Below, one piece after another: positions 1 to 64,000 of a stretch of DNA of 64,000 nucleotides (positions are counted from its first letter, which is position 1; each line of letters opens with the position of its first letter). Source of the DNA: Patescibacteria group bacterium (GTDB taxonomy: Bacteria > Patescibacteriota > Microgenomatia > UM-FILTER-40-11); assembly GCA_035530075.1 (NCBI GenBank), contig DATKVM010000005.1, positions 22,823 to 86,822 of the forward strand, written 5' to 3'. The translations under genes and the position numbers were made by a program. The notes below the pieces were generated by a model, which worked only from the letters and a program-made list of their open reading frames with translations, was not told where the DNA came from and searched no databases.

Positions 1-379
1 GGAAAGAGGTCGAGCGGTAGAGGAAAGAGCCAGAGAAGCTTTTTGGAATTTTATTGGTTCCTCCGATTGCCCCCCTTGGCTAACCGGCTATCTCCCCGCT
101 CAAGGCACCTTGGCTGATGAAGACGGAGGCGTTGATGGTTATGTTTTCACCGATATGGACGAGATTGAAATTCAAATTAAATCTTCCCCCAAAGGAGTCG
201 CCTGGGCCAAAAAAACCCATCCTAAAGTACCGGTTTTTTGCGTTGAGTCAACCTATTTTTCCGATAGCGAAATTATGGCCATTTTCCTTCCCCGACTGAG
301 AAAAATAAGAAACCGGCGGTATAACCAAGCCCGCCGCCAAACTCAATCCTCAACCTTCTCTCTTTGCTTGAAAAAATGA
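1..379 (+). CDS. C-terminal fragment of an unidentified protein; the ORF is open to the window edge in this frame
   Basis: The frame of ORF 110..379 stays open back to nt 2 with no stop, so the gene starts upstream of the window. No recognisable motif. Confidence 0.3.
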   Translation, partial: ERGRAVEERAREAFWNFIGSSDCPPWLTGYLPAQGTLADEDGGVDGYVFTDMDEIEIQIKSSPKGVAWAKKTHPKVPVFCVESTYFSDSEIMAIFLPRLRKIRNRRYNQARRQTQSSTFSLCLKK

Positions 380-477
380 GCCTATCAACTTTTTTTTGCT
401 TGAAAAAATAAGCTTGATAGTAATAATCTTTACGCGGCTCTTTACAGCTGTATCTTGAGCCCTTCAAGGAGGGGACA

Positions 478-894
478 ATGTTTAAGGGAAAAGCCAAAAC
501 TAGCTTGACCCTTGAGAACATCAGCAACTTCCTCATGGAGGAACTGATAAAGGCAGAGACGGTGGGGGTAAGCAAAAGAGAAATCCGCACCCTCCTCTTT
601 CGGGGCCGAGAACAAGATGCCCCCCAAATCAGAAGTCTTTTGCGCACCACCATTAAGTCCCTGCCCGCCGTCAGCGTCGGCGACCGCTGGTACTTAGAGG
701 AATTCGCTCCTCGCAAGAAACCAGAACTACCCACTCCGGCGGAGGAACCAGTAGAAGAAGTGGAAGAAAAGGAAATCGCGGTGCCGCGGACGGAGAGATA
801 TCAGCACATCTCTTTCATCCGCATGAAAACCCCTTACGGCATCGTATCCATGGAGGAAATCGACGCTAACGTCACCCTCGACTTCAACTACTAA
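478..894 (+). CDS. hypothetical protein
   Basis: 138 aa ORF with RBS-like GGAGGGG at ~469. No recognisable domain. Confidence 0.4.
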   Translation: MFKGKAKTSLTLENISNFLMEELIKAETVGVSKREIRTLLFRGREQDAPQIRSLLRTTIKSLPAVSVGDRWYLEEFAPRKKPELPTPAEEPVEEVEEKEIAVPRTERYQHISFIRMKTPYGIVSMEEIDANVTLDFNY

Positions 895-905
895 CAGCAA
901 ATAGA

Positions 906-948
906 GCACGGAGGGAAACCCCTACCTAAAAACTCTCCGTGCTCTCCC
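906..948 (+). terminator. hairpin with an 11 bp perfect stem (AGAGCACGGAG / CTCCGTGCTCT) downstream of the 478..894 gene
   Basis: Read directly. 21 nt loop, followed by a weak T-rich stretch. Confidence 0.35.
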
Positions 949-1007
949 AATTTCTAAATCTCCTCCGTCTTGCGCTCCCCGAAAAATCAGCATATATTTA
1001 ATTAAGA

Positions 1008-1694
1008 ATGCCGGCTCAAAAGCGCTCTTCTTCTGGTTTTACCCTTTTTGAACTGCTTATCGCCATCACTGTTTTGGCAGTCTTGTTTATCGGCAGTGCC
1101 TTGACTGCCAGCGCTCAATTGAGAAAAGCCCGCGACGGAAGAAGAAAGTCCGATATAAATCGCATAAAAATTGCTCTCTACGACTACTACTTTGACCAAG
1201 GCTGTTTCCCCGAAACTCTCCCCACTTGCGGCCAACCGCTGAAACTGGGGGAAACCGCCTACCTTAATAATTTTCCCTGCGACCCTCAGGGAAACCCTTA
1301 TGTTTATCAAACCGACCGGACTAATTGTCTTTGGTTTAAAGTTCTCACTAACTTAGAAAATGCGCGGGACCCCGATATTGACCGCATCGGTTGCCGGACC
1401 GGCTGCGGACCCGACTGCCAATATAACTACGGATTGGCCAGCACTAATATTACTGTCTACGATGGTTGCGTCAGATACTTTGCCTGCAATCCCGGAGGGC
1501 AATGCCAAGAATATGATAATCCCGAGCAAAGCCAGTGTCCCGTTACTTATAAAAATGACCCCAATTGCGCTGGCCTTTGTCCCACGAGTACTAAAAGCGG
1601 TCGTTGCAAGGATGCGAGCGGCAAGCAAGAGCCGGGAGCAAATGAGCCGCCAACCAAATCCCCTGAAGGGCCGGCCAAAAAAGGCCCCAAGTAG
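1008..1694 (+). CDS. type IV pilin / pseudopilin-like protein with prepilin N-terminal cleavage-methylation motif
   Basis: N-terminus ...SSGFTLFELLIAITVLAVL matches the G|FTLxE prepilin signal plus a hydrophobic helix. The C-terminal domain has 12 Cys and a K/P/E-rich tail. Confidence 0.75.
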   Translation: MPAQKRSSSGFTLFELLIAITVLAVLFIGSALTASAQLRKARDGRRKSDINRIKIALYDYYFDQGCFPETLPTCGQPLKLGETAYLNNFPCDPQGNPYVYQTDRTNCLWFKVLTNLENARDPDIDRIGCRTGCGPDCQYNYGLASTNITVYDGCVRYFACNPGGQCQEYDNPEQSQCPVTYKNDPNCAGLCPTSTKSGRCKDASGKQEPGANEPPTKSPEGPAKKGPK

Positions 1695-1743
1695 ACTCCT
1701 CTTACCCACTTATTACTGATTTTTTCTTTGATTTTTACCGGCG

Positions 1744-3165
1744 TTGTTTATCTTCGACTTCATGACTAATTTAAGACGCCATCTACCAAAGTTACTCTTG
1801 CTCCTCGGCTTACTGGCCTTCTCCGCCAGAAGCCAAACTCCGCCTTCGGCCTTAGCCCAAATTAGCAACTGGCAAAGAGGCGTCAGCGTGGAACCAACTT
1901 CCCCGACCACTTTCGGCGAAAACCCTTTTAAAGAATCATTGAGAAATTTAGCGGCCACCGGCGCCAATTCCGTCGCTCTCATTATTCCTTACTATCAATC
2001 CTCCCTGACGGCCACCGATTTGGACCGAGGCTGGAATACCCCCACCGATGAATCCTTAATTGAAGCAATCAATTACGCTCATTCCATTGGTTTAAAAGTA
2101 ATGCTCAAAGTCCACCCGGAAGTTAAAACTAACGAATGGCGCGGTTTTATCAATCCGGACGACCGGGCCGGCTGGTTTAATAATTACGGCCAGATTTTAG
2201 AACACTATGCCGCCCTGGGGCGCGATTACGCCGTCGAAGAAATCTGCCTGGGGGCAGAGCTTTTCAAAGTCACTTCACCCAGCAGTAATTCCACTAATAC
2301 CGAAAACTGGAATCAGCTCATTGATCGAGTCAAAGAAACTTACTCCGGTCAGCTAACTTACAGCGCTCAACATACTTATCCGCGGGAAGCCGAGGAAATC
2401 GAGTTTTGGAACCGGCTCGACCATATCGGCTTTGCCGCTTACTTCGCTCTTGCCCCCGACGACCCCGATCCTTCTTTGGAAACGCTTAAGAACGCTTGGG
2501 ACAAAGTCAACACCGAGGCCATCGCTCCGCTGGCCCAAAAATGGAATAAACCGGTTTTGCTTACCGAAATTGGTTATCGAAGTATGGATAATACTCATGC
2601 CGACCCTTGGGACTGGGGCCGCGATGGCAACGTTAACGAAGAAGAACAGGCCCGCAATTACGAAGCCCTGCTTTCTTACTGGAACGACCAATCCTCCATG
2701 GCCGGAGTTTATTTTTGGAAATGGGAAGCGGATCCGAATGCCGGCGGCAACGCGGATACGGGCTATACGCCTCAAAATAAACAAGCTCAAGAAGTCCTAA
2801 CTACTTGGTTTGGCGGTAATGCCTTAACGCCCACGCCCACTGAGGAAATCACTCCCACTCCAAGCGCTGAACCCACTCCCTCTGAAGAACCGGAGCCAAC
2901 TCTCCCTCCCGAAGAGGAATTAACCCCGACTCCTACCGAAGAACCGGAGCCAACCCCGACCGAAACTGTCCCCACCCCAACCTTGCCGCCGTCTGAACCG
3001 ACTCTTCCGCCAACACCAACCAGCCCGCCTCAACCTCACCATCCCTGCTGTCCTCAGATTGATTGGCCCAGTCTTCCCGCTTGGCCCGCTCTACCCGAAC
3101 CGCCAGCTCGCCCGGAACCACCCGCCACCCCCGATTTATCAAAGCTAATGAGCCTCTTTTATTAA
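1744..3165 (+). CDS. secreted clan GH-A (cellulase-superfamily TIM barrel) glycoside hydrolase with a Pro/Thr/Glu-rich C-terminal linker
   Basis: Signal-peptide-like N-terminus (LLLLLGLLAFSARS). Putative acid/base motif ICLGAEL and nucleophile motif LLTEIGY. PT-rich low-complexity tail TPTPTEEPEPTPTE... Confidence 0.55.
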   Translation: MFIFDFMTNLRRHLPKLLLLLGLLAFSARSQTPPSALAQISNWQRGVSVEPTSPTTFGENPFKESLRNLAATGANSVALIIPYYQSSLTATDLDRGWNTPTDESLIEAINYAHSIGLKVMLKVHPEVKTNEWRGFINPDDRAGWFNNYGQILEHYAALGRDYAVEEICLGAELFKVTSPSSNSTNTENWNQLIDRVKETYSGQLTYSAQHTYPREAEEIEFWNRLDHIGFAAYFALAPDDPDPSLETLKNAWDKVNTEAIAPLAQKWNKPVLLTEIGYRSMDNTHADPWDWGRDGNVNEEEQARNYEALLSYWNDQSSMAGVYFWKWEADPNAGGNADTGYTPQNKQAQEVLTTWFGGNALTPTPTEEITPTPSAEPTPSEEPEPTLPPEEELTPTPTEEPEPTPTETVPTPTLPPSEPTLPPTPTSPPQPHHPCCPQIDWPSLPAWPALPEPPARPEPPATPDLSKLMSLFY

Positions 3166-3169
3166 GTTG

Positions 3170-3436
3170 ATGGAAAATAAAAAGACCACTGTCATTATTA
3201 AAAACCATGCTTTTAATCCTGCCGAGACGCAAGTGGCCGTGGGCCAAATGGTAATTTGGCGAAATGAGGATCTCGTTCCCCACACCGTCGTCAGTGACCC
3301 CGACGGCAGTATTTTCAAAAGCGGGATAATTGTCTACAGAACAACCACCTCCTTTACTTTTGATAAGGCGGGAGAATACCCTTATCACTGCAGCATCCAC
3401 CCCAATATGCACGGCAAAGTCACTGTCAAAGAGTAA
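3170..3436 (+). CDS. small cupredoxin (type-1 blue copper protein, plastocyanin/amicyanin-like) with no evident signal peptide
   Basis: Ligand pattern His (VPHTVV) plus C-terminal YHCSIHPNMHG (Cys-x2-His-x2-Met). The track ORF begins 3167 at TTG; the first ATG is at 3170. Confidence 0.6.
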   Translation: MENKKTTVIIKNHAFNPAETQVAVGQMVIWRNEDLVPHTVVSDPDGSIFKSGIIVYRTTTSFTFDKAGEYPYHCSIHPNMHGKVTVKE

Positions 3437-3437
3437 T

Positions 3438-3908
3438 TTAAGGGTTAAGCTGGACAATAGAAAAGTTAAGCGCGGCCGCAAAACCAACCCAAATTAAGTA
3501 GGGCAAAAGGAGCCAGGCCGCCGTCCGGGAAACCCGCCCGAAAACAAGGACAGTCGCCAAAATGGCCAGCCAAAGAAAAACTATCTCCACGAAACCGGCC
3601 AAGGGGTTTTGCAGACCAAAAAACAAATAAGTCCAGAGAACATTTAGGCCTAACTGCAGTAAAAATATCCCCAAACCGAGTCTGACCTCTCTTCTATTTA
3701 ACCCTGCCTGCCAAACTAAGTAAGCGGCAATCCCCATAAGCAGGAAAAGCAAAGTCCAAACCGGGGCAAAAAGAAAATTAGGCGGGCTAAAAATTGGCTG
3801 GCGCAAGGAAGGATACCAAGTCGAAAGTGAAGGGGCAGCAAAAATGGCGCCAACCACTCCGGCCAGCTCGCTGACAAAAATGGCGATAACTAATTTTACC
3901 CAGTTCAC
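3438..3908 (-). CDS. tspO: TspO/MBR family tryptophan-rich sensory protein
   Basis: WYPSLRQPIFSPPNFLFAPVWTLLFLLMGIAAYLVW and five predicted TM helices match the TspO signature. Confidence 0.8.
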   Translation of the reverse strand: MNWVKLVIAIFVSELAGVVGAIFAAPSLSTWYPSLRQPIFSPPNFLFAPVWTLLFLLMGIAAYLVWQAGLNRREVRLGLGIFLLQLGLNVLWTYLFFGLQNPLAGFVEIVFLWLAILATVLVFGRVSRTAAWLLLPYLIWVGFAAALNFSIVQLNP

Positions 3909-3953
3909 AAAAAAGACTTTAATCAGAAAGGCTAAAAAAGTAAAGCAAAATTA

Positions 3954-5279
3954 TTAAACCCGACAGGGTAATTTTGATTGAAGCATAACGATGTTTTCCG
4001 CCCCTTGCCGAAAAAGATTGGGTAACTGATAGGCTTTATGCATGGAATCCGCTAATTTTCCTTCGGAGATTAAATTCACAATTTGCCTCCGGGCTTTCCT
4101 GACCTTCAAAACTCGGCCAATGCCATTTCTGATAAATCTTTTTCTGATATTTTCTTCCCACTCGCCCCAAGGAGTCAAAAACAACAAGAAACAACCCGCC
4201 ACTGCCGCATCATAAGTCATATCACCGGACGGTTTAGTGATAAATCCCTGAGCCCAAGGAAAAACGTATTTAATCAGATTTTCGTTGGCGTCAATAATTG
4301 AATCTTCATACAAAATGCGAATAACCGCTTCTTCATTATCCAAATTGCCAATATTAATATGCTGCTTTCGGGCAAAATCTTCAAAAAAATCTCTAAAATC
4401 ACGATGTGTCCCCGCGTAAAGAAAAAGCCTTATTCTTTCCGGCGCTCTTAATAACGGAGCCAGCGACTGAAGGACTTTTTTAATTTCCCCTAAGTTGGTC
4501 CCTAAGCCGCCAGTAGTCACGGCCAGATTAATCGGTTTTCCTTTTTCAATCTTTTTTTCTTTTTTTCCTATCTTTATGATTCTTGGATCAACAGGCGGAC
4601 CGCTTACGACAACCTGATCGTCGGCAATGGTCTTTTTCTGCCTTTGCGCCTCTTTCATAAAATCTTTTTTGGTCTCTTCATCAAAAACGGCATAAATTAT
4701 GTTTTCGGAAGGCAAACAGCCCAGATATTGAGGCCTGACATGAGGATCAGTTACTACCTGCACTACTTTCTTCCCGTTCTTAACCAAAATATTACCCGCT
4801 TCATAATGAAGGGAAATAATAGGGCAACGGGTCTCCTCGGTCAGATACAAAAGCGGTTCAACTACCGCCTCGGTTATGGGAAGTTTATTTCTCACTATCG
4901 TTTCGACTTTATTCTTGAGCCACTTAAGTGTCCGGTGTCTGGCTATTAAACGCCCAACCGTTTCTATAAGTTCAACTTTGCCCCAATTTCGCTCACTAAC
5001 ATAATTAGTCGGATCGGAGAAATGAGCGGTTTTCCTCAGTTTTTTTGCCGCCTCATAAACAGCTACCGCCATCGAATAATGGGCCCGGGAAAAAACTACA
5101 TCGTCCGCCGTATGATACAAAGCCCGATAGCGGTGGGCCAATTCTTTCCTAAAGGTCGCCGAAACGGTCACAATGGGCACCTGAACGGGATGGAATAAAG
5201 TTCTTTCTTGCTCCAAGGCCGAGAGTAAATCCATTTTTTCCCTATCTAAAGATTTGTTCGGTTCCGCCAAAGTGCTCAT
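3954..5279 (-). CDS. GT-B fold glycosyltransferase, GT28/MGDG-synthase-like (putative glycolipid synthase)
   Basis: C-terminal domain begins INLAVTTGGLG and contains ITKPSGDMTYDAAVAGCFLLF, typical of MurG/MGDG-synthase C-terminal halves. Confidence 0.45.
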   Translation of the reverse strand: MSTLAEPNKSLDREKMDLLSALEQERTLFHPVQVPIVTVSATFRKELAHRYRALYHTADDVVFSRAHYSMAVAVYEAAKKLRKTAHFSDPTNYVSERNWGKVELIETVGRLIARHRTLKWLKNKVETIVRNKLPITEAVVEPLLYLTEETRCPIISLHYEAGNILVKNGKKVVQVVTDPHVRPQYLGCLPSENIIYAVFDEETKKDFMKEAQRQKKTIADDQVVVSGPPVDPRIIKIGKKEKKIEKGKPINLAVTTGGLGTNLGEIKKVLQSLAPLLRAPERIRLFLYAGTHRDFRDFFEDFARKQHINIGNLDNEEAVIRILYEDSIIDANENLIKYVFPWAQGFITKPSGDMTYDAAVAGCFLLFLTPWGEWEENIRKRFIRNGIGRVLKVRKARRQIVNLISEGKLADSMHKAYQLPNLFRQGAENIVMLQSKLPCRV

Positions 5280-5344
5280 AGCTTATGATTATATTTAATT
5301 AAGTAGCAAAAAAACAGGGGAAGTTAGTTACTCTTAAAGTGGTT

Positions 5345-5938
5345 TTATCCAAAAACGACTCTTACGGCTTCATCCTCATAAGCAGGTTCTTTTGTTTCAG
5401 GAATTCTATAACTGTGATCAGCTCCCTCGACAGATAAATAACTTACATCTTTTGATATCGCCCCACTCATGTCGTTTTTAACAGCCTCAATATCTCCAAA
5501 CTTATCTCTACTTCCTTGAATAATCACAATTTTCCCCGGAAATTTTTTCAAATCAATATATCCAATATCGTACCCAAAGATAACAAGGCCAAACTTCCCT
5601 ATTTGATCTTTATCAATCTTTTTTAAGTAATATCCTGCAACCACACCGCCTAAAGACTTCCCTATCAATCTGATATTTTTATACTCATTTGAGCGACAAA
5701 AATCCAGCACCGATTGTAAAGTGTCAATTTCTTCAATCAGTTCTGGTCCGGATGAATTCTCTTCACCTCTTTCAATATACGGAAAATTGAATGCAACCAC
5801 ACTGTTACCTCTTTTCCTCGAAGCATCCACAATTTTACTAATTAGACTAGAATCCATCCCTTGGGAACCTCCATGCAAAACAACATCAAGAGTTTTAGCC
5901 TTATTTTTATAAAAATATTTTAGATTAGGCAAGTTCAT
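5345..5938 (-). CDS. alpha/beta hydrolase (GxSxG serine hydrolase, dienelactone-hydrolase-like)
   Basis: Nucleophile elbow GKSLGG and a C-terminal His. Lower GC than the core genes. Confidence 0.55.
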   Translation of the reverse strand: MNLPNLKYFYKNKAKTLDVVLHGGSQGMDSSLISKIVDASRKRGNSVVAFNFPYIERGEENSSGPELIEEIDTLQSVLDFCRSNEYKNIRLIGKSLGGVVAGYYLKKIDKDQIGKFGLVIFGYDIGYIDLKKFPGKIVIIQGSRDKFGDIEAVKNDMSGAISKDVSYLSVEGADHSYRIPETKEPAYEDEAVRVVFG

Positions 5939-6007
5939 ATTTTGCTGATATCAGTATAATCTCTCAATGGGAAACATCGGTCTTGAACCATTTCAGCCTA
6001 ATAACAT

Positions 6008-6838
6008 TTAAACAAGAAATGTGCCTGGAAAAATAGCATTAATTTCATTCTTTAGTTTTTTAATTGCCTCTATTGCAAAAACTTTATTTATTGTTGTAAC
6101 TTTTTTTCCTGCGTAGTTCAAGGAAGAACCTATATGCCAAATTTCGGCATCGCCATCAAGACATATATACCTATCATGAATTTTAATACTGGATTTTACA
6201 TTGGTATTTGAATGTATCATTTTTACATTTTCTGCGTCTTGGACAATTTTTCTGCAATTTTTTGTATAAAGAGATAATATTATTTCTGGTTTTATTTCAG
6301 ATAAAAGATACGCTAACTCCTTTGTCGTCCAAAAATTATCAATTACAAGGATAGATTTTCTAGCTTTTTTGAAAATTTTCTTGAACCAATCCTGGGCTTG
6401 AATTTGGTCATTACTACCAAGCACTATTTGAGGTGGAATTTCTTCCTTATCAAAATTGAATGATGTTGCATCCCCTTTAATAACATTAAACTTTCTTAAG
6501 TAATTATTTACTCCATCTTCGAATATTATTTCAATTTTATACTCACCATAATTATCTATTGGCCATATTAATGGAAAACAAATACTCTTTTCTAAATTAT
6601 CGTCAGGTTGTTTTGGAAAATCGAAGCTATTAAGTAGACTACCATCTGGTTTATAAAAATTAAGTTTCTTTTTTATTTTTGCCGATTCTGCAGAAATCCA
6701 TACAACAATATACCCTTTAAAAAGATAGTTTACATGAGGAATCGCAATTTGTTTTTGAGGTAAAACATCAAGTAAATTAATTCTTCCGTAAGAACCTTCA
6801 GAAACGTGCTCGCAAAATAATGAAAAAAACACTCTCAT
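6008..6838 (-). CDS. hypothetical protein with a variant PLD-like (HxR...D...GSSLN) C-terminal motif
   Basis: IHDRYICLDGDAEIWHIGSSLN resembles the PLD HxK-x4-D-x6-GSxN motif with K to R and altered spacing. The N-terminal ~150 aa are unrecognised. Very AT-rich. Confidence 0.35.
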   Translation of the reverse strand: MRVFFSLFCEHVSEGSYGRINLLDVLPQKQIAIPHVNYLFKGYIVVWISAESAKIKKKLNFYKPDGSLLNSFDFPKQPDDNLEKSICFPLIWPIDNYGEYKIEIIFEDGVNNYLRKFNVIKGDATSFNFDKEEIPPQIVLGSNDQIQAQDWFKKIFKKARKSILVIDNFWTTKELAYLLSEIKPEIILSLYTKNCRKIVQDAENVKMIHSNTNVKSSIKIHDRYICLDGDAEIWHIGSSLNYAGKKVTTINKVFAIEAIKKLKNEINAIFPGTFLV

Positions 6839-7057
6839 AAATACAACTCCTCAGAAAATAGGGGTGCCCGTCTTGGCTGAGCTTACGGGTCTAGTACCAT
6901 TTAGTCCCATAAGCAACTATTCTCAGTGTATCACATTCAAGGCTAAATGAGACAGTATAAAAAGGGAAACTCCCCGCCGTTATCAAGAACACGATGGAGT
7001 AACTTCTTATTACTCTTAAGAATAGTTAACATTTTGGTAAGATTATCGCATATTTTA

Positions 7058-7066
7058 TGCTATAAT
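7058..7066 (+). promoter_or_regulatory. extended -10 element TGCTATAAT upstream of the Nudix operon
   Basis: Exact TGnTATAAT ~25 nt upstream of the ATG at 7090. The same nonamer precedes rnpB. Confidence 0.4.
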
Positions 7067-7089
7067 ACGGCAAGTTTAATTTAAGGCTT

Positions 7090-7473
7090 ATGATTACAAT
7101 ATCCGCGATTTTAATTACTAGTAACGGAAAATATTTATTGGTACAAGAGAATAAACCAGATGATATAGGGTGGACTATTCCGGCAGGAAAAGTGCGAGAT
7201 CAAGAAAGCCCCGAAGAGGGCGCTATTCGAGAGGCTAAGGAAGAAACGGGATTAGAGGTAAAAATTGACGATTTAATTGATACTTTGGAATTTAGTGAGA
7301 AAAATACAATAATGAAAGTCTATAAAGCTAGAGCGATTGGCGGGAATTTAAGGCTAAATGATAAGGAATGCATGGGCATGGGCTGGTTTGACTGGGAAGA
7401 AATTAAACATCTTAGTTTAAGAAGGAAATTCATCAAAGATGTAATTGAAAAGGACATTAATCGTAGGGAGTGA
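7090..7473 (+). CDS. NUDIX hydrolase
   Basis: Nudix box GKVRDQESPEEGAIREAKEETGLEV (Gx5Ex7REUxEExGU). Confidence 0.75.
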   Translation: MITISAILITSNGKYLLVQENKPDDIGWTIPAGKVRDQESPEEGAIREAKEETGLEVKIDDLIDTLEFSEKNTIMKVYKARAIGGNLRLNDKECMGMGWFDWEEIKHLSLRRKFIKDVIEKDINRRE

Positions 7474-7477
7474 TAAT

Positions 7478-8608
7478 ATGGGGAATCCAGAGAAATCACC
7501 ACAAATTACTCAAGAAGAAGTTTTAGAAAAATGGGGTTTGAAACCATTTCCTGTGGGTGAAATATACTCGCCATTACCCGAATCTGCATTCAGTAAGGAA
7601 GTGGGTGAGAAGGTCAGCCAAGTCAGAGTTAGCGTTCCCGGAAGATTAAATTGCTTGATTAAGGACCCTGTTGCCCTTGTAAGAAGAGAAGCGACCGGTG
7701 AATTCAATTATGGAGAAATATCTTTTGGGATAGATTTAATGACACATGCTGAAGCCAGAACAGCTAAGGGGAATAGTATTATTATTGCAGAAAGTACTAA
7801 TCGCCCTAGTTTAGTACGACACTTTGCTGAAATTGTGAGAAAATCTATCGATTATGACGGTGGAATTTATATTGAAGCAAATAACGATTTTCCGTATTCG
7901 CACATTGGGATTGGTTCTTCGGCGGCGCTTGCCACCGCTACGACTTTAGCTATTAATAAACTTACGGGTGAACCCATTAAAACAGAGGCTCTTCCTTTAT
8001 TTTTAGCAAGAAATTATGGCGAAGAAATTGTAGACGACCCCAACCTCCTAGTTCCCGTTCAGTGTACGGGAGGAACTTCCTTAATGGCTTTACATGGCGG
8101 GCTAATAGCTGTAGAAAATAGCGAAGTCGTGCAGAGGATGGAAATCCCAGATGGGCTAAATTATGTATTAGCTATTCCAAGTTTTCCCAGACCAGACGCA
8201 AAAGGTGCTATGGCTAGAGAAATTGATGCCGTTTTTCAGCATATTTTAGAATCTGCTCGACATATGCAACCCTTTTTTGCTCAAAGATTTCAAGAGGTTA
8301 GGAGGGCTATGTCTTTGTCTGATATTAGGGCGGTGGGGAAAGCAATTGAAGAAGTCGATTCAGATGAAGTAATAATGCAGGGGTACGAAAACATGTTTCC
8401 AGGCATTGGCGAACAATACAAAACCGTGAGAGATTCATTGCAAGAATATCAACCAGTTTGTACTTTTATTTCCTCTGCAGGCCCTAGTTTTATAACACTT
8501 TGTGACTCAGAAGTATTGAAGGGAATTATGAACACTCACCATCAGATAGGTTTTCAAGAGGTGATAGCTTCAAAACCAGTTAATCAAGGCTTTAGGTATG
8601 AGAAGTGA
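7478..8608 (+). CDS. GHMP-kinase superfamily protein, beta-ribofuranosylaminobenzene-5'-phosphate synthase-like
   Basis: GHMP motif 2 IGIGSSAALATATT, motif 3-like SSAGPSFITL, and N-terminal VPGRLNCLIKDP resembling the PSRLHFGLID motif of beta-RFAP synthase/MptG-type members. Start moved to the ATG at 7478 behind RBS AGGGAG; the track start 7445 would overlap the Nudix gene. Confidence 0.55.
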   Translation: MGNPEKSPQITQEEVLEKWGLKPFPVGEIYSPLPESAFSKEVGEKVSQVRVSVPGRLNCLIKDPVALVRREATGEFNYGEISFGIDLMTHAEARTAKGNSIIIAESTNRPSLVRHFAEIVRKSIDYDGGIYIEANNDFPYSHIGIGSSAALATATTLAINKLTGEPIKTEALPLFLARNYGEEIVDDPNLLVPVQCTGGTSLMALHGGLIAVENSEVVQRMEIPDGLNYVLAIPSFPRPDAKGAMAREIDAVFQHILESARHMQPFFAQRFQEVRRAMSLSDIRAVGKAIEEVDSDEVIMQGYENMFPGIGEQYKTVRDSLQEYQPVCTFISSAGPSFITLCDSEVLKGIMNTHHQIGFQEVIASKPVNQGFRYEK

Positions 8609-9209
8609 GGTAGAAAGGTATGTTATAACTGGTGCTCCTCGCTCCGGCAAAACCACCGTAGTCAGAGAACTAGGGAAAAGACATAAAACGTTTGAAGAAC
8701 CAGTTGTGAGAGTTGTTAAGCAGCGGGTAGAGCAACTCAAGGGAGATCAACAAATTGATATTCCTAAACACAGCATCCCTCTTGAAATACTTTTTCCTGA
8801 TAAGAGAGAATTCCTTGCAAGTAGTCAAAGACTATTTTTGTTTGATTACGATGAATCCCAAGCATACGATTTATCTTTCTTTGATCGAGGCCTCCCTGAT
8901 CTTATTGTCCTGCATGAGTTGTTAGACGTTCCAATTCCTGCAGATTTAATAGATGTTATTAAGGACCACAGATATAGCAATAGGGTTTTTATTTTTGATT
9001 TATTAGAAAGAGAAATTTTTCAAGAACATAGAAATAAAAGGCCCAATATGTTTAATTCCTATGAAGAATGTTTACGAATTAGAGACAGAATTATGGATGT
9101 ATATCACCAAAGCGGATACTCTATTACTTTAGTTCCTTTTGATTCAGTTGAAAACAGAGAGTTGTTTGTCATGAGAAAGCTTGAAGATAATCTATCAGTA
9201 AAATTTTAA
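8598..9209 (+). CDS. P-loop NTPase, small nucleoside/nucleotide-kinase-like (AAA_28/AAA_33-like)
   Basis: Walker A GAPRSGKTT at residues 12-20. Size and layout resemble small P-loop kinases. Overlaps the upstream gene by 11 nt. Confidence 0.5.
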   Translation: MRSEVERYVITGAPRSGKTTVVRELGKRHKTFEEPVVRVVKQRVEQLKGDQQIDIPKHSIPLEILFPDKREFLASSQRLFLFDYDESQAYDLSFFDRGLPDLIVLHELLDVPIPADLIDVIKDHRYSNRVFIFDLLEREIFQEHRNKRPNMFNSYEECLRIRDRIMDVYHQSGYSITLVPFDSVENRELFVMRKLEDNLSVKF

Positions 9210-9466
9210 GCCGCACGGAACAAGTATAATGTCCTTAGCTAGCCTCAAGGAAAAATCCTTTTTTTGGCGAACAGTTGTATCTTCATGACCGGAAGGTCGT
9301 ATCTTCGAGGGTAAAAAAGACCGCTGAATAACAAGGGTACGGTCCGAAACTTTCTAAAATAAAATGACACTTAGTAAGCAATATCGGGCTTTTTTAGAGC
9401 TTACGGTCGCTTGGTGTCCAGTCGTGCTGAGCGGGCCGGTCTAGACCCTTTTGAGCCCATAACTAA

Positions 9467-10237
9467 TTACGCCAACCTTTGAAAAATACAATCTTCTAAA
9501 TTAGCCCTGTAAAAAGCAATCCTTTTCCCAATACATTCTCCGATTAATTTGTTCACATATTTGTCACGGGCGTATTTCCCATTCTCAAATAAAGCATCAC
9601 TTTCTTTTTCCAGTAATTCGTAATATTTGAAGAATTGTTCTATGGGCAAAACAAATGAATCATTTCCTCTAACAAAAGCAAAAATCTCATCATCAGAAAC
9701 AACAACCCCAATCTTATCTCTTTCGACAAGCAGAAAATTCGCAAAATCACCCTCGCTTGGAGGGTTTCCGGTTGGATGAACATGAACAGTCCCGACAAGC
9801 GTTTTACCTTTTTCTACAATGACGTTAAATATATCAAGATAACTTCCCGAATAATCGGCAGGTATTAAAATAAATTTTTTTTGTCCCTTTGTCTTCATTG
9901 GCACACTGTGAAGTTTTTCTCTAATTTCTCCATTCGAAGAATTGGTCAAATCCACAATATCAGTTTCAACCAAAATGACGGTGCCGACACTTAAATCTCT
10001 CAGTTTTATTCTGTTCAAAGGGTCAATAAACAAGACCCCAGAAACTTCTTTTCCTTCCAGATTGGGAATATCAGAAAAGCCTTGAGCTTTTGACCATTTT
10101 TTTAGTGCCAAAAAACCGTATTTTACTTCATCACCTAGATAAAAACGGTCCGGCATTTTTACTACTGACAAATTTTCATCAAGAAACTTGCCGTCAGAGA
10201 TGTTGCCATTTTTTACCTCGGTTTGATTTTCTGGCAT
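9467..10237 (-). CDS. JAB/MPN (JAMM/RadC-like) domain protein with an unknown N-terminal domain
   Basis: C-terminal VHVHPTGNPPSEGD is close to the HxH-x7-S-xx-D JAMM motif but with one residue less. ATG start at 10237; the track starts at TTG 10243. Confidence 0.45.
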   Translation of the reverse strand: MPENQTEVKNGNISDGKFLDENLSVVKMPDRFYLGDEVKYGFLALKKWSKAQGFSDIPNLEGKEVSGVLFIDPLNRIKLRDLSVGTVILVETDIVDLTNSSNGEIREKLHSVPMKTKGQKKFILIPADYSGSYLDIFNVIVEKGKTLVGTVHVHPTGNPPSEGDFANFLLVERDKIGVVVSDDEIFAFVRGNDSFVLPIEQFFKYYELLEKESDALFENGKYARDKYVNKLIGECIGKRIAFYRANLEDCIFQRLA

Positions 10238-10348
10238 ATCCAAATTTTAGCACTTTTTCCTTCGGTTCCTTCGATTTCACCCAGGTCGAGTTCGCTCACC
10301 ACATTTGACTACTTTGGCTATAGCCATGGGCGAACGAAGTGAGTCGAA

Positions 10349-10422
10349 TGGCTGGGAGACTAGGATTCGAACCTAGATGAGATGCTTCAGAGGCACCTAT
10401 CCTACCGTTAGATGATCTCCCA
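10349..10422 (-). tRNA. tRNA-Gln (anticodon CUG), CCA encoded
   Basis: Reverse complement UGGGAGAUCAUCUAACGGUAGGAUAGGUGCCUCUGAAGCAUCUCAUCUAGGUUCGAAUCCUAGUCUCCCAGCCA. Has a U1-A72 acceptor, GGUUCGAAUCC T-arm and anticodon loop CUCUGAA. Confidence 0.8.
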
Positions 10423-10534
10423 ATGATTCCCTATCTGGAGTTATTTTACCAAAAAACAGCCTCTAAATGAAGCCCGAGAGGAATTTGACAAAAACCCAAA
10501 AAATAGATTAGTCTTAAAGAAGGAGGAATTATTT

Positions 10535-11191
10535 ATGAAAAAAGTAACTTTGGGCGTTTTTTGCTTAGCCCTTCTGACTTTATTAACTACCTCTAGCACT
10601 CAAGCGGTTCCTTCGGTCCAAACCAAGAATCAAACTCAGCTTCAGCAAACCACCGTCACCCCGACCGGGCAGACGGTCAAAAACCAAAATCAAGTCCAAA
10701 CCAGAAATGCCGGTGAGGAAGAACAGTTAAGAATTACTCTCCAGGAAGAAGAGGGCTCAACTCCCCCCGGCCAATTAAGAAGTGCCGAGCGCAAAAGTGA
10801 AGTCGCCAAAGCGGTCCAGTTGCTTCTTTCCGCCGCCGATCGCAGCGGCGGCATTGGTCCGCAAATCCGGGAAATTGCCCGGGCTCAAAACGAGGGCCAA
10901 ACTAAAGCGGAAGCCAATTTACTCCAAGCCCGGCGGGAAAATAAAGTCGCTCAGCTGATTTTAGGCTCGAATTACCAAAACCTGAAAGAGGCCAAAAAAG
11001 AATTAACCCAAATTGAGGCCCGGGCAAGAAAGCTTCAGCAGATTCAAACCAAGTTAACTAACCAAGGAGCTCAGCAGCAAATCCAAGAAGCCATCCAAAC
11101 CCTGGAAGTTCAAAAAACCGCTCTCCAGGAGGCCTTGCGGCAAGAGGAAAATAGCTTTAGCCTTTTTGGCTGGCTACTAAGGTTTTTCTAA
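10535..11191 (+). CDS. secreted Gln-rich coiled-coil protein (hypothetical)
   Basis: Signal peptide MKKVTLGVFCLALLTLLTTSSTQA, then Q/T/E-rich low-complexity sequence. Confidence 0.4.
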   Translation: MKKVTLGVFCLALLTLLTTSSTQAVPSVQTKNQTQLQQTTVTPTGQTVKNQNQVQTRNAGEEEQLRITLQEEEGSTPPGQLRSAERKSEVAKAVQLLLSAADRSGGIGPQIREIARAQNEGQTKAEANLLQARRENKVAQLILGSNYQNLKEAKKELTQIEARARKLQQIQTKLTNQGAQQQIQEAIQTLEVQKTALQEALRQEENSFSLFGWLLRFF

Positions 11192-11202
11192 GCTCAAAGC
11201 CG

Positions 11203-11868
11203 TTAGTTTTCTTCGGCCAGACAAGAAGATTCTTCCCGAAGGCGGGCAATATCTTTAATGATTAAGCGTCTTCCCTTCCCCGAAGTGAGGCCCTTTTTCT
11301 TTAACTTCAGCATTTGCAAAGTTACCGTTTCCCGGGTTAAACCGGTCATACTGGCAATCGTCCGGTGAGTTGGCGGTAGATCAAGTGTGAGTTCGGTTGT
11401 CCTCTTGGAACTGTCAGCCACTAGAGAAAGGAGAACCGAGACCACCTTCGTGTAGGCGTTACCCGACGCCAGATACTCAATCCTGGCCAATAAGCCCTGG
11501 AAAAGCTCGGTGATATTCTCCATTATTTCCAGAAAAACCTCCGGATCTTCCACCATTAGACTAATCAGTTCCTTTTTGGATATCGCATGGGCCTCGACTG
11601 GGGTGAGAGTTTCCGCATAATATCGGCTTTTAAGCCGGTTGGGGGCAAAGAATAAAGGCAGCAAGGAATGGGGTTTAAGAATAGCAATGGTTACTTCTTG
11701 GCCACTTTTGCAAATGGTATATATCCTAATGAAGCCAGATTTCAGAGAGTAAGATAAATCCAAAAAATCACCCGGTTGATAAATTACTTCATTTCTTTTG
11801 AACTTAATTAAACGGTACTTCTCCAGTAATTTATCAAAAGTTTTCCGATATTTCGTCTCCCGGTTCAT
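11203..11868 (-). CDS. Crp/Fnr family transcriptional regulator
   Basis: N-terminal cNMP-binding-like beta-roll and C-terminal HTH (RTIASMTGLTRETVTLQMLKLKKKG). Confidence 0.7.
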   Translation of the reverse strand: MNRETKYRKTFDKLLEKYRLIKFKRNEVIYQPGDFLDLSYSLKSGFIRIYTICKSGQEVTIAILKPHSLLPLFFAPNRLKSRYYAETLTPVEAHAISKKELISLMVEDPEVFLEIMENITELFQGLLARIEYLASGNAYTKVVSVLLSLVADSSKRTTELTLDLPPTHRTIASMTGLTRETVTLQMLKLKKKGLTSGKGRRLIIKDIARLREESSCLAEEN

Positions 11869-11972
11869 AATTTTTTAATTATTTAATGGTAATTACCATC
11901 TTTAATACATTTCCATAATCTTTTCAGTAATAAAAGACACAATATTATCTTGAAAGGGAAAAAGAAAGCAAT

Positions 11973-13406
11973 TTAAAGAAGTAAGCGGTTCAGTCTAGCC
12001 AAAGTTTCATCTTTACCCAAAATGACCGCTGACTGAGTAATCGGAGGAGTAAAGCGACTGCCAGTCAAAGCAATTCGGAAACTCATATAAAAATCGCCTG
12101 TCTGCCAACCCTCCTCGACGATTAATTTATTTAAGCTTAACTGGATTTCTTCGTTTTCCCATTTTTCCAGCTTTTCTAAAACCGCCGCCGCTTTGATTAA
12201 ATGTTCTTTATGGGGCAAATTGCCGAAGAGCTGGCGGTTAACCGTCGGCTTCACAAAGAAAAAGCCAGCTAAAACCGAAACTTCCGACAGTTTAACGATT
12301 CTTTCCCGGATAAGAGGAATTACTTTGTTCAAAATTTTTTCGTCAGCCCCCTTGGGGACAAACGGTTTTATTAATAAAAGTAAATCTTCGTCGGATTTTT
12401 GGCGAATATAGTGACCGTTAAACCAGTCTAATTTCTTGCGGTTAAAAACTGGATTAGCTGTTTGCAGTTGGCCGGCCTTGAAGTTGGCTACAAATTCCTC
12501 CAGAGTAAAGAGCTCCCGGTTATCTTTCGGTGCCCATCCTAAAAGCATAATGAAGTTTAAAAGTGCTTCCGGTAAATACCCTTCCGCCAAAAATTCTTCA
12601 ATCATTACGCTCCCTTTTCTCTTTGAAAGTTTTCCTCCCGCCGGATCAAGAATATCAGTTAAATGGCCAATTTTAGGCAATTCAAATCCCAAGTACTTAA
12701 AGAGCAATAGATGAACCGGCGTACTGGGCAACCAATCTCGCCCCCGGACAATATGAGAAACCTCCATCGCGTTGTCATCTACCACTACCGCTAAGTGGTA
12801 AGTCGGAAAGCCATCGGACTTCAAAAGCATTACTTCATCAATATTTTTAGTTTCCCAAGAAATTTCTTTATTTAAAACAAAGTCATTGAAAGAAACGGTT
12901 TCATTATCCGGAACTCTCAATCTGATTGCCGGTTTCTGGCCTGATTTTAGCTTCGCCTGGACTTCTTCCGGCGACAAATTCCGACAAGCATCTCTTAAAT
13001 TAATAGTTTTTTGCTCGTGTTCTTCTGCAATCGCTTCTTTTGTTTGCGGTGGACAAAAACAAAAGTAAGCATGACCGCTGGCCACTAGCTTTTCGGCAAA
13101 ATCTTTATAAATCCCCAAGGCCACTTTCTCCGACTGAATATAAGGCCCAAATTTACCGCCAACTACCGGCCCCTCATCCCAATTAAGACCAAAGATTCTT
13201 AAATCTTCTAATATTTTTTCGGTGGCCCCAGGCACGAAGCGGCTTCGGTCGGTATCTTCGATTCTTAAAATGAATTTCCCCTTCTCGCTTTTAGTCAAAG
13301 CATAAGCGTAAAGGGCAGTTCTCAAAGAACCGATGTGGAGAAATCCCGTCGGGCTCGGAGCAAATCTCGTTCTTACCTGCCTGCCGGCAGGCACGGTATC
13401 ATTCAT
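11973..13406 (-). CDS. gltX: glutamyl-tRNA synthetase
   Basis: HIGH motif (PSPTGFLHIGSLRTAL) and KMSKS-like KLSKRKG. Confidence 0.9.
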   Translation of the reverse strand: MNDTVPAGRQVRTRFAPSPTGFLHIGSLRTALYAYALTKSEKGKFILRIEDTDRSRFVPGATEKILEDLRIFGLNWDEGPVVGGKFGPYIQSEKVALGIYKDFAEKLVASGHAYFCFCPPQTKEAIAEEHEQKTINLRDACRNLSPEEVQAKLKSGQKPAIRLRVPDNETVSFNDFVLNKEISWETKNIDEVMLLKSDGFPTYHLAVVVDDNAMEVSHIVRGRDWLPSTPVHLLLFKYLGFELPKIGHLTDILDPAGGKLSKRKGSVMIEEFLAEGYLPEALLNFIMLLGWAPKDNRELFTLEEFVANFKAGQLQTANPVFNRKKLDWFNGHYIRQKSDEDLLLLIKPFVPKGADEKILNKVIPLIRERIVKLSEVSVLAGFFFVKPTVNRQLFGNLPHKEHLIKAAAVLEKLEKWENEEIQLSLNKLIVEEGWQTGDFYMSFRIALTGSRFTPPITQSAVILGKDETLARLNRLLL

Positions 13407-13466
13407 ATTTCCCTTGATTTTACCTCAATTCCTACCTATACTCAACCTATTTCGCCTGTATACTAG

Positions 13467-13524
13467 TTGAGTTCATACTCAATTAAAACCACTTAAAATT
13501 CTAGTCAATTGAGTATATACTCAA
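13467..13524. promoter_or_regulatory. two 16 bp palindromes TTGAGT-N4-ACTCAA (13467-13482, 13509-13524), 42 bp apart, in the gltX / 13531 divergent promoter region
   Basis: Read directly. An extra ACTCAA half-site lies at ~13440. The second palindrome ends 7 nt before the ATG at 13531. Confidence 0.4.
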
Positions 13525-13530
13525 CCATAT

Positions 13531-14583
13531 ATGGCCACTCTCACCGAGACGGCTTATTATTCCCGTCAAGCAATAAAATACGGTTCGATTGCCGTCGTCA
13601 TTTTATTAATTTTAAGAGGGGCTTTTTTATCCTTCCGGACCTACTGGAAAAAGGCTCATCCGCCACCGCCACCCGCGCCAACGGTTACTTTCGGCAAACT
13701 GCCTAAATTGGAATTTCCCGAAAGAAAGGACTTACCAAAACTAAGTTTTAAGCTGGAAACAATTTCCGGAACTCTGCCCAAATTAGCAACTCAAGCTAAA
13801 GTCTTCTTTATTCCTCAACCTTCTTCCAATTTACTGGCTTGGGACAATACTAAGGCCTGGGCCCGACAACTAGGCTTTAACCGTGAACCCGAAGCCATTG
13901 ATAGATATGAGTATCGTTTCACTTCGGAAACCAACCCACCCACTATTCTCGAAGTTCATGTTTTAAGCAAAAATTTCCGACTTTACTATGACTGGAAAAG
14001 CGATTTGGAAATTCTTTCGCAGGGTAACCCCCCCCAAGAAAAAGAAGCTATCGCCTTGGCCCGGGGGTTTCTACAAGGAGCGGGGGCCTTAAGTGAGGAC
14101 TTAAGTCAAGGACCAGCCGAAGTGACTTACCTTAAATATAAAGACGGCAACTTGACTAAAGCTCTTTTCTTCTCGGAAGCCAATTTCGCCAAAGTTAATC
14201 TTTTCCGCCAGGACCTAGACAATTTAAAAATTTTACCCGCGAATCCTAAAGACACTAATGTCTCGATTACTATCGGCCCTACTGGCAACCGTAACCGAGG
14301 AATTATCGAGGCTAAATACACTTATGCTTCAATCTCCCAAGCGAATTTCGCCACTTATCCTTTAAAGGATGTTAACGCTGCCTGGTCGCAGCTGACTGAC
14401 GGAAAAGCCTTCGTTGCCAATCTCGGTAATAATTCGGGAGAAAAAATTATTATTAGAAACGCCTACTTAGCTTATTACGATAGTGAAAACCCCCAAAACT
14501 TCCTGCAGCCCGTCATTGTCTTTGAGGGCGATAATGATTTTTATGCTTACGTGCCGGCCGTTAGCGAAACTTGGTTTGAATAA
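13531..14583 (+). CDS. membrane-anchored hypothetical protein
   Basis: N-terminal TM helix, PPPPAP stretch, no recognisable domain. Confidence 0.4.
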   Translation: MATLTETAYYSRQAIKYGSIAVVILLILRGAFLSFRTYWKKAHPPPPPAPTVTFGKLPKLEFPERKDLPKLSFKLETISGTLPKLATQAKVFFIPQPSSNLLAWDNTKAWARQLGFNREPEAIDRYEYRFTSETNPPTILEVHVLSKNFRLYYDWKSDLEILSQGNPPQEKEAIALARGFLQGAGALSEDLSQGPAEVTYLKYKDGNLTKALFFSEANFAKVNLFRQDLDNLKILPANPKDTNVSITIGPTGNRNRGIIEAKYTYASISQANFATYPLKDVNAAWSQLTDGKAFVANLGNNSGEKIIIRNAYLAYYDSENPQNFLQPVIVFEGDNDFYAYVPAVSETWFE

Positions 14584-14586
14584 GGG

Positions 14587-15561
14587 CTAACTTTTAGGCT
14601 TAACGGTCTCCCAGCTAAAATTGGTAAAAATCCACTCAATTAACTTTTGGGTTTCGCCGAAACGGTCTTGACTGCCGAGAACAACCGTCACGACTTTCTC
14701 GCCGTTCCTCTCGGTTAAAGCAATTAAGCATTCGCCGGCGTTTTGCGTCCAACCGGTTTTTACCCCTTTAACTCCTTCCAGCTTACCCACTAACTCGTTG
14801 GTGTTTTTCAAAAAATGATTAATCTCGCCGGAAACATCACTAACCGCCACCGCCGAAGTGGAAACAATCCGCACAAATATCGGGTTTTTAACTGCTTCTT
14901 GAGTTAATCTCGCCAAATCCCTGGCGGTAGAATAATGACCTGTCTCATCCAGGCCAATTGGGTTGACAAAGTGAGTATTATCAAGCCGTAAATCTTTCGC
15001 CTTTTGATTCATCGCTTCAACAAAAGCCCCGGTTCCCCCGGGAAAATTTTCCGCCAAAACTAAAGTGGCATCATTGCCCGAACCGACTAAAATACCATAT
15101 AAAAGATTTTCTACCGTTATTCGCTCCCCCGGCAAAAGTTTAATTAAGTTACCGCTAACGGTTATCCGGCCGACTGTCAAAATCTGATCCAAAGGATAGT
15201 GTTCCAGAGCCACCAAGGCCGTCATTATCTTGGTCGTTGAGGCAGGGAAAAGTTTTTGGTCCGCTTCTTCTTCGTAAAGTGGCACCATCGAATTAACATC
15301 CAAAGCTATCACCGAGCGGGCAGAAAAGGTGGGAAGTTCAGTCACCTTTTTATTGACCGGATAAGGAGCGGGGGTGGGTAAAAGAGTCCGAAAACCTAAT
15401 ATCCCCCTTAAGGTTAAAGCCGGTTTTGGAGGAGTCTTGACCATCGCCCGGCCAATCAACAAAAAAACCAGGATGGCCAAAAAGCCCATCAAGGAAAAAG
15501 ACAGCCTTTTCGGCCGAATATTAAGCTTCAACTTCGATAGAGAAAAAGAAGGAAAATTCAT
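14587..15561 (-). CDS. dacB: D-alanyl-D-alanine carboxypeptidase (peptidase S11, PBP5/6-like)
   Basis: SxxK (ASTTK), SxN (VGSGND) and KTG (GVKTGWT) motifs. Confidence 0.8.
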   Translation of the reverse strand: MNFPSFSLSKLKLNIRPKRLSFSLMGFLAILVFLLIGRAMVKTPPKPALTLRGILGFRTLLPTPAPYPVNKKVTELPTFSARSVIALDVNSMVPLYEEEADQKLFPASTTKIMTALVALEHYPLDQILTVGRITVSGNLIKLLPGERITVENLLYGILVGSGNDATLVLAENFPGGTGAFVEAMNQKAKDLRLDNTHFVNPIGLDETGHYSTARDLARLTQEAVKNPIFVRIVSTSAVAVSDVSGEINHFLKNTNELVGKLEGVKGVKTGWTQNAGECLIALTERNGEKVVTVVLGSQDRFGETQKLIEWIFTNFSWETVKPKS

Positions 15562-16943
15562 TTTTTGGCAATTTTCAGAGAAAGCTCTTTTAGCTGTTCT
15601 TCAGACACGGCGGTCGGCGCTTCCATAACGGCAGTTTGCCCGGAAGAGCTCATCGGGAAAGCAATCACCTCGCGCAAACTGGATTCTCCCAATAAAATCA
15701 TTAAAAATCGATCCAACCCCGGTGCAATTCCTCCATGAGGAGGAACGCCGTATCTAAAAGCCTTAAGCAAATGACCGAATTTTCTCTCTATCTCCTCTTT
15801 GGTATGGCACATTATTTCAAAAACTTTAGTCAAAATCGCTGGGTCAGTAATACGCAAGCTCCCTCCGGCAATCTCGTAGCCATTGAGGACCATATCGTAT
15901 TGATAAGATTTCAGCTCGCCGATATTCTTACCCGCCATTAAATCTGGAATGCCTTCCTCTTTCGGCGCCGTAAACGGATGATGCATCGCATCCCAGCGGT
16001 GTTCTCTTTCTTTCCATTCAAATAAAGGGAAGTCAATCACAAAACAAAAAGCCAGCTCATTTGGGTCATTTTTGTCTTTCCGCAAATCGGGTTTATCCGT
16101 GCCATGCTTTTCCATCACCTCGTCATAGGTTAAGCGGGGAAATTCCGAAAAAGTCAGTTTCTTTTCTGGAAAAAATTCTTTAACAATCGCCTTATAAAGA
16201 TTTTCAACTAACGATAAGATTTCTTCTCGATTGACAAATGACATCTCAATATCCAGTTGAGTAAATTCTCCATAAGCTCGGTCCGCTCGCGGATCTTCGT
16301 CACGGAAACAACGGGCAATTTGAAAATATTTTTCAAAACCGGCTATCATTAAAAGCTGTTTATATTGTTGTGGCGATTGGGGAAGGGCATAAAAACAGCC
16401 AGGCTGTAACCTTGAAGGCACCAAAAAATCTCTTGCACCTTCAGGAGTAGCTTTGGTCAGAATTGGAGTCTCAATTTCCACAAAGTCTTTTGCGTTCAAA
16501 TAATCGCGGATGAATTTAATTACCTGATGGCGTGTCCGAAGATTACGTGTCATCCGTGGCCGGCGTAAATCAAGATAGCGATATCTTAAACGAACCTCTT
16601 CATTAATATCCAGTCCTTCTGTATCTGTCGGAAAGGGTAACTCGGCCGCTTTGGCCAAAATCTTTAGCTCTTTAGCCTCAATTTCCATGGCCCCCGTAGG
16701 CAATTTTGGGTTAACCAGATTAACCGGCCGCTCTTTAACCACTCCTCTTACTTCGATTGCCCATTCCGGCCGTAGCTGCCGCGCCTCTTCCAAACCAACC
16801 ATCACTACTTGAACTAAACCGCTGCGGTCACGCAAATCAATGAAAACAATCTTTCCGTGGTCACGGCGGGTATTCACCCAACCCTGAAGAAGAACTTCCT
16901 TACCCACTTTTCGAGGAGTCTCCGTCACCAAAGTTCTTTCCAT
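15558..16943 (-). CDS. aspS: aspartyl-tRNA synthetase, short archaeal/type-2 form (possibly non-discriminating)
   Basis: OB-fold N-terminus, class II motif 2 FRDEDPRADRAYGEFTQLDIEM, motif 3 GGIAPGLDRFLMILLG. Confidence 0.8.
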   Translation of the reverse strand: MERTLVTETPRKVGKEVLLQGWVNTRRDHGKIVFIDLRDRSGLVQVVMVGLEEARQLRPEWAIEVRGVVKERPVNLVNPKLPTGAMEIEAKELKILAKAAELPFPTDTEGLDINEEVRLRYRYLDLRRPRMTRNLRTRHQVIKFIRDYLNAKDFVEIETPILTKATPEGARDFLVPSRLQPGCFYALPQSPQQYKQLLMIAGFEKYFQIARCFRDEDPRADRAYGEFTQLDIEMSFVNREEILSLVENLYKAIVKEFFPEKKLTFSEFPRLTYDEVMEKHGTDKPDLRKDKNDPNELAFCFVIDFPLFEWKEREHRWDAMHHPFTAPKEEGIPDLMAGKNIGELKSYQYDMVLNGYEIAGGSLRITDPAILTKVFEIMCHTKEEIERKFGHLLKAFRYGVPPHGGIAPGLDRFLMILLGESSLREVIAFPMSSSGQTAVMEAPTAVSEEQLKELSLKIAKK

Positions 16944-17008
16944 AGGCTGATTTTACACCTTTAGCCACTCCTTGACAACGCTGATGACCCTTGAGGAAAG
17001 GGCGCTAG

Positions 17009-18487
17009 TTAAACCCTTGCCGAACAATGCCTGGCAATATGTCTTCGGGCCTGTTGAGTCACCACAAATCTTAACCACTTTTCCGAAGGCCTCCCTCCTT
17101 CTTTATTTATTATTTTGACCAAATCACCGCTCCTAAGCTTATAATCTAAGGCCACCATTTTCCCATTGATGATTGCCGCCTGTGTCTCGTTACCTAAAGA
17201 AGAATGGATCGCATAAGCAAAATCAACCGGGGTGGCGCCCTGTGGTAAATCATAAACATCTCCCTTGGGCGAAAAAACAAAAATCCGGTGAGCCAAAGCA
17301 TCAAATTTCAAAGCTTCCATGAATTCCTGGGAACCCACTACTTCTTTCTGCCAAGAAACTAATTGTTTTACCCAAGCAAGTTTATTGCCGGGAACAAAAA
17401 ACCCCTCATCGCGCCTACTCTGGTTCACTTTAGACTTATTCTTCTCATTGGCATAAAACCAATGTGCAGCAATTCCATTTTCCGCCTCCTCATGCATTTC
17501 GAAAGTTCGGATCTGGATTTCCAAAATTCTTTCATCTAAGGAAAAAACCTTCGTATGAAGCGAACGGTAACCATTTGGTTTTGGCTGGGCAATAAAATCG
17601 GAAATGCCCTGATTAGGAACTGGTTTCCAGTGAGAGTGGATAATCCCCAAAGCCGCATAACAATCACGGACTGTTTCCACCAAAATTCTCATTGCTACTA
17701 AATCGTAAACTCGCGAAATATCCCTATTGATTTCTGGGCGCAAGAGCTTTTGCCAGAGACTATAAAGATGTTTTGGCCGGCTAGTTATCTTTGCCCGAAT
17801 GCCTTCTTTTGCCAACTCTTTGTAAATTACTCGAGTTGATTTCTTCAAAAATTCCTCTGCTTTCCGATAATGGGGCTTGGAATAATTAATCACCCACTGG
17901 TAATCCTGGGGGAAAACATAGGGAAAAGCCAAATCTTCCAACTGCCCTTTAATTTCTCCCATTCCCAACCTTTCCGCCAAAGGGCCATAGACTTCCAGGG
18001 TTTCTTTGGCATTTTTAAATTGTTTTTCCAACGGCAAATACTGCAAAGTCTGCATATTATGCAATCGATCGGCCAACTTGACCAAAATTACCCGTAAATC
18101 TTTGGCCATAGCCAAAAGCATTTTACGTAAATTCTCGACAAATTCCTCATCCGAAGAACCTCTCAGTTTAATTTGACTAATTTTGGTCACTCCCTCAACT
18201 AAACCGGCTATTTCCCGCCCGAATTCTCTTTCCAGTTCTGATAGGGAAACATTACTATCTTCTACTACATCATGCAAAAGACCAGCGGCAATCGAGACTG
18301 AACCTAAATGGTAATCAGCTAAAATATTGGCAACCGCTAAAGGGTGAATAATTACTGGCTCGCCGGAATATCTTTTTTGGCCAGCATGAGCAATCATTGC
18401 AAATTCGTAAGCTTTTCTGATAAGGCTAAAATCGGCGTCAGAGTTATGATTCTGAACCTTAACGATTAAACTGTCCAGATCATTCAT
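17009..18487 (-). CDS. rel: short RelA/SpoT-family (p)ppGpp synthetase/hydrolase (HD + synthetase + TGS domains)
   Basis: HD motif HPLAVANIL...LLHDVVED, synthetase region RILVETVRDCYAALGIIHSHWKP, C-terminal TGS-like segment. 492 aa, with no ACT domain. Confidence 0.8.
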   Translation of the reverse strand: MNDLDSLIVKVQNHNSDADFSLIRKAYEFAMIAHAGQKRYSGEPVIIHPLAVANILADYHLGSVSIAAGLLHDVVEDSNVSLSELEREFGREIAGLVEGVTKISQIKLRGSSDEEFVENLRKMLLAMAKDLRVILVKLADRLHNMQTLQYLPLEKQFKNAKETLEVYGPLAERLGMGEIKGQLEDLAFPYVFPQDYQWVINYSKPHYRKAEEFLKKSTRVIYKELAKEGIRAKITSRPKHLYSLWQKLLRPEINRDISRVYDLVAMRILVETVRDCYAALGIIHSHWKPVPNQGISDFIAQPKPNGYRSLHTKVFSLDERILEIQIRTFEMHEEAENGIAAHWFYANEKNKSKVNQSRRDEGFFVPGNKLAWVKQLVSWQKEVVGSQEFMEALKFDALAHRIFVFSPKGDVYDLPQGATPVDFAYAIHSSLGNETQAAIINGKMVALDYKLRSGDLVKIINKEGGRPSEKWLRFVVTQQARRHIARHCSARV

Positions 18488-18488
18488 C

Positions 18489-20207
18489 TTAGAACCCTTT
18501 CAAGACAGCTTTTCCTTCAAAACCATGATTGGGGACTTTGATGTCTTTGACCTTCAATTCTAATTTTTTCTCGCCCCGCCACTCATTAAGAGTTAAAGAA
18601 AAAGCTACCGCCACTTTTTCACCCCGGACTAATTGACCTGCTAAAGCCCCCTGATTAAAAGCAATCGCCGTCAAACTCCTCCCCCGGCCACCGCTTTCCT
18701 CGGGAACGGCTCTCACCGTCAAGCGCAAATGCTTGCCGAAATTCCCCACTAAACGGAAATCTTCAACTATGGCCGCACCGGCAAAAACCGGTTCAAAATT
18801 TCCCAAACCGAAAGGGGCCAATTTCCTAATATTTTCCCAAAGGTCCATTGAAATCGCCGAAAGCGGCAGCTCCAAGTCAATCTTTAAGGTTTTCTCCAAC
18901 ATCTCCGCCCCGATTTCTTTCTCCGCCAGCTCGAGTAATCTTTGTTTTAAAAGCTCAATTTTTGCTGTCTCCACCGTAAAGCCCGCTGCCATCGGATGGC
19001 CACCGGCATCAACCAAAAGCTCATTTTGCGTCCTAATCGCCTCAATAATATTAAAGCCGCTAATTGAGCGGGCCGACGCTTTTGAATAAACTTCGCCGAT
19101 AGAAAGAACCACTGCCGGCCGATAAAATTCTTCCACTAATTTTCCCGCCACTAAACCGATTATTCCCTGATTGTAGGATTCATGGCCAACAAAAATAATT
19201 TTAGACCTTGGGTCTTGGTCATTGGTCATTTTTACCGCCGCCCTCGCCGTTTCCTCGGTTAAAAGCTGCCTTTCCCGATTAGTTGTCCCTAATTTCAGGG
19301 CTAATTCTCGGGCTTTTTCCGAGCGGGGAGTGCACAAAAGCCGAAGCGATTCCAAAGCGTGTTCCATCCGCCCCATCGCGTTTAACCGGGGAGCAATGAT
19401 AAACCCGACTTCATAAGTCCCAATTTCCCCTCTTTTTAAACCAGCCTCTTCCATAATCGCCAAAAGCCCACATCGTTTAGTTCGATTTAAAGCTTCAAGG
19501 CCAAATTTAACCAGACTGCGATTAACCCCCAATAGGGGTTCTAGGTCGGCGATGGTCGCCAGGGCCACTAAATCTAAGTAGGCTTCCCCGTCGGCTATTT
19601 TTTCTGCCGTTAAAAGCTCTTTGGCAACAAACCAGGCAATCGCGGCGGCGCTAACTTTATCGGTGTGAACGACAGCCGGACCAGCCGGCCATTCTTCTCC
19701 CGGTTGATGATGGTCGCAAACAATAACATCAATTCCCAAGCTTTTAGCAAACTTTACTTTCTCCGCCGCGGTTATGCCCTGATCTACCGCGATTATTAAT
19801 CCCAGTTCTTTATTTTCCTTTTTTAATCTTTCGATAGATTCTTTATTTAAGCCATACCCTTCACTTACTCTTTCCGGAATATAAGGTAAAACTTTTTTGG
19901 TTAATCGGTAAAGGGTTTCCCACAAGATTGCCGTCGCGCAGATACCGTCAGCATCATAGTCGCCGTACACTACAATTGCTTCTTCTTTCTTAATTGCCTT
20001 CAAAATTCGAGAAACCGCTTTTTTAATTTCCTTCTCGTCTATCCCTAAATCCTTCGCCGTCATTTTGTTTGGCTGAACCGGGCTTAAAAATTCCTCAATT
20101 TCGCGCTCAGTTTTTAACCCCCGGTTTTCCAGCAAAGCTTTAATAACGGCGCCATTTTTATCTTTCGGAACCTGAACATTAGACTGATTTAAAATTGTCC
20201 ATTTCAT
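18489..20207 (-). CDS. recJ: single-stranded-DNA-specific exonuclease RecJ (DHH/DHHA1)
   Basis: DHH motifs VVYGDYDADGICATAIL and CDHHQPG, DHHA1 GGHPMAAG. Confidence 0.85.
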   Translation of the reverse strand: MKWTILNQSNVQVPKDKNGAVIKALLENRGLKTEREIEEFLSPVQPNKMTAKDLGIDEKEIKKAVSRILKAIKKEEAIVVYGDYDADGICATAILWETLYRLTKKVLPYIPERVSEGYGLNKESIERLKKENKELGLIIAVDQGITAAEKVKFAKSLGIDVIVCDHHQPGEEWPAGPAVVHTDKVSAAAIAWFVAKELLTAEKIADGEAYLDLVALATIADLEPLLGVNRSLVKFGLEALNRTKRCGLLAIMEEAGLKRGEIGTYEVGFIIAPRLNAMGRMEHALESLRLLCTPRSEKARELALKLGTTNRERQLLTEETARAAVKMTNDQDPRSKIIFVGHESYNQGIIGLVAGKLVEEFYRPAVVLSIGEVYSKASARSISGFNIIEAIRTQNELLVDAGGHPMAAGFTVETAKIELLKQRLLELAEKEIGAEMLEKTLKIDLELPLSAISMDLWENIRKLAPFGLGNFEPVFAGAAIVEDFRLVGNFGKHLRLTVRAVPEESGGRGRSLTAIAFNQGALAGQLVRGEKVAVAFSLTLNEWRGEKKLELKVKDIKVPNHGFEGKAVLKGF

Positions 20208-20246
20208 GCTTAATTTATATCATTACAAGTAGTATAATTCTAGCAT

Positions 20247-21617
20247 ATGAGACAAACTCTTCCCGAAGAATTAGCTAAAAAAGTTCCGGTTCCAGTATTC
20301 ACTATCTTCGAGAAATTTCGCCAAACAGGCTTTGAAATTTATCTCGTTGGCGGCGCCGTCCGCGATTTGCTTCTTAATCGGGAAATTCATGATGCCGATT
20401 TTACCACTAATGCCCGGCCGGAAGAAATCCAAAAAATCTTTCCCGAGAGTTTTTATGACAATATTTTCGGAACCGTCAGACTAATGGTTAAAACCGGGAA
20501 GGACGAGGAAAAATATGAAATCACCACTTACCGGACAGAGATGGGTTATACCGACAAAAGACGACCGGATCAGATTTTTTGGGGAAAAACGCTCGAAGAT
20601 GATTTAAAAAGAAGAGAGTTGACAATTAATGCCATGGTGATTGGCCCGACGAGGGAACAGCCGTTGGAATTAGTCGATCTTTTTGGTGGCCAGGAGGATT
20701 TGGGAAAGAAAATTATCCGGGCCGTTGGTAATCCCGACGAGCGATTCTCTGAAGATGCTTTGCGGATGATGCGGGCTATTCGCTTTGCCAGCCAGTTGGG
20801 CTTTGCTATTGAGCCCAAAACCTTCGCCGCCATTCAAAAAAACGCTAAACTCATCAAATTTATTTCCTGGGAAAGAATCCGCGATGAGCTTTTGGGGATA
20901 TTGGCCAGTGATTTTCCCAGCGACGGGATTACCCTGCTTTACAGCGCCTGTTTGCTGGAATATATTCTTCCCGAGCTAATTCCCGCTTACGGCGTGGCTC
21001 AAGCCAAACACCATATATATGATGTCTGGACTCACTCTTTAATGTCTTTAAAATCAACTCCCAGCCAAGACCCGCTAGTGCGTTTGGCGACTTTAATCCA
21101 TGATATTGGCAAGCCGGTGGTAGCGAAAGGCATTGGCGAAGCCCGCACTTTTCACAATCACGAAGTAGTCGGTGCCCATTTGGCGGAAAAAATCGCCAGA
21201 CGGCTTAAGTTTTCCAAAAAAGACGAAGAAAAACTGGTAACTTTAGTCCGCCGGCATCAGTTCACCGTTGACGAGCGGCAGACTGATGCCGCCATCCGCC
21301 GATTTATTAGAAACGTCGGCAAAGAAAATCTGGCTGATATTTTAGCCCTGAGAATTGGCGACCGACTGGGTGGAGGAGCGAAAGAAACTTCCTGGCGCTT
21401 GGAAAAATTCAAAAAAAGGCTTGAGGAAGTCCAAAAGCAACCTTTTACCGTTGCCGACATAAAAGTCAACGGCTTTGACGTGATGAAAATTTTAGGCCTT
21501 AAACCCGGTCCGGAAATAGGCAAAATTTTAAACCGGCTTTTTGAAGAAGTGGTGGAGAAAAAAACCCCCAATGAAAGAGAAGCCCTTTTAAAAAGACTCA
21601 AAGAAATTAAGCTCTAA
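20247..21617 (+). CDS. cca: CCA-adding tRNA nucleotidyltransferase (PcnB family) with HD domain
   Basis: Pol-beta NTase head YLVGGAVRDLLLNREIHDADFTT and HD motif IHDIGKP. Confidence 0.7.
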   Translation: MRQTLPEELAKKVPVPVFTIFEKFRQTGFEIYLVGGAVRDLLLNREIHDADFTTNARPEEIQKIFPESFYDNIFGTVRLMVKTGKDEEKYEITTYRTEMGYTDKRRPDQIFWGKTLEDDLKRRELTINAMVIGPTREQPLELVDLFGGQEDLGKKIIRAVGNPDERFSEDALRMMRAIRFASQLGFAIEPKTFAAIQKNAKLIKFISWERIRDELLGILASDFPSDGITLLYSACLLEYILPELIPAYGVAQAKHHIYDVWTHSLMSLKSTPSQDPLVRLATLIHDIGKPVVAKGIGEARTFHNHEVVGAHLAEKIARRLKFSKKDEEKLVTLVRRHQFTVDERQTDAAIRRFIRNVGKENLADILALRIGDRLGGGAKETSWRLEKFKKRLEEVQKQPFTVADIKVNGFDVMKILGLKPGPEIGKILNRLFEEVVEKKTPNEREALLKRLKEIKL

Positions 21618-22509
21618 CTAGTCGGCGGTTCACTTTGAGTGCTTTTAGGTCTTGCCAAACCACCAAAAGCGGCGCGGCGGTGAAGGTGGAAGAATAAGTG
21701 CCGGAAATGGTGCCAATAAGGAGAGCTAGAGTAAACCATTTAATGGTTGAACCGCCTAAAAGATAAAGGGCAATGAGCATAAAAATAATCGTCATTGAAT
21801 TATTAATGGACCGGGAAAGGGTTTCCGTGATTGCCTTATTCACCAAACTCTCAAAAGGAACTGCTGGGAATTTCTTTTGCGACTCCCGAATCCGATCGTA
21901 AACCACTACCGTATCATGAACGGAAAAAGAAAGCACGGTTAAAACGGCCGTCACAAAAAGGGTATCCGCTTCCACCCCGGCAAAATGCCCCAACAAGCTA
22001 AAAGTTCCTAAAAGCACCAGCGAATCATGAAACATCGCCAAAATAGCGGAGACACCAAACATTGGGTCTTTAAATTGCCGCCAAACATATAAAAGAATAA
22101 AACTCGCCGCCAAGACAATGGCCACTACCGTTTTACGAATAAGCTCCTTACCTAAAATTGGACCGACTGTCTCAAACCGAAGTTCTGCCGGCTTTTCTGC
22201 CGCTACCTCGGCTACTGCCGCAATTAGCGAGATCGCTTTCTCTCGCTCCATTGGTTTGGCTCGAAGAAGAAGGCGGTTTTCTCCCGAAAGTTGGACCGAA
22301 GAAATTTCTTCTTCTTGCTCACTCACCGCTTTAGTAATTTCCTTATACGTTCCCTCGTCAATTTTTTTCTGAAACTGCAGTTCCAAAATGGAACCGCCGG
22401 TAAAATCAATCGACGGCTTTAAACCCCAACGAAAAAGCGAGAATAATCCCGGCAAAATCACCAGCGCCGAGATAAAAAAGTAAAGCCATTTAAATTTCAT
22501 AAAATTCAT
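21607..22509 (-). CDS. secF: protein translocase subunit SecF
   Basis: Six-TM architecture and SecF-like conserved segments, immediately downstream of secD. Confidence 0.8.
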   Translation of the reverse strand: MNFMKFKWLYFFISALVILPGLFSLFRWGLKPSIDFTGGSILELQFQKKIDEGTYKEITKAVSEQEEEISSVQLSGENRLLLRAKPMEREKAISLIAAVAEVAAEKPAELRFETVGPILGKELIRKTVVAIVLAASFILLYVWRQFKDPMFGVSAILAMFHDSLVLLGTFSLLGHFAGVEADTLFVTAVLTVLSFSVHDTVVVYDRIRESQKKFPAVPFESLVNKAITETLSRSINNSMTIIFMLIALYLLGGSTIKWFTLALLIGTISGTYSSTFTAAPLLVVWQDLKALKVNRRLVRA

Positions 22510-22513
22510 ACTT

Positions 22514-23854
22514 TTACCCCTGGTACAAAATTCTCACTAAATTTCTAGTCACCACAATTCCCGTAAATAAAGAAACGGCAATTCCCAAGGCCAAAGTTAA
22601 AGCAAAGCCTCTAACCATTCCCGACGCGTTTAAGAAATTCCAATTAAAGGGATTAAACAAAATAAAAGCGGTGATTAAAGTACAGATATTCGCGTCGCGA
22701 ATTGAATCCCAGGCGCGGCCAAAACCCAGCTCCATCGCCATCGACAAAGCTTTCCCCGTCCTTATCTCTTCTTTCATTCGCTCAAAAATTAGAATGTTTG
22801 AATCGACCGCCATTCCCACTGAAAGTAAAAACCCGGCCACTCCCGGTAAAGTTAAAGTGACTCCGACCAGCTTATAAATTGCCACTGTTATTAAGGCGTA
22901 ACTTATCAGCGCCAAATCGGCCAAACCCCCCAGCTTGCCATAGTAAGCCCACATAAACGCCATTACCAAGGCCAAGCCGATAATTCCCGCCCGAATTGAC
23001 TTTTGGACTGATTCTTCTCCCAGCGTCGCCCCCACATTCCGCTGCTCGATTAGTCTAATCGGCACCGGCAGTGCCCCGGCATTCAATTGAACCGACAGCT
23101 TCTGCGCCTCCTGGCGAGTAAAGCCGCCTTTAATCACCGCCTGGCCGGTTGTAATCGGCTCTTCCACTTTAGGAGTCGAAATGGGCGTCTCGTCTAAAAA
23201 TATCGCGACTATCCGACCGGTATTTTTAGTCGTAATTTCTCCAAATTTTTTGGCTCCTTCGGCGTTAAATTCTAAACCAACGACGGGACTGCCGGTATTG
23301 GGGTCAAATTGCACTGAAGCTTTCTTTAAGTCTTTGCCCGTCAAATTGGTCTTGAGAAGGAACTCGCCACTTTTGGAAGCGGCTTCTTGATCGGGATTTT
23401 CTTCCCAAAATTCTAATTGGGCGGTTTTGCCAATTAAATCGATGGCCTGATTGGCATCCTTTACTCCCGGCAATTCCACCACTAGCCGATAATCCTTGTC
23501 TGTTCTGGCCGTTTGGACAGTGGCTTCGCTCACTCCAAAAAAATTGACCCTTTTCTCAATATTTCGCTGAGCGGCCAAAAGGGCCTCCTCGCGATTGGCC
23601 TCTTCTACCCCGTTCATATCAGCGGTGAAAACCAAATGAGTTCCCCCTTGCAAATCCAAGCCTTTTTTGATTTCTAGCGGCCGACGGAAATTAATCGGAC
23701 CAATTTTAAAATCTAGGTTTTCAAAAGAGAGCTTTTGGTCAATTTTCAATTGACCGAGGGAAAAACGCAAATGAAAATCCTTCGGTAAATCAATAAAAAA
23801 GGAAAAAAGAACCAAAAAAATTATTAGCCAGAGAATCGACTTTTTTTTCTGCAT
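22514..23854 (-). CDS. secD: protein translocase subunit SecD
   Basis: Periplasmic domain plus C-terminal six-TM bundle with SecD-like conserved segments. Confidence 0.8.
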   Translation of the reverse strand: MQKKKSILWLIIFLVLFSFFIDLPKDFHLRFSLGQLKIDQKLSFENLDFKIGPINFRRPLEIKKGLDLQGGTHLVFTADMNGVEEANREEALLAAQRNIEKRVNFFGVSEATVQTARTDKDYRLVVELPGVKDANQAIDLIGKTAQLEFWEENPDQEAASKSGEFLLKTNLTGKDLKKASVQFDPNTGSPVVGLEFNAEGAKKFGEITTKNTGRIVAIFLDETPISTPKVEEPITTGQAVIKGGFTRQEAQKLSVQLNAGALPVPIRLIEQRNVGATLGEESVQKSIRAGIIGLALVMAFMWAYYGKLGGLADLALISYALITVAIYKLVGVTLTLPGVAGFLLSVGMAVDSNILIFERMKEEIRTGKALSMAMELGFGRAWDSIRDANICTLITAFILFNPFNWNFLNASGMVRGFALTLALGIAVSLFTGIVVTRNLVRILYQG

Positions 23855-23870
23855 CTTCCGAACATTCTTT

Positions 23871-24086
23871 TCAGCTTTTAGGCCGCTTTGCTTTTCTTCT
23901 AGTTTTAAGAAAATTTTCCGAAAGCGGCAGCTGTTTCATCCCGGAAAAAAGGTAAGTAATTTCCCCTTTCTCTGTTTTAATCTCTAATTCTACCTCATCA
24001 CCCGGCCGGATGCCAACCAAATCGACAAATTCCCAAGGAATAGTCACCGCTAAGGAATTTCCCGTTTTAATTACTTTCTGGGCCAT
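23871..24086 (-). CDS. AbrB/MazE/SpoVT-type swapped-hairpin DNA-binding protein (antitoxin-like)
   Basis: VIKTGNSLAVTIPWEFVDLVGIRPGDEVE is typical of the family. No toxin gene is adjacent. Confidence 0.45.
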   Translation of the reverse strand: MAQKVIKTGNSLAVTIPWEFVDLVGIRPGDEVELEIKTEKGEITYLFSGMKQLPLSENFLKTRRKAKRPKS

Positions 24087-24106
24087 TTTTACCCAATCGT
24101 CGGCAA

Positions 24107-24682
24107 TTACCTCATTAGTTCCTCTTCATCGCCGATAATCATTACTTTGGTACTACTCAAAATCCCCAACAAAAACGGATCTCTCCTTTTTTTGCGAAAC
24201 TCAAATTCCTCGTTAGCCATCACTGTATAATTAATCTCCTGGTCTCTTTTCTCTTCTTCCGCTTTCACTAAAGCCGCCAGTTCCACCATGACCACCTCTC
24301 CCACAACTAAAATATCAACTTCTTCTTCTTTACGCGGCAATCGACGGACAAATTTTCCCGAAAAGACACAAAAGGTAATCTTCCCAATTCGGTTTCGATT
24401 TTTAATAATCTGTTCTCCCAAGCCGGTTTCCTTAGCCACCATGGCGAGGAGTTGGTCATAAAGAGAGTAGTTGGGATTAAGCCAATAATAGAGACGGTTA
24501 CCACGCGGCTCTTTCTTCAGGAGTCCCACTTCTTCCAAATGTTGGAGTTCTCGGCGAACAGCATTAATTTCCTCTCCGATTTTTCTCACTAAATCACGTA
24601 CGTGGTAAAGCCCCGCCGAGTTGGCAAAAAACAAATCCAGGAGCTTAACCCGAACTTTGGAAACAACAATGTCTTTCAACAT
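24107..24682 (-). CDS. hypothetical winged-helix-like regulator
   Basis: N-terminal HTH-like segment. Weak. Confidence 0.3.
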   Translation of the reverse strand: MLKDIVVSKVRVKLLDLFFANSAGLYHVRDLVRKIGEEINAVRRELQHLEEVGLLKKEPRGNRLYYWLNPNYSLYDQLLAMVAKETGLGEQIIKNRNRIGKITFCVFSGKFVRRLPRKEEEVDILVVGEVVMVELAALVKAEEEKRDQEINYTVMANEEFEFRKKRRDPFLLGILSSTKVMIIGDEEELMR

Positions 24683-24723
24683 CTCTTTCTGAAGGGCAGG
24701 AATTAGCTTATCTGAAACAAGTT

Positions 24724-25959
24724 TTAATAGTTAACCTTGCCGGTGGTAGGCAGAATTTCAATCCAAACCAAACCGCGATTGAACTTAATCTCCTTTCCCC
24801 GATCATCAAAAAACAGCGTTCTGTCTGTCCGCGATTTTTTCGACCACTTGCCTTCAATCACTTGTCCGTCCAGGAAAATTAAAGCTTTCCCGGTTCCGAT
24901 AGTCTCATAGAGCAAGTGTTTATGTTCGTCCACCGGCCCTTTTTCTTGAGCAAACTGAATTACCACATTTTTTGCCGCTAGTTGCTCTTTAGTATTAAAG
25001 TCAGTGTGCGGCTCTCCGCCATTATACCTTTTGTAGGCATTGCTCGCTTTGTCATATTCCCAACGAACTCGGTAAGCTTTATAATCGCGCCAGAAATCAA
25101 ACTCCGGTGAAACGGAACCGGCCGACGGGGAGTCGTCTTTAAATTGCCAAGAACGGAAATTTTTATCCCAGGAGACCCCTTTGTAATTAACGCTAGTTAA
25201 CTTTCTCTCCGCGGCGGTCGCCCAGAGCGCTTCGCTGCTGCAATACATTGAATGCTCGGTCGCCACCGGATGGCCAAGGCGGTCCGGTTCTCGTCGACAA
25301 ACGCGGAAACCCAAGGCAAACTGGTCCAAATCAGAGCGAGTTTCTTTGTTCTTCCATCCATAAGTGCCGATTTGGCAAAGCGCTTTGGCTTTGGGGTCAA
25401 CTGTCGGATCATTGCATTGGCCGGCGCCGCCGACATGAGTATATAAAGGATAGTCACCATATTCTGAAACCCAATCCAAAAAGTAAGTGCGGGCCGAGCG
25501 AACTGGACCCAAATCATAATCGCCTTGCAGAGCATAAGCCGCTTGACCGCAGTAAAAGACCGCCATTAAGCGGGTTATCGCCCCTTCCGCCACTGCCTCG
25601 TAAACAACATCCGCTCGACTTAAGCCGGATTGCGGCCGGGATTCTTCGTGGTTTTCAATCATTACCAGAAGCGGTCGCCTCCCTTCCCATAAATTCTTCT
25701 CCGTCTTCGTATATTTTGCCCCATTGAGAGGACAGGCTTGATCTTTCGGCCCGGTTAATACCGGAAAGCGAGAACCGGCTCCCGGAGTTGTGGTTGCCGT
25801 CGGCGTCGGACTCTCGAAAATTGAAGACCGGTTTTTTAGAAAACCAAAAGCGACTACCGAAACCCCGGCAGACAATAAATAAACCCCGACTAACAAAAGG
25901 ACCAAGTTTAGTTTTTTATTCATAAGGAAAGACCTTGCTATATTATAATAACTTTTCAC
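24724..25959 (-). CDS. DUF3048-family (YerB-like) secreted/membrane-anchored protein
   Basis: N-terminal TM anchor and LLVMIENHEESRPQSGLSRADVVYEAVAEGAITRLMAVF, which resembles the DUF3048 N-domain. Confidence 0.5.
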   Translation of the reverse strand: MKSYYNIARSFLMNKKLNLVLLLVGVYLLSAGVSVVAFGFLKNRSSIFESPTPTATTTPGAGSRFPVLTGPKDQACPLNGAKYTKTEKNLWEGRRPLLVMIENHEESRPQSGLSRADVVYEAVAEGAITRLMAVFYCGQAAYALQGDYDLGPVRSARTYFLDWVSEYGDYPLYTHVGGAGQCNDPTVDPKAKALCQIGTYGWKNKETRSDLDQFALGFRVCRREPDRLGHPVATEHSMYCSSEALWATAAERKLTSVNYKGVSWDKNFRSWQFKDDSPSAGSVSPEFDFWRDYKAYRVRWEYDKASNAYKRYNGGEPHTDFNTKEQLAAKNVVIQFAQEKGPVDEHKHLLYETIGTGKALIFLDGQVIEGKWSKKSRTDRTLFFDDRGKEIKFNRGLVWIEILPTTGKVNY

Positions 25960-26459
25960 TTCTTGCCTTTTTTCTGAGCCTCGACGACAGCTTGCACTTC
26001 CTCCTTAGAAAATTCGTATCCCGTTTCTTTTCCCTGAGTTACCGGTTTGGCAAAAACCCGAGTGGAATCGCGACTGTGTAAACTAGTGATAACAAAACCA
26101 TTATTGTAATTGTCTAAAAGCGCCAACACAAAGCTTTGATTGCCCCCCGTATCGGCAAAAGGATTATAGCGAACTAAACCAATTTTTTGAATATGGCTGT
26201 TGCCTTCAATCTTCAGCTCTTCCAGCTTCTTTTCCAACTCAGCGCTTAATCCCTCTCCTTTTTTGATCGCCGTTAAGACTTCGTCTAAAAGGACTTTTAA
26301 ATCCTTTTCGCTTACTCCTTTAGTTAAACGGGCAAAAGTTTTATAAACCCGAATCAAAAGAAAGGTAAGTGCTCCCAGCCAAGTAAAAACCAACAAAACC
26401 GTCACCAAAAATGTTGTTTCCGCAAAGTCCGGCATCTTTAGCAATTGTAAGAGCAACAA
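25956..26459 (-). CDS. DUF4446-family membrane protein
   Basis: N-terminal TM helix and SLHSRDSTRVFAKPV-type C-terminal segment. Confidence 0.5.
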   Translation of the reverse strand: MLLLQLLKMPDFAETTFLVTVLLVFTWLGALTFLLIRVYKTFARLTKGVSEKDLKVLLDEVLTAIKKGEGLSAELEKKLEELKIEGNSHIQKIGLVRYNPFADTGGNQSFVLALLDNYNNGFVITSLHSRDSTRVFAKPVTQGKETGYEFSKEEVQAVVEAQKKGKK

Positions 26460-26537
26460 ATATCAAAGTCAATCCTTCGACAAGTTCACCCTGAGCGTAG
26501 CCGAAGGGCTAGACAAATTTTTTTCTCTTGTGATATA

Positions 26538-26858
26538 TTGAACGCGATGGGAAAAAAAACGAAAAAAGAGAAAATTATCGCCGATTTAAGGAGAAAGGTC
26601 CAAGCGGTTCAATCCCAAGCTTCTCCGGCTCCGGCGAATAAAACCCCTCTTTTATCGGCCATAGATGAACCCAAAAAAGATAATTTTCCTCTCAAACCAA
26701 CATTTCAAACTCCATCTCTCTATATCTATCCCGTTCAACTAATTCGAAAAGACTTGACAAAAACTTTTCTCTTGTCCATACTGGCAATCAGCCTCGAGGT
26801 AGCTTTGTTTTTGCTTCTCGAGAAACACTTGGTTCTGCCCTTCAGAATCAGTTTTTAG
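26538..26858 (+). CDS. hypothetical small protein with C-terminal TM helix
   Basis: ORF only. Confidence 0.3.
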   Translation: MNAMGKKTKKEKIIADLRRKVQAVQSQASPAPANKTPLLSAIDEPKKDNFPLKPTFQTPSLYIYPVQLIRKDLTKTFLLSILAISLEVALFLLLEKHLVLPFRISF

Positions 26859-26879
26859 GAGGGAGGTGAAGGAGAGACT

Positions 26880-27023
26880 ATGACAACTATGTACTGCGTG
26901 AAGTGCCGCGGCAAAAAGGAAGTCGCCAATCCGGAAAAAGTAACCATGAAAAACGGTAAACCGGCGATGAAAGCTAAATGTCCTGATTGCGGCACTCAGA
27001 TGTTCAAAATTGGCGCTGCCTAA
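26880..27023 (+). CDS. 47 aa zinc-ribbon protein (DUF5679-like), below the ORF-track length cutoff
   Basis: MTTMYCVKCRGKKEVANPEKVTMKNGKPAMKAKCPDCGTQMFKIGAA has CxxC...CxxC. Strong RBS GGAGGTGAAGGAGAG upstream, terminator downstream. Confidence 0.55.
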   Translation: MTTMYCVKCRGKKEVANPEKVTMKNGKPAMKAKCPDCGTQMFKIGAA

Positions 27024-27044
27024 ATTGGGATTTTTGAGAAATCA

Positions 27045-27072
27045 AACCCCCCGTCAGGAAGCGGGGGGTTTT
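27045..27072. terminator. bidirectional rho-independent terminator (CCCCCCG-N8-CGGGGGG, T-run) between the zinc-ribbon gene and comM
   Basis: Read directly: aaaCCCCCCGtcaggaagCGGGGGGtttt. Confidence 0.6.
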
Positions 27073-27093
27073 GGGTCTTAAAGGAGCTTTTTC

Positions 27094-28629
27094 TCATTGA
27101 TCTATCTCCTTTGGCCGATATTGTAAAGCTTCAGCTAAATGGGCGGGCGTAATCTCCTCCTCTCCGGCCAAATCGGCAATTGTCCGCGAGATTTTAATTA
27201 AACGGTAATATGACCGGGCGGAAAGCTGAAACTGGACCACGGCTTGACGTAACAAATTTAAACACGCCTGAGAAAGAGGGCAAAATTCTTTAGTGTCCCT
27301 AGTCGACATTTCGGTGTTGCAAGTAATTTTAGTCTGCCTAAACCTCCGGGTTTGAATATCGCGAGCCGCCTGAACTTCCTGCTTTATCTTTTTTGAGCTT
27401 TTCGCCGCCGGTTGGGAACCGTTGGTGATTAATTTCTCGACCTTCACGGCGGGGACATCAAGATGTAAGTCAATCCGATCTAAAATCGGGCCGGAGACCC
27501 GCTTGCGGTAGCGCTCAATTTGACCGGGTAGGCAGCGGCATTTCTTTTCATTACTGCCAAAAAAGCCGCAAGGGCAAGGGTTAGCGGCTGCCACCAAAAT
27601 AAATTTAGCGGGAAAAACTAAGGTGCCAGCCGCCCGAGAAACAGAAACAATACCGTCCTCTATTGGCTGGCGCAAGGCTTCCAAAACATGGCGGGGGAAC
27701 TCGGGAAATTCGTCCAAAAAGAGTATCCCCCGATGAGCCAAGGAAATTTCCCCTGGCCCAGGCCGACTGCCACCCCCAATCAAACCAATTCGGCTAACGG
27801 TATGATGAGGAGCGCGGAAAGGGCGAAATTTAATCAGCGATTCCCCCGCCGGCAGATTGCCGGTTATCGAATATATCTTAGTTACTTCTAAGGCTTCCCC
27901 CTCGGTCAAATCCGGTAAGATTCCCGGTAGAGCTCGAGCCAGCATTGTCTTGCCTGCTCCAGGAATCCCCCGTAAAAAAATATTATGCCCCCCAGCCGCC
28001 ACAATCGTCATCGCTCTTTTGGCCTGCTCTTGACCGGCGATATCGGCAAAATCAAATTCCACTTCCACTCGAACTTGAATTTGGGAAAACTTAAGCGTCG
28101 GCTGCGGCTGAATTTCTCCTAGCCCACAAAAATGTTTAAATAAATCCAAAAGAGAGGTGACCGGTAAAATAGTAATCCCTTCAACCACGGCCGCTTCTCG
28201 GGCATTGACCGCCGGGACAATAATTTGAGCAAAATCCTTTTCTTTGGCCAAAAGCGCCATCGCCAAAATTCCGTTAGTGTGGCGCAGAGAACCATCCAAA
28301 GAGAGCTCCCCTAAAATGAGTGTCTTGGTCAAATCTTTCTGCACCTGACCAGAGGCCAACAAAATTCCCACTGCCATGGGTAAATCAAAAGCCGGGCCCG
28401 CTTTAGGCAAATCAGCGGGAGAAAGGTTAACGGTTAAACGGCGGTCAGGAAAATCCAGACCAGAATTCTTAATCGCGCTTCTGACTCTTTCTCTGGCTTC
28501 TTCAATCGCTTTATCAGGCAAACCGACAATGGTAAAGGAGGGCAAGCCCGAAGCGGCAATATCGATTTCTACTTCGATGGGGACTGAATCCAAGCCAACG
28601 GTTGCTCCAGAAAAGATGCGCGCTATCAC
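27094..28629 (-). CDS. comM: YifB/ComM-family Mg-chelatase-like AAA+ ATPase
   Basis: N-terminal Lon-protease-like domain, then Walker A GIPGAGKT, then a C-terminal ChlI-like domain. Confidence 0.85.
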   Translation of the reverse strand: MIARIFSGATVGLDSVPIEVEIDIAASGLPSFTIVGLPDKAIEEARERVRSAIKNSGLDFPDRRLTVNLSPADLPKAGPAFDLPMAVGILLASGQVQKDLTKTLILGELSLDGSLRHTNGILAMALLAKEKDFAQIIVPAVNAREAAVVEGITILPVTSLLDLFKHFCGLGEIQPQPTLKFSQIQVRVEVEFDFADIAGQEQAKRAMTIVAAGGHNIFLRGIPGAGKTMLARALPGILPDLTEGEALEVTKIYSITGNLPAGESLIKFRPFRAPHHTVSRIGLIGGGSRPGPGEISLAHRGILFLDEFPEFPRHVLEALRQPIEDGIVSVSRAAGTLVFPAKFILVAAANPCPCGFFGSNEKKCRCLPGQIERYRKRVSGPILDRIDLHLDVPAVKVEKLITNGSQPAAKSSKKIKQEVQAARDIQTRRFRQTKITCNTEMSTRDTKEFCPLSQACLNLLRQAVVQFQLSARSYYRLIKISRTIADLAGEEEITPAHLAEALQYRPKEIDQ

Positions 28630-28669
28630 TAGTTAGATTATTCACAAAACTTTTTGCCTTTGCAAGAAA

Positions 28670-29473
28670 TCAAACTCGGAAGGAGAGGAAAAAAGCCAAA
28701 GCGCCAATGGCCAAACAGTAAAAACCAAAGAGATAAAACTTTTCCGACTTAAGGGATTTTTGCAATAAAAGCAAGGCAAAATAGCCCACCACTCCGGCCA
28801 TCAGCATCGACAGAATCGGGAGAGGGGAGAAAGCTTGAGCGAAACCATCTTCCTTAATTTCCAATATCGTTGCCCCTAAAATAGCAGGAATGGCGAGCAA
28901 AAAAGATAATTTAAAAGCTGTTTGTTGGGAAAAATCTCTGATTAAAACGGCGCTAATAGTTGAGCCCGATCGGGAAATGCCCGGGAGTAAGGCCATCGCT
29001 TGAAAAATTCCCACAAACAAAGAATCTCTCCAAGTTATTTTTTTCGGGCGGTCTTTAATTTTCAGTTTGGAGGTCAAAAGGAGCAAAGCGCCAAAAAGGG
29101 CCCAGGCCACTCCTACTAGCCATAAGGAATCAAAAGTCGCCTTGAGTTTAGCGTTGAAAATAAGTCCAGCAAAGGCGGCCGGAATCGAGCCCAGAATAAT
29201 AAAAGACCAAGCGTTAATCTGCTTTTCCCAATTAAAGACTAGGTCCCAAATTTCTTTCCGGAAAAAAATAACAATTGAGCCAAGGGTCCCTAAGTGCAGC
29301 AAAACATCGAAAAAAACCGGCGGCCCCGCGATGGCCAAAGCTTTCTGAAAAAACACTAAATGGCCAGAGGAGGAAATCGGTAAAAACTCGGTTAGGCCTT
29401 GAACCGAAGCTAAAAAAATGGCCTCAAAGAAAGTCATCAAATTGATTTTACGCTCGAGATCTGCTATAATCAA
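28670..29473 (-). CDS. uppP: undecaprenyl-diphosphate phosphatase
   Basis: FLASVQGLTEFLPISSSGHL, the BacA/UppP signature, and a multi-TM architecture. Confidence 0.85.
   Translation of the reverse strand: MIIADLERKINLMTFFEAIFLASVQGLTEFLPISSSGHLVFFQKALAIAGPPVFFDVLLHLGTLGSIVIFFRKEIWDLVFNWEKQINAWSFIILGSIPAAFAGLIFNAKLKATFDSLWLVGVAWALFGALLLLTSKLKIKDRPKKITWRDSLFVGIFQAMALLPGISRSGSTISAVLIRDFSQQTAFKLSFLLAIPAILGATILEIKEDGFAQAFSPLPILSMLMAGVVGYFALLLLQKSLKSEKFYLFGFYCLAIGALAFFLSFRV
29462..29470 (+). promoter_or_regulatory. extended -10 TGCTATAAT for rnpB
   Basis: Exact nonamer ~15 nt upstream of the proposed RNase P RNA 5' end. Confidence 0.4.
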
Positions 29474-29484
29474 GCCGTCAAGAG

Positions 29485-29781
29485 CCGGGAAATAGCCCCG
29501 CCTATGGCGGGGAGGAAAGTCCAGACAGCAGAAAGCAGGGTGATCAGTGAAAACTGATAGGATGTACCATCTGGTGCGTCCCTAGTTAGAGCAACAGTGA
29601 CGATGCGGGTGGCGCCGCGTGAAACGACCAAGCGACTGGGTTCCCGATGTTACATCGGGAGGCAATCCTCCCCGCTGCAATCTTCGATTAACTCGTTTGA
29701 GGATGCTTTCCCGAGAGTTGAAGTTAAGAGCACGCGCCCTTCCGTAGCTTTGTGCGAAGGAGGGTCTAGAGAGATTATTTC
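29485..29781 (+). ncRNA. rnpB: RNase P RNA (bacterial type, reduced)
   Basis: GGAGGAAAGUCCAGACAGCAGAAAGCAGGGUG parallels E. coli M1 GGAGGAAAGUCCGGGCUCCAUAGGGCAGGGUG (P4 5' strand and J-region). GUUAAGAGCACGCGCC parallels GUAAGAGCGCACC. Terminal GGAAAUA...UAUUUCC can form P1. The overlapping 99 aa ORF is judged spurious. Confidence 0.6.
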
Positions 29782-29818
29782 CTTAAAACAGAATCTGGCT
29801 TACGAGCTTTTGACAATT

Positions 29819-30805
29819 TTAAGCTCGATTAAACCTTTTGGAGTGAGAAATTTCCGCCGTAATTTCTTCCAGAGCAATAAAAATCGGCACCGCTAAAATC
29901 GCTCCCCCGACCCCCGCCAACTTAAAACCAATGGCCAGGGAAATAATCGTAATTAAAGGGTTTATCCCCACCACTTGTTTCATTACCCGAGGAACTAAGA
30001 TGGTATTTTCAATTTGCTGAACTAAAAAACCGAGGGCAGCGGCGGCTACGGCATGAAAGGGAGAAATCGTCAACCCAATTATTACCGCCGGAAAAGTTGA
30101 TAAAATTGGTCCCACATTAGGAATAATTTCCAGCAAAAAAGCCAGAATTGCCAGCGGCAGGGCATAAGGCAGGCCAATTAAGCGAAAGCCGATGTAAGTT
30201 AAAATTCCGACGAAAGTCATTAAAACAATTTCGCCTCTCACCCAACCGCCCAAACGCACCTCAATTTTGTCAATTACTTTTTGCACTTTGGATTCATTTC
30301 CCTCGCCAAAAAGAAGCTTCAAGTAATAGTCGAGATTTTGCCTTTCCATTAAAAGGTAAAAAGTAATGACTCCCAAAGCCAAAACGCCGACTAAGTTAGA
30401 AAAAAGGCTGAAAATAAATTTAATTAAATTGGCGGGAATGGTGGAAAATTGAGTCAATTGAGTGGCAATCATCTTCTCATCAATGCCCAAGAACTGGAAT
30501 TGCCGAAAGAAATTGGGCAATTGGTTAATTAAGCTAGAAGTCTGTTCCACTAGCGGCGGCACTATTCCCCCAACCCCAAAAGCTAAAATAGCTAAAATCG
30601 CAAAATAAGTCAGGAGTATCGCTAACCAGCGAGGAAATCTAAGCTGCTCTAGCCTTTTGACTGAAGGGTTGAGGGCTGACATTAAGATTAAGGCAATAAA
30701 GAGGGCTAAGATAATCGAACGAATTTGGAAAAGCAGCCAAATAAAGGCAACAAAAATGGTGGTAAAGACAATTGTCCGGTAAGAAATCTCTATCTTCCGA
30801 GGCAT
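29819..30805 (-). CDS. AI-2E family transporter (PerM/YhhT-like)
   Basis: Eight-TM architecture and conserved C-terminal segment. Confidence 0.7.
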   Translation of the reverse strand: MPRKIEISYRTIVFTTIFVAFIWLLFQIRSIILALFIALILMSALNPSVKRLEQLRFPRWLAILLTYFAILAILAFGVGGIVPPLVEQTSSLINQLPNFFRQFQFLGIDEKMIATQLTQFSTIPANLIKFIFSLFSNLVGVLALGVITFYLLMERQNLDYYLKLLFGEGNESKVQKVIDKIEVRLGGWVRGEIVLMTFVGILTYIGFRLIGLPYALPLAILAFLLEIIPNVGPILSTFPAVIIGLTISPFHAVAAAALGFLVQQIENTILVPRVMKQVVGINPLITIISLAIGFKLAGVGGAILAVPIFIALEEITAEISHSKRFNRA

Positions 30806-30808
30806 AAT

Positions 30809-31729
30809 TTAAATATACCAAGCTTTAACTAACATTTCCACTTTTTCTTGCCACCCTTCTTCGTCAACATCAAACCATTTGCCCTGAACCTGTCGAAGGG
30901 TTTTTCTAAACCAGGTCATTTGCCGCCGAGCATAATTATGCTCATCATACTTCCAGCGCTGAATTACTTCATCTCTTGCGGCCTTCCCCTCAAAATAATC
31001 TCGCCATTCCCGATAGCCAATGGTGCTCCCCAAAACGGAATTATCCCAATCGTAACCTTCACCCAAAAGTTTTTTAATTTCTTCCTCCGCCCCCATTCTC
31101 ACTCTCTCCTCCGCTCGCTCATCTATTCTTCGATAAAGAACCTGAAGCGGCGCCGTCAGTCCAATTAATAGTTTGTCTAAATTTTTGAATTTTGAACTAT
31201 CACTTTTAACTTTTAACTTTGAATTTTGAACTCGAGTGGCAATCTCGATTGCGCGTATTAGCCTTCGGGGATTTTTTCTGTCAGACTCATTCATCCTTCG
31301 ACTTCGCTTAGGGTCAAGCTTTTCTAATGTTTTAAACAATAAATCAACGGAACAATGAAACAATCGTTCTCTTAGTTCCCAATTCGGCTCAATCCCCATT
31401 GTCCCAATTCCCTCCAAAGCCGCCTGCACATAAAAACCGGTTCCCCCGACTAAGATAGGAAGTTTCCCTCTTTTCCAAATATCCTGAATTGCCCCCCAAG
31501 CCAAACGATAAAAATCCGCGACGCTAAATTTTTGGTTCGGCTCCACCACATCATAAAGCCAAATTTTCACCCTTTCGGCCGTTTCTTTCCCGGTAATAAT
31601 ATCCATTCCTTTGTACACTTGCCTGGAATCCGCGGAAACAATCTCAGCGTTAAACTCTTTGGCCAGTTTAACCGCCAAGGAAGTTTTCCCGGTCGCTGTT
31701 GGCCCGGCAATAGTTAATATTTTATTCAT
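30809..31729 (-). CDS. miaA: tRNA dimethylallyltransferase
   Basis: P-loop IAGPTATGKTSLAV and SADSRQVYKGMDIITGK. Confidence 0.85.
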   Translation of the reverse strand: MNKILTIAGPTATGKTSLAVKLAKEFNAEIVSADSRQVYKGMDIITGKETAERVKIWLYDVVEPNQKFSVADFYRLAWGAIQDIWKRGKLPILVGGTGFYVQAALEGIGTMGIEPNWELRERLFHCSVDLLFKTLEKLDPKRSRRMNESDRKNPRRLIRAIEIATRVQNSKLKVKSDSSKFKNLDKLLIGLTAPLQVLYRRIDERAEERVRMGAEEEIKKLLGEGYDWDNSVLGSTIGYREWRDYFEGKAARDEVIQRWKYDEHNYARRQMTWFRKTLRQVQGKWFDVDEEGWQEKVEMLVKAWYI

Positions 31730-31732
31730 CGG

Positions 31733-32734
31733 TCACTTTTTGTTTATTAAATTTTCCAAAACTTGCCAGCGTCTTTTCTTTTCTTTATAAAGAACATTAT
31801 CCTCCATTTTGAAAGCAGCTGTTTGCTCCCGAGGGGAATACATCGCAATGTAAGCTTTGACAAAACCCACCCTTTTTGCTAGTTCCACGGTATGCTGAAA
31901 TTGTTCTTCGGTTTCGCCGGGAAAGCCGACAATAATATCCGTGCCGATTTTAATCTCAGGAATGGCTTTTCTAATTTTTTTAACTAAAGCCAGATACTCT
32001 TTGGCCGTGTAATGACGATTCATTTTTCTAAGAATTTCGTCGTCGCCTGACTGAACGGGTAGATGCAAATAGCGGTCAATTTTAGGTAAACTCATTGCTT
32101 TGATAATTTCGTCATTTAAATCCCAAGGATTGGAAGTAATAAAAGAAATTTTTTCTATCCCGGGAACCTCGTGTAAAGCCGTAAGCAGCTTCGCAAAAGA
32201 AGGTTCAAAACTATTGACGTTCTGCCCCAGGAGAGTAATCTCCTTATATCCCCGCTTAGCCAATTCCTCCACTTCACAAACAATCTCCTCAAATGGCCGG
32301 GAAACTTCTCGTCCCCGAGCATAAGGGACAACACAATAAGTGCAAAAATTATTACAGCCGTTGGAAATCGGCACCCAGGCATGGGTTTTTGACTCTCGGA
32401 TTTTTAGTCCCGCCGTAAAATCCTCTACCCGCTTAAACTCATCCACCGCCGGTAGTTTTTTCCAGAGCCATGGCCGGGGATACCTTAACATACACCCGGT
32501 CAAAATTATTTTTAGTTTTGGGTTTTTAGTTTTTAGTTTGGCCAAATTGTTGACCAATCCAAATACTCGGTTATCGGCCGATTGCCTAACGGAACAAGTA
32601 ACAATAACTACTTCATCCGCTTCTTCAATTGCTCTCGCTTTCCCCCACCCATTCGCCTCATACCACCCCGCTATCCTCTCGCTATCCGCCAGGTTCATCT
32701 GACAACCAAAAGTCCGAATGAAATATTTTTTCAT
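31733..32734 (-). CDS. miaB: MiaB-like radical-SAM methylthiotransferase with no TRAM domain
   Basis: N-terminal MTTase TFGCQMN, radical-SAM CNNFCTYC. 333 aa with no C-terminal TRAM. Adjacent to miaA. Confidence 0.6.
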   Translation of the reverse strand: MKKYFIRTFGCQMNLADSERIAGWYEANGWGKARAIEEADEVVIVTCSVRQSADNRVFGLVNNLAKLKTKNPKLKIILTGCMLRYPRPWLWKKLPAVDEFKRVEDFTAGLKIRESKTHAWVPISNGCNNFCTYCVVPYARGREVSRPFEEIVCEVEELAKRGYKEITLLGQNVNSFEPSFAKLLTALHEVPGIEKISFITSNPWDLNDEIIKAMSLPKIDRYLHLPVQSGDDEILRKMNRHYTAKEYLALVKKIRKAIPEIKIGTDIIVGFPGETEEQFQHTVELAKRVGFVKAYIAMYSPREQTAAFKMEDNVLYKEKKRRWQVLENLINKK

Positions 32735-32764
32735 TTATTTAAAAACCAAACCCTTCAACCGAAG

Positions 32765-33412
32765 TTACTTTTCCTGAAACCCCTTTAGAATCAGGGTTTT
32801 GGAAAGCGGAGGAGTTTCGGCGGCGACCACAGTTACTGGCTGGTTGCTTCCGGCTTCGACCAGCAAGCGATTTTTTAATTCCGCCCCGGCATTGGCCACC
32901 AAATTCAAGACATATTCCACTCCCGAATCAACTTTGAGAAAATACTCACCAGCTGTCTTTCTTATTAGTCCCGAATAGGGATGGGTAGTATCAGCCGTTT
33001 TCAGCTGACCTTTTTGGCATTGGTCTTGATAAAATTGCCACTCTTCACACTCCGTTCCGTCGTCGAATTGGCAAATTCCTAAAGTCCCAGCTGTTTCTTC
33101 GACCGTTTTAAGTTTCCCCCCCTTATTTAAACAATTTTGGGCGGCGGGATTAGCCAGAGTCGATTTCTCACCGGAAGCTCTTTCTCCCTCTTTTTGGCAG
33201 GGGTAACTGGGCATTGGCGCCGATGGCTTGCCATGCTTGACCCATTCTCCATTTTTACAAATCCAAGTGTCTTCCGGAAACCAAAGCCGAGTCAACCCCC
33301 AAAAAAGTAAGACCAGAACGGGGAGCGATAAAAGAAAGATTATGACTTTTTTCATACCCCTATGATAACACAAGACCTCAACTGGAGGCCGAAGCATAGT
33401 GACCCAAGGCAT
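32765..33412 (-). CDS. secreted DUF333-family (putative hemolysin-like) protein
   Basis: Signal/TM N-terminus. NPAAQNCLNKGGKL...GICQFDDGTECEEWQFYQDQC matches DUF333 repeats. Confidence 0.45.
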   Translation of the reverse strand: MPWVTMLRPPVEVLCYHRGMKKVIIFLLSLPVLVLLFWGLTRLWFPEDTWICKNGEWVKHGKPSAPMPSYPCQKEGERASGEKSTLANPAAQNCLNKGGKLKTVEETAGTLGICQFDDGTECEEWQFYQDQCQKGQLKTADTTHPYSGLIRKTAGEYFLKVDSGVEYVLNLVANAGAELKNRLLVEAGSNQPVTVVAAETPPLSKTLILKGFQEK

Positions 33413-34163
33413 ATCGCCAAAATTTAAAGGCGCCAGTCAGAGCCAAAAAAGCTATAACCAAAGACAAGACCAACCAAGGCCAAGAAAGCAAACCCAGCAA
33501 GGCCTTGGCAGGAACGGTAATTAAGACCACCACCGGTATTGTAAAAGTAAGAATTCCCCGCACTAATCGGGGGTAAATGTCGGTTGAGAAACGAGCCATA
33601 CTGGTCAAATCCCGATAAACCCAAATTAAATGATCAATTTCGGTCGTCAGAATACAAACCGCGCAAATAAAAAGATGAAAAGCAAAGGAAAGAAAAAGGC
33701 TATTAATTATTAAGACAGAAAAAAGCGCTAAGTTTGAAAAGTTAAAAAGATTATTAATTCCTAAAAACCAAAGAAAATAAAACCAAAGAGGAACTAAGGT
33801 AATTAAGTCTAAGATATCAGTCCAACCGAAAATCGGCCGAAAAAATGAAGGTAGGGGCTTAAGCAAATCGAGGTCATAATCGCCGGAAACAATTAGCGGC
33901 CGGAAGTGATAAACTCCCCGGAATAAAAACTGCGTCAGAATATCAATTAAATTGAAAACCAAAAAGAAAATAATAATGGCTTCTTTTCCATATTCCCCTA
34001 AACTTCCTGATGTGGAAAGAATTTTAAAAAGAAAAACAAAAAAGAGAAGAAAACGAATAATCTTCCCCAAAAGGAAAAGCAAGGCCGACCAAGGATTTAT
34101 CAGCTGCGATTGAGCTGCCCTTGAGCTAATCATTAACCAAATTTTTAAAAGCCTCATCATCCC
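33378..34163 (-). CDS. ABC-2 family transporter permease (type B, paralog of 35976..36785)
   Basis: Six-TM permease. Start set at the ATG overlapping the upstream stop (ATGATGA); the track's longer N-terminus is rejected. Confidence 0.5.
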   Translation of the reverse strand, partial: GMMRLLKIWLMISSRAAQSQLINPWSALLFLLGKIIRFLLFFVFLFKILSTSGSLGEYGKEAIIIFFLVFNLIDILTQFLFRGVYHFRPLIVSGDYDLDLLKPLPSFFRPIFGWTDILDLITLVPLWFYFLWFLGINNLFNFSNLALFSVLIINSLFLSFAFHLFICAVCILTTEIDHLIWVYRDLTSMARFSTDIYPRLVRGILTFTIPVVVLITVPAKALLGLLSWPWLVLSLVIAFLALTGAFKFWRYALGHYASASS

Positions 34164-34954
34164 CCAAAAGCACCGTATTTTCTCGTCCCTTTTTGCCAGA
34201 GGGACATACTTAAATAGTAAAATGCCGCTCCCCAAATAAAAGTAACTAAAATCGAGCTTAAAGCCACCCTGACGGAAACTTGCCCTAGCCAAATTTTCAG
34301 GGGAGAAAAAATAAGATAAGGGAAAGGGGTTAAGTAAAAAAGTTTCGCCACTGATGATGGTAAAATATCAATCGGGAAAATCACTCCCGAAAAAAAATCC
34401 AATAATACTACTCCCAAAAGCCAACGAGTAGCCCATATTTCTTCGGTCCAAAATGCCGTGAGGGAAATCGCTAAGCTCAGGAAAAAGTAAAGAAAAAAGG
34501 AAATTATCAGCTGGAGAATGAACAATCCCCACTCTAAAAAAGTTTGGGGAAAATAAAAAGAAAAATTTAAAAGCATTATCAACACTCCAATTTCCAAAAC
34601 CGCAAAAAGCAAATTTAGGGCTTTGTCGGCCATATCACGGGCCAGGAGAAATTTGAAAAGACCAATCGGTCTTAACAAATATTTGGAGAGCTCTCCGCTT
34701 CTTAACTGAGGGGCTAAGTCGGCTGTCCTCGAGGCTAAAATTAGACCGTCGAGAAAAACTACGCCGAGAAGATAAGTAAACATTTGGGCTCTTTCATAGC
34801 CAAAGAGAGTTTTTTGATTGCCATAAACAGCCAACCAAAAAAAGAGCAAAGTCAAAGTAAAGACTAAACTCCTAAACCGCCAGAGAAAAAAGTTTAGCCG
34901 ATAAGCTAAATATTCCTGAAGAGTTAGTTTAAAGATTTGCCGGTATTTTCTCAC
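34157..34954 (-). CDS. ABC-2 family transporter permease (type A, paralog of 36766..37611)
   Basis: Six-TM permease. Shares LLRPIGLFK / LLKPTSYLK and C-terminal R(K/R)Y motifs with the 36766 gene. Confidence 0.5.
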   Translation of the reverse strand: MRKYRQIFKLTLQEYLAYRLNFFLWRFRSLVFTLTLLFFWLAVYGNQKTLFGYERAQMFTYLLGVVFLDGLILASRTADLAPQLRSGELSKYLLRPIGLFKFLLARDMADKALNLLFAVLEIGVLIMLLNFSFYFPQTFLEWGLFILQLIISFFLYFFLSLAISLTAFWTEEIWATRWLLGVVLLDFFSGVIFPIDILPSSVAKLFYLTPFPYLIFSPLKIWLGQVSVRVALSSILVTFIWGAAFYYLSMSLWQKGTRKYGAFGG

Positions 34955-35937
34955 GCCACATCTTTACCGGTAAACACTTCTCTAATAATCTCTTCAATCG
35001 GCACCTCTTCAATATTTAAATCCGCTACCGGGAAATGCTGCAAAAGCTCCGCCGCTGCCAAAGATGCGGCCTCTCTTTTAACGGAAAAAACCACTCTCGG
35101 AAAGGCATATTCTTTAACCTTTCCCACTTTCTCTAACTTTTTAGCGTCTATTTCGTGAGATAAAACCGCGGAGATAATTTTATGGTCAGCATACTTATGA
35201 GTAATTTCTGAAAGCTGGCCGTCAAAGATGAGTTTACCTTTATCAATAATTATTACTCGCCGACAAAGCTCTTTAACATCATCCATATAATGGGAAGTCA
35301 AAATAATGGTGGCTTTTTTAAGCCGGTTATATTCTCTAACAAAGTCGCGCATTTTCTTTTGGGATACCACATCCAAACCAATCGTCGGCTCATCTAAGAA
35401 TAAAACTTTCGGACTATGAAGCAAGGCCGCAATCAATTCGCACTTCATTCGCTGACCCAAAGAAAGCTTCCTTACCTGGACCTTCAGGATATCTTCCACT
35501 TCCAACATTTGCACTAACTCCTCTAGAGTTCCTTCATATTGCTTCTTGGGAATTTCGTAAATTTCCCGATTGAGATTAAAAGTTTCCAGGGCCGGTAAAT
35601 CCCACCAAAGCTGATTTTTTTGCCCCATCACCAGAGAAATTTGTTTTAAAAACTCGTTTTTCCGGTCCCAAGGGGTAAATCCCAAAACCGAAACATAACC
35701 ATCGGTTGGGTAAAGCAAGCCGGAGAGACATTTAAGAGTGGTGGTTTTGCCCGCCCCGTTAGGGCCAATAAACCCCACCAACTCCCCTTCGTCAATATTA
35801 AAAGAAATATTATCCACCGCTTTGACCTTCTCGTAGCGGCGATTAAATAAAGATTTAACCGATCCCGCTAGCCCCGGCTCTTTCCGGTGAACTTCATAAT
35901 ACTTCTTTAAATTAGAAACAATAATCGTCGACGCCAT
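34951..35937 (-). CDS. ABC transporter ATP-binding protein
   Basis: Walker A GPNGAGKTT, signature LSLGQRMK, Walker B LFLDEPT. Confidence 0.85.
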   Translation of the reverse strand: MASTIIVSNLKKYYEVHRKEPGLAGSVKSLFNRRYEKVKAVDNISFNIDEGELVGFIGPNGAGKTTTLKCLSGLLYPTDGYVSVLGFTPWDRKNEFLKQISLVMGQKNQLWWDLPALETFNLNREIYEIPKKQYEGTLEELVQMLEVEDILKVQVRKLSLGQRMKCELIAALLHSPKVLFLDEPTIGLDVVSQKKMRDFVREYNRLKKATIILTSHYMDDVKELCRRVIIIDKGKLIFDGQLSEITHKYADHKIISAVLSHEIDAKKLEKVGKVKEYAFPRVVFSVKREAASLAAAELLQHFPVADLNIEEVPIEEIIREVFTGKDVA

Positions 35938-35975
35938 CTTTACTTAGAATAACAATTAGTCCTTAAATAGGCAAA

Positions 35976-36785
35976 TTAACTCGAGGCAGATTGATATTTT
36001 TTTAAACCTGCCCGCCAGATAAGGGTAGAAATTAAGTAAAACCAAGCCACCATAACTACCCCCAATAAAGCATAATAGCTAGGGAGCTTATTGAGCAATA
36101 TTGCCGTTGGAACATAGGCAAAAAATAATATCGGCAGGAAAAACAGAAGGAAGAACCGGAAAAGATTACTATAAATATCGGCCGGATAGCGGTCAAAATC
36201 CGTCGCTTCCAGCAACCAATCAACGAAAGTCTCGGCATTAACGAAAAAAAGGCTCAGGCTGGAAAGAGAAAAGTAAATAAAATAAACCAAAAGCCAACCG
36301 CAAAAAAGAGAAACCAGGAAAGACAAAAATTGCGTTATGCTGGTTTCGATGGTTAAATGGGATAAAGAAACCGAAAGAACGACAATGGTGTTAACTAGAC
36401 TGCCGATTGAAGTAAAATCAAGCGAGCTGAAAGAAACTAAAAAGCGGTGGTTGGCGGGCCGAATTAAGACTCGGTCAAAAGTGCCTTGGCGAACATCTTG
36501 AACAAACTTCTCCAAATTGTCAGCAAAAATCATCCAAGTTCCTAAAAAAATTAACTCGTGAATGCCTAAAAGAAGCATTATTTCCCAAAAGCTCCAGCCG
36601 CCGATTTCTTTTGTTCCCCTAAAAATAACAGAGATAAAAATAATCGTCGTCGCCATCCAGACAATTGGGGTTATTCCCAAAAGCAAACTATTAGCTCGGT
36701 AAATAACCACTTCCATAACACTCAACTTTATAAAATGAGTGTAAAGCTTCAAGTATCGCCAAAATTTACTGACCAACGGCTTCAT
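35976..36785 (-). CDS. ABC-2 family transporter permease (type B)
   Basis: Six-TM permease, homologous to 33378..34163 (FDRYPADIYS / FSTDIYPRL, ...YQSASS / ...YASASS). Confidence 0.5.
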   Translation of the reverse strand: MKPLVSKFWRYLKLYTHFIKLSVMEVVIYRANSLLLGITPIVWMATTIIFISVIFRGTKEIGGWSFWEIMLLLGIHELIFLGTWMIFADNLEKFVQDVRQGTFDRVLIRPANHRFLVSFSSLDFTSIGSLVNTIVVLSVSLSHLTIETSITQFLSFLVSLFCGWLLVYFIYFSLSSLSLFFVNAETFVDWLLEATDFDRYPADIYSNLFRFFLLFFLPILFFAYVPTAILLNKLPSYYALLGVVMVAWFYLISTLIWRAGLKKYQSASS

Positions 36786-37611
36786 AGCGCCTCAAGCCCC
36801 TTTTCCAAATAAATTTCATTAAGATAAAAAGTCCCAGAATCCAAATTAAAACTGTAATTAAACCGCTAATAGCTTCCCACATTTCCAATTGGCCCAAATA
36901 AAGTTTAATTGGGAAATAGGTCGTGTATTGAAAAGGCAAAGCTAAACCGATTTTTTGTAAAAACGGAGGCATGACATCCAAGGGAACTAAACCCCCGGCA
37001 AAGAAATTAAAAATCATAAACATTGCCGAGCGGAACAAGCGAACATCGGTTAACCAGAAAGCAAAAGAGGCAGTAAAAACGTTGGTCAGGAAATTAATCA
37101 CCAACGAAAAGAATAAAAAACTCAAGAATAAGACGAATTGCTCCAGGCCCGAAAAAACCACAATCTTTGGCAACAGCAGAAAAAAAATAATTATCATTCC
37201 CAATCGAATGAAAAATTCAAAACTCCGGTCAGCCAAAAAAATCGACAGCCACCATTTTAAATAACTAGTGGGCTTAAGAAGATATAAGGACATTCTGCCT
37301 TCCTTTATTTCCCAAGCCATTTGGCGACCGATATTTTGCCTTTGGGTAAAATGAAGGAATTTCGTCATTAAAACGTAAGTCATCATTGAAGAAAAGGTAT
37401 AGCCATTAAAATTATCCCTTCCACTAAAAACTGCTTTCCAAATAAAAAACATCACTATGAAAGTGATAATCCCCATTCCCAAATGACCAATAAAATCCGC
37501 CCGATATTCGAAAGATTTCTCCCAATTAATCTTAAAAATCGCCCAATATTTGCCCATTAAAGCAATTCTAGCAGAAAAACCCCTTAGGACCTGTCGCCAA
37601 GAAGACTTCAT
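36766..37611 (-). CDS. ABC-2 family transporter permease (type A)
   Basis: Six-TM permease, homologous to 34157..34954. Confidence 0.5.
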   Translation of the reverse strand: MKSSWRQVLRGFSARIALMGKYWAIFKINWEKSFEYRADFIGHLGMGIITFIVMFFIWKAVFSGRDNFNGYTFSSMMTYVLMTKFLHFTQRQNIGRQMAWEIKEGRMSLYLLKPTSYLKWWLSIFLADRSFEFFIRLGMIIIFFLLLPKIVVFSGLEQFVLFLSFLFFSLVINFLTNVFTASFAFWLTDVRLFRSAMFMIFNFFAGGLVPLDVMPPFLQKIGLALPFQYTTYFPIKLYLGQLEMWEAISGLITVLIWILGLFILMKFIWKRGLRRYEAVGQ

Positions 37612-37880
37612 TTAACCGATTTTTTGAGGCTGCGGCCGGGGGTAAAACGGGCGGCCCGGTGGGATTTAACTACCTGCCGAGCTTTAGTTTGAGGATTAAC
37701 GACCGTTTTATCTTTGACTAAAACACTTTTGAAAGTGCCAAAACCGGAAAGAACCACTTTCTCGCCCTTACTTAAGGCTCTTTCAACTTCATTAAGCATC
37801 GTTTCCACCGCTTCCTTTGAAGCTTTCCTGGTCAAATGGGCCTTAACCGAAACAACGCTGATTAAATCAATTTTCTTCAT
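37608..37880 (-). CDS. hupB: HU-family DNA-binding protein
   Basis: GFGTFKSVLVKDKTVVNPQTKARQVVKSHRAARFTPGRSLKKSV, the HU/IHF beta-arm signature. Confidence 0.85.
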   Translation of the reverse strand: MKKIDLISVVSVKAHLTRKASKEAVETMLNEVERALSKGEKVVLSGFGTFKSVLVKDKTVVNPQTKARQVVKSHRAARFTPGRSLKKSVK

Positions 37881-37933
37881 AATATCTAAAGCTAAAATTA
37901 GTTTAGCAAAAAAAATGCCAAAGTCAAGGTCAA

Positions 37934-39442
37934 TTACTTCGCCACTCCAACTGTCCGAGTTTCTCGAATGGCCGTTACTTTAATTTGCCCCGCCCATTTA
38001 GCCTCTTCTTCCAGCTTTTTGATGATTTTGTCCACCAAAACTGTCATTTCCGCGTCAGTGACTTTTTCCGGCTCAACAATCACTCGAACTTCCCGACCTG
38101 CTTGATAGGCCGCCACTTCGGCCACCCCCGGAAAAGACCGAGCAATTTCTTCAATATTGGTCATCCGCTTAACATAATCTTCATGGGGCTCATAACGAGC
38201 ACCCGGCCGGGAACCAGAAATAGCATCCGCCACCCAAACCACTGCCGATTCGACCGAAGAAAACGGCCGGTCCTCATGGTGTTCAGCCACGCAATCAATG
38301 ACTCTCTCCGGAATACGGTATTTTTTCAAAAGGTCAACTCCCAACTGAATATGGTTGCCCTCTTCATCAGTAATGACTTTCCCGATATCATGAAGCAAGC
38401 AAGCTAACCTCACCACGGCCACATCCAACTTAAGTTCACTGGCAATAGCAATACCAATCCGCGTTTCTTCTAAGGTATGAACAATCATATTCTGACCGTA
38501 AGAGAAACGGAACTTATAACGGCCTAAAAGTTTGACCAAATCTGGATGAAGATTATAAACCTTCACGGAATGGCAAAGCCTTTCTCCTTCTTCAAATAAA
38601 ATCCGCTCCACTTCCTGCTTAGTTTTGGCGACTACCTCCTCAATTCTTTGAGGCTGAATCCGGCCGTCTTTAATTAATTTTTCCAGCGCTTGCCTCGCGA
38701 CTTCTCTCCTGACGGGGTCAAAAGATGAAAGGCGAATATCCAAACTTTCGTCTAACTCCACTTCGACGCCGGTAGCAACTTCAAAACTCCGGATATTTCT
38801 TCCTTCTTTCCCAATAATCCGCCCTTTCATCTCTTCATCTGGGAGCTTAATGACAGAAACCGTGTATTCGGCGGCATAATCAACTGCTCCATGTTTCATG
38901 GCATCTACCAAAATCTCCTTAGCTTTTTCCTGGGCGGTAGCTTTGATTTCTTCTTCCGTTTCAACAATTCTCTTGGCCACTTCCTCAGCTAGCCTTTTTT
39001 CCGTTGCTTCCAAAATCAGTTTTTTCGCTTCTTCCCGATCGAGAGCCGCTATTTTCTCCAGCTTCTGAAGCTGTCGCTGACGGATATCCTCCAAATCAGC
39101 CATTCTTTTCTCTAAATCCGCTTTTTGTTGAGTAAGCAGCTTTTCTCTCTCTTCAATTGCCCCGACTTTGCGGTCAACTTCTGCCTCTCGCTGAAGCGCC
39201 TCGTTTTTAAGTCGGAAAGCTTCTTCTTTAATTTTGGCCGCTTCCTCTTTAATCCTCGCTGCTTCTTCCCGTGCTTGGGCTAACAACTCTCGAGCTTGGG
39301 TTTCATAAACGGAAAGGTTAACGCTAGTTTTAGCAATTTTGGCTTTCTCTTCCGGAGCTTTGGTTTCTTCCAGCTGGGCCAGCCGTTTTTCCAACTGCTG
39401 TTGTTTTCTAATTAAGTCGCTTATCTTATCCAAGAGTGACAT
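37934..39442 (-). CDS. rny: ribonuclease Y
   Basis: N-terminal coiled coil, KH domain (GKEGRNIRSFEVATGV), HD domain (LLHDIGK). Confidence 0.85.
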   Translation of the reverse strand: MSLLDKISDLIRKQQQLEKRLAQLEETKAPEEKAKIAKTSVNLSVYETQARELLAQAREEAARIKEEAAKIKEEAFRLKNEALQREAEVDRKVGAIEEREKLLTQQKADLEKRMADLEDIRQRQLQKLEKIAALDREEAKKLILEATEKRLAEEVAKRIVETEEEIKATAQEKAKEILVDAMKHGAVDYAAEYTVSVIKLPDEEMKGRIIGKEGRNIRSFEVATGVEVELDESLDIRLSSFDPVRREVARQALEKLIKDGRIQPQRIEEVVAKTKQEVERILFEEGERLCHSVKVYNLHPDLVKLLGRYKFRFSYGQNMIVHTLEETRIGIAIASELKLDVAVVRLACLLHDIGKVITDEEGNHIQLGVDLLKKYRIPERVIDCVAEHHEDRPFSSVESAVVWVADAISGSRPGARYEPHEDYVKRMTNIEEIARSFPGVAEVAAYQAGREVRVIVEPEKVTDAEMTVLVDKIIKKLEEEAKWAGQIKVTAIRETRTVGVAK

Positions 39443-39598
39443 AATCGTCCTCCTTTTTAGTTTTTAACTCTTGGAGTAAAACGCCACAGAAGCTTACCAA
39501 GCTAAGCTTGGTCGTTCGGAGAAAAAATGATTGGTTTTCAGAACTCTCATTTTCTGCCTTAAGTTTACTTCTATGAGTTTTACCTCAATTGCCCCATT

Positions 39599-40228
39599 TT
39601 ACCTTTTTTTGAGGATTTTCGCAACCGTTTCTTCAATTGTCTCGAAAGAAAAGCCTTTTTGAGCCAAAGCGGCATAGAGCTTTTGCTTAACTTCCCCGGG
39701 TGGCAAATTTGTCAACCGCACCAGCTTTTTTTGAGCCAGTTTTTCCGCCAGCTGAATATCGACTTCCTTCGGCCGCTCCTCCGCCAAGAGTCGTTTAATC
39801 AACTCCTCGGCAATTCCTTTGCGCCGCAATTCATATTTAACCAAACGCACCCCACTCGGCCGGAAAGTCGAACGCTGTTCAATCCACCATTGAGCAAAAG
39901 CTTCGTCATCAATAAGTTTTAGCGCCTTTAACTTTTGCCTGACCATCTTGCGCGTCTCTTCGCCAACTTTTTTCCGAAGCAGATATTCGTTAATTTCAAA
40001 TTCGCTTCGGGGCCGAAAAGAAAGAAATTTAAGCACTTTATCAAAGATGCTCCCTAGCTCACTTTCTTTAATTAGTTCTTCCACTCTCTCTCGGGAAATT
40101 TCTTGATCGGCGTGCAAACCCTCCTTCACTAAAGTTTCGGAGGGTAAGGAAAAGGCAAACTTGCCGTCTAGAAAGATATTGAATTTCTCTTTTTTCTTTT
40201 GCGGTTTAATCGCAGTAATAACGGGCAT
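39599..40228 (-). CDS. recX: recombination regulator RecX
   Basis: Immediately downstream of recA; RecX-like three-helix repeats. Confidence 0.7.
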   Translation of the reverse strand: MPVITAIKPQKKKEKFNIFLDGKFAFSLPSETLVKEGLHADQEISRERVEELIKESELGSIFDKVLKFLSFRPRSEFEINEYLLRKKVGEETRKMVRQKLKALKLIDDEAFAQWWIEQRSTFRPSGVRLVKYELRRKGIAEELIKRLLAEERPKEVDIQLAEKLAQKKLVRLTNLPPGEVKQKLYAALAQKGFSFETIEETVAKILKKR

Positions 40229-41341
40229 TTAGGCTTCTTCCATTTCTCCCCCAATGACTTTCTCTTCGACTGCTTTCCCGCTTTTAACTTCTTTCCAAAT
40301 TTTTTCTTCAATTTCCTTAATCATCTTTTGATTTTCCCCTAAGAAGGAAATTGCTGCCTGCTTGCCCTGGCCAAGCATCGTTTCTCCATAGCGGTAAAAA
40401 GCTCCGGATTTGGAGATAATTTCTAAATCCACCGCGACATCAAAAATTCCCGCCGTCCTGGAAATCCCACCATTCGCCAAAATATCAAACTCAGCCACTT
40501 TAAAAGGCGGGGCGACTTTATTTTTAACGATTCTCACCCGGTGGCGGGAACCAATCGCTTCATCGCCTTCTTTAATGGTTTCTATTTTACGGCTGTCCAT
40601 TCGCACCGAAGCGTAAAACTTCAAGGCCAGTCCGCCCGAAGTCGTTTCCGGATTGCCAAACATCACCCCGATTTTTTGGCGCAATTGGTTAGTAAAAACA
40701 ACGATCGTCTTGGACTTAGAAATAGCCCCCGTCAGTTTGCGTAGAGCTTGGGACATTAGTCTTGCTTGAACCCCTACCATAGCGTCTCCCATTTCTCCTT
40801 CAATCTCAGCTCTTGGAACCAAGGCCGCCACCGAATCAACCACAATCACATCCAGAGCGCCGCTACGAACCAAAGTTTCCACAATTTCCAAAGCCTGCTC
40901 GCCCGTATCCGGCTGGCTGACTAAAAGCTCATCCAAATTTACACCCAGTTCTTGCGCCCAGATAGGATCAAGTGCATGCTCAGCGTCAACAAAAGCCGCC
41001 GCTCCCCCGGCTTTCTGCGCTTGAGCAATAATAGAGAGAGCCACGGTAGTTTTACCGGAAGCTTCCGAGCCGTAAATTTCCACAATTCTTCCGCGGGGAA
41101 CACCGCCTATCCCTAAAGCAATATCTAAAGCGATTGAACCAGTAGAAATAACCTCCGCTCCCATCTTCCCGGTTGGGCTTTCGCCTAAACGCATAATCGA
41201 ACCTTTACCATATTGCTTTTCGATTTGTTCCATGGCTATCTTAATGGCTTGAAGTTTCCCTGAAGCATTATCGGTCATCTTGCCTCCCCCTTGGCCCGCC
41301 GTAGTTTTAACGAAGGCGGCTTCATCGCTTTTGGTCTTCAT
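40229..41341 (-). CDS. recA: recombinase RecA
   Basis: Walker [11 protein letters not shown]1/L2 loops, and near-identity to the RecA core throughout. Confidence 0.95.
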
Positions 41342-41543
41342 AGTAAACTCTCCAAAACAAAAATCAACTTATAAAGAAAATTACTCAGCCAAATTCACTT
41401 ACATTCTGGCACAGAAAATGATAAAATTCAAGGGCAAGACAGTGTCTCGTTCGAAAAATCAATCATTTACATTCGACCAGAAGTAAAGAGGATTGAGAAC
41501 AGGAAGATTTTTGCAAAGAAACCCTCGGTTTCTTTGCATGAAA

Positions 41544-41616
41544 CGGGGAATGGCGCAGTTGGTAGCGCGCACGCATGGGGTGCGTGAGGTCGTGGGTTCA
41601 AGTCCCGCTTCCCCGA
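41544..41616 (+). tRNA. tRNA-Pro (anticodon GGG), no encoded CCA
   Basis: CGGGGAAUGGCGCAGUUGGUAGCGCGCACGCAUGGGGUGCGUGAGGUCGUGGGUUCAAGUCCCGCUUCCCCGA. Has a C1-G72 acceptor, anticodon loop AUGGGGU with G37, and T-arm GGUUCAAGUCC. Confidence 0.8.
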
Positions 41617-41649
41617 CTAGAAAAAATAATTTGATAAAACCAAAAGACT

Positions 41650-42372
41650 ATGGCTTCTGAGGTAACACCCGTTAAAAACGATGAGGTAGAGCCCGTAATA
41701 GAGTTGGTAATCAGGCCGCCAACAGCCGATGAAGAATATGACAGGGTAGCGTCCTATCTTCGCAAGCTGCCATGGTATAATGAAAACGGATACAAGTTGC
41801 CTCTTCCGACTCATCCAGCGTTCCAGCAATTAGCTCAACCTGGCGCAGACCTTGCCGTGTTAGACCTGGAAGAAACGAGAAGGCTATTCGCCCAAGAAGT
41901 ATATGACCCAACTGCCTATGAAGCCCGCCTAAGAGCAGTAGAAGCCGACCGCTTTGTTATTGAAGAGGCATATTTAAGGTTTCGGGAATTAAATAAACGT
42001 TGGGGGGTTAAAGTTTTTCCCCGATATGAAATTACCCTCACTCAATTTGGTGCGGGTGGTAGCTATGATTCGGAAAAAGGGAGAGTCATTATATTGACCA
42101 GTTCTAGGCATTCACCAAAGAGAATAGCGATACATGAAGGCGTACATATCGGTATAGAGGACGGTATTGTTCAAAAGTATGGACTTTCGCACTGGGAAAA
42201 GGAAAGAACCGTAGATAAGATTTGTAGTATAAGATTTGGCGATTTACTTCCCAACTACGACTTCCAAGCTCGAGGAGATATAAGGATTGACCCATATGTT
42301 ACTTCTGAAACAATCAGACAACTACCACAAGCCATGGAAAGATACGTTAAAGATTTTCCCCGCACTCAATAA
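41650..42372 (+). CDS. hypothetical protein with a possible HExxH zincin-like motif, immediately after tRNA-Pro
   Basis: IAIHEGVHIGIEDG contains HExxH. Nothing else is recognisable. GC looks higher than in neighbouring genes. Confidence 0.35.
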   Translation: MASEVTPVKNDEVEPVIELVIRPPTADEEYDRVASYLRKLPWYNENGYKLPLPTHPAFQQLAQPGADLAVLDLEETRRLFAQEVYDPTAYEARLRAVEADRFVIEEAYLRFRELNKRWGVKVFPRYEITLTQFGAGGSYDSEKGRVIILTSSRHSPKRIAIHEGVHIGIEDGIVQKYGLSHWEKERTVDKICSIRFGDLLPNYDFQARGDIRIDPYVTSETIRQLPQAMERYVKDFPRTQ

Positions 42373-42390
42373 ATATACCCTTTGACAGTT

Positions 42391-42410
42391 TGGTCGCCCT
42401 GAGGCGACTA
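42391..42410 (+). terminator. hairpin terminator GTCGCC-CTGA-GGCGAC after the 240 aa gene
   Basis: Perfect 6 bp stem with tetraloop, followed by a T-rich tract. Confidence 0.4.
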
Positions 42411-42420
42411 ACCTATCTAT

Positions 42421-42484
42421 TTTAAATACTTCTCGATATTCTCCTGGTGTTCTTTATAAGTCTTGGCTGTATGGATTTGTTTGT
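42421..42484. repeat. degenerate copy of the mltG 3' end; upstream member of a 64 bp imperfect direct repeat pair (partner 43939..44002)
   Basis: ~87% identical over ~62 bp. The reverse complement encodes NKQIHTAKTYKEHQENIEKYL, the same C-terminal peptide as mltG, and the differences are mostly synonymous. Confidence 0.6.
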
Positions 42485-42517
42485 TTAGAAAGTAAAATAA
42501 TATGAGATAATCGTTTT

Positions 42518-43933
42518 ATGAGTGGGCTTTTTGGAGTTGTTGATAAGAAAAATTGTCCTAGAATTTTATTTTACGGCACCGATTATCAATCTCATTTGGG
42601 AACTCAAAAAGCGGGCTTAGCAATCATTAATCGTCGAATCGAGCGAGCTATCCACAATATCTCCACTTCCCAGTTCAAATCAAAATTTATTGAAGAGATC
42701 TCTTTAATGAAAGGGGCGCTTGGCATTGGCGTAATCAGTGATTCCGACTTCCAACCGATTATTATTTCTTCCTCTTTTGGAACATTTGCCCTGGCAACGG
42801 CTGGCTTTTTAGCCAATAAAAATGAGCTGGCTAAAGAGATTATGAAAGATGGAGGAAGTTTTTCAGAGTTAAGCGGCGGTGAAATTAATGCCACTGAAGT
42901 AGCTGGCAAAATTATCGCTCAAAAAGGCAATTTAGTAGAAGGAGTTAAAGCCCTTTTTGAAAAAATGAAGGGTTCGTTTAGCCTTTTGATTTTGGCCAAA
43001 GAAGGAATTTATGCTGCCCGAGATAAATTTGGCCGAACCTCGCTTTCGGTGGGTAAAAATGATAAGAGTTTAGCCGTCACTTCGGAAACTTGCGCTTTTC
43101 CCAATCTTGGCTACCAAAAGATAAAGGAGCTTTCCCCCGGCGAAATTGTCCTTTTGAGCAAAAGTGGCCAATTAATAGGAAAAGAGAAGAGTTCTTCTCC
43201 AGAAAAAGAAAAAATTTGTGCTTTTCTTTGGATTTATACTGGCTATCCTGCCTCTTCCTATGACGGGTTTTCAGTGGAAGCAGTCAGAGAACATTGCGGC
43301 GCTAATTTGGCTAAGGAAGATAGTGCTAAAGCCGATTTTGTCACGGGTATTCCCGATTCAGGCATTGCTCACGCTATCGGTTATGCCATGACTTCAGGTC
43401 TTCCTTACCGCCGCGCTTTGGTTAAATACACCCCTGGTTACGGTCGGAGCTACACTCCACCTTCGCAGGAAACCAGAGACTTGATCGCCCGAATGAAGCT
43501 TATCCCGATTAAAGAAATTATTGAAGGCCAGAAAATCATTATCTGCGACGATTCTATTGTCCGTGGCACTCAGCTTAAAAGTCAGGCAATTGAAAAGCTT
43601 TGGCAATGTGGGGCCAAGGAAATTCATGTCCGGATTGCTTGCCCGCCCTTGATGTTCCCCTGCCCCTATCTTCTTTCTACTCGCACCAAGAAAGAATTGG
43701 CTGCCAGAAGGGCAATCAAAAATACGTTTGGGGGTAGAAAAAATAGGCGAGAAATTAAAAACTTCTTGAGCGAAAAAGACCCTGGATATCAAAAGATGGT
43801 AAATTACCTGCGGCAGGAACTCAATGTCACTTCACTTAAGTTTCAAACCGTAGAAAATATGATCAAGGCCATCGGTCTTCCCCAGCATCGCCTTTGCCTT
43901 TTTTGTTGGCTTGGCAATAACCATCAGCCTTAA
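42518..43933 (+). CDS. PurF-like amidophosphoribosyltransferase homolog with Ser in place of the Ntn catalytic Cys (probably glutaminase-inactive) and an intact PRTase domain
   Basis: Aligns with B. subtilis PurF along its length (SETCAF, ADFVTGIPDSGI, PRPP loop IIICDDSIVRGTQLK). The N-terminus is MSGLFGVV rather than (M)CGI/VxG. The HNGN oxyanion motif is replaced by TAGF. Confidence 0.7.
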   Translation: MSGLFGVVDKKNCPRILFYGTDYQSHLGTQKAGLAIINRRIERAIHNISTSQFKSKFIEEISLMKGALGIGVISDSDFQPIIISSSFGTFALATAGFLANKNELAKEIMKDGGSFSELSGGEINATEVAGKIIAQKGNLVEGVKALFEKMKGSFSLLILAKEGIYAARDKFGRTSLSVGKNDKSLAVTSETCAFPNLGYQKIKELSPGEIVLLSKSGQLIGKEKSSSPEKEKICAFLWIYTGYPASSYDGFSVEAVREHCGANLAKEDSAKADFVTGIPDSGIAHAIGYAMTSGLPYRRALVKYTPGYGRSYTPPSQETRDLIARMKLIPIKEIIEGQKIIICDDSIVRGTQLKSQAIEKLWQCGAKEIHVRIACPPLMFPCPYLLSTRTKKELAARRAIKNTFGGRKNRREIKNFLSEKDPGYQKMVNYLRQELNVTSLKFQTVENMIKAIGLPQHRLCLFCWLGNNHQP

Positions 43934-43934
43934 A

Positions 43935-44948
43935 TCATTTCAAATACTTTTCAATATTTTCCTGGTGTTCTTTATAAGTTTTGGCGGTGTGGATTTGTTT
44001 ATCGGCCGAATGAAGATAATAAAAAGCTTCCGTCTCGGCCGGATAAACCGCCGCTTTAATCGCAGCCAGGCCTGGGCTGCAAATCGGTCCCGGCGGCAGC
44101 CCCTCATGAAGGTAAGTATTATATAGCGAGCTGATTTTTCTGACCACGCCAGCAGGCAAAAAAGGCCAGAAATTGAAGTTATCAGGGTCAGTGGTTTTCT
44201 GTTTTAAATCTTCCGTAACCATCGCATACTGGACCGTTGCATCAATTTCCAACCTCATCCCTTTATTTAAGCGGTTCCAAATAATCCCAGCGATAATGGG
44301 TTTGTCGGTCTCACCCCCACTTTCCCTTTCAATTAAAGAAGCAATTTTCAGGGCGGTATCATTTCTGACATTCTGAGCCAAAAGGTCTTTTTGTAATTGA
44401 GCGTCAAACTTTTCGTTGAAATTAACACGGAGTCGGCTGATAACTTCCGCCGGGTCGGCATCAACATCGACAAGATAAGTGTCGGGAAAAAGATAACCTT
44501 CCTCCGCCGCTAAAATAAAACCTTGAGCAATTCCGTCTGACCAGCCCAAAACCTTTTGCAAAATTACCGCCGTCTGCTCCTTTCTTTTCCCCGGCGGGAT
44601 CAGTACCCACTTCTGATAAGGGCCAGCCGCTAAAGCTTGGGCCAACTCATAAGCATTCATACTTTTAGAAAGTAGATAGCCCCCGGGAGCAATCCTTTGA
44701 CCTGGCTCGGGGCAATCCTTTTTTTGCCAACAAATAAATTCTAAAACCAACTGAAAAATTCGGGGAGACTTCAAGAAGCCTTTTTCTTTCAAAGCAGTGA
44801 CTGTTTGCTCCTCCCGACTATTAAGCGGGACAATAAACCGTTCCTCTTCCCAGCTTTTTGCCGGCCCAAGGAACAAAAAGAAAAAGATGCCCGCCACCCC
44901 CAGCAGCAAACTAACTAAAAGCAAAGCAATAAAATAGCCAATTTTCAT
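43935..44948 (-). CDS. mltG: endolytic murein transglycosylase MltG (YceG-like)
   Basis: N-terminal TM helix and the YceG-like domain. Confidence 0.8.
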   Translation of the reverse strand: MKIGYFIALLLVSLLLGVAGIFFFLFLGPAKSWEEERFIVPLNSREEQTVTALKEKGFLKSPRIFQLVLEFICWQKKDCPEPGQRIAPGGYLLSKSMNAYELAQALAAGPYQKWVLIPPGKRKEQTAVILQKVLGWSDGIAQGFILAAEEGYLFPDTYLVDVDADPAEVISRLRVNFNEKFDAQLQKDLLAQNVRNDTALKIASLIERESGGETDKPIIAGIIWNRLNKGMRLEIDATVQYAMVTEDLKQKTTDPDNFNFWPFLPAGVVRKISSLYNTYLHEGLPPGPICSPGLAAIKAAVYPAETEAFYYLHSADKQIHTAKTYKEHQENIEKYLK

Positions 44949-44992
44949 TCCTCCCAGTTTAACATTTAAGGCTCTTTTTGTATAATGGGGCC

Positions 44993-45417
44993 ATGGATGT
45001 TGAAAGAAACACGCGCCGCTTTATTTGTTTGGGAATTGTCCTTAATGAAAAAATGAAGTCTTAATGGTCCGCCGAGTCAAAGAAGAAATGGGTGAGAAGA
45101 ATCGAGTCTTGAGCTGGGCTTTCCCGGGCGGTCGGCCGGAAGAAGGAGAAAGCCGAGGCCAGTGTGTTAAAAGGGAAGTTTTGGCCGAAACCGGTTACCA
45201 TGTTTCTCCTTTAAGAGAAATTTCTTTACGCTATCACCCTGATTTGCCGGTTATTATTGTTTACTTTCTTTGCCGCCTGGAAGAACCTCAGCCAATACAG
45301 GAACCGAGCGAGCCTCACGAAATTGCGGAAACCTGCTGGGTAAGAATTCAAGAATTAATGGCCCTAATTACAACTTCTCTTGACCCTCAAGTAGCTAAAG
45401 AATTAAAACTGGTTTAA
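44993..45417 (+). pseudogene. NUDIX hydrolase interrupted by a frameshift in an A6 tract (45048-45053)
   Basis: Frame 1 from the ATG at 44993 gives MDVERNTRRFICLGIVLNEKMKS*. Frame +1 continues with ...VLMVRRVKEE...FPGGRPEEGESRGQCVKREVLAETGY (Nudix box). An A7 tract would give one continuous ~140 aa Nudix protein. An extended -10 TGTATAAT lies at 44979-44987. Confidence 0.6.
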
Positions 45418-45418
45418 A

Positions 45419-45943
45419 TTACTCCCGGCAACAATCAATCGCCTTTTTAATTACTTCGCCCAGTTTGGCCATAAAGCTGTGAGTGCTGTCATTTTCAATT
45501 TCCTTTTCGACCGTCTTTTCCAAATCACCAGTTTTAAGAAGCTTTAAATTCAGTCCCCAGAAAAGCTCATAAAGAGAATGGGCCATTTGAAAATATTCCT
45601 TGGCCTCCTTTTTATCCCCTTTGCTTAAGCTTTTGGTACCCACTTCCAAAAGCCTCATTGACCCGGCCAACAAATGCTTGGACAAGCACCATTCTTCTCC
45701 CTCATAGTCCTTAATCAGCTTTTTCAAAAGCCCTTTGCGCATTTCCCGCACTTGATTCAAAAGCTCAAGGTAACCTTCTTTTTTGGTCTTGCCAAAAGTA
45801 AAGAAGAGATGCTCTTCGATGGAAATAAGATTCATTACCGCCACCGAAAGATCCTCTCCCGAAGAAAGGTCAAGTTTTTCGCCTTTTTCAGCCGCTTTAA
45901 CTTTCGCTAAGAGTTCCTGAATTTCCTTATCTTTGTTCATCAT
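45419..45943 (-). CDS. hypothetical protein
   Basis: ORF only. Confidence 0.35.
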   Translation of the reverse strand: MMNKDKEIQELLAKVKAAEKGEKLDLSSGEDLSVAVMNLISIEEHLFFTFGKTKKEGYLELLNQVREMRKGLLKKLIKDYEGEEWCLSKHLLAGSMRLLEVGTKSLSKGDKKEAKEYFQMAHSLYELFWGLNLKLLKTGDLEKTVEKEIENDSTHSFMAKLGEVIKKAIDCCRE

Positions 45944-46476
45944 TTAATTCCCAAACGACATAATTGAAAAGCAAAAGCCGTTGCAAAAATCAAAAAGAAC
46001 AAGGGGGCGACTACCCGCTGATAGGGAAAAAGCGCTTTCCCCGGCTCTTTTTTATTCAATTTTCGCAAAAGAAAATCGGTGCCGTAGCCTAGTAAAAAAG
46101 CCACCGAGCCAAAAATTATCCCTGAAAGTAGTTTATCATGACCGTGAATTTTGCAGGTGGGATGGCCGATAAAACCGGTTTGCTTTAAGCTCAAAACCGT
46201 GGTTATCCATAAAAAAGCCGAAAGTAGCCACTTAAACCCGCGAAAATCGAATCTTTTGAGGTATTTAGCGGTAGCCATCCAAAGTCCGAAAGAAAGCGTC
46301 AAGCCTCCTGCCCAAATGCCGATAATTAAATCATCGACTCCCAAATAATGAGATAAAAGCACCCCTCCGCCAATCGCCACCGTACAAACGGGACAAACCG
46401 CCTGGATGGGAGCCGCCGCCAGGAAGGCGAAGCCTAAAATCAAAAATGTCAGAGCAGCTAAGATAGTCAACATTCT
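45940..46476 (-). CDS. membrane protein with intramembrane CPVC motif (possible VKOR/DsbB-like thiol oxidoreductase)
   Basis: Start placed at the ATG at 46476 to avoid overlapping rpsI. Multi-TM, with CPVC and a HPTCKIHGHD loop. Confidence 0.3.
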   Translation of the reverse strand, partial: RMLTILAALTFLILGFAFLAAAPIQAVCPVCTVAIGGGVLLSHYLGVDDLIIGIWAGGLTLSFGLWMATAKYLKRFDFRGFKWLLSAFLWITTVLSLKQTGFIGHPTCKIHGHDKLLSGIIFGSVAFLLGYGTDFLLRKLNKKEPGKALFPYQRVVAPLFFLIFATAFAFQLCRLGIK

Positions 46477-46480
46477 TGTC

Positions 46481-46882
46481 TTACCGTTTCGGCGATTGCT
46501 TTCTCGCTCGCGCGCTCTGGGCCAAACCGAATTTCCTTCTTTCCTTTTCCCGCGGATCACGAGTCAATAAACCGGCCGACCGCAAAATTGGCTTGTATTT
46601 TTCGTCGGCGGAAACCAAAGCACGACTTAGACCTAAAACAAAGGCCCCCACTTGACCCTTTGGACCACCACCGGTAATTTTAGCGGTGGCATGGTACTTA
46701 CCAATGTTACTCGTCAATTCTAAGGGTCTTAAATAGGAAGGGGAAGGGATATCCTTGAAGTATTCCCCAATCGGCTTGGTGTTAATTGTCATCTCGCCCT
46801 TGCCCTTATACAAGCGAACTCGGGCAATGCTTCTTTTTCTTCGCCCAACTGCTGCTTGATAATCTTTTTTAGTTGCTACCAT
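46481..46882 (-). CDS. rpsI: 30S ribosomal protein S9
   Basis: Conserved S9 core, C-terminal ...RKQSPKR. Confidence 0.9.
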   Translation of the reverse strand: MVATKKDYQAAVGRRKRSIARVRLYKGKGEMTINTKPIGEYFKDIPSPSYLRPLELTSNIGKYHATAKITGGGPKGQVGAFVLGLSRALVSADEKYKPILRSAGLLTRDPREKERRKFGLAQSARARKQSPKR

Positions 46883-46883
46883 A

Positions 46884-47309
46884 TTATTTTTCCTTTTTTA
46901 CCATAAATTTATCTTGATATTGATGCTCTGGCCCCGCAAAAACGTGTAGCTTTTTAAGCCAAAGTGCCCGTAATTTATTTTTGGGCAGCATATTGGCAAC
47001 CGCCCGCTCCACCATTCTCTCCGGAAAGGTCTCTCTCATCCGAAAAGCAGGAACTTCTCTTAACCCACTGGGGTAGCCGGAAAAAGATTGGTAAACTTTT
47101 TGAGTTTCTTTCTTGCCGGTCAAAATAACCTCTTTAGCATTAACCACGACGATATGGTCCCCACAATCGAGATTTCTGACAAAGCAAGCTTTATTCTTGC
47201 CCATCAAAAGGGGGGCAATCCGAGAAGCCAAACGGCCTAAAACCTGGCCTTTGGCATCAATTAAATGCCATTTTCTTTCAATTGCTTCTTTTTTAGTGGC
47301 TCGAATCAT
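46884..47309 (-). CDS. rplM: 50S ribosomal protein L13
   Basis: KWHLIDAKGQVLGRLAS N-terminus. Confidence 0.9.
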   Translation of the reverse strand: MIRATKKEAIERKWHLIDAKGQVLGRLASRIAPLLMGKNKACFVRNLDCGDHIVVVNAKEVILTGKKETQKVYQSFSGYPSGLREVPAFRMRETFPERMVERAVANMLPKNKLRALWLKKLHVFAGPEHQYQDKFMVKKEK

Positions 47310-47800
47310 TCCCTTTCCTCTCTTTTCTTTGGCAAAACTTTCCTTTCGGTTTCTTTTTTAACCTCTTTGGTTACTTTCGGCTCTTTTGGCGCCGGGACTT
47401 CTTTGACCTTCTCGGCCGCTACCGGTTTTCCGGCCATTTTGGTTAAATCTTCGGTAAACATCAATTTTGCCATTTCGGCGGCATCTCCTCCCCGACGACC
47501 GAGATGAACAATTCGCAAATATCCCCCTTTTCTATCTTTGAAAAGAGGAGCGATACCCATTACCAGTCGATTAACCAAAGCCCTTTTTCCCAAAAAGCGC
47601 AAAATTAACCGCTGGTCGGTGAGCGTCCCTCTTTTAGCCTTAGTCACCAATTTTTCAGCTTGAGGTTTAATTGCTTTAGCTTTGGGCAAAGTAGTCACAA
47701 TTTCGCCTTTTTCCACTAAAGCACCCACCAAGCCCCGAAAAAGAGCTTTTCTTTGATTTTTAGTGCGACTAAAATGACGACCGAAAACACGCTTCCTCAT
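47306..47800 (-). CDS. rplQ: 50S ribosomal protein L17 with K/E-rich C-terminal extension
   Basis: L17 core, plus a ~50 aa lysine/glutamate-rich tail. Confidence 0.85.
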   Translation of the reverse strand: MRKRVFGRHFSRTKNQRKALFRGLVGALVEKGEIVTTLPKAKAIKPQAEKLVTKAKRGTLTDQRLILRFLGKRALVNRLVMGIAPLFKDRKGGYLRIVHLGRRGGDAAEMAKLMFTEDLTKMAGKPVAAEKVKEVPAPKEPKVTKEVKKETERKVLPKKREERE

Positions 47801-47804
47801 CGGG

Positions 47805-48719
47805 TTAATCCTCCAAAGTAATTCCTTTTTCGACTAGCGCCGCTTCGATAATCTTTAAAGACTTGCCGCCCAAATTTTTGATTTTGGCAACCTTTTTCCG
47901 ACCGGCCCTTTGCAAGTCGGCCGCATTCTTGATTCCCACTTTTAAAAGGGCATTAACAATCCGTGTCGGCAATTCTAACTCTTCAATTGAGAGCGAAGAT
48001 TCCTCCGCTAAGGCTTTTTCCGCTTTGGGAGCTTCCTCTTCCACTTCTTTAGGGTTCACCACTTGGTCAAAGAAAGCCGCCAGCGTTCGAGCCGCCTCTA
48101 AAAGCGCCTCTTTGGGAGAAATCGAACCATCGGTCCAAACCTCTAAAGTTAATTTATCAAAGTTAGTGACTCGACCAACTCGAGTTGCTCCAACATGATA
48201 ATTAACTCTTTGAACCGGAGTAAAAATTGCATCCAGGGGAATAATGCCAATTTCTCCACCTTCTCTTTCCTCAAAAGGAACATAACCATAACCGGAATCG
48301 ACTAAAAATTCCCCCTTCAGCCGAGAAGATTTATCCGCCAGGGCTCCTAGAACCAAGTCCTCATTAACAATTTCCACCCCCGCCGGTACTTCAAAATCAG
48401 CCGCCGTTACCGGTCCCGGACCAGTCTTGTCCAGAGTAATTTTTACCGGCTTGTCGCCAGCGTATTTGACCTTGACCTGCTTTAAGTTCAGCGTTAACTG
48501 AACAATATCTTCTTCCAACCCTTTTAGGGTAGAGAAAAGATGCTTGACTCCAGAAATTTTCGCCTGGACAATGGCCGCCCCCGGTAAGCTACTTAAAAGG
48601 ACTCGGCGCAGGGCGGTCCCCAAAGTTTGTCCGTAACCTTGCTGCAAAGGTTCAAGAGTGAAAATGCCAAAATCAGCACTTTCTTTCTCGGTCTTAATTT
48701 GGAAGGTGGGTGTAATCAT
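47805..48719 (-). CDS. rpoA: DNA-directed RNA polymerase subunit alpha
   Basis: NTD dimerisation motifs and a C-terminal alpha-CTD helix-hairpin-helix. Confidence 0.9.
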   Translation of the reverse strand: MITPTFQIKTEKESADFGIFTLEPLQQGYGQTLGTALRRVLLSSLPGAAIVQAKISGVKHLFSTLKGLEEDIVQLTLNLKQVKVKYAGDKPVKITLDKTGPGPVTAADFEVPAGVEIVNEDLVLGALADKSSRLKGEFLVDSGYGYVPFEEREGGEIGIIPLDAIFTPVQRVNYHVGATRVGRVTNFDKLTLEVWTDGSISPKEALLEAARTLAAFFDQVVNPKEVEEEAPKAEKALAEESSLSIEELELPTRIVNALLKVGIKNAADLQRAGRKKVAKIKNLGGKSLKIIEAALVEKGITLED

Positions 48720-48768
48720 ATGAACTCCTTACAAATTTTTTTAAATTTAATATTAATGACTGCCTAAT

Positions 48769-49389
48769 TTACCTCGAATAATACTCGACAATTAACTGCT
48801 CGCTAATGTCGGTCTCAATTTCTTCCCTTTTGGGCAAGTGAATTAACTTGCCTGCCGGACCTTTTCGCTCCAACCACTCGGGAATTTTTATTTCCTTTTT
48901 GTCCAGCATCACTTTTACTTTCACCAAAGTCAGAGCTTGTTCGCTTAAGGTGATTACTTGACCAGGCTTAACTCTAAAAGAGGGAATATTTACCACTTGA
49001 TTATCAACTTTTACGTGCTTATGACTCACTAATTGCCGGGCCGCTCGCCGAGAGGGAGCAAAACCCAACCGATAGACCAAATTATCCAAACGGCTCTCCA
49101 AAATCTGCAAAAGGGCTTCACCGGTGGCTTCTCTCACCTTCCTCGCTACCCCAAAATACTTTTTTAACTGAGCCTCTTCCAAGCCATATATCCTTTTTAG
49201 CTTTTGTTTTTCGGCCAAGCGGACACCAAAGTCGGACGCTCTCCTTCTTCTTTTGGCCCCGTGCTGACCGGGTAAAACCGCTCCCTTGCGGTCAATCGGA
49301 CATTTAGTAAAACAGCGCTCGCCTTTCAAAAAGAGTTTTCCCCCGGCGGCTCGACACAAGCGACACTTAATTGAATAACCTCTCATCAT
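48769..49389 (-). CDS. rpsD: 30S ribosomal protein S4
   Basis: N-terminal zinc-ribbon-like CRLCRAAGGKLFLKGERC, then an S4 domain. Confidence 0.9.
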   Translation of the reverse strand: MMRGYSIKCRLCRAAGGKLFLKGERCFTKCPIDRKGAVLPGQHGAKRRRRASDFGVRLAEKQKLKRIYGLEEAQLKKYFGVARKVREATGEALLQILESRLDNLVYRLGFAPSRRAARQLVSHKHVKVDNQVVNIPSFRVKPGQVITLSEQALTLVKVKVMLDKKEIKIPEWLERKGPAGKLIHLPKREEIETDISEQLIVEYYSR

Positions 49390-49392
49390 CGA

Positions 49393-49758
49393 TTAAACTC
49401 TCCTTGGTTTCCTCGGCTTAACTCCGTTATGGGGAATAGGGGTGACATCAGCTATTAAGTCAATTTTCAAATTGGCCGCCCGAATCGCTCGCAGTGCCGC
49501 GTCTCGACCGGCACCAGGGCCTTTAATATAAACCTCGACTTCCTTGACTCCCATTTGCTTAGCGCGCATGAGAGCTTTTTCCGTCGCGATAGTGGCCGCG
49601 TAAGGAGTAGACTTGCGGGCTCCCTTAAAACCTAATGAACCGGCCGATTCCTGCAAAAGAACATCGCCGTCTAAGTTGGCAATGGAGACCACCGTGTTAT
49701 TAAAGGTGGCTAAAATATTAACTTTGGCTTTAGGTTGAACTGTCGTCTTTTTTATCAT
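49393..49758 (-). CDS. rpsK: 30S ribosomal protein S11
   Basis: Conserved S11 core. Confidence 0.9.
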   Translation of the reverse strand: MIKKTTVQPKAKVNILATFNNTVVSIANLDGDVLLQESAGSLGFKGARKSTPYAATIATEKALMRAKQMGVKEVEVYIKGPGAGRDAALRAIRAANLKIDLIADVTPIPHNGVKPRKPRRV

Positions 49759-49770
49759 CTTTTTCCCTTA

Positions 49771-50196
49771 CTAAGCCGCCGTGGCCTTAGTTTTTGTAGC
49801 TCCTAATCTTTCTTTCTTAGCAATCTCTTCTTTTTTCAAAGCGCCGATAGTCATTCTCTTTCCTCTCTTAGTCCGAGCGTTGCTTCTGGTTCGCTGGCCA
49901 CGAACCGGCAGATTAGCTAAATGGCGCCGACCGCGATAGCAAGAAATTTGTTTTAATCTTTTGATGTTTTCCTGAACCTCTTTACGCAAATCTCCTTCTA
50001 CTTTCAAAGCTTTATCAATCGTTTTTTGCAAAGCGGCGACTTCCCCTTCAGTCAAGTCTTTTGCTCTCTTGGCCGGGTCAATTTTAGCTATAACCAAAAT
50101 TTTGCCCACATTACTCCGCCCGATACCATAAATGGCCGTTAAGGCAATATCGGTTCTTCTGGCTTCTGGGATATCAACTCCGGAAATTCTTGGCAT
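49771..50196 (-). CDS. rpsM: 30S ribosomal protein S13
   Basis: Start at the ATG MPRISGVDIP rather than the track's TTG at 50211. Confidence 0.9.
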   Translation of the reverse strand: MPRISGVDIPEARRTDIALTAIYGIGRSNVGKILVIAKIDPAKRAKDLTEGEVAALQKTIDKALKVEGDLRKEVQENIKRLKQISCYRGRRHLANLPVRGQRTRSNARTKRGKRMTIGALKKEEIAKKERLGATKTKATAA

Positions 50197-50207
50197 ACTT
50201 ATAAATG

Positions 50208-50321
50208 TCAACCTTGTCTCTGTTTATGTCTTGGGTTCTTGCACACAATATAAATTCGCCCCCGACGACGAACAACTTTACACTGACGACATCTCTTTCT
50301 GGTCGATGATTGGACTTTCAT
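50208..50321 (-). CDS. rpmJ: 50S ribosomal protein L36 (37 aa)
   Basis: Translated by hand: [37 protein letters not shown]. Below the ORF-track cutoff. Confidence 0.85.
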
Positions 50322-50348
50322 TTTGCTCTCTCCTTAGATAAACCGAGC

Positions 50349-50567
50349 TTACTTCCCGCGATAAACGATTCTCCCTTTATTCGGGTCATAGGGGGTAACC
50401 ACAAATTTCACCCAATCGCCCGGCAAAATGCGGATACGGTGTATGCGCATCTTCCCCGATAGCGAGCAAAGATACTGCCGCTTATCCGGTGTTTCCACCC
50501 GAAAAGTGGTATTGGGTAAATTTTCAATGACGGTCCCTTCTAATTCGACTTCGTCTTTTTTTAGCAT
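50349..50567 (-). CDS. infA: translation initiation factor IF-1
   Basis: S1-like OB fold; highly conserved sequence. Confidence 0.9.
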   Translation of the reverse strand: MLKKDEVELEGTVIENLPNTTFRVETPDKRQYLCSLSGKMRIHRIRILPGDWVKFVVTPYDPNKGRIVYRGK

Positions 50568-50591
50568 ACAAAACAGCCCCTCTTCCCTGGC

Positions 50592-51368
50592 TTACCCTTT
50601 TTCGGAAAACCGAACCGGGGTTAACACGAGGGGTCCGCTTTCCGTGACTGCTATCGTTTTCTCAAATAGCCCCGCTATTTTACCATCTTTGGTAGAAATA
50701 GTCCAGCCATCGCTTTCTAAAACTATTTCTCCGGTACCCTGACCGTAAATGACCTCAATTGCCAGCGTCATTCCTGGCTCAAGAGGAAAGGTTTTCAAAA
50801 GAGGTTCTTTAAGTACTCCCGGGATAAGCGGCTCTTCGTGCAGCTTCCGTCCAATTCCGTGCCCAGTTAAGACCTCCACCGGGTGAAAACCGGCTCCCTC
50901 TATTACCCTCTGGATTGCTTCACTAATATGGCCGACTCGATTGCCGGGACAAGCCGCTTCAATCGCCATCACCAAGGCTTTTTCGCCCGCCTGGAGAAAT
51001 TTAGAAAACCGCGTCTTACCTCCCACTTCAATTGTCCAAGAAAGATCGGTATTCCAGCCCCGCCAAAGCATCCCCGAATCAATCTTCAGCAAATCTCCTG
51101 GCCGGATAAGCTTTTCCTTCTTCGGGATGCTGTGAACGACCTCGTCATTCAGACCAACACAGGAGGTCCAATGATAACGGGGTACCCGCTTGAAAGATGG
51201 CTCCCCCCCCGCCTCCACAATTCGATTTTCAATCCAAGAATCAATTTCTAAAGTACTAACTCCGGGTTCAATCTTTCCCAGAACCTCATCTAAAATTCGA
51301 CCCAATTTTTCCCCTCCCTCGGCCATTACTTTGATTTCTTCCGGCGATTTTAAGGGAATTTTAGCCAT
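50592..51368 (-). CDS. map: type I methionine aminopeptidase
   Basis: Pita-bread fold metal ligands (D..D..H..E..E pattern). ATG start at 51368; overlaps the adk stop. Confidence 0.85.
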   Translation of the reverse strand: MAKIPLKSPEEIKVMAEGGEKLGRILDEVLGKIEPGVSTLEIDSWIENRIVEAGGEPSFKRVPRYHWTSCVGLNDEVVHSIPKKEKLIRPGDLLKIDSGMLWRGWNTDLSWTIEVGGKTRFSKFLQAGEKALVMAIEAACPGNRVGHISEAIQRVIEGAGFHPVEVLTGHGIGRKLHEEPLIPGVLKEPLLKTFPLEPGMTLAIEVIYGQGTGEIVLESDGWTISTKDGKIAGLFEKTIAVTESGPLVLTPVRFSEKG

Positions 51369-52026
51369 TAGCAATTAGCCTACGCTTTTTCAGTCTTTCA
51401 ACAATATCCTCAAAAATCACTTCAATCGGCCGGTTGCCATCAACTTCCTCCACCAGACCTCTTTGTCGGTAATACTCAATCATCGGCAAGGTTATTTCTT
51501 CAAATTGACTTAACCCGACCGCCGTTTTCTCTGATGTCTCGTCACTTCTCTTAATTAATTTTCCTCCGCAAAAATCGCAAAGCCCTTCAGTTTTTGGGGG
51601 ATTAGTTAAAAGATTATAAACTTTCCCGCATTTCTCGCACGTTCGGCGGTTTTGTAACCTTTTAAATATCTCTTCCCGTGGCAAAGTTAAATTAATAACC
51701 ACATCAATTTTCAGTCCTTTTTTCCCCATAAAGTCTTCAAAATATTGAGCTTGCGGAAGTTTTCGGGGAAAACCATCAAAAAGAATTCCATCAAGCCTCC
51801 CAATGCCATCAAGATATTTGTTAACCACCTCAACCACAATATCATCAGTAACTAAAGTTCGGCTATCAAGAAATTTCTTGACTTTCTCGCCTAAAGGTGT
51901 TTCTTCCTCCGCCACCGAGCGCAATAAACTGCCCATCTCGACATTGGCTAACTCAAACTTCTCAATTAACTTTTCCGCCTGGGTTCCTTTGCCGGAAGCA
52001 ATTGGACCAACTAAAAGAATATTCAT
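51361..52026 (-). CDS. adk: adenylate kinase with zinc-binding lid
   Basis: P-loop GPIASGKGTQ and lid CEKCGKVY...CDFCGG. Confidence 0.9.
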   Translation of the reverse strand: MNILLVGPIASGKGTQAEKLIEKFELANVEMGSLLRSVAEEETPLGEKVKKFLDSRTLVTDDIVVEVVNKYLDGIGRLDGILFDGFPRKLPQAQYFEDFMGKKGLKIDVVINLTLPREEIFKRLQNRRTCEKCGKVYNLLTNPPKTEGLCDFCGGKLIKRSDETSEKTAVGLSQFEEITLPMIEYYRQRGLVEEVDGNRPIEVIFEDIVERLKKRRLIANG

Positions 52027-52057
52027 CTTAGAACTTTTCTAAAAACTTTTCCGATTC

Positions 52058-53353
52058 CTAGAATTTTTCTAGGAATTTCTCATAACCGCGCATTTGGACC
52101 ATATTTTCAATCACCCTAAAGGTTTCTAAAATAACGGAGACGACAATTAAAATTCCGGTCCCGCCAATGGTAAAAGTGCTAATCCCCGTTAATTGCTGAA
52201 CCAAAGAGGGCAAAATGGCTACTAGCCCCAAAAAGATTGCCCCCGCAAGAGTAATTCGGGTAAGAATGAAGTTGAGATAATTGGCCGTCGAGCTACCCGG
52301 TCTAATACCGGGGATAAAACCACCATGTTTCTTAATCTCCTCGGCAATTTTATTAGGATTAAAAATCACCGCCGTATAAAAATAAGTGAAACCGACAACC
52401 AGGAGGAAGTAACTTAAGTTATAAATCATTCCTCCGGGGTTGAAAATATTAGCTAAGGTTTTGGCGGCGGCGGCCACTGCCTGGTTGGGCACTTGAGCCA
52501 AAAACCGGCCGACCATCGAAGGTAACAAAACCAACGAAACGGCAAAGATAATGGGAATAACTCCCGCTTGGTTAATTTTTAAAGGTAGGAAAGTCGTCTG
52601 ACCACCGTACATCTTACCGCCGGTAATTCTTTTAGCGTATTCTATTCTAACCTTACGCACTGCTTCATCAATAAAAATCACTCCGGCAATAACCGCCAAC
52701 GAAAGGGCAAGAAAAATCAGGAGATTAAAAACATTAGCTGCCTCTAAAGTGACGGCTGTCTGGCCAAAGGCAACCGGTAATCGGCCAATAATACCGGCGA
52801 AGATAATCAGAGAAATACCGTTCCCAATTCCTTTCTCGGTAATTAATTCTCCCAACCACATTAAAAAAATCGTTCCGCTAACCATCGTCACCACTGCCGC
52901 CAACACTGAAAGTGGGCTAACTTGGCTAATAATATTCTGGCTGCGTAAAAGAGCGAACATTCCAATCGCTTGTAAGGCTGCCAAAGGAACCGTCAAAATG
53001 CGAGTGTACTGGTTAATTTTTTCCCGACCGTATTCTCCCTCTTTAGAAAGCTCTTCCAGGCGCGGAAAAACAAGGGTTAAAAGTTGAAAAATAATGGAGG
53101 CGTTAATATAGGGCCCTAATCCCAAAGCCATTACGGAAAAGTTGGCTAAAGTACCACCCGAAAAAATATCTAAGAGTCCCAAAAATTGGTTGGAAGCAAA
53201 AAGTTGTCTTAAAGCTAGGAGATTAACACCGGCAAGAGGAATGTGAGCAATCAGGCGAAAAAGGAAAAGGATAAAACCGGTAAAAAGCAGCTTCTGCCGT
53301 AAATCGGGAACCTTAAAAGCGGTTCTTAATTCGTTGATGATCCCTTCGACCAC
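52058..53353 (-). CDS. secY: preprotein translocase subunit SecY
   Basis: Ten-TM architecture and conserved SecY segments. Confidence 0.9.
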
Positions 53354-53354
53354 C

Positions 53355-53861
53355 TTACTTTTCCTCCGATTGGGGCTTTCTTAATTTTTTTACCACAGTC
53401 TTTTTTTTCACTTCCTCGCTAACCACTTTCCCACCGGCTTTCTCGATTTTTTCCTGAGCTCCCCGAGAAACCGGCAAAGAAACTACTAAGGGCACTTTTA
53501 TTTCACCTTCGCCTAAAATCTTAACTTTCGTCTCTTCCGGCAAAATTTTAGCCAATATCCCCTTCGCTTTCAAAGAGGCTAAATTTACTTCTTCGTCTGC
53601 CTGAAAAAGATTAAGGTATTTTAAGTTTACCACCACTGACTCCCCTTGTGGTTTAAGCTTGCCTTTGCCACGAACTAAAGGCAATCGCTTAAGCCAGGAT
53701 TTCTTAAACTTCGTCCCTTGAAAAAAAAGCCCGACTTTTCCCCTCGCCTTTTGGCCCTTGGCTCCACGAGTAGAAGTATGGCCGCCGCGGCCTGAACCAT
53801 AGCCTCGGCCAATTCTCTTTTTTCCCCTCTTGGTGGTCTTTGATAAAGCGGCTAAATTCAT
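53355..53861 (-). CDS. rplO: 50S ribosomal protein L15
   Basis: [27 protein letters not shown]. Confidence 0.85.
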
Positions 53862-54331
53862 TTGCCCTCCTTAACTGTTCGCAACTGCTTCAAGGCCTCC
53901 AAAGTCGCGTAAACATTAGAGGCTTTATTACTAGTGCCCAAAACTTTTGAGGAAATATCCCTAATTCCAGCTGCTTCCACTACCGCCCGGACAGCCCCGC
54001 CCGCGATAACTCCCGAACCGACTGGCGCTGGCTTTAAAAGCACTTTCGCCGCTCCTCTCTTTATTCGAACATCGTGAGGAATAGTGGTCCCCTTGAGCGG
54101 GACAGTAATTAAGTGCCTTTTCGCATAATCAATGGCCTTGGCAATCGAGGAGGAAACATCTTTAGCCTTGCCTAAGCCAACCCCAACTCGGCCCTTTCTA
54201 TCGCCCACGACAACCAAAACTGAAAAGCTGATTTTGTTACCACCTTTAGTCTTCTTGGAAACTCGGTTGACTTGGACAACCTTTTCCTCAAATTCTTTTT
54301 CCGCCTTGGGGATAAAATTATCTCTTCGCAT
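53858..54331 (-). CDS. rpsE: 30S ribosomal protein S5
   Basis: Conserved S5 core. Its stop overlaps the rplO start by 4 nt, with no rpmD between. Confidence 0.9.
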
Positions 54332-54338
54332 ATTCTTT

Positions 54339-54704
54339 TTAGAAAATTAAACCTCCCTGTCGCAAACCTTCGGCAAAAGATTTAATCCGACCATGATAGC
54401 GATAAGCTCTCCGGTCGAAAACAATCTCTTTCACTTTCCTTTTCAAGGCTTCTTGGGCGAACTGCTCACCGAACTCTCGAGCCCGGTCGGTTTTAGCTCT
54501 CGACTCTGCCTTCATCATCAGTTTTTTGTCGCTTAGGCCCAAGACCGTCTGGCCGCTTTTCAAGTCAATAATTTGGGCAAAAAGGTAGCGGTTCGAGCGA
54601 GAAACGGAAAGCCGATAGGCTTTACCGCCTATCTTTCCCCTCACTCTTAATTGCCTTCTTCTGGCTCGTAAATCCTTCTCTTCCATTTTATTTTCCTCCC
54701 GCAA
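54339..54704 (-). CDS. rplR: 50S ribosomal protein L18
   Basis: Conserved L18 core. Confidence 0.85.
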
Positions 54705-55248
54705 CTCCCGCCTTAGCCGCAGCCGCTTTCCCCGGTTTAAGCCGCAATTTTTCGCCTAAAAAGCGAATTCCTTTGCCTTTATAAGCATCCGGCTTTCTTA
54801 TTTTCTTAATTTTATCGGCGGTGCGACCAACTAAATCCTTGTCGATACCGCTGACTTTGATTTTATTTTCTTGAACCGTTAGCGTAATTCCCGGCGGTGA
54901 AACAAAGCGGACCGGATGGGAATAGCCAACGAATAAGACCAAAGTTTCCCCTTCCATTTGCGCTCGATAACCAGTGCCAACAATTTCCAGTTCTTTGCTA
55001 AAACCGGCGGTGGTCCCGAAAATCGCGTTGGCAATCAAACGAGCTAAGGTTCCGTGCATTGCCTTGGTCTTTTTATCCTCAGCCAACCTTCTTACCCTCA
55101 CTTGATTGGGCTCAATTTCCACCGCTAGCTTCTCCGGCAAAGCCAGCCTAATTTCGCCTTGAGGCCCCCGCACCAAAAGCTGCCGCCCCTCTTGAGAAAG
55201 GCTTACACCATCTTTAATCATAATCGGTCTTTCGCCAATTTTAGACAT
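54688..55248 (-). CDS. rplF: 50S ribosomal protein L6
   Basis: Two-domain L6. Confidence 0.9.
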   Translation of the reverse strand: MSKIGERPIMIKDGVSLSQEGRQLLVRGPQGEIRLALPEKLAVEIEPNQVRVRRLAEDKKTKAMHGTLARLIANAIFGTTAGFSKELEIVGTGYRAQMEGETLVLFVGYSHPVRFVSPPGITLTVQENKIKVSGIDKDLVGRTADKIKKIRKPDAYKGKGIRFLGEKLRLKPGKAAAAKAGVAGGK

Positions 55249-55251
55249 TTT

Positions 55252-55644
55252 TTAAATTAATCGACAAATAACTTCGCCACCTAAGTTTTTTTTAATCGCT
55301 TCCTTACCCGTCATTAAACCGGCCGGGGTCGAAATGACCGTTATCCCCAAACCTCGGCGCAAGATGCTAATATCTTTAGCTCGGCAATAAACCCGACGAC
55401 CGGGCTTGGAAATAATCTTTACTTCAATCGGCCTAACCTGACCTTTTTCCTCACTTAAAGTCAAACGTAGCTCTTTAACCGCTCCTTCCCCAATCACTTC
55501 CACTTTTTCCACTAGCCCTTCTTTTTCCAAAACTTTAGCTAAGTTTTCTTTTAAGTGTGAATAAGGCGCCATCACGCTCTTTTGGCGAGCCAAAGTGGCG
55601 TTTTTGATTCTAATTAATAAATCGGCAATTGGATAATTAACCAT
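55252..55644 (-). CDS. rpsH: 30S ribosomal protein S8
   Basis: Conserved S8 core. Confidence 0.9.
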   Translation of the reverse strand: MVNYPIADLLIRIKNATLARQKSVMAPYSHLKENLAKVLEKEGLVEKVEVIGEGAVKELRLTLSEEKGQVRPIEVKIISKPGRRVYCRAKDISILRRGLGITVISTPAGLMTGKEAIKKNLGGEVICRLI

Positions 55645-55648
55645 ATTT

Positions 55649-55864
55649 TTACCAACTGGCTTTTTTAACTCCGGGGATTTCTCCTCGACTGGCTAACTTG
55701 CGGAAACAAAGCCGGCATAGTCCAAATAAACGCAAATAACCCCTCGGTCGCCCACATAAAGAACAACGAGAATGGGCCCGAGTTTCATATTTTAGCATTT
55801 TTCGGTTTTTTTCTCTCACAATTTTCGATTTTCTGGCCACTGTGACCTCCGTTTTATCCGCCAA
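55649..55864 (-). CDS. rpsZ: 30S ribosomal protein S14 type Z (zinc-binding)
   Basis: CSLCGRP...CRLC zinc motif, ~61-71 aa. Confidence 0.85.
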
Positions 55865-55899
55865 AATTTTAATGTCGGCGGAAGCTTTAGCGAAGGGGG

Positions 55900-56448
55900 T
55901 TATTCCTTCACCAAAGGCATACCTAACTTAGTTAATAACATTCTGGCTCTTTTATCATCAGTTGCATTAGTCACAATCGTCACCTGCAGTCCCCGAACCT
56001 TATCGATTTTGCCAAAATCGATTTCCGGGAAAACAATCTGTTCGCTAATCCCCAGGCTGTAGTTACCCCGACCGTCAAAACCCGAGAGGCTCAAGCCACC
56101 AAAGTCTCTTACCCGAGGTAGAACAACAGTAAAAAGCTTTTCCAGAAAGGTAAAAGCTCGTTTACCTCTTAAGGTCACGCATAGACCAATCGGCTGGCCT
56201 TTACTCAGCTTAAAGCCAGCGATTGACTTTTTCGCTCGACAAAGTTTAGGCTTCTGGCCGGAAATTACCGCCAGTTGCTCCCCCACCGATTCAATTACCT
56301 TTTTGTCTTCCTTTGCCTCCTTAAGGCCAATATTCAAGACTACCTTGATAATCCGCGGTACGGCCAGCGGGCTTTTTACTCCCAACTCCTTCTGGAGATC
56401 GGGAATAACCTCTTGACGATATTTCTCAACTAAACTTTTTACTTCCAT
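55900..56448 (-). CDS. rplE: 50S ribosomal protein L5
   Basis: Start set at the [13 protein letters not shown] behind RBS AAAAGAGG. The track's longer N-terminus would overlap rplX. Confidence 0.85.
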
Positions 56449-56461
56449 TTTTACCTCTTTT

Positions 56462-56776
56462 TTAAATTTGAGCCCGACAACGACGGCAAATCCGGACCTT
56501 CCCCTCGGCCGTCCCGGCATAAAGGGGTCGGGTGATTTTAGCACACTTTGGGCAAATTAGAGCCACTTTAGTCCCGGCCAAAGGCCGACTTTGGCTGATA
56601 ATTCCTCCCGCTTTATCATTTTCCCCTCTGGGCTTAGTGTGTTTTTTATAGAGATTCAATCCCGCCACTAAGACCGTCCCTTTCTTGGCAAAAACTTGGT
56701 CAATACTCCCTGTTTTACCTCGGTCCTTGCCGAGCAAAATTTTGACTTTATCACCTTTTTTTAATTTCATTTTCAT
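56462..56776 (-). CDS. rplX: 50S ribosomal protein L24
   Basis: KOW motif KKGDKVKILLGKDRGKTG. Confidence 0.85.
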   Translation of the reverse strand: MKMKLKKGDKVKILLGKDRGKTGSIDQVFAKKGTVLVAGLNLYKKHTKPRGENDKAGGIISQSRPLAGTKVALICPKCAKITRPLYAGTAEGKVRICRRCRAQI

Positions 56777-56815
56777 CTCCTGATAGTCTTTTCGCCTTTT
56801 TTGGTTTTCGACTTT

Positions 56816-57184
56816 TTAGTACATCTCCTTCGCTTGGGAGGCAATTTTAGTAAAATCAGCTTCTCTCACTTCCCGGGCAATTGGGCCAAAAATCCGGGTT
56901 CCCCGTGGGTTACCGTCTTTGTCAATAACGACTCCGGCATTATCATCAAAGCGAATGTAGCTCCCATCCGGCCGGCGAACTGGTTTTTTGGTTCGAACAA
57001 CTAAAACTCGCACAATTTCGCTATCTTTAACCACCCCATTAGGATCAGCTTGATCAACTACCGCCGCCACAATATCACCAAGCGCGCCGGTTGCTCGCTT
57101 GAAACCCCCGTAGATGTGAATCACTCTTAATCTCTTCGCTCCGGTATTATCGGCGGGGGTGAGAATAGTTCTTAGCTGAATCAT
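56816..57184 (-). CDS. rplN: 50S ribosomal protein L14
   Basis: MIQLRTILTPADNTGAK N-terminus. Confidence 0.9.
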   Translation of the reverse strand: MIQLRTILTPADNTGAKRLRVIHIYGGFKRATGALGDIVAAVVDQADPNGVVKDSEIVRVLVVRTKKPVRRPDGSYIRFDDNAGVVIDKDGNPRGTRIFGPIAREVREADFTKIASQAKEMY

Positions 57185-57471
57185 TTTTCTTTTACCTCCC
57201 GTTTTTTGCCGGCCACTTTCTTGGCTTTGACCGGTTCGGCGTCTGGACTTAAAATTTCCGTTACTTTAAAACTGATTGTCCGGGAAAAAGGCCGGGTTTC
57301 CGTAATTCTGACCAGTTGGCCCACCTGAGCTCCTAACTCATTGTTAGCGTGAATTTTCCTCTTGCTAGTCAATATCTTGCCATAAAGAGGGTGGCGGTAT
57401 TTACGTTCAACTAAAACAGTTACCGCCTTAATCATCCGGTCAGAAATGACTTTACCTTTAAATGTTTTCAT
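57181..57471 (-). CDS. rpsQ: 30S ribosomal protein S17
   Basis: Conserved S17 OB fold. Confidence 0.85.
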   Translation of the reverse strand: MKTFKGKVISDRMIKAVTVLVERKYRHPLYGKILTSKRKIHANNELGAQVGQLVRITETRPFSRTISFKVTEILSPDAEPVKAKKVAGKKREVKEK

Positions 57472-57670
57472 TGGGGAACCTCTTTTCTTGGATGATTGTT
57501 TTTATTACCGCCAGTTCATCCGCTTTGTTTCTGGCTAAACTAGTATTTTTTGTCTTCCCCAACTTAATTTCCATTCTGAGCCGCAAAATCTCTGCCTGCC
57601 TTTTTTCGGCTTCCCCGGCTAGTTCGGCTAAAGTTTTGTTCCTGATTTCTAACTTTTGCTTCTTTTTCAT
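57458..57670 (-). CDS. rpmC: 50S ribosomal protein L29
   Basis: Conserved L29 helical hairpin. Confidence 0.8.
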   Translation of the reverse strand: MKKKQKLEIRNKTLAELAGEAEKRQAEILRLRMEIKLGKTKNTSLARNKADELAVIKTIIQEKRFPNENI

Positions 57671-57678
57671 TTTTCCCC

Positions 57679-58086
57679 TTACTCTCTTTTTACAAATTTA
57701 GTCTTAATCGGCAACTTATCTGCGGCTCTTTTAAGAGCTTGAGCGGCTATCTCTTCGTTGACTCCGGCCAGTTCAAAAATAAGTTTTCCCGGGGTTACCG
57801 CCGCCACAAACCCTTGAACATCACCCTTGCCTCCGCCCATTCGGACACCAGCCGCTTTAGCCGTAATCGGGCGATCGGGAAAGATTCTAATCCAAACTTT
57901 ACCTTCTCTTTTGGTAAAATGGGCAACTGCTTTCCTGGCCGCCTCAATTTGAGCCGCCGAAACTTTACCGTGAGTGATTGCCTTGAGACCATATTCACCA
58001 AAGCTTACCCTTGCCCCTCGAGTAGCTAAACCACGATTTTTTCCCCGGAAAGTTTTCCGATATTTTTGTCTTTTAGGCGCTAACAT
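57679..58086 (-). CDS. rplP: 50S ribosomal protein L16
   Basis: Conserved L16 core. Confidence 0.9.
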
Positions 58087-58747
58087 TTTCTTCTCCTTGA
58101 TGAATCCAAACTTTTACACCGACATAACCGGAACGAGTGAGGGCCGGCACTTCGGCAAAATCAATTTTTGCCCTTATGGTTTGCAGGGGAACTTTCCCTT
58201 CGGTAAAAGTTTCCCGCCGGGCAATCTCGGCTCCGGCAATTCGGCCAGCAAGGATAATTTTAATTCCCTTGGCTCCCGCTGACATGGTCCTCTCAATCGC
58301 TTTTCTCACCACGTACCGATGCGGCATTCTTTTTTCAATCTGCTCGACAATCCTTTGGGCCACAAACATTGCTGAAAGGTCAGGATTCTTAACCTCCTCT
58401 GGAGAAACTTCCAAATTCTTTTCCGGTTCAGGAATCGAAACCATCTTCGCCAGCATCTTTTTCAGCTCTTCCAAACCGCTTCCTCCTCGACCAATCACTA
58501 CTCCCGGCCGAGTCACTTGGGGAACAACTCTAATTTTGTTAATTGACCTCTCAATTTTGACTCCCACTATCCCTGCCAACTTGAGCTTATTCATCAAAAA
58601 TTTTCTTAAAGCGATGTCTTCCAGCAAAACTTTTTTGAAATCTCTCTTGCTGGCATACCAATTAGAGCTCCAAGTATAAAGGCTGCCAATTCGAAAACTA
58701 ATAGGATGAACTTTTTTTCCCACTGTGCCCTCCGTTTTATCCGCCAT
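58073..58747 (-). CDS. rpsC: 30S ribosomal protein S3
   Basis: KH domain plus the S3 C-terminal domain. Confidence 0.9.
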
Positions 58748-58783
58748 AGCCTTGGCAACGGCGGAAGTTTTGACGAAGGAGGA

Positions 58784-59230
58784 TTACTCCGCCTTCACCT
58801 TACTTTTTACTTTTTTACTAACTGCTTTCTTTTTAACTTCTGCCACTTTCGGCGCCTTTGCCGGCTCTTTTTTAACCTCAACCGGCTTCTCTTCCCCCGT
58901 CGCTAAAGTCAAAAAAATATGAGCCGTTTTCTTCCTGATAATGCCTCGGTCAAAACGAGCTCCGTGAGAGCGGTCAATTCTTTTAAAAACCGGTCCTTCG
59001 CCCACTTCGATCGTTTTAATCACGAACTTCTCCGGACTCAGCTTTAGATTGTTTTTGGCATTAGCCAGCCCCTGCTGGACCACTTTGCGCAAAAACTCAC
59101 TCCCTTCTTGGGGATAAGCTTTAAGTCTAACCAGGGCCTTTTCCGCCCTCATTCCTGGCAAGCCTCTCGTCAGCATTCTTAGCTTCCGGGGGCTTACTCT
59201 TAAATACTTGGCGCTGGCTTTCACTTCCAT
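58784..59230 (-). CDS. rplV: 50S ribosomal protein L22 with Lys-rich C-terminal tail
   Basis: Start set at the ATG MEVKASAKYLRVSPRK, 1 nt after the rpsS stop. Lys/Ala/Val-rich tail. Confidence 0.85.
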   Translation of the reverse strand: MEVKASAKYLRVSPRKLRMLTRGLPGMRAEKALVRLKAYPQEGSEFLRKVVQQGLANAKNNLKLSPEKFVIKTIEVGEGPVFKRIDRSHGARFDRGIIRKKTAHIFLTLATGEEKPVEVKKEPAKAPKVAEVKKKAVSKKVKSKVKAE

Positions 59231-59231
59231 C

Positions 59232-59516
59232 TTATGTTTTCTCCATTGTTCGTTTGACCACTTGCCCGTGGCCTCTAAAGGTCCGGGTAGCGGCAAACTC
59301 GCCCAAACGATGACCAACCATATCTTCAGTCACAAAAACTTCAATAAAGGCCCGGCCATTATGAATGGCAAAAGTATGGCCGACAAACTCAGGGGAAATC
59401 TGGGAAGACCGCGCCCAAGTTTTAATGGCTTCCTTTTTCCCACCCTCTTTCTGAGCGAGAACTTTCCTTAGTAAATTCTTATCAATGTATGGTCCCTTTT
59501 TAGCTGATCTTGCCAT
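59232..59516 (-). CDS. rpsS: 30S ribosomal protein S19
   Basis: [12 protein letters not shown]... N-terminus. Confidence 0.9.
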
Positions 59517-59521
59517 CTTAG

Positions 59522-60286
59522 TTACCTCACTGCAATGTTAGTGCCTTTCCTGCTTTTCAAGATAAACTTATGGCTGTATTTTACTCTCCGGCGAGTCTTT
59601 TTGCCCCTGGCGATTTTCCCCCATGGAGTCTTGGGGCTAGGCATACCAATACCGCTGCGTCCTTCTCCGCCCCCGTGGGGGTGAGAACGAGGGTTTTGGG
59701 CAACCCCTCTGACCGAGGGCCGAATCCCTCTTCGGCGGCTGTCGCCCGCTTTTCTTAATTTCTTTAATTTCTCTCCGGCATTTCCTAACTGGCCAATCGT
59801 CGCCCAAGCCTCCAAGAGAATTAATCTAATTTCTCCTGATGGCAGCTTAACTTGAGCCATCTGGTCCTCCTTGGCCAAAATCGTGGCCATCGTGCCGGCG
59901 CCTCGGACAATTTGGCCACCTTTTCCCACGGTGAGCTCAAGATTGTGAATGGGTGTTCCTATCGGAATTTGGCGTAAAGGTAAACTATTACCAATCTTAA
60001 TTTCGGCCTCTCGGCTGGCCATAATCTCATCGCCTGGTTGCAAACCCTCTGGCGCTAAAATATACCTTCTTTCGCCATCGGGATAAACTATCAAGGCAAT
60101 CTCTACGTTGCGAGTTGGGTCATACTCTAAAGCCTCAACTCGACCTTTCATCTCCCTTTTATCCCTCTTAAAATCAATTTTCCGCAAAAACCGTTTGCTG
60201 CCTCCCCCGCGATGGCGCACTGAAACTTGACCCCGGCTATCGCGGCCACCTCTTCTCCCAATCATTGTTTTTAATTTTTTGTTCAT
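59522..60286 (-). CDS. rplB: 50S ribosomal protein L2
   Basis: Start set at the ATG MNKKLK behind RBS AAGGAG (read from the sequence). The track start at 60322 would overlap rplW. Conserved RHRGGG and C-terminal HPHGGGEG. Confidence 0.9.
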
Positions 60287-60296
60287 TAGGTTCTCC

Positions 60297-60581
60297 TTAA
60301 GCCCCCGTTTCAAAAAGGTCAATTTTCTGGCCTTCTTTAATTAAAACGATGACCTTTTTCCAATCAGGTAACTGCCGCATTTTCCGGCTTCTTAAAGACC
60401 GTCTACTTTTACCCTTAACCGTCATCGTTCTGACGGCCAGAACATTAACTTTAAAGGTCTTCTCGATGAACTCTCTTAGCTCGTTTTTGTTTTTCCCCAG
60501 CGGAACGCCGAAGGTATACCAATTCTTCTTAGCCAGCTCCAGCGTCCTTTCGGTTATTACAGGCTTAATGTTATTCATCAA
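60297..60581 (-). CDS. rplW: 50S ribosomal protein L23
   Basis: Conserved L23 core. Confidence 0.85.
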   Translation of the reverse strand: MMNNIKPVITERTLELAKKNWYTFGVPLGKNKNELREFIEKTFKVNVLAVRTMTVKGKSRRSLRSRKMRQLPDWKKVIVLIKEGQKIDLFETGA

Positions 60582-61227
60582 CCCCCCTTCGCCCGTTAAA
60601 ACGGGCTTCTAGAGCCTTCAGGGCCGCTTCTGTGATCAAAACCAAATCTGCCAGTAAGAGGAAGTAAGGGTTCAAAGATTCCGTGTTTGAAACCGTGACG
60701 GCCTTTAAATTCCTCAAAGCTAGCCGGCCCTCTTCGCCCTTAGCCAAAAGAAAGACAATTTTACCTTCACTTTTTAAGCTTTGGCGAACTTTAGCCAGAA
60801 AGGCCGCCGCCTCTTTGGTTTTTTTCAAGTTCAAATCTTTCACTAAATAAATTTTCTTCTCCTTGGCCTTCTCGGCTAAAACCGCCAAAATCGCCCTTCG
60901 ACCCATTTTTCGGTTCAGCTTTTGGTGATAGTTTTGACCGCCAGTTGGGCCATGGGCAACTCCTCCGCCAACAAAGATTGGGGCTTGTCGGTCGCCATGG
61001 CGAGCGCGTCCCGTCCCCTTTTGCCGCCAAATTTTAGCCGTACTGCCACTCACTTCACCGCGGGTCTTAGCGTGCGCCCGAGCACGACGTTGATTCGCCA
61101 AAAAGACCCTCACTGCTTGAGTCACTAAATTAACTTTCCCGCTAACTTCGCTTGCCGCCGGGGCAAAAACAGCCTCACCGGCCACTTCTCCTTGAGAATT
61201 AATAATCGCAATCTTTAAGTTTTTCAT
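60571..61227 (-). CDS. rplD: 50S ribosomal protein L4
   Basis: Conserved L4 core. Confidence 0.9.
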
Positions 61228-61682
61228 TTGGTTGCCTTTTCTATCTTTTTTAAGGTTAACCAGCTTTTTTTGACTCCGGGAACCGCGCCCCGGACATACA
61301 AAGTGTTATTTTCTCCATCAACTCTAGCGACCAAGAGGTTTTTCACCGTCGTTCTCGCTTGTCCCATTCGACCAGCCATTCTTTTCCCCCGCAAAACTCG
61401 GCCGGGCGTAGTGGTGGATCCAATGGAGCCAGGTGCTCTTTCCCGGTCAGATTGACCATGAGTGCGTGGTCCTCCGGCGAACCGGTACCTCTTGACCACC
61501 CCAGCAAAACCTTTACCTTTAGAAACGCCAATCACGGTGACCTGATCACCGGGTTGGAAAATTTCACTTAGCTTACCTTCTTTTCCCACCAGAGCAGTCA
61601 CCGGGAAATTTTTCCCGGCCTCATCAAAGAAGGTCTGCATTTCTCCTTTTTGGGCAATAATCTTTTGGTTTGTTGCGGTCAT
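61224..61682 (-). CDS. rplC: 50S ribosomal protein L3 (short form, 152 aa)
   Basis: Conserved L3 segments ([23 protein letters not shown]). Confidence 0.85.
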
Positions 61683-61809
61683 AAAAAAATTAAGAGCGCC
61701 GGAAGCGCCCTTGACTCTCTTCTGAAATATGAATATTTAAGAAATCACACCTCCAAACGTATACCTAATTTTAGTATATTTTGCCTAAAATAGCAATGGA
61801 CTGCCCGCT

Positions 61810-62118
61810 TTACATTTTAATCTCGATGTCCACCCCCGCCGGCAACTCCATATGCTGCAAGCTTTCAATGGTTTTTTGGGTCGGCTCGGTAATATCGATT
61901 AGCCGCTTGTGGGTCAGCATTTCAAATTGCTCTCGAGCGTCCTTATCTGTATGAGGGCTTGTGGTCACGACAATCAATTTCCTCTCTGTTGGCAGAGGAA
62001 CCGGACCAACGATTTTCGCTCCGGAAAGCAAAGCCGTTTCCACAATCTTAGCGGCCGCCTCATCAACGACGCGGTGGTCGTAAGACTTAAGTCTGATGCG
62101 AATTCGTCCTTTTTGCAC
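61810..62118 (-). CDS. rpsJ: 30S ribosomal protein S10 (GTG start)
   Basis: [16 protein letters not shown], the S10 signature. Confidence 0.9.
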
Positions 62119-62184
62119 TTTTTTAAAGGTTCTTTCCGGCCACTTCGAGCTAATTTCTAAATTATTATCGGTTATTCTTCTTAG

Positions 62185-62218
62185 CCATTAAAAATCCCCC
62201 TATCGCCATCGGGGGATT
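62185..62218 (-). terminator. rho-independent terminator or attenuator between tuf and rpsJ (GAAUCCCCC-N10-GGGGGAUU, then U-run on the minus strand)
   Basis: Read directly: 8 bp stem with a U-rich 3' tail on the transcribed strand. Confidence 0.55.
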
Positions 62219-62226
62219 CTACTCTC

Positions 62227-63420
62227 TTAAGCAAGAATCTTGGCAATTGCCCCGGCACCGACAGTATGACCGCCTTCTCTGATAGCGAAGCGCTGTCCTT
62301 CCTCCATCGCCACTGGAACAATCAGTTCAATTGTCATTTTGGCATTGTCCCCGGGCATAACCATTTCCACACCCTCGGGGAGAGTAACATTGCCGGTTAC
62401 ATCGGTTGTCCCAACGTAAAATTGGGGCCGGTAGCCACTAAAGAACGGGGTGTGACGACCGCCTTCTTCTTTAGTTAAAATGTAAACTCCCGCCTCGAAT
62501 TTGGTATGGGGAGTGATACTTCCGGTTTTAGCCAGAACTTGACCCCTTTCGACATCGTCTTTTTCAATTCCTCGAAGCAAAAGTCCGACGTTATCTCCGG
62601 CTTGACCTTCGTCAAGGGATTTACGGAACATTTCTACTCCGGTAATGACGGTCTTGGCCGTCGGCCGAATACCAATAATCTCCACTTCCTCATTAATCTT
62701 AATTTTGCCTCGGGCAATTTTCCCGGTGGCCACGGTTCCTCGGCCTTTGATGGAAAAAACATCCTCAATCGGCATCAAAAACGGTTTGTCAAGGTCGCGG
62801 GGAGGAGTAGGAATGTATTCATCAACCTTGTTCATTAACTCCAAAATTCCCTTTTCCGCTTCCGCATCCCCATTTAAAGCCTTTAGCGCCGAAACTCTGA
62901 CAATCGGAGTTTCATCACCGGGGAATTGATATTTCTTTAAAAGTTCCCGGATTTCCATTTCAACCAAATCTAAAAGTTCCGGGTCATCGACCATATCAAC
63001 CTTGTTTAAGGCGACAACCAGGGCGGGAACATTAACCTGTCGAGCAAGCAAAATATGCTCCCGAGTTTGAGGCATCGGGCCATCCGGAGCAGAAACCACC
63101 AAAATTGCTCCATCCATTTGGGCGGCACCGGTAATCATGTTTTTGATGTAATCGGCGTGACCCGGACAATCGATGTGAGCATAATGCCTTTTTTCGGTTT
63201 CATACTCTATGTGAGTAATATTGATGGTAACGCCTCTTTCTTTCTCTTCAGGAGCGTTATCAATATCAAAAAAGCCATATGCCTTAGTCGTAGCTCCTGG
63301 TTGCTTGGCTAAAACGGTGCTAATCGCCGCTGAAAGGGTCGTTTTCCCATGGTCAACATGACCAATAGTTCCAACGTTCAAATGCGGCTTCACTCTCTTG
63401 AATTTTTGTGCGTCTGCCAT
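62227..63420 (-). CDS. tuf: elongation factor Tu
   Basis: G1 [10 protein letters not shown]3 DCPGH, G4 NKVD. Near-identical to EF-Tu throughout. Confidence 0.95.
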
Positions 63421-63518
63421 TTTTAGCGCCTCCTAGTACAAAAAATATTAATAATTTTTAATGCCCTCTTAAAACAATTCCCAAGAAAGGGCAATGGTAA
63501 CTGACTACTATATCAAAC

Positions 63519-64000
63519 TTAAATTCTTTTTGCAACAATTAAGTCGGTGATGTTTTTAGGCACTTCCTGATAATGGGATGGCTCCATATAATAACTCGCT
63601 CTTCCCTGGGTTAAACTACGTAAAGTGGTCGAATAGCCGGAAATCTCCGCCAAGGGGACCAGAGCCATAATAATTCTCGCTACACCTCGAACTTCGGTGC
63701 CTAAAATTTGGGCCCGGCGAGCCGAAAGGTCGCCAATCACTGTCCCCATAAATTCTTCCGGAGTCGTGACCTCCACTTTCATAATCGGTTCCAACAGGGT
63801 TAAATTCGCTTGCCGAGCGGCGGCCTGCAAAGCTTGGGAGCCGGCAATTTTAAAGGCAATTTCTGAAGAATCAACTTCGTGATAGGACCCGTCATAAACC
63901 ACCACTCTCATATCTACCACCGGGAAACCCGCCAAAACGCCGTTTTCCATCGCTTCTTTAACCCCCTTTTCAATCGGAGCAATAAACTCGTTCGGAATCG
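63519..64000 (-). CDS. fusA: elongation factor G, C-terminal part (5' region lies beyond the window)
   Basis: EF-G domain IV/V sequence ...[27 protein letters not shown]... The ORF is open to the window end. Confidence 0.85.

What the first reader, a model, noticed from the sequence alone, without database searches (positions are those of the whole stretch)
42518..43933. PurF-like amidophosphoribosyltransferase with catalytic Cys replaced by Ser, in a genome showing no purine de novo pathway here
The protein aligns with glutamine-PRPP amidotransferase over its full length. It shares SETCAF, ADFVTGIPDSGIAHAIGYA and the PRPP-binding loop IIICDDSIVRGTQLK. The N-terminal nucleophile is Ser (MSGLFGVV) instead of Cys. 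The Asn-Gly oxyanion element HNGN is replaced by TAGF, so glutamine hydrolysis is very unlikely. The PRTase half looks intact. Small symbiont-type genomes of this kind generally lack purine biosynthesis, and no other pur genes are nearby. The likely role is a PRPP-dependent phosphoribosyl transfer to ammonia or a different acceptor, as a salvage, modification or conflict-related enzyme, and not step 1 of purine synthesis. It is the second PRPP-linked oddity in the window, after the beta-RFAP-synthase-like GHMP protein.
Basis: partly seen in the sequence, partly recalled or inferred. Interest (0 to 1): 0.65.

Follow-up and report, generated by a model that had tools for sequence, protein, structure and literature searches.

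The report
Cysteine-less PurF, probably ammonia-dependent
This gene encodes a conserved variant of the first enzyme of purine synthesis that has lost every residue needed to use glutamine; in relatives it sits in the normal purF place in purine operons, so it most likely makes phosphoribosylamine directly from ammonia.

Summary
ORF 42518-43933 (+) encodes a 471-aa PurF homologue starting M-S-G. A stop codon four codons upstream rules out a hidden Cys.

The glutamine site is gone:
- Cys1 is Ser.
- Arg26 is Leu.
- The Arg73 loop is deleted.
- Asn101 is Ala.
- Asp127 is Ala.

The PRPP loop, the flexible loop and all four [4Fe-4S] cysteines are kept. The protein fails the NCBIfam purF cut-off (225 vs 350 bits).

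It is not a one-off. It belongs to a large clade under purifying selection (dN/dS 0.06), found in Patescibacteria, Actinomycetota, Syntrophaceae/Syntrophorhabdus, Omnitrophota and Methanomassiliicoccales. Sister groups carry Gly, Thr or Ala at the nucleophile position.

The interpretation "not step 1 of purine synthesis" is contradicted by relatives 66-70% identical:
- One heads a packed operon followed by purN-purD-purL-purQ-purM.
- One is fused to PurN, with purD next.
- One lies about 5.6 kb from purD-purL-purQM on a contig syntenic with this window.
- A Gly-type relative fills the purF slot of a full pur operon.

Best reading: a glutaminase-dead, ammonia-dependent phosphoribosylamine synthase. 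This was proposed for archaeal PurF' in 2011 and I found no test of it.

Whether this genome has the rest of the pathway is unresolved; about 73 kb examined holds no other pur gene.

The parts
42518..43933 (+). Complete ORF (471 aa plus stop) of the Ser-type, cysteine-less PurF homologue; identical to NCBI protein HUW24422.1.
42503..42505 (+). In-frame TAA four codons upstream of the ATG. No longer N-terminus with a Cys is possible.
42484..42511 (+). Promoter-like site (TTTAGA, 16-nt spacer, TG-GATAAT) just upstream of the start. It is a consensus match only.
42521..42523 (+). Ser2, at the position of the Cys1 nucleophile of canonical PurF. Ser is residue 2 in 114 of the 120 closest homologues.
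42518..43210 (+). N-terminal Ntn (class II amidotransferase) domain, residues 1 to about 231. Arg26 is Leu27, the Arg73/Tyr74 loop is deleted (GIGVISD), Asn101 is Ala95 (TAGF), Asp127 is Ala125, and a 5-residue insertion is present (FSELSGGEIN). The domain is under strong purifying selection.
42794..42805 (+). TAGF (residues 93-96), replacing the oxyanion-hole motif HNG(N/D) of canonical PurF. Only the Gly is kept.
43211..43705 (+). Type I phosphoribosyltransferase domain, residues about 232-396. It includes the flexible loop KYTPGYGRSYTPPSQETRD (residues 303-321).
43535..43576 (+). PRPP-binding loop IIICDDSIVRGTQL (residues 340-353). D345-G350 are invariant across Ser-type and canonical sequences; D344 is Asp or Glu.
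43217..43219 (+). Cys234, Fe-S ligand 1 (aligns with the first of the four B. subtilis PurF cluster cysteines). The other three are Cys382 (43661-43663), Cys460 (43895-43897) and Cys463 (43904-43906). All four are invariant in alignment A1.
43706..43798 (+). Clade-specific insertion of about 27-30 residues after ELAA (RRAIKNTFGG...YQKM), absent from canonical PurF. Function unknown.

Best explanation
The gene encodes a [4Fe-4S]-type PurF whose glutaminase site has been dismantled while its PRPP site is intact.

Proposed mechanism (inferred, not shown): the PRTase domain binds PRPP-Mg and displaces pyrophosphate with free ammonia. Ammonia would reach the site through the remodelled Ntn domain, which has lost its gating Arg73/Tyr74 loop. 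The product is 5-phosphoribosylamine, handed to PurD. This is step 1 of de novo purine synthesis without glutamine hydrolysis.

The Ntn domain is kept for structure, oligomerisation or ammonia access, not for amide hydrolysis. Skipping glutamine would spare the ATP spent making it, which fits the energy-limited, ammonium-rich anaerobic organisms that carry the clade.

Shown here: the sequence anatomy, membership of the clade, purifying selection, and the purF position in pur operons of relatives. Inferred: the use of ammonia, the product, and that this organism still uses it for purine synthesis.
For: 1. Gene order and fusions in the same subclade (66-70% identity):
- L110: Ser-PurF-purN-purD-purL-purQ-purM, with gaps or overlaps of under 10 bp.
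- L109: Ser-PurF-purN-purD::purL::purQ, next to guaB.
- L004: Ser-PurF::PurN fusion followed by purD.
- L102/L103: a contig syntenic with the window, with purD-purL-purQ::purM about 5.6 kb from Ser-PurF.
- The Ser-type gene is the only PurF homologue in these loci.

2. Same-genome co-occurrence: Ser-PurF HUS59994.1 and PurD HUS60252.1 are both labelled with the same 'Nevskiaceae' organism name and their accession numbers lie 258 apart, which suggests one assembly.

3. Sister group with no nucleophile: proteins with Gly at the nucleophile position (MGGFFG) fill the purF slot of purE-purF*-purM-purN-purO-purH-purD-purL on three contigs. A side-chain nucleophile is therefore dispensable in that sister group.

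4. Every canonical glutamine-site residue is replaced, while the PRPP loop, flexible loop and four Fe-S cysteines are conserved.

5. dN/dS is 0.06 against the 85%-identical orthologue. It is a working gene.

6. Established knowledge, as cited in PMC3261824 from Mei & Zalkin 1989: E. coli PurF C1S and C1A lose glutamine-dependent activity but keep ammonia-dependent activity.
Against: - There are no biochemical data for any member of the clade.
- Ser2 is nearly invariant in this subclade, and the N-domain is at least as conserved as the PRTase domain (dN 0.086 vs 0.121). This hints at more than a scaffold role.
- The clade co-occurs with a canonical Cys-PurF in Methanomassiliicoccales (in tandem) and in an Actinomycetota MAG (next to purF-purM-purN-purH). 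It is therefore not simply a replacement.
- In about 60 Syntrophaceae/Syntrophorhabdus loci the neighbours are unrelated to purines.
- In this window, and in the closest relative L005, the gene stands alone. No PurD or PurL attributable to this MAG appeared in two homologue searches.
The frequency of linkage is therefore overestimated.
Confidence: 0.6

Rival explanations
1. It is still an amidotransferase. The N-terminal Ser, exposed after Met removal, acts as the Ntn nucleophile, as in Ser/Thr Ntn hydrolases. It would release ammonia from glutamine or another amide donor bound in a remodelled pocket, and the product would still be phosphoribosylamine.
For: - Ser is residue 2 in 114 of the 120 closest homologues.
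- Thr occurs in some sister clusters.
- The N-domain is strongly conserved, with clade-specific polar motifs (HSHLGT, SQFKSKF, FSE..G.IN.TE).
Against: - Sister clusters in the same clade carry Gly, Ala or Asp at that position, including the Gly-type that sits in complete pur operons.
- The oxyanion Asn and the glutamine-binding Arg26, Arg73 and Asp127 are all lost.
- E. coli PurF C1S has no detectable glutamine-dependent activity (PMC3261824).
Confidence: 0.12
2. It is a non-catalytic or regulatory paralogue (a pseudoenzyme). It would form hetero-oligomers with a canonical PurF or act as a nucleotide or PRPP sensor.
For: - It lies in tandem with a canonical purF in four Methanomassiliicoccales/Thermoplasmata loci.
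- It lies beside a canonical purF-purM-purN-purH cluster in L019.
- Crenarchaeal PurF/PurF' pairs have been reported (PMC3261824).
Against: - The PRTase catalytic motifs are invariant.
- In L004, L109, L110 and L086 no canonical PurF is present in the operon, and the Cys-less gene holds the purF slot.
- A fusion to PurN is hard to explain for a regulator.
Confidence: 0.1
3. One reading: a PRPP-dependent transfer to an acceptor other than ammonia (salvage, modification or conflict-related), unconnected with purine de novo synthesis, at least in this organism.
For: - The gene is isolated in the window, between tRNA-Pro plus a hypothetical gene and mltG/yceG.
- No pur gene was found in about 73 kb.
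- No PurD or PurL attributable to this MAG was seen in the top-120 lists.
- Many Patescibacteria are thought to depend on salvage (general knowledge).
Against: - Orthologues at 66-70% identity are embedded in pur operons or fused to PurN.
- Nothing in the context points to defence: the neighbours are housekeeping genes (recA, recX, rny, mltG, ribosomal proteins).
- The clade spans free-living anaerobes with large genomes.
Confidence: 0.13

Closest known systems
Glutamine PRPP amidotransferase, B. subtilis type with a [4Fe-4S] cluster (PurF, EC 2.4.2.14; PDB 1gph/1ao0)
   Same: - Two-domain Ntn plus type I PRTase architecture over the full length.
- About 30% sequence identity.
- PRPP loop DDSIVRGT and the flexible loop are present.
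- All four cluster cysteines are kept.
- Best sequence and fold match.
   Different: - No Cys nucleophile (Ser instead).
- Arg26, Asn101 and Asp127 are replaced, and the Arg73/Tyr74 loop is deleted by 8 residues.
- A 5-residue insertion lies before the D/TEV motif.
- An insertion of about 27 residues lies near the C-terminus.
- It scores below the TIGR01134 cut-off (224.7 vs 350), whereas tandem canonical paralogues score 483.
Archaeal PurF' (Crenarchaeota; Ala/Val at the N-terminus) and Mlab_0150 (Ser) described by Brown et al. 2011, Biol Direct 6:63 (PMC3261824)
   Same: - PurF paralogues lacking the N-terminal Cys.
- Clustered with purine genes.
- Suggested, without a test, to be ammonia-dependent PRPP aminotransferases.
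   Different: - Those were noted only in a few archaeal genomes, and always alongside a canonical PurF.
- The present clade is mostly bacterial. In several operons it is the only PurF homologue, and it is sometimes fused to PurN.
E. coli PurF Cys1 mutants (C1S, C1A; Mei & Zalkin 1989, as cited in PMC3261824)
   Same: A PurF without the Cys nucleophile keeps ammonia-dependent phosphoribosylamine synthesis. This is the functional analogy for the proposed mechanism.
   Different: Those are laboratory point mutants with an otherwise intact glutamine site. Here the whole site is remodelled and fixed by selection.
Gly-type Cys-less PurF in pur operons (L085/L086/L087, MGGFFG...)
   Same: - Same short-loop, Leu26-type clade.
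- Same C-terminal insertion and CxxCW end.
- About 41-42% identity to the Ser-type fusion protein P0058.
- Sits in the purF slot of a complete operon.
   Different: Gly instead of Ser at the nucleophile position, and a different host: contigs with 58% GC.

Membership tests
Canonical glutamine-dependent PurF (EC 2.4.2.14; NCBIfam TIGR01134 equivalog) | N-terminal Cys nucleophile, directly after Met or after a propeptide | tested here: not met
   Ser2 aligns with Cys1. An in-frame stop four codons upstream excludes a longer N-terminus.
Canonical glutamine-dependent PurF (EC 2.4.2.14; NCBIfam TIGR01134 equivalog) | Oxyanion-hole Asn-Gly (HNG) and glutamine-binding Arg26, Arg73 and Asp127 | tested here: not met
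   TAGF replaces HNGN, Leu27 replaces Arg26, the Arg73 loop is deleted, and Ala125 replaces Asp127. Canonical paralogues in the same alignment keep all of these residues.
Canonical glutamine-dependent PurF (EC 2.4.2.14; NCBIfam TIGR01134 equivalog) | Score at or above the curated equivalog cut-off (350 bits) | tested here: not met
   The query scores 224.7 bits. Ser-type L065 scores 205.2 and Gly-type L086 scores 170.7. The tandem canonical paralogue in L065 scores 482.8.
Canonical glutamine-dependent PurF (EC 2.4.2.14; NCBIfam TIGR01134 equivalog) | Two-domain fold: Ntn amidotransferase domain plus type I PRTase domain | tested here: met
   Full-length alignment to 1gph/1ao0. AF2 model with pLDDT 77.5. 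The top Foldseek hits are all PurF structures, with E 1e-38 and TM 0.58.
Canonical glutamine-dependent PurF (EC 2.4.2.14; NCBIfam TIGR01134 equivalog) | PRPP-binding loop (DDSIVRGT) and flexible catalytic loop (K..GR(T/S)(F/Y)..P.Q..R) | tested here: met
   IIICDDSIVRGTQ and KYTPGYGRSYTPPSQETRD are present. The key residues are invariant in A1 and A2.
Canonical glutamine-dependent PurF (EC 2.4.2.14; NCBIfam TIGR01134 equivalog) | Four Cys ligands of the [4Fe-4S] cluster (B. subtilis-type subfamily) | tested here: met
   C234, C382, C460 and C463 are invariant across Ser-type and canonical sequences and align with the cysteines of the B. subtilis enzyme.
Canonical glutamine-dependent PurF (EC 2.4.2.14; NCBIfam TIGR01134 equivalog) | Catalyses PRPP + glutamine -> phosphoribosylamine | not testable with these tools
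   An enzyme assay is required.
Cys-less PurF clade (PurF'-like; proposed ammonia-dependent phosphoribosylamine synthase) | No Cys at the nucleophile position, Leu at the Arg26 position, short loop in place of GH.RYST.G, and a C-terminal insertion | tested here: met
   The signature S-L-A-G-A with a short loop is shared with dozens of 50%-identity clusters that carry S, G, T, A or D at position 2. These form one clade apart from the C-R-N-G-D long-loop sequences in a rough NJ tree.
Cys-less PurF clade (PurF'-like; proposed ammonia-dependent phosphoribosylamine synthase) | Genomic association with purine de novo genes | tested here: inconclusive
   Met in relatives: L004, L019, L086, L103, L109, L110 and the archaeal tandems. 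Not met in this window or in L005.
Cys-less PurF clade (PurF'-like; proposed ammonia-dependent phosphoribosylamine synthase) | Ammonia-dependent phosphoribosylamine synthesis | not testable with these tools
   Proposed in PMC3261824. No experimental report was found in the searched library.

The most novel reading that the evidence does not exclude
The Cys-less clade is a distinct, widespread, naturally ammonia-dependent, oxygen-sensitive phosphoribosylamine synthase.
- Energy-limited anaerobes (Patescibacteria, syntrophs, Methanomassiliicoccales, some Clostridia-like organisms) would use it instead of, or alongside, glutamine-dependent PurF.
- Its highly conserved, remodelled Ntn domain would have gained a new role, such as an ammonia entry or gating site or a new regulatory site involving Ser2 and the clade-specific Cys13.

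A more radical sub-case: in lineages like this one the gene survives as an orphan after loss of purD/L/M and serves a different PRPP-dependent reaction.
Probability: 0.3. Interest if true: 0.7.

Novelty: new variant of a known kind. Interest (0 to 1): 0.45.

Why it matters
PurF is the committed, textbook glutamine-dependent step of purine synthesis, and pathway-reconstruction tools treat any PurF hit as that enzyme.

A large, conserved clade that cannot hydrolyse glutamine, yet holds the purF slot in operons, would have three consequences:
- Many anaerobes and small-genome bacteria would make purines from free ammonia, saving the ATP cost of glutamine.
- The fifteen-year-old PurF' hypothesis could be tested with a well-defined set of bacterial genes, including natural fusions.
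- Assessments of purine auxotrophy in Patescibacteria would need care, in both directions.

For this window specifically, the finding changes from a 'conflict or salvage oddity' to a 'variant housekeeping enzyme'.

Tried and rejected
- Three context look-ups with window proteins found no record. Two used wrong minus-strand coordinates and one probably used a different start codon.
- The metagenome scan with the fusion protein returned only 11 loci. It did, however, yield the Gly-type operons.
- The conserved neighbours in about 60 Syntrophaceae/Syntrophorhabdus loci are a GNAT, a UbiE-type methyltransferase, DUF192, a cupin-HTH regulator, an SLT domain protein and glucokinase. This is lineage synteny and tells nothing about function.
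- I tried to place PurD or PurL in this organism by matching contig lengths (322,041 and 255,027 bp) and NCBI names in the top-120 lists. The result was negative but not decisive: the PurL list is saturated at 61% identity or more, and the MAG may be incomplete.
- Extending 9 kb to the left of the window found no pur gene. The right flank was not pursued, because it runs into the EF-Tu/EF-G region, where the translation-factor and RNA polymerase genes usually lie.
- Six literature searches found no biochemical characterisation of a Cys-less PurF. Only the 2011 archaeal survey mentions them.
- An alternative start codon or a sequencing error restoring Cys is rejected.
- Cys13 as a relocated nucleophile was considered and judged unlikely. 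It also occurs in short-loop relatives that still have Cys1. It should also lie at the far end of strand 1 from residue 1; that is inferred from the secondary structure, and no distances were measured.
Full report
**1. The observation**

The ORF at 42518..43933 (+) encodes 471 aa beginning MSGLFGVV. A TAA lies in frame four codons upstream (42503-42505), so no longer N-terminus can supply a Cys. A promoter-like site sits at 42484-42511.

Database matches:
- Pfam sees only the class II amidotransferase domain above threshold (GATase_7, 4e-13). The PRTase domain is sub-threshold.
- NCBIfam's purF equivalog TIGR01134 aligns over residues 3-400 but scores 224.7 bits against a cut-off of 350.
- The best solved structures are B. 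subtilis PurF 1gph/1ao0 (E about 4e-64, residues 3-396).
- An AF2 model (pLDDT 77.5, pTM 0.56) retrieves PurF structures as its 17 best Foldseek hits (1ao0: E 1e-38, TM 0.58).

In the alignments Ser2 takes the place of the Cys1 nucleophile and TAGF the place of HNGN.

**2.

I aligned the query with Ser-type relatives from five phyla and with three canonical paralogues found next to them (alignment A1; signature table).

The canonical sequences have:
- a propeptide followed by Cys;
- QHRGQE;
- GH(T/V)RYSTTG;
- AHNG;
- D(S/T)EV.

The Ser-type sequences have:
- Ser at the nucleophile position;
- HSHLGT (Arg26 replaced by Leu);
- GIGVISD, with an 8-residue deletion that removes Arg73/Tyr74;
- T(A/S/N)G (Asn101 lost);
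- a 5-residue insertion, with Ala/Ser/Thr in place of Asp127;
- an extra stretch of about 27 residues after ELAARRAI.

Conserved in both types:
- the PRPP loop (D/E)DSIVRGT;
- the flexible loop, K..GR(S/T)(Y/F)..P.Q..R;
- all four cysteines that align with the [4Fe-4S] ligands of the B. subtilis enzyme (C234, C382, C460, C463).

The glutamine site is therefore comprehensively dismantled, while the PRTase site and the cluster are intact.

**3. It is a family, not an accident**

Of the best 120 (63-100% identity), 114 have Ser as residue 2, in the pattern MSG[LIVF]FG.
- A scan of GTDB species representatives found 220 matching stretches. The best 80 are listed:
  - Patescibacteria, including Shapirobacteria. 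Several of these MAGs carry implausible labels such as Clostridia, Nevskiaceae or Gammaproteobacteria.
  - Actinomycetota ('Humimicrobiales').
  - Many Syntrophaceae/Syntrophorhabdus.
  - One Omnitrophota.
  - Methanomassiliicoccales/Thermoplasmata archaea.
- An exhaustive HMMER search of 1.84 billion cluster representatives gave 1192 clusters at E of 1e-30 or better. Among the best 150, most are Cys-less and begin MSG, MGG, MTG, MAG or MDG.
- In a rough NJ tree these short-loop, Leu26-type sequences form one clade, apart from the C-R-N-G-D long-loop canonical PurFs. Intermediate short-loop groups, with or without Cys, lie between them.
- Against the 85%-identical orthologue in L005, dN/dS is 0.06. 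The N-domain (dN 0.086) is at least as constrained as the C-domain (dN 0.121).

**4. What the surroundings say**

*In the window.* The gene stands between recA-recX-rny (minus strand), tRNA-Pro and an unannotated 240-aa ORF on one side, and mltG/yceG, a NUDIX gene and the ribosomal protein cluster on the other. No other pur gene was found:
- by Pfam annotation of the 64 kb;
- by tblastn with PurD/E/M/N/O/H/L/Fhs queries;
- in 9 kb further to the left.

*In relatives of the same Ser-type subclade.* The picture is different:
- L110: pyrG, then Ser-PurF (66% identical), purN, purD, purL, purQ, purM. The genes overlap or lie under 10 bp apart, and they cover the first five steps of the pathway.
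- L109: guaB, a small PRTase, Ser-PurF (69%), purN, and a 1678-aa PurD::PurL::PurQ fusion.
- L004: a 703-aa Ser-PurF::PurN fusion overlapping purD. A second such fusion is P0087.
- L102/L103: a 69-kb contig that is syntenic with this window (recA, recX, rny, hup, miaB, miaA, AI-2E transporter, DUF4446, DUF3048, secDF, cca, recJ). It carries purD-purL-purQ::purM immediately upstream of recA, and Ser-PurF (70%) about 5.6 kb away.
- In these loci the Ser-type gene is the only PurF homologue.
- Ser-PurF HUS59994.1 and PurD HUS60252.1 are both labelled with the same 'Nevskiaceae' organism name and their accession numbers lie 258 apart, which suggests one MAG.

*In the Gly-type sister group.* On three metagenomic contigs the gene sits in purE-purF*-purM-purN-purO-purH-purD-purL-fhs.

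These loci prove that the linkage exists, not how frequent it is. Among the 80 unselected GTDB loci, only L019 and four archaeal loci show pur genes within 10 kb.

**5. Co-occurrence with canonical PurF**

- In four Methanomassiliicoccales/Thermoplasmata loci the Ser-type gene is followed directly by a canonical purF. That paralogue scores 482.8 bits on TIGR01134, against 205.2 for its Ser-type neighbour.
- In the Actinomycetota locus L019 the Ser-type gene converges on a canonical purF-purM-purN-purH cluster.
- In about 60 deltaproteobacterial loci the neighbours (GNAT, UbiE-type methyltransferase, DUF192 and others) say nothing about purines.

The clade is therefore an extra isozyme in some lineages and the apparent sole PurF in others.

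**6. Mechanism**

The simplest reading consistent with all of this is a glutaminase-dead PurF that makes phosphoribosylamine from PRPP and free ammonia. Three arguments support it:
- The fusion to PurN and the Ser-PurF-purN-purD order argue that the product is phosphoribosylamine.
- Gly or Ala at the nucleophile position in sister groups, one of which sits in full operons, argues that no side-chain nucleophile is required.
- E. coli PurF C1S and C1A lose glutamine-dependent but keep ammonia-dependent activity (Mei & Zalkin 1989, as cited in PMC3261824).

Deletion of the Arg73/Tyr74 loop may open a path for external ammonia. In canonical PurF, from my own knowledge, this loop couples the two sites and lines the channel. 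That step is inference.

The retained Fe-S ligands and the host range (strict anaerobes from ammonium-rich, energy-poor habitats) fit an enzyme that saves the ATP invested in glutamine.

Two observations are not explained by a pure scaffold role:
- the near-invariance of Ser2 within this subclade;
- a clade-specific Cys at position 13, present in most Cys-less clusters and also in short-loop Cys-containing relatives.

**7. Comparison with what is known**

Brown et al. (2011, PMC3261824) noted a Ser-for-Cys PurF paralogue in Methanocorpusculum labreanum (Mlab_0150). They also described Cys-less 'PurF'' proteins next to purF in Crenarchaeota, and suggested an ammonia-dependent PRPP aminotransferase 'that will require experimental testing'.

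I found no later characterisation in the searchable library.

NCBI names the window protein simply 'amidophosphoribosyltransferase'.

The finding is therefore a variant of a known enzyme. Its existence has been glimpsed before. Its breadth, its defining signature, and its role as the operon-encoded PurF in bacteria do not appear in the papers I could search.

**8. What remains open for this genome**

- No PurD or PurL carrying this MAG's organism label, or lying on a contig of matching length, appeared among the top 120 hits of two searches.
- In the window's lineage (window plus L005) the gene has moved next to recA. That is the side of recA where the syntenic relative keeps purD-purL-purQM.
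- This leaves room for the possibility that this organism has lost the downstream genes. The evidence is weak, given truncated lists and an incomplete MAG.
- A full-genome scan would settle it.

**9. Verdict**

- Novelty: a new variant of a known kind.
- Interest is moderate.

Noticed in passing
window 7445-8608 (+) and 8598-9209 (+); GC dip across 6001-10000: The 'beta-RFAP-synthase-like' GHMP protein has only a GHMP_kinases_N hit. Its NCBIfam scores are far below cut-off: homoserine kinase 48.7 vs 194, and beta-RFAP synthase 33 vs 328. It overlaps an AAA_28 (P-loop) gene. Both lie in a low-GC stretch (0.34-0.38, against about 0.44 for the window), which may have been acquired.
   Followed up: partly
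window 41650-42372 (+): A 240-aa ORF directly upstream of the PurF-like gene has no Pfam or NCBIfam hit and contains an HExxH-like motif (IHEGVHIG). The closest relative, L005, has a 313-aa ORF that did not cluster with it at the same position.
   Followed up: partly
query residue 13 (window 42554-42556) and homologues: A Cys at position 13 (K-K/R-D/N-C) is invariant in the 30-sequence Ser-type alignment. It is present in most Cys-less clusters and in short-loop relatives that still have Cys1, but is absent from canonical PurF. Its role is unknown.
   Followed up: partly
L054 1036-3994; L065 10001-12913; L067 904-3818; L068 10001-12879: Methanomassiliicoccales/Thermoplasmata genomes carry the Ser-type PurF and a canonical Cys-PurF as adjacent genes on the same strand. 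This suggests two isozymes or a hetero-oligomer.
   Followed up: partly
L109 6721-11757; L103 2537-4417; P0281/P0290; P0397-P0401; P0058/P0087: Patescibacteria-like contigs show unusual multi-enzyme fusions of purine genes: PurD::PurL::PurQ (1678 aa), PurQ::PurM (626 aa), proteins carrying both PurD and PurN domains (order not determined), PurD::PurL, and Ser-PurF::PurN.
   Followed up: no
L005, L006, L007, L008, L010 (record titles): Several GTDB-representative MAGs whose loci are syntenic with Patescibacteria are labelled Clostridia, Nevskiaceae or Gammaproteobacteria in their records. These are probably taxonomic mislabels.
   Followed up: no
representatives P0160, P0174, P0196, P0228, P0232, P0243: A further PurF-like group keeps Cys1 and Arg26 but shares the short loop (no Arg73) and lacks Asn101 (signatures C-R-S/T/D-G-x). 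It sits between the canonical and Cys-less clades in the NJ tree. It may be a glutamine-dependent form with a different binding mode.
   Followed up: no
window 29477-29818 (+); 10349-10422 (-); 41544-41617 (+): A bacterial class A RNase P RNA (114.9 bits), tRNA-Gln(CTG) and tRNA-Pro(GGG). These are ordinary housekeeping RNAs.
   Followed up: yes
window 6008-6838 (-): A 276-aa protein with no Pfam hit has a weak partial match to the VPA1262 family N-terminal domain (43 bits against a cut-off of 80). It lies in the same low-GC stretch.
   Followed up: no
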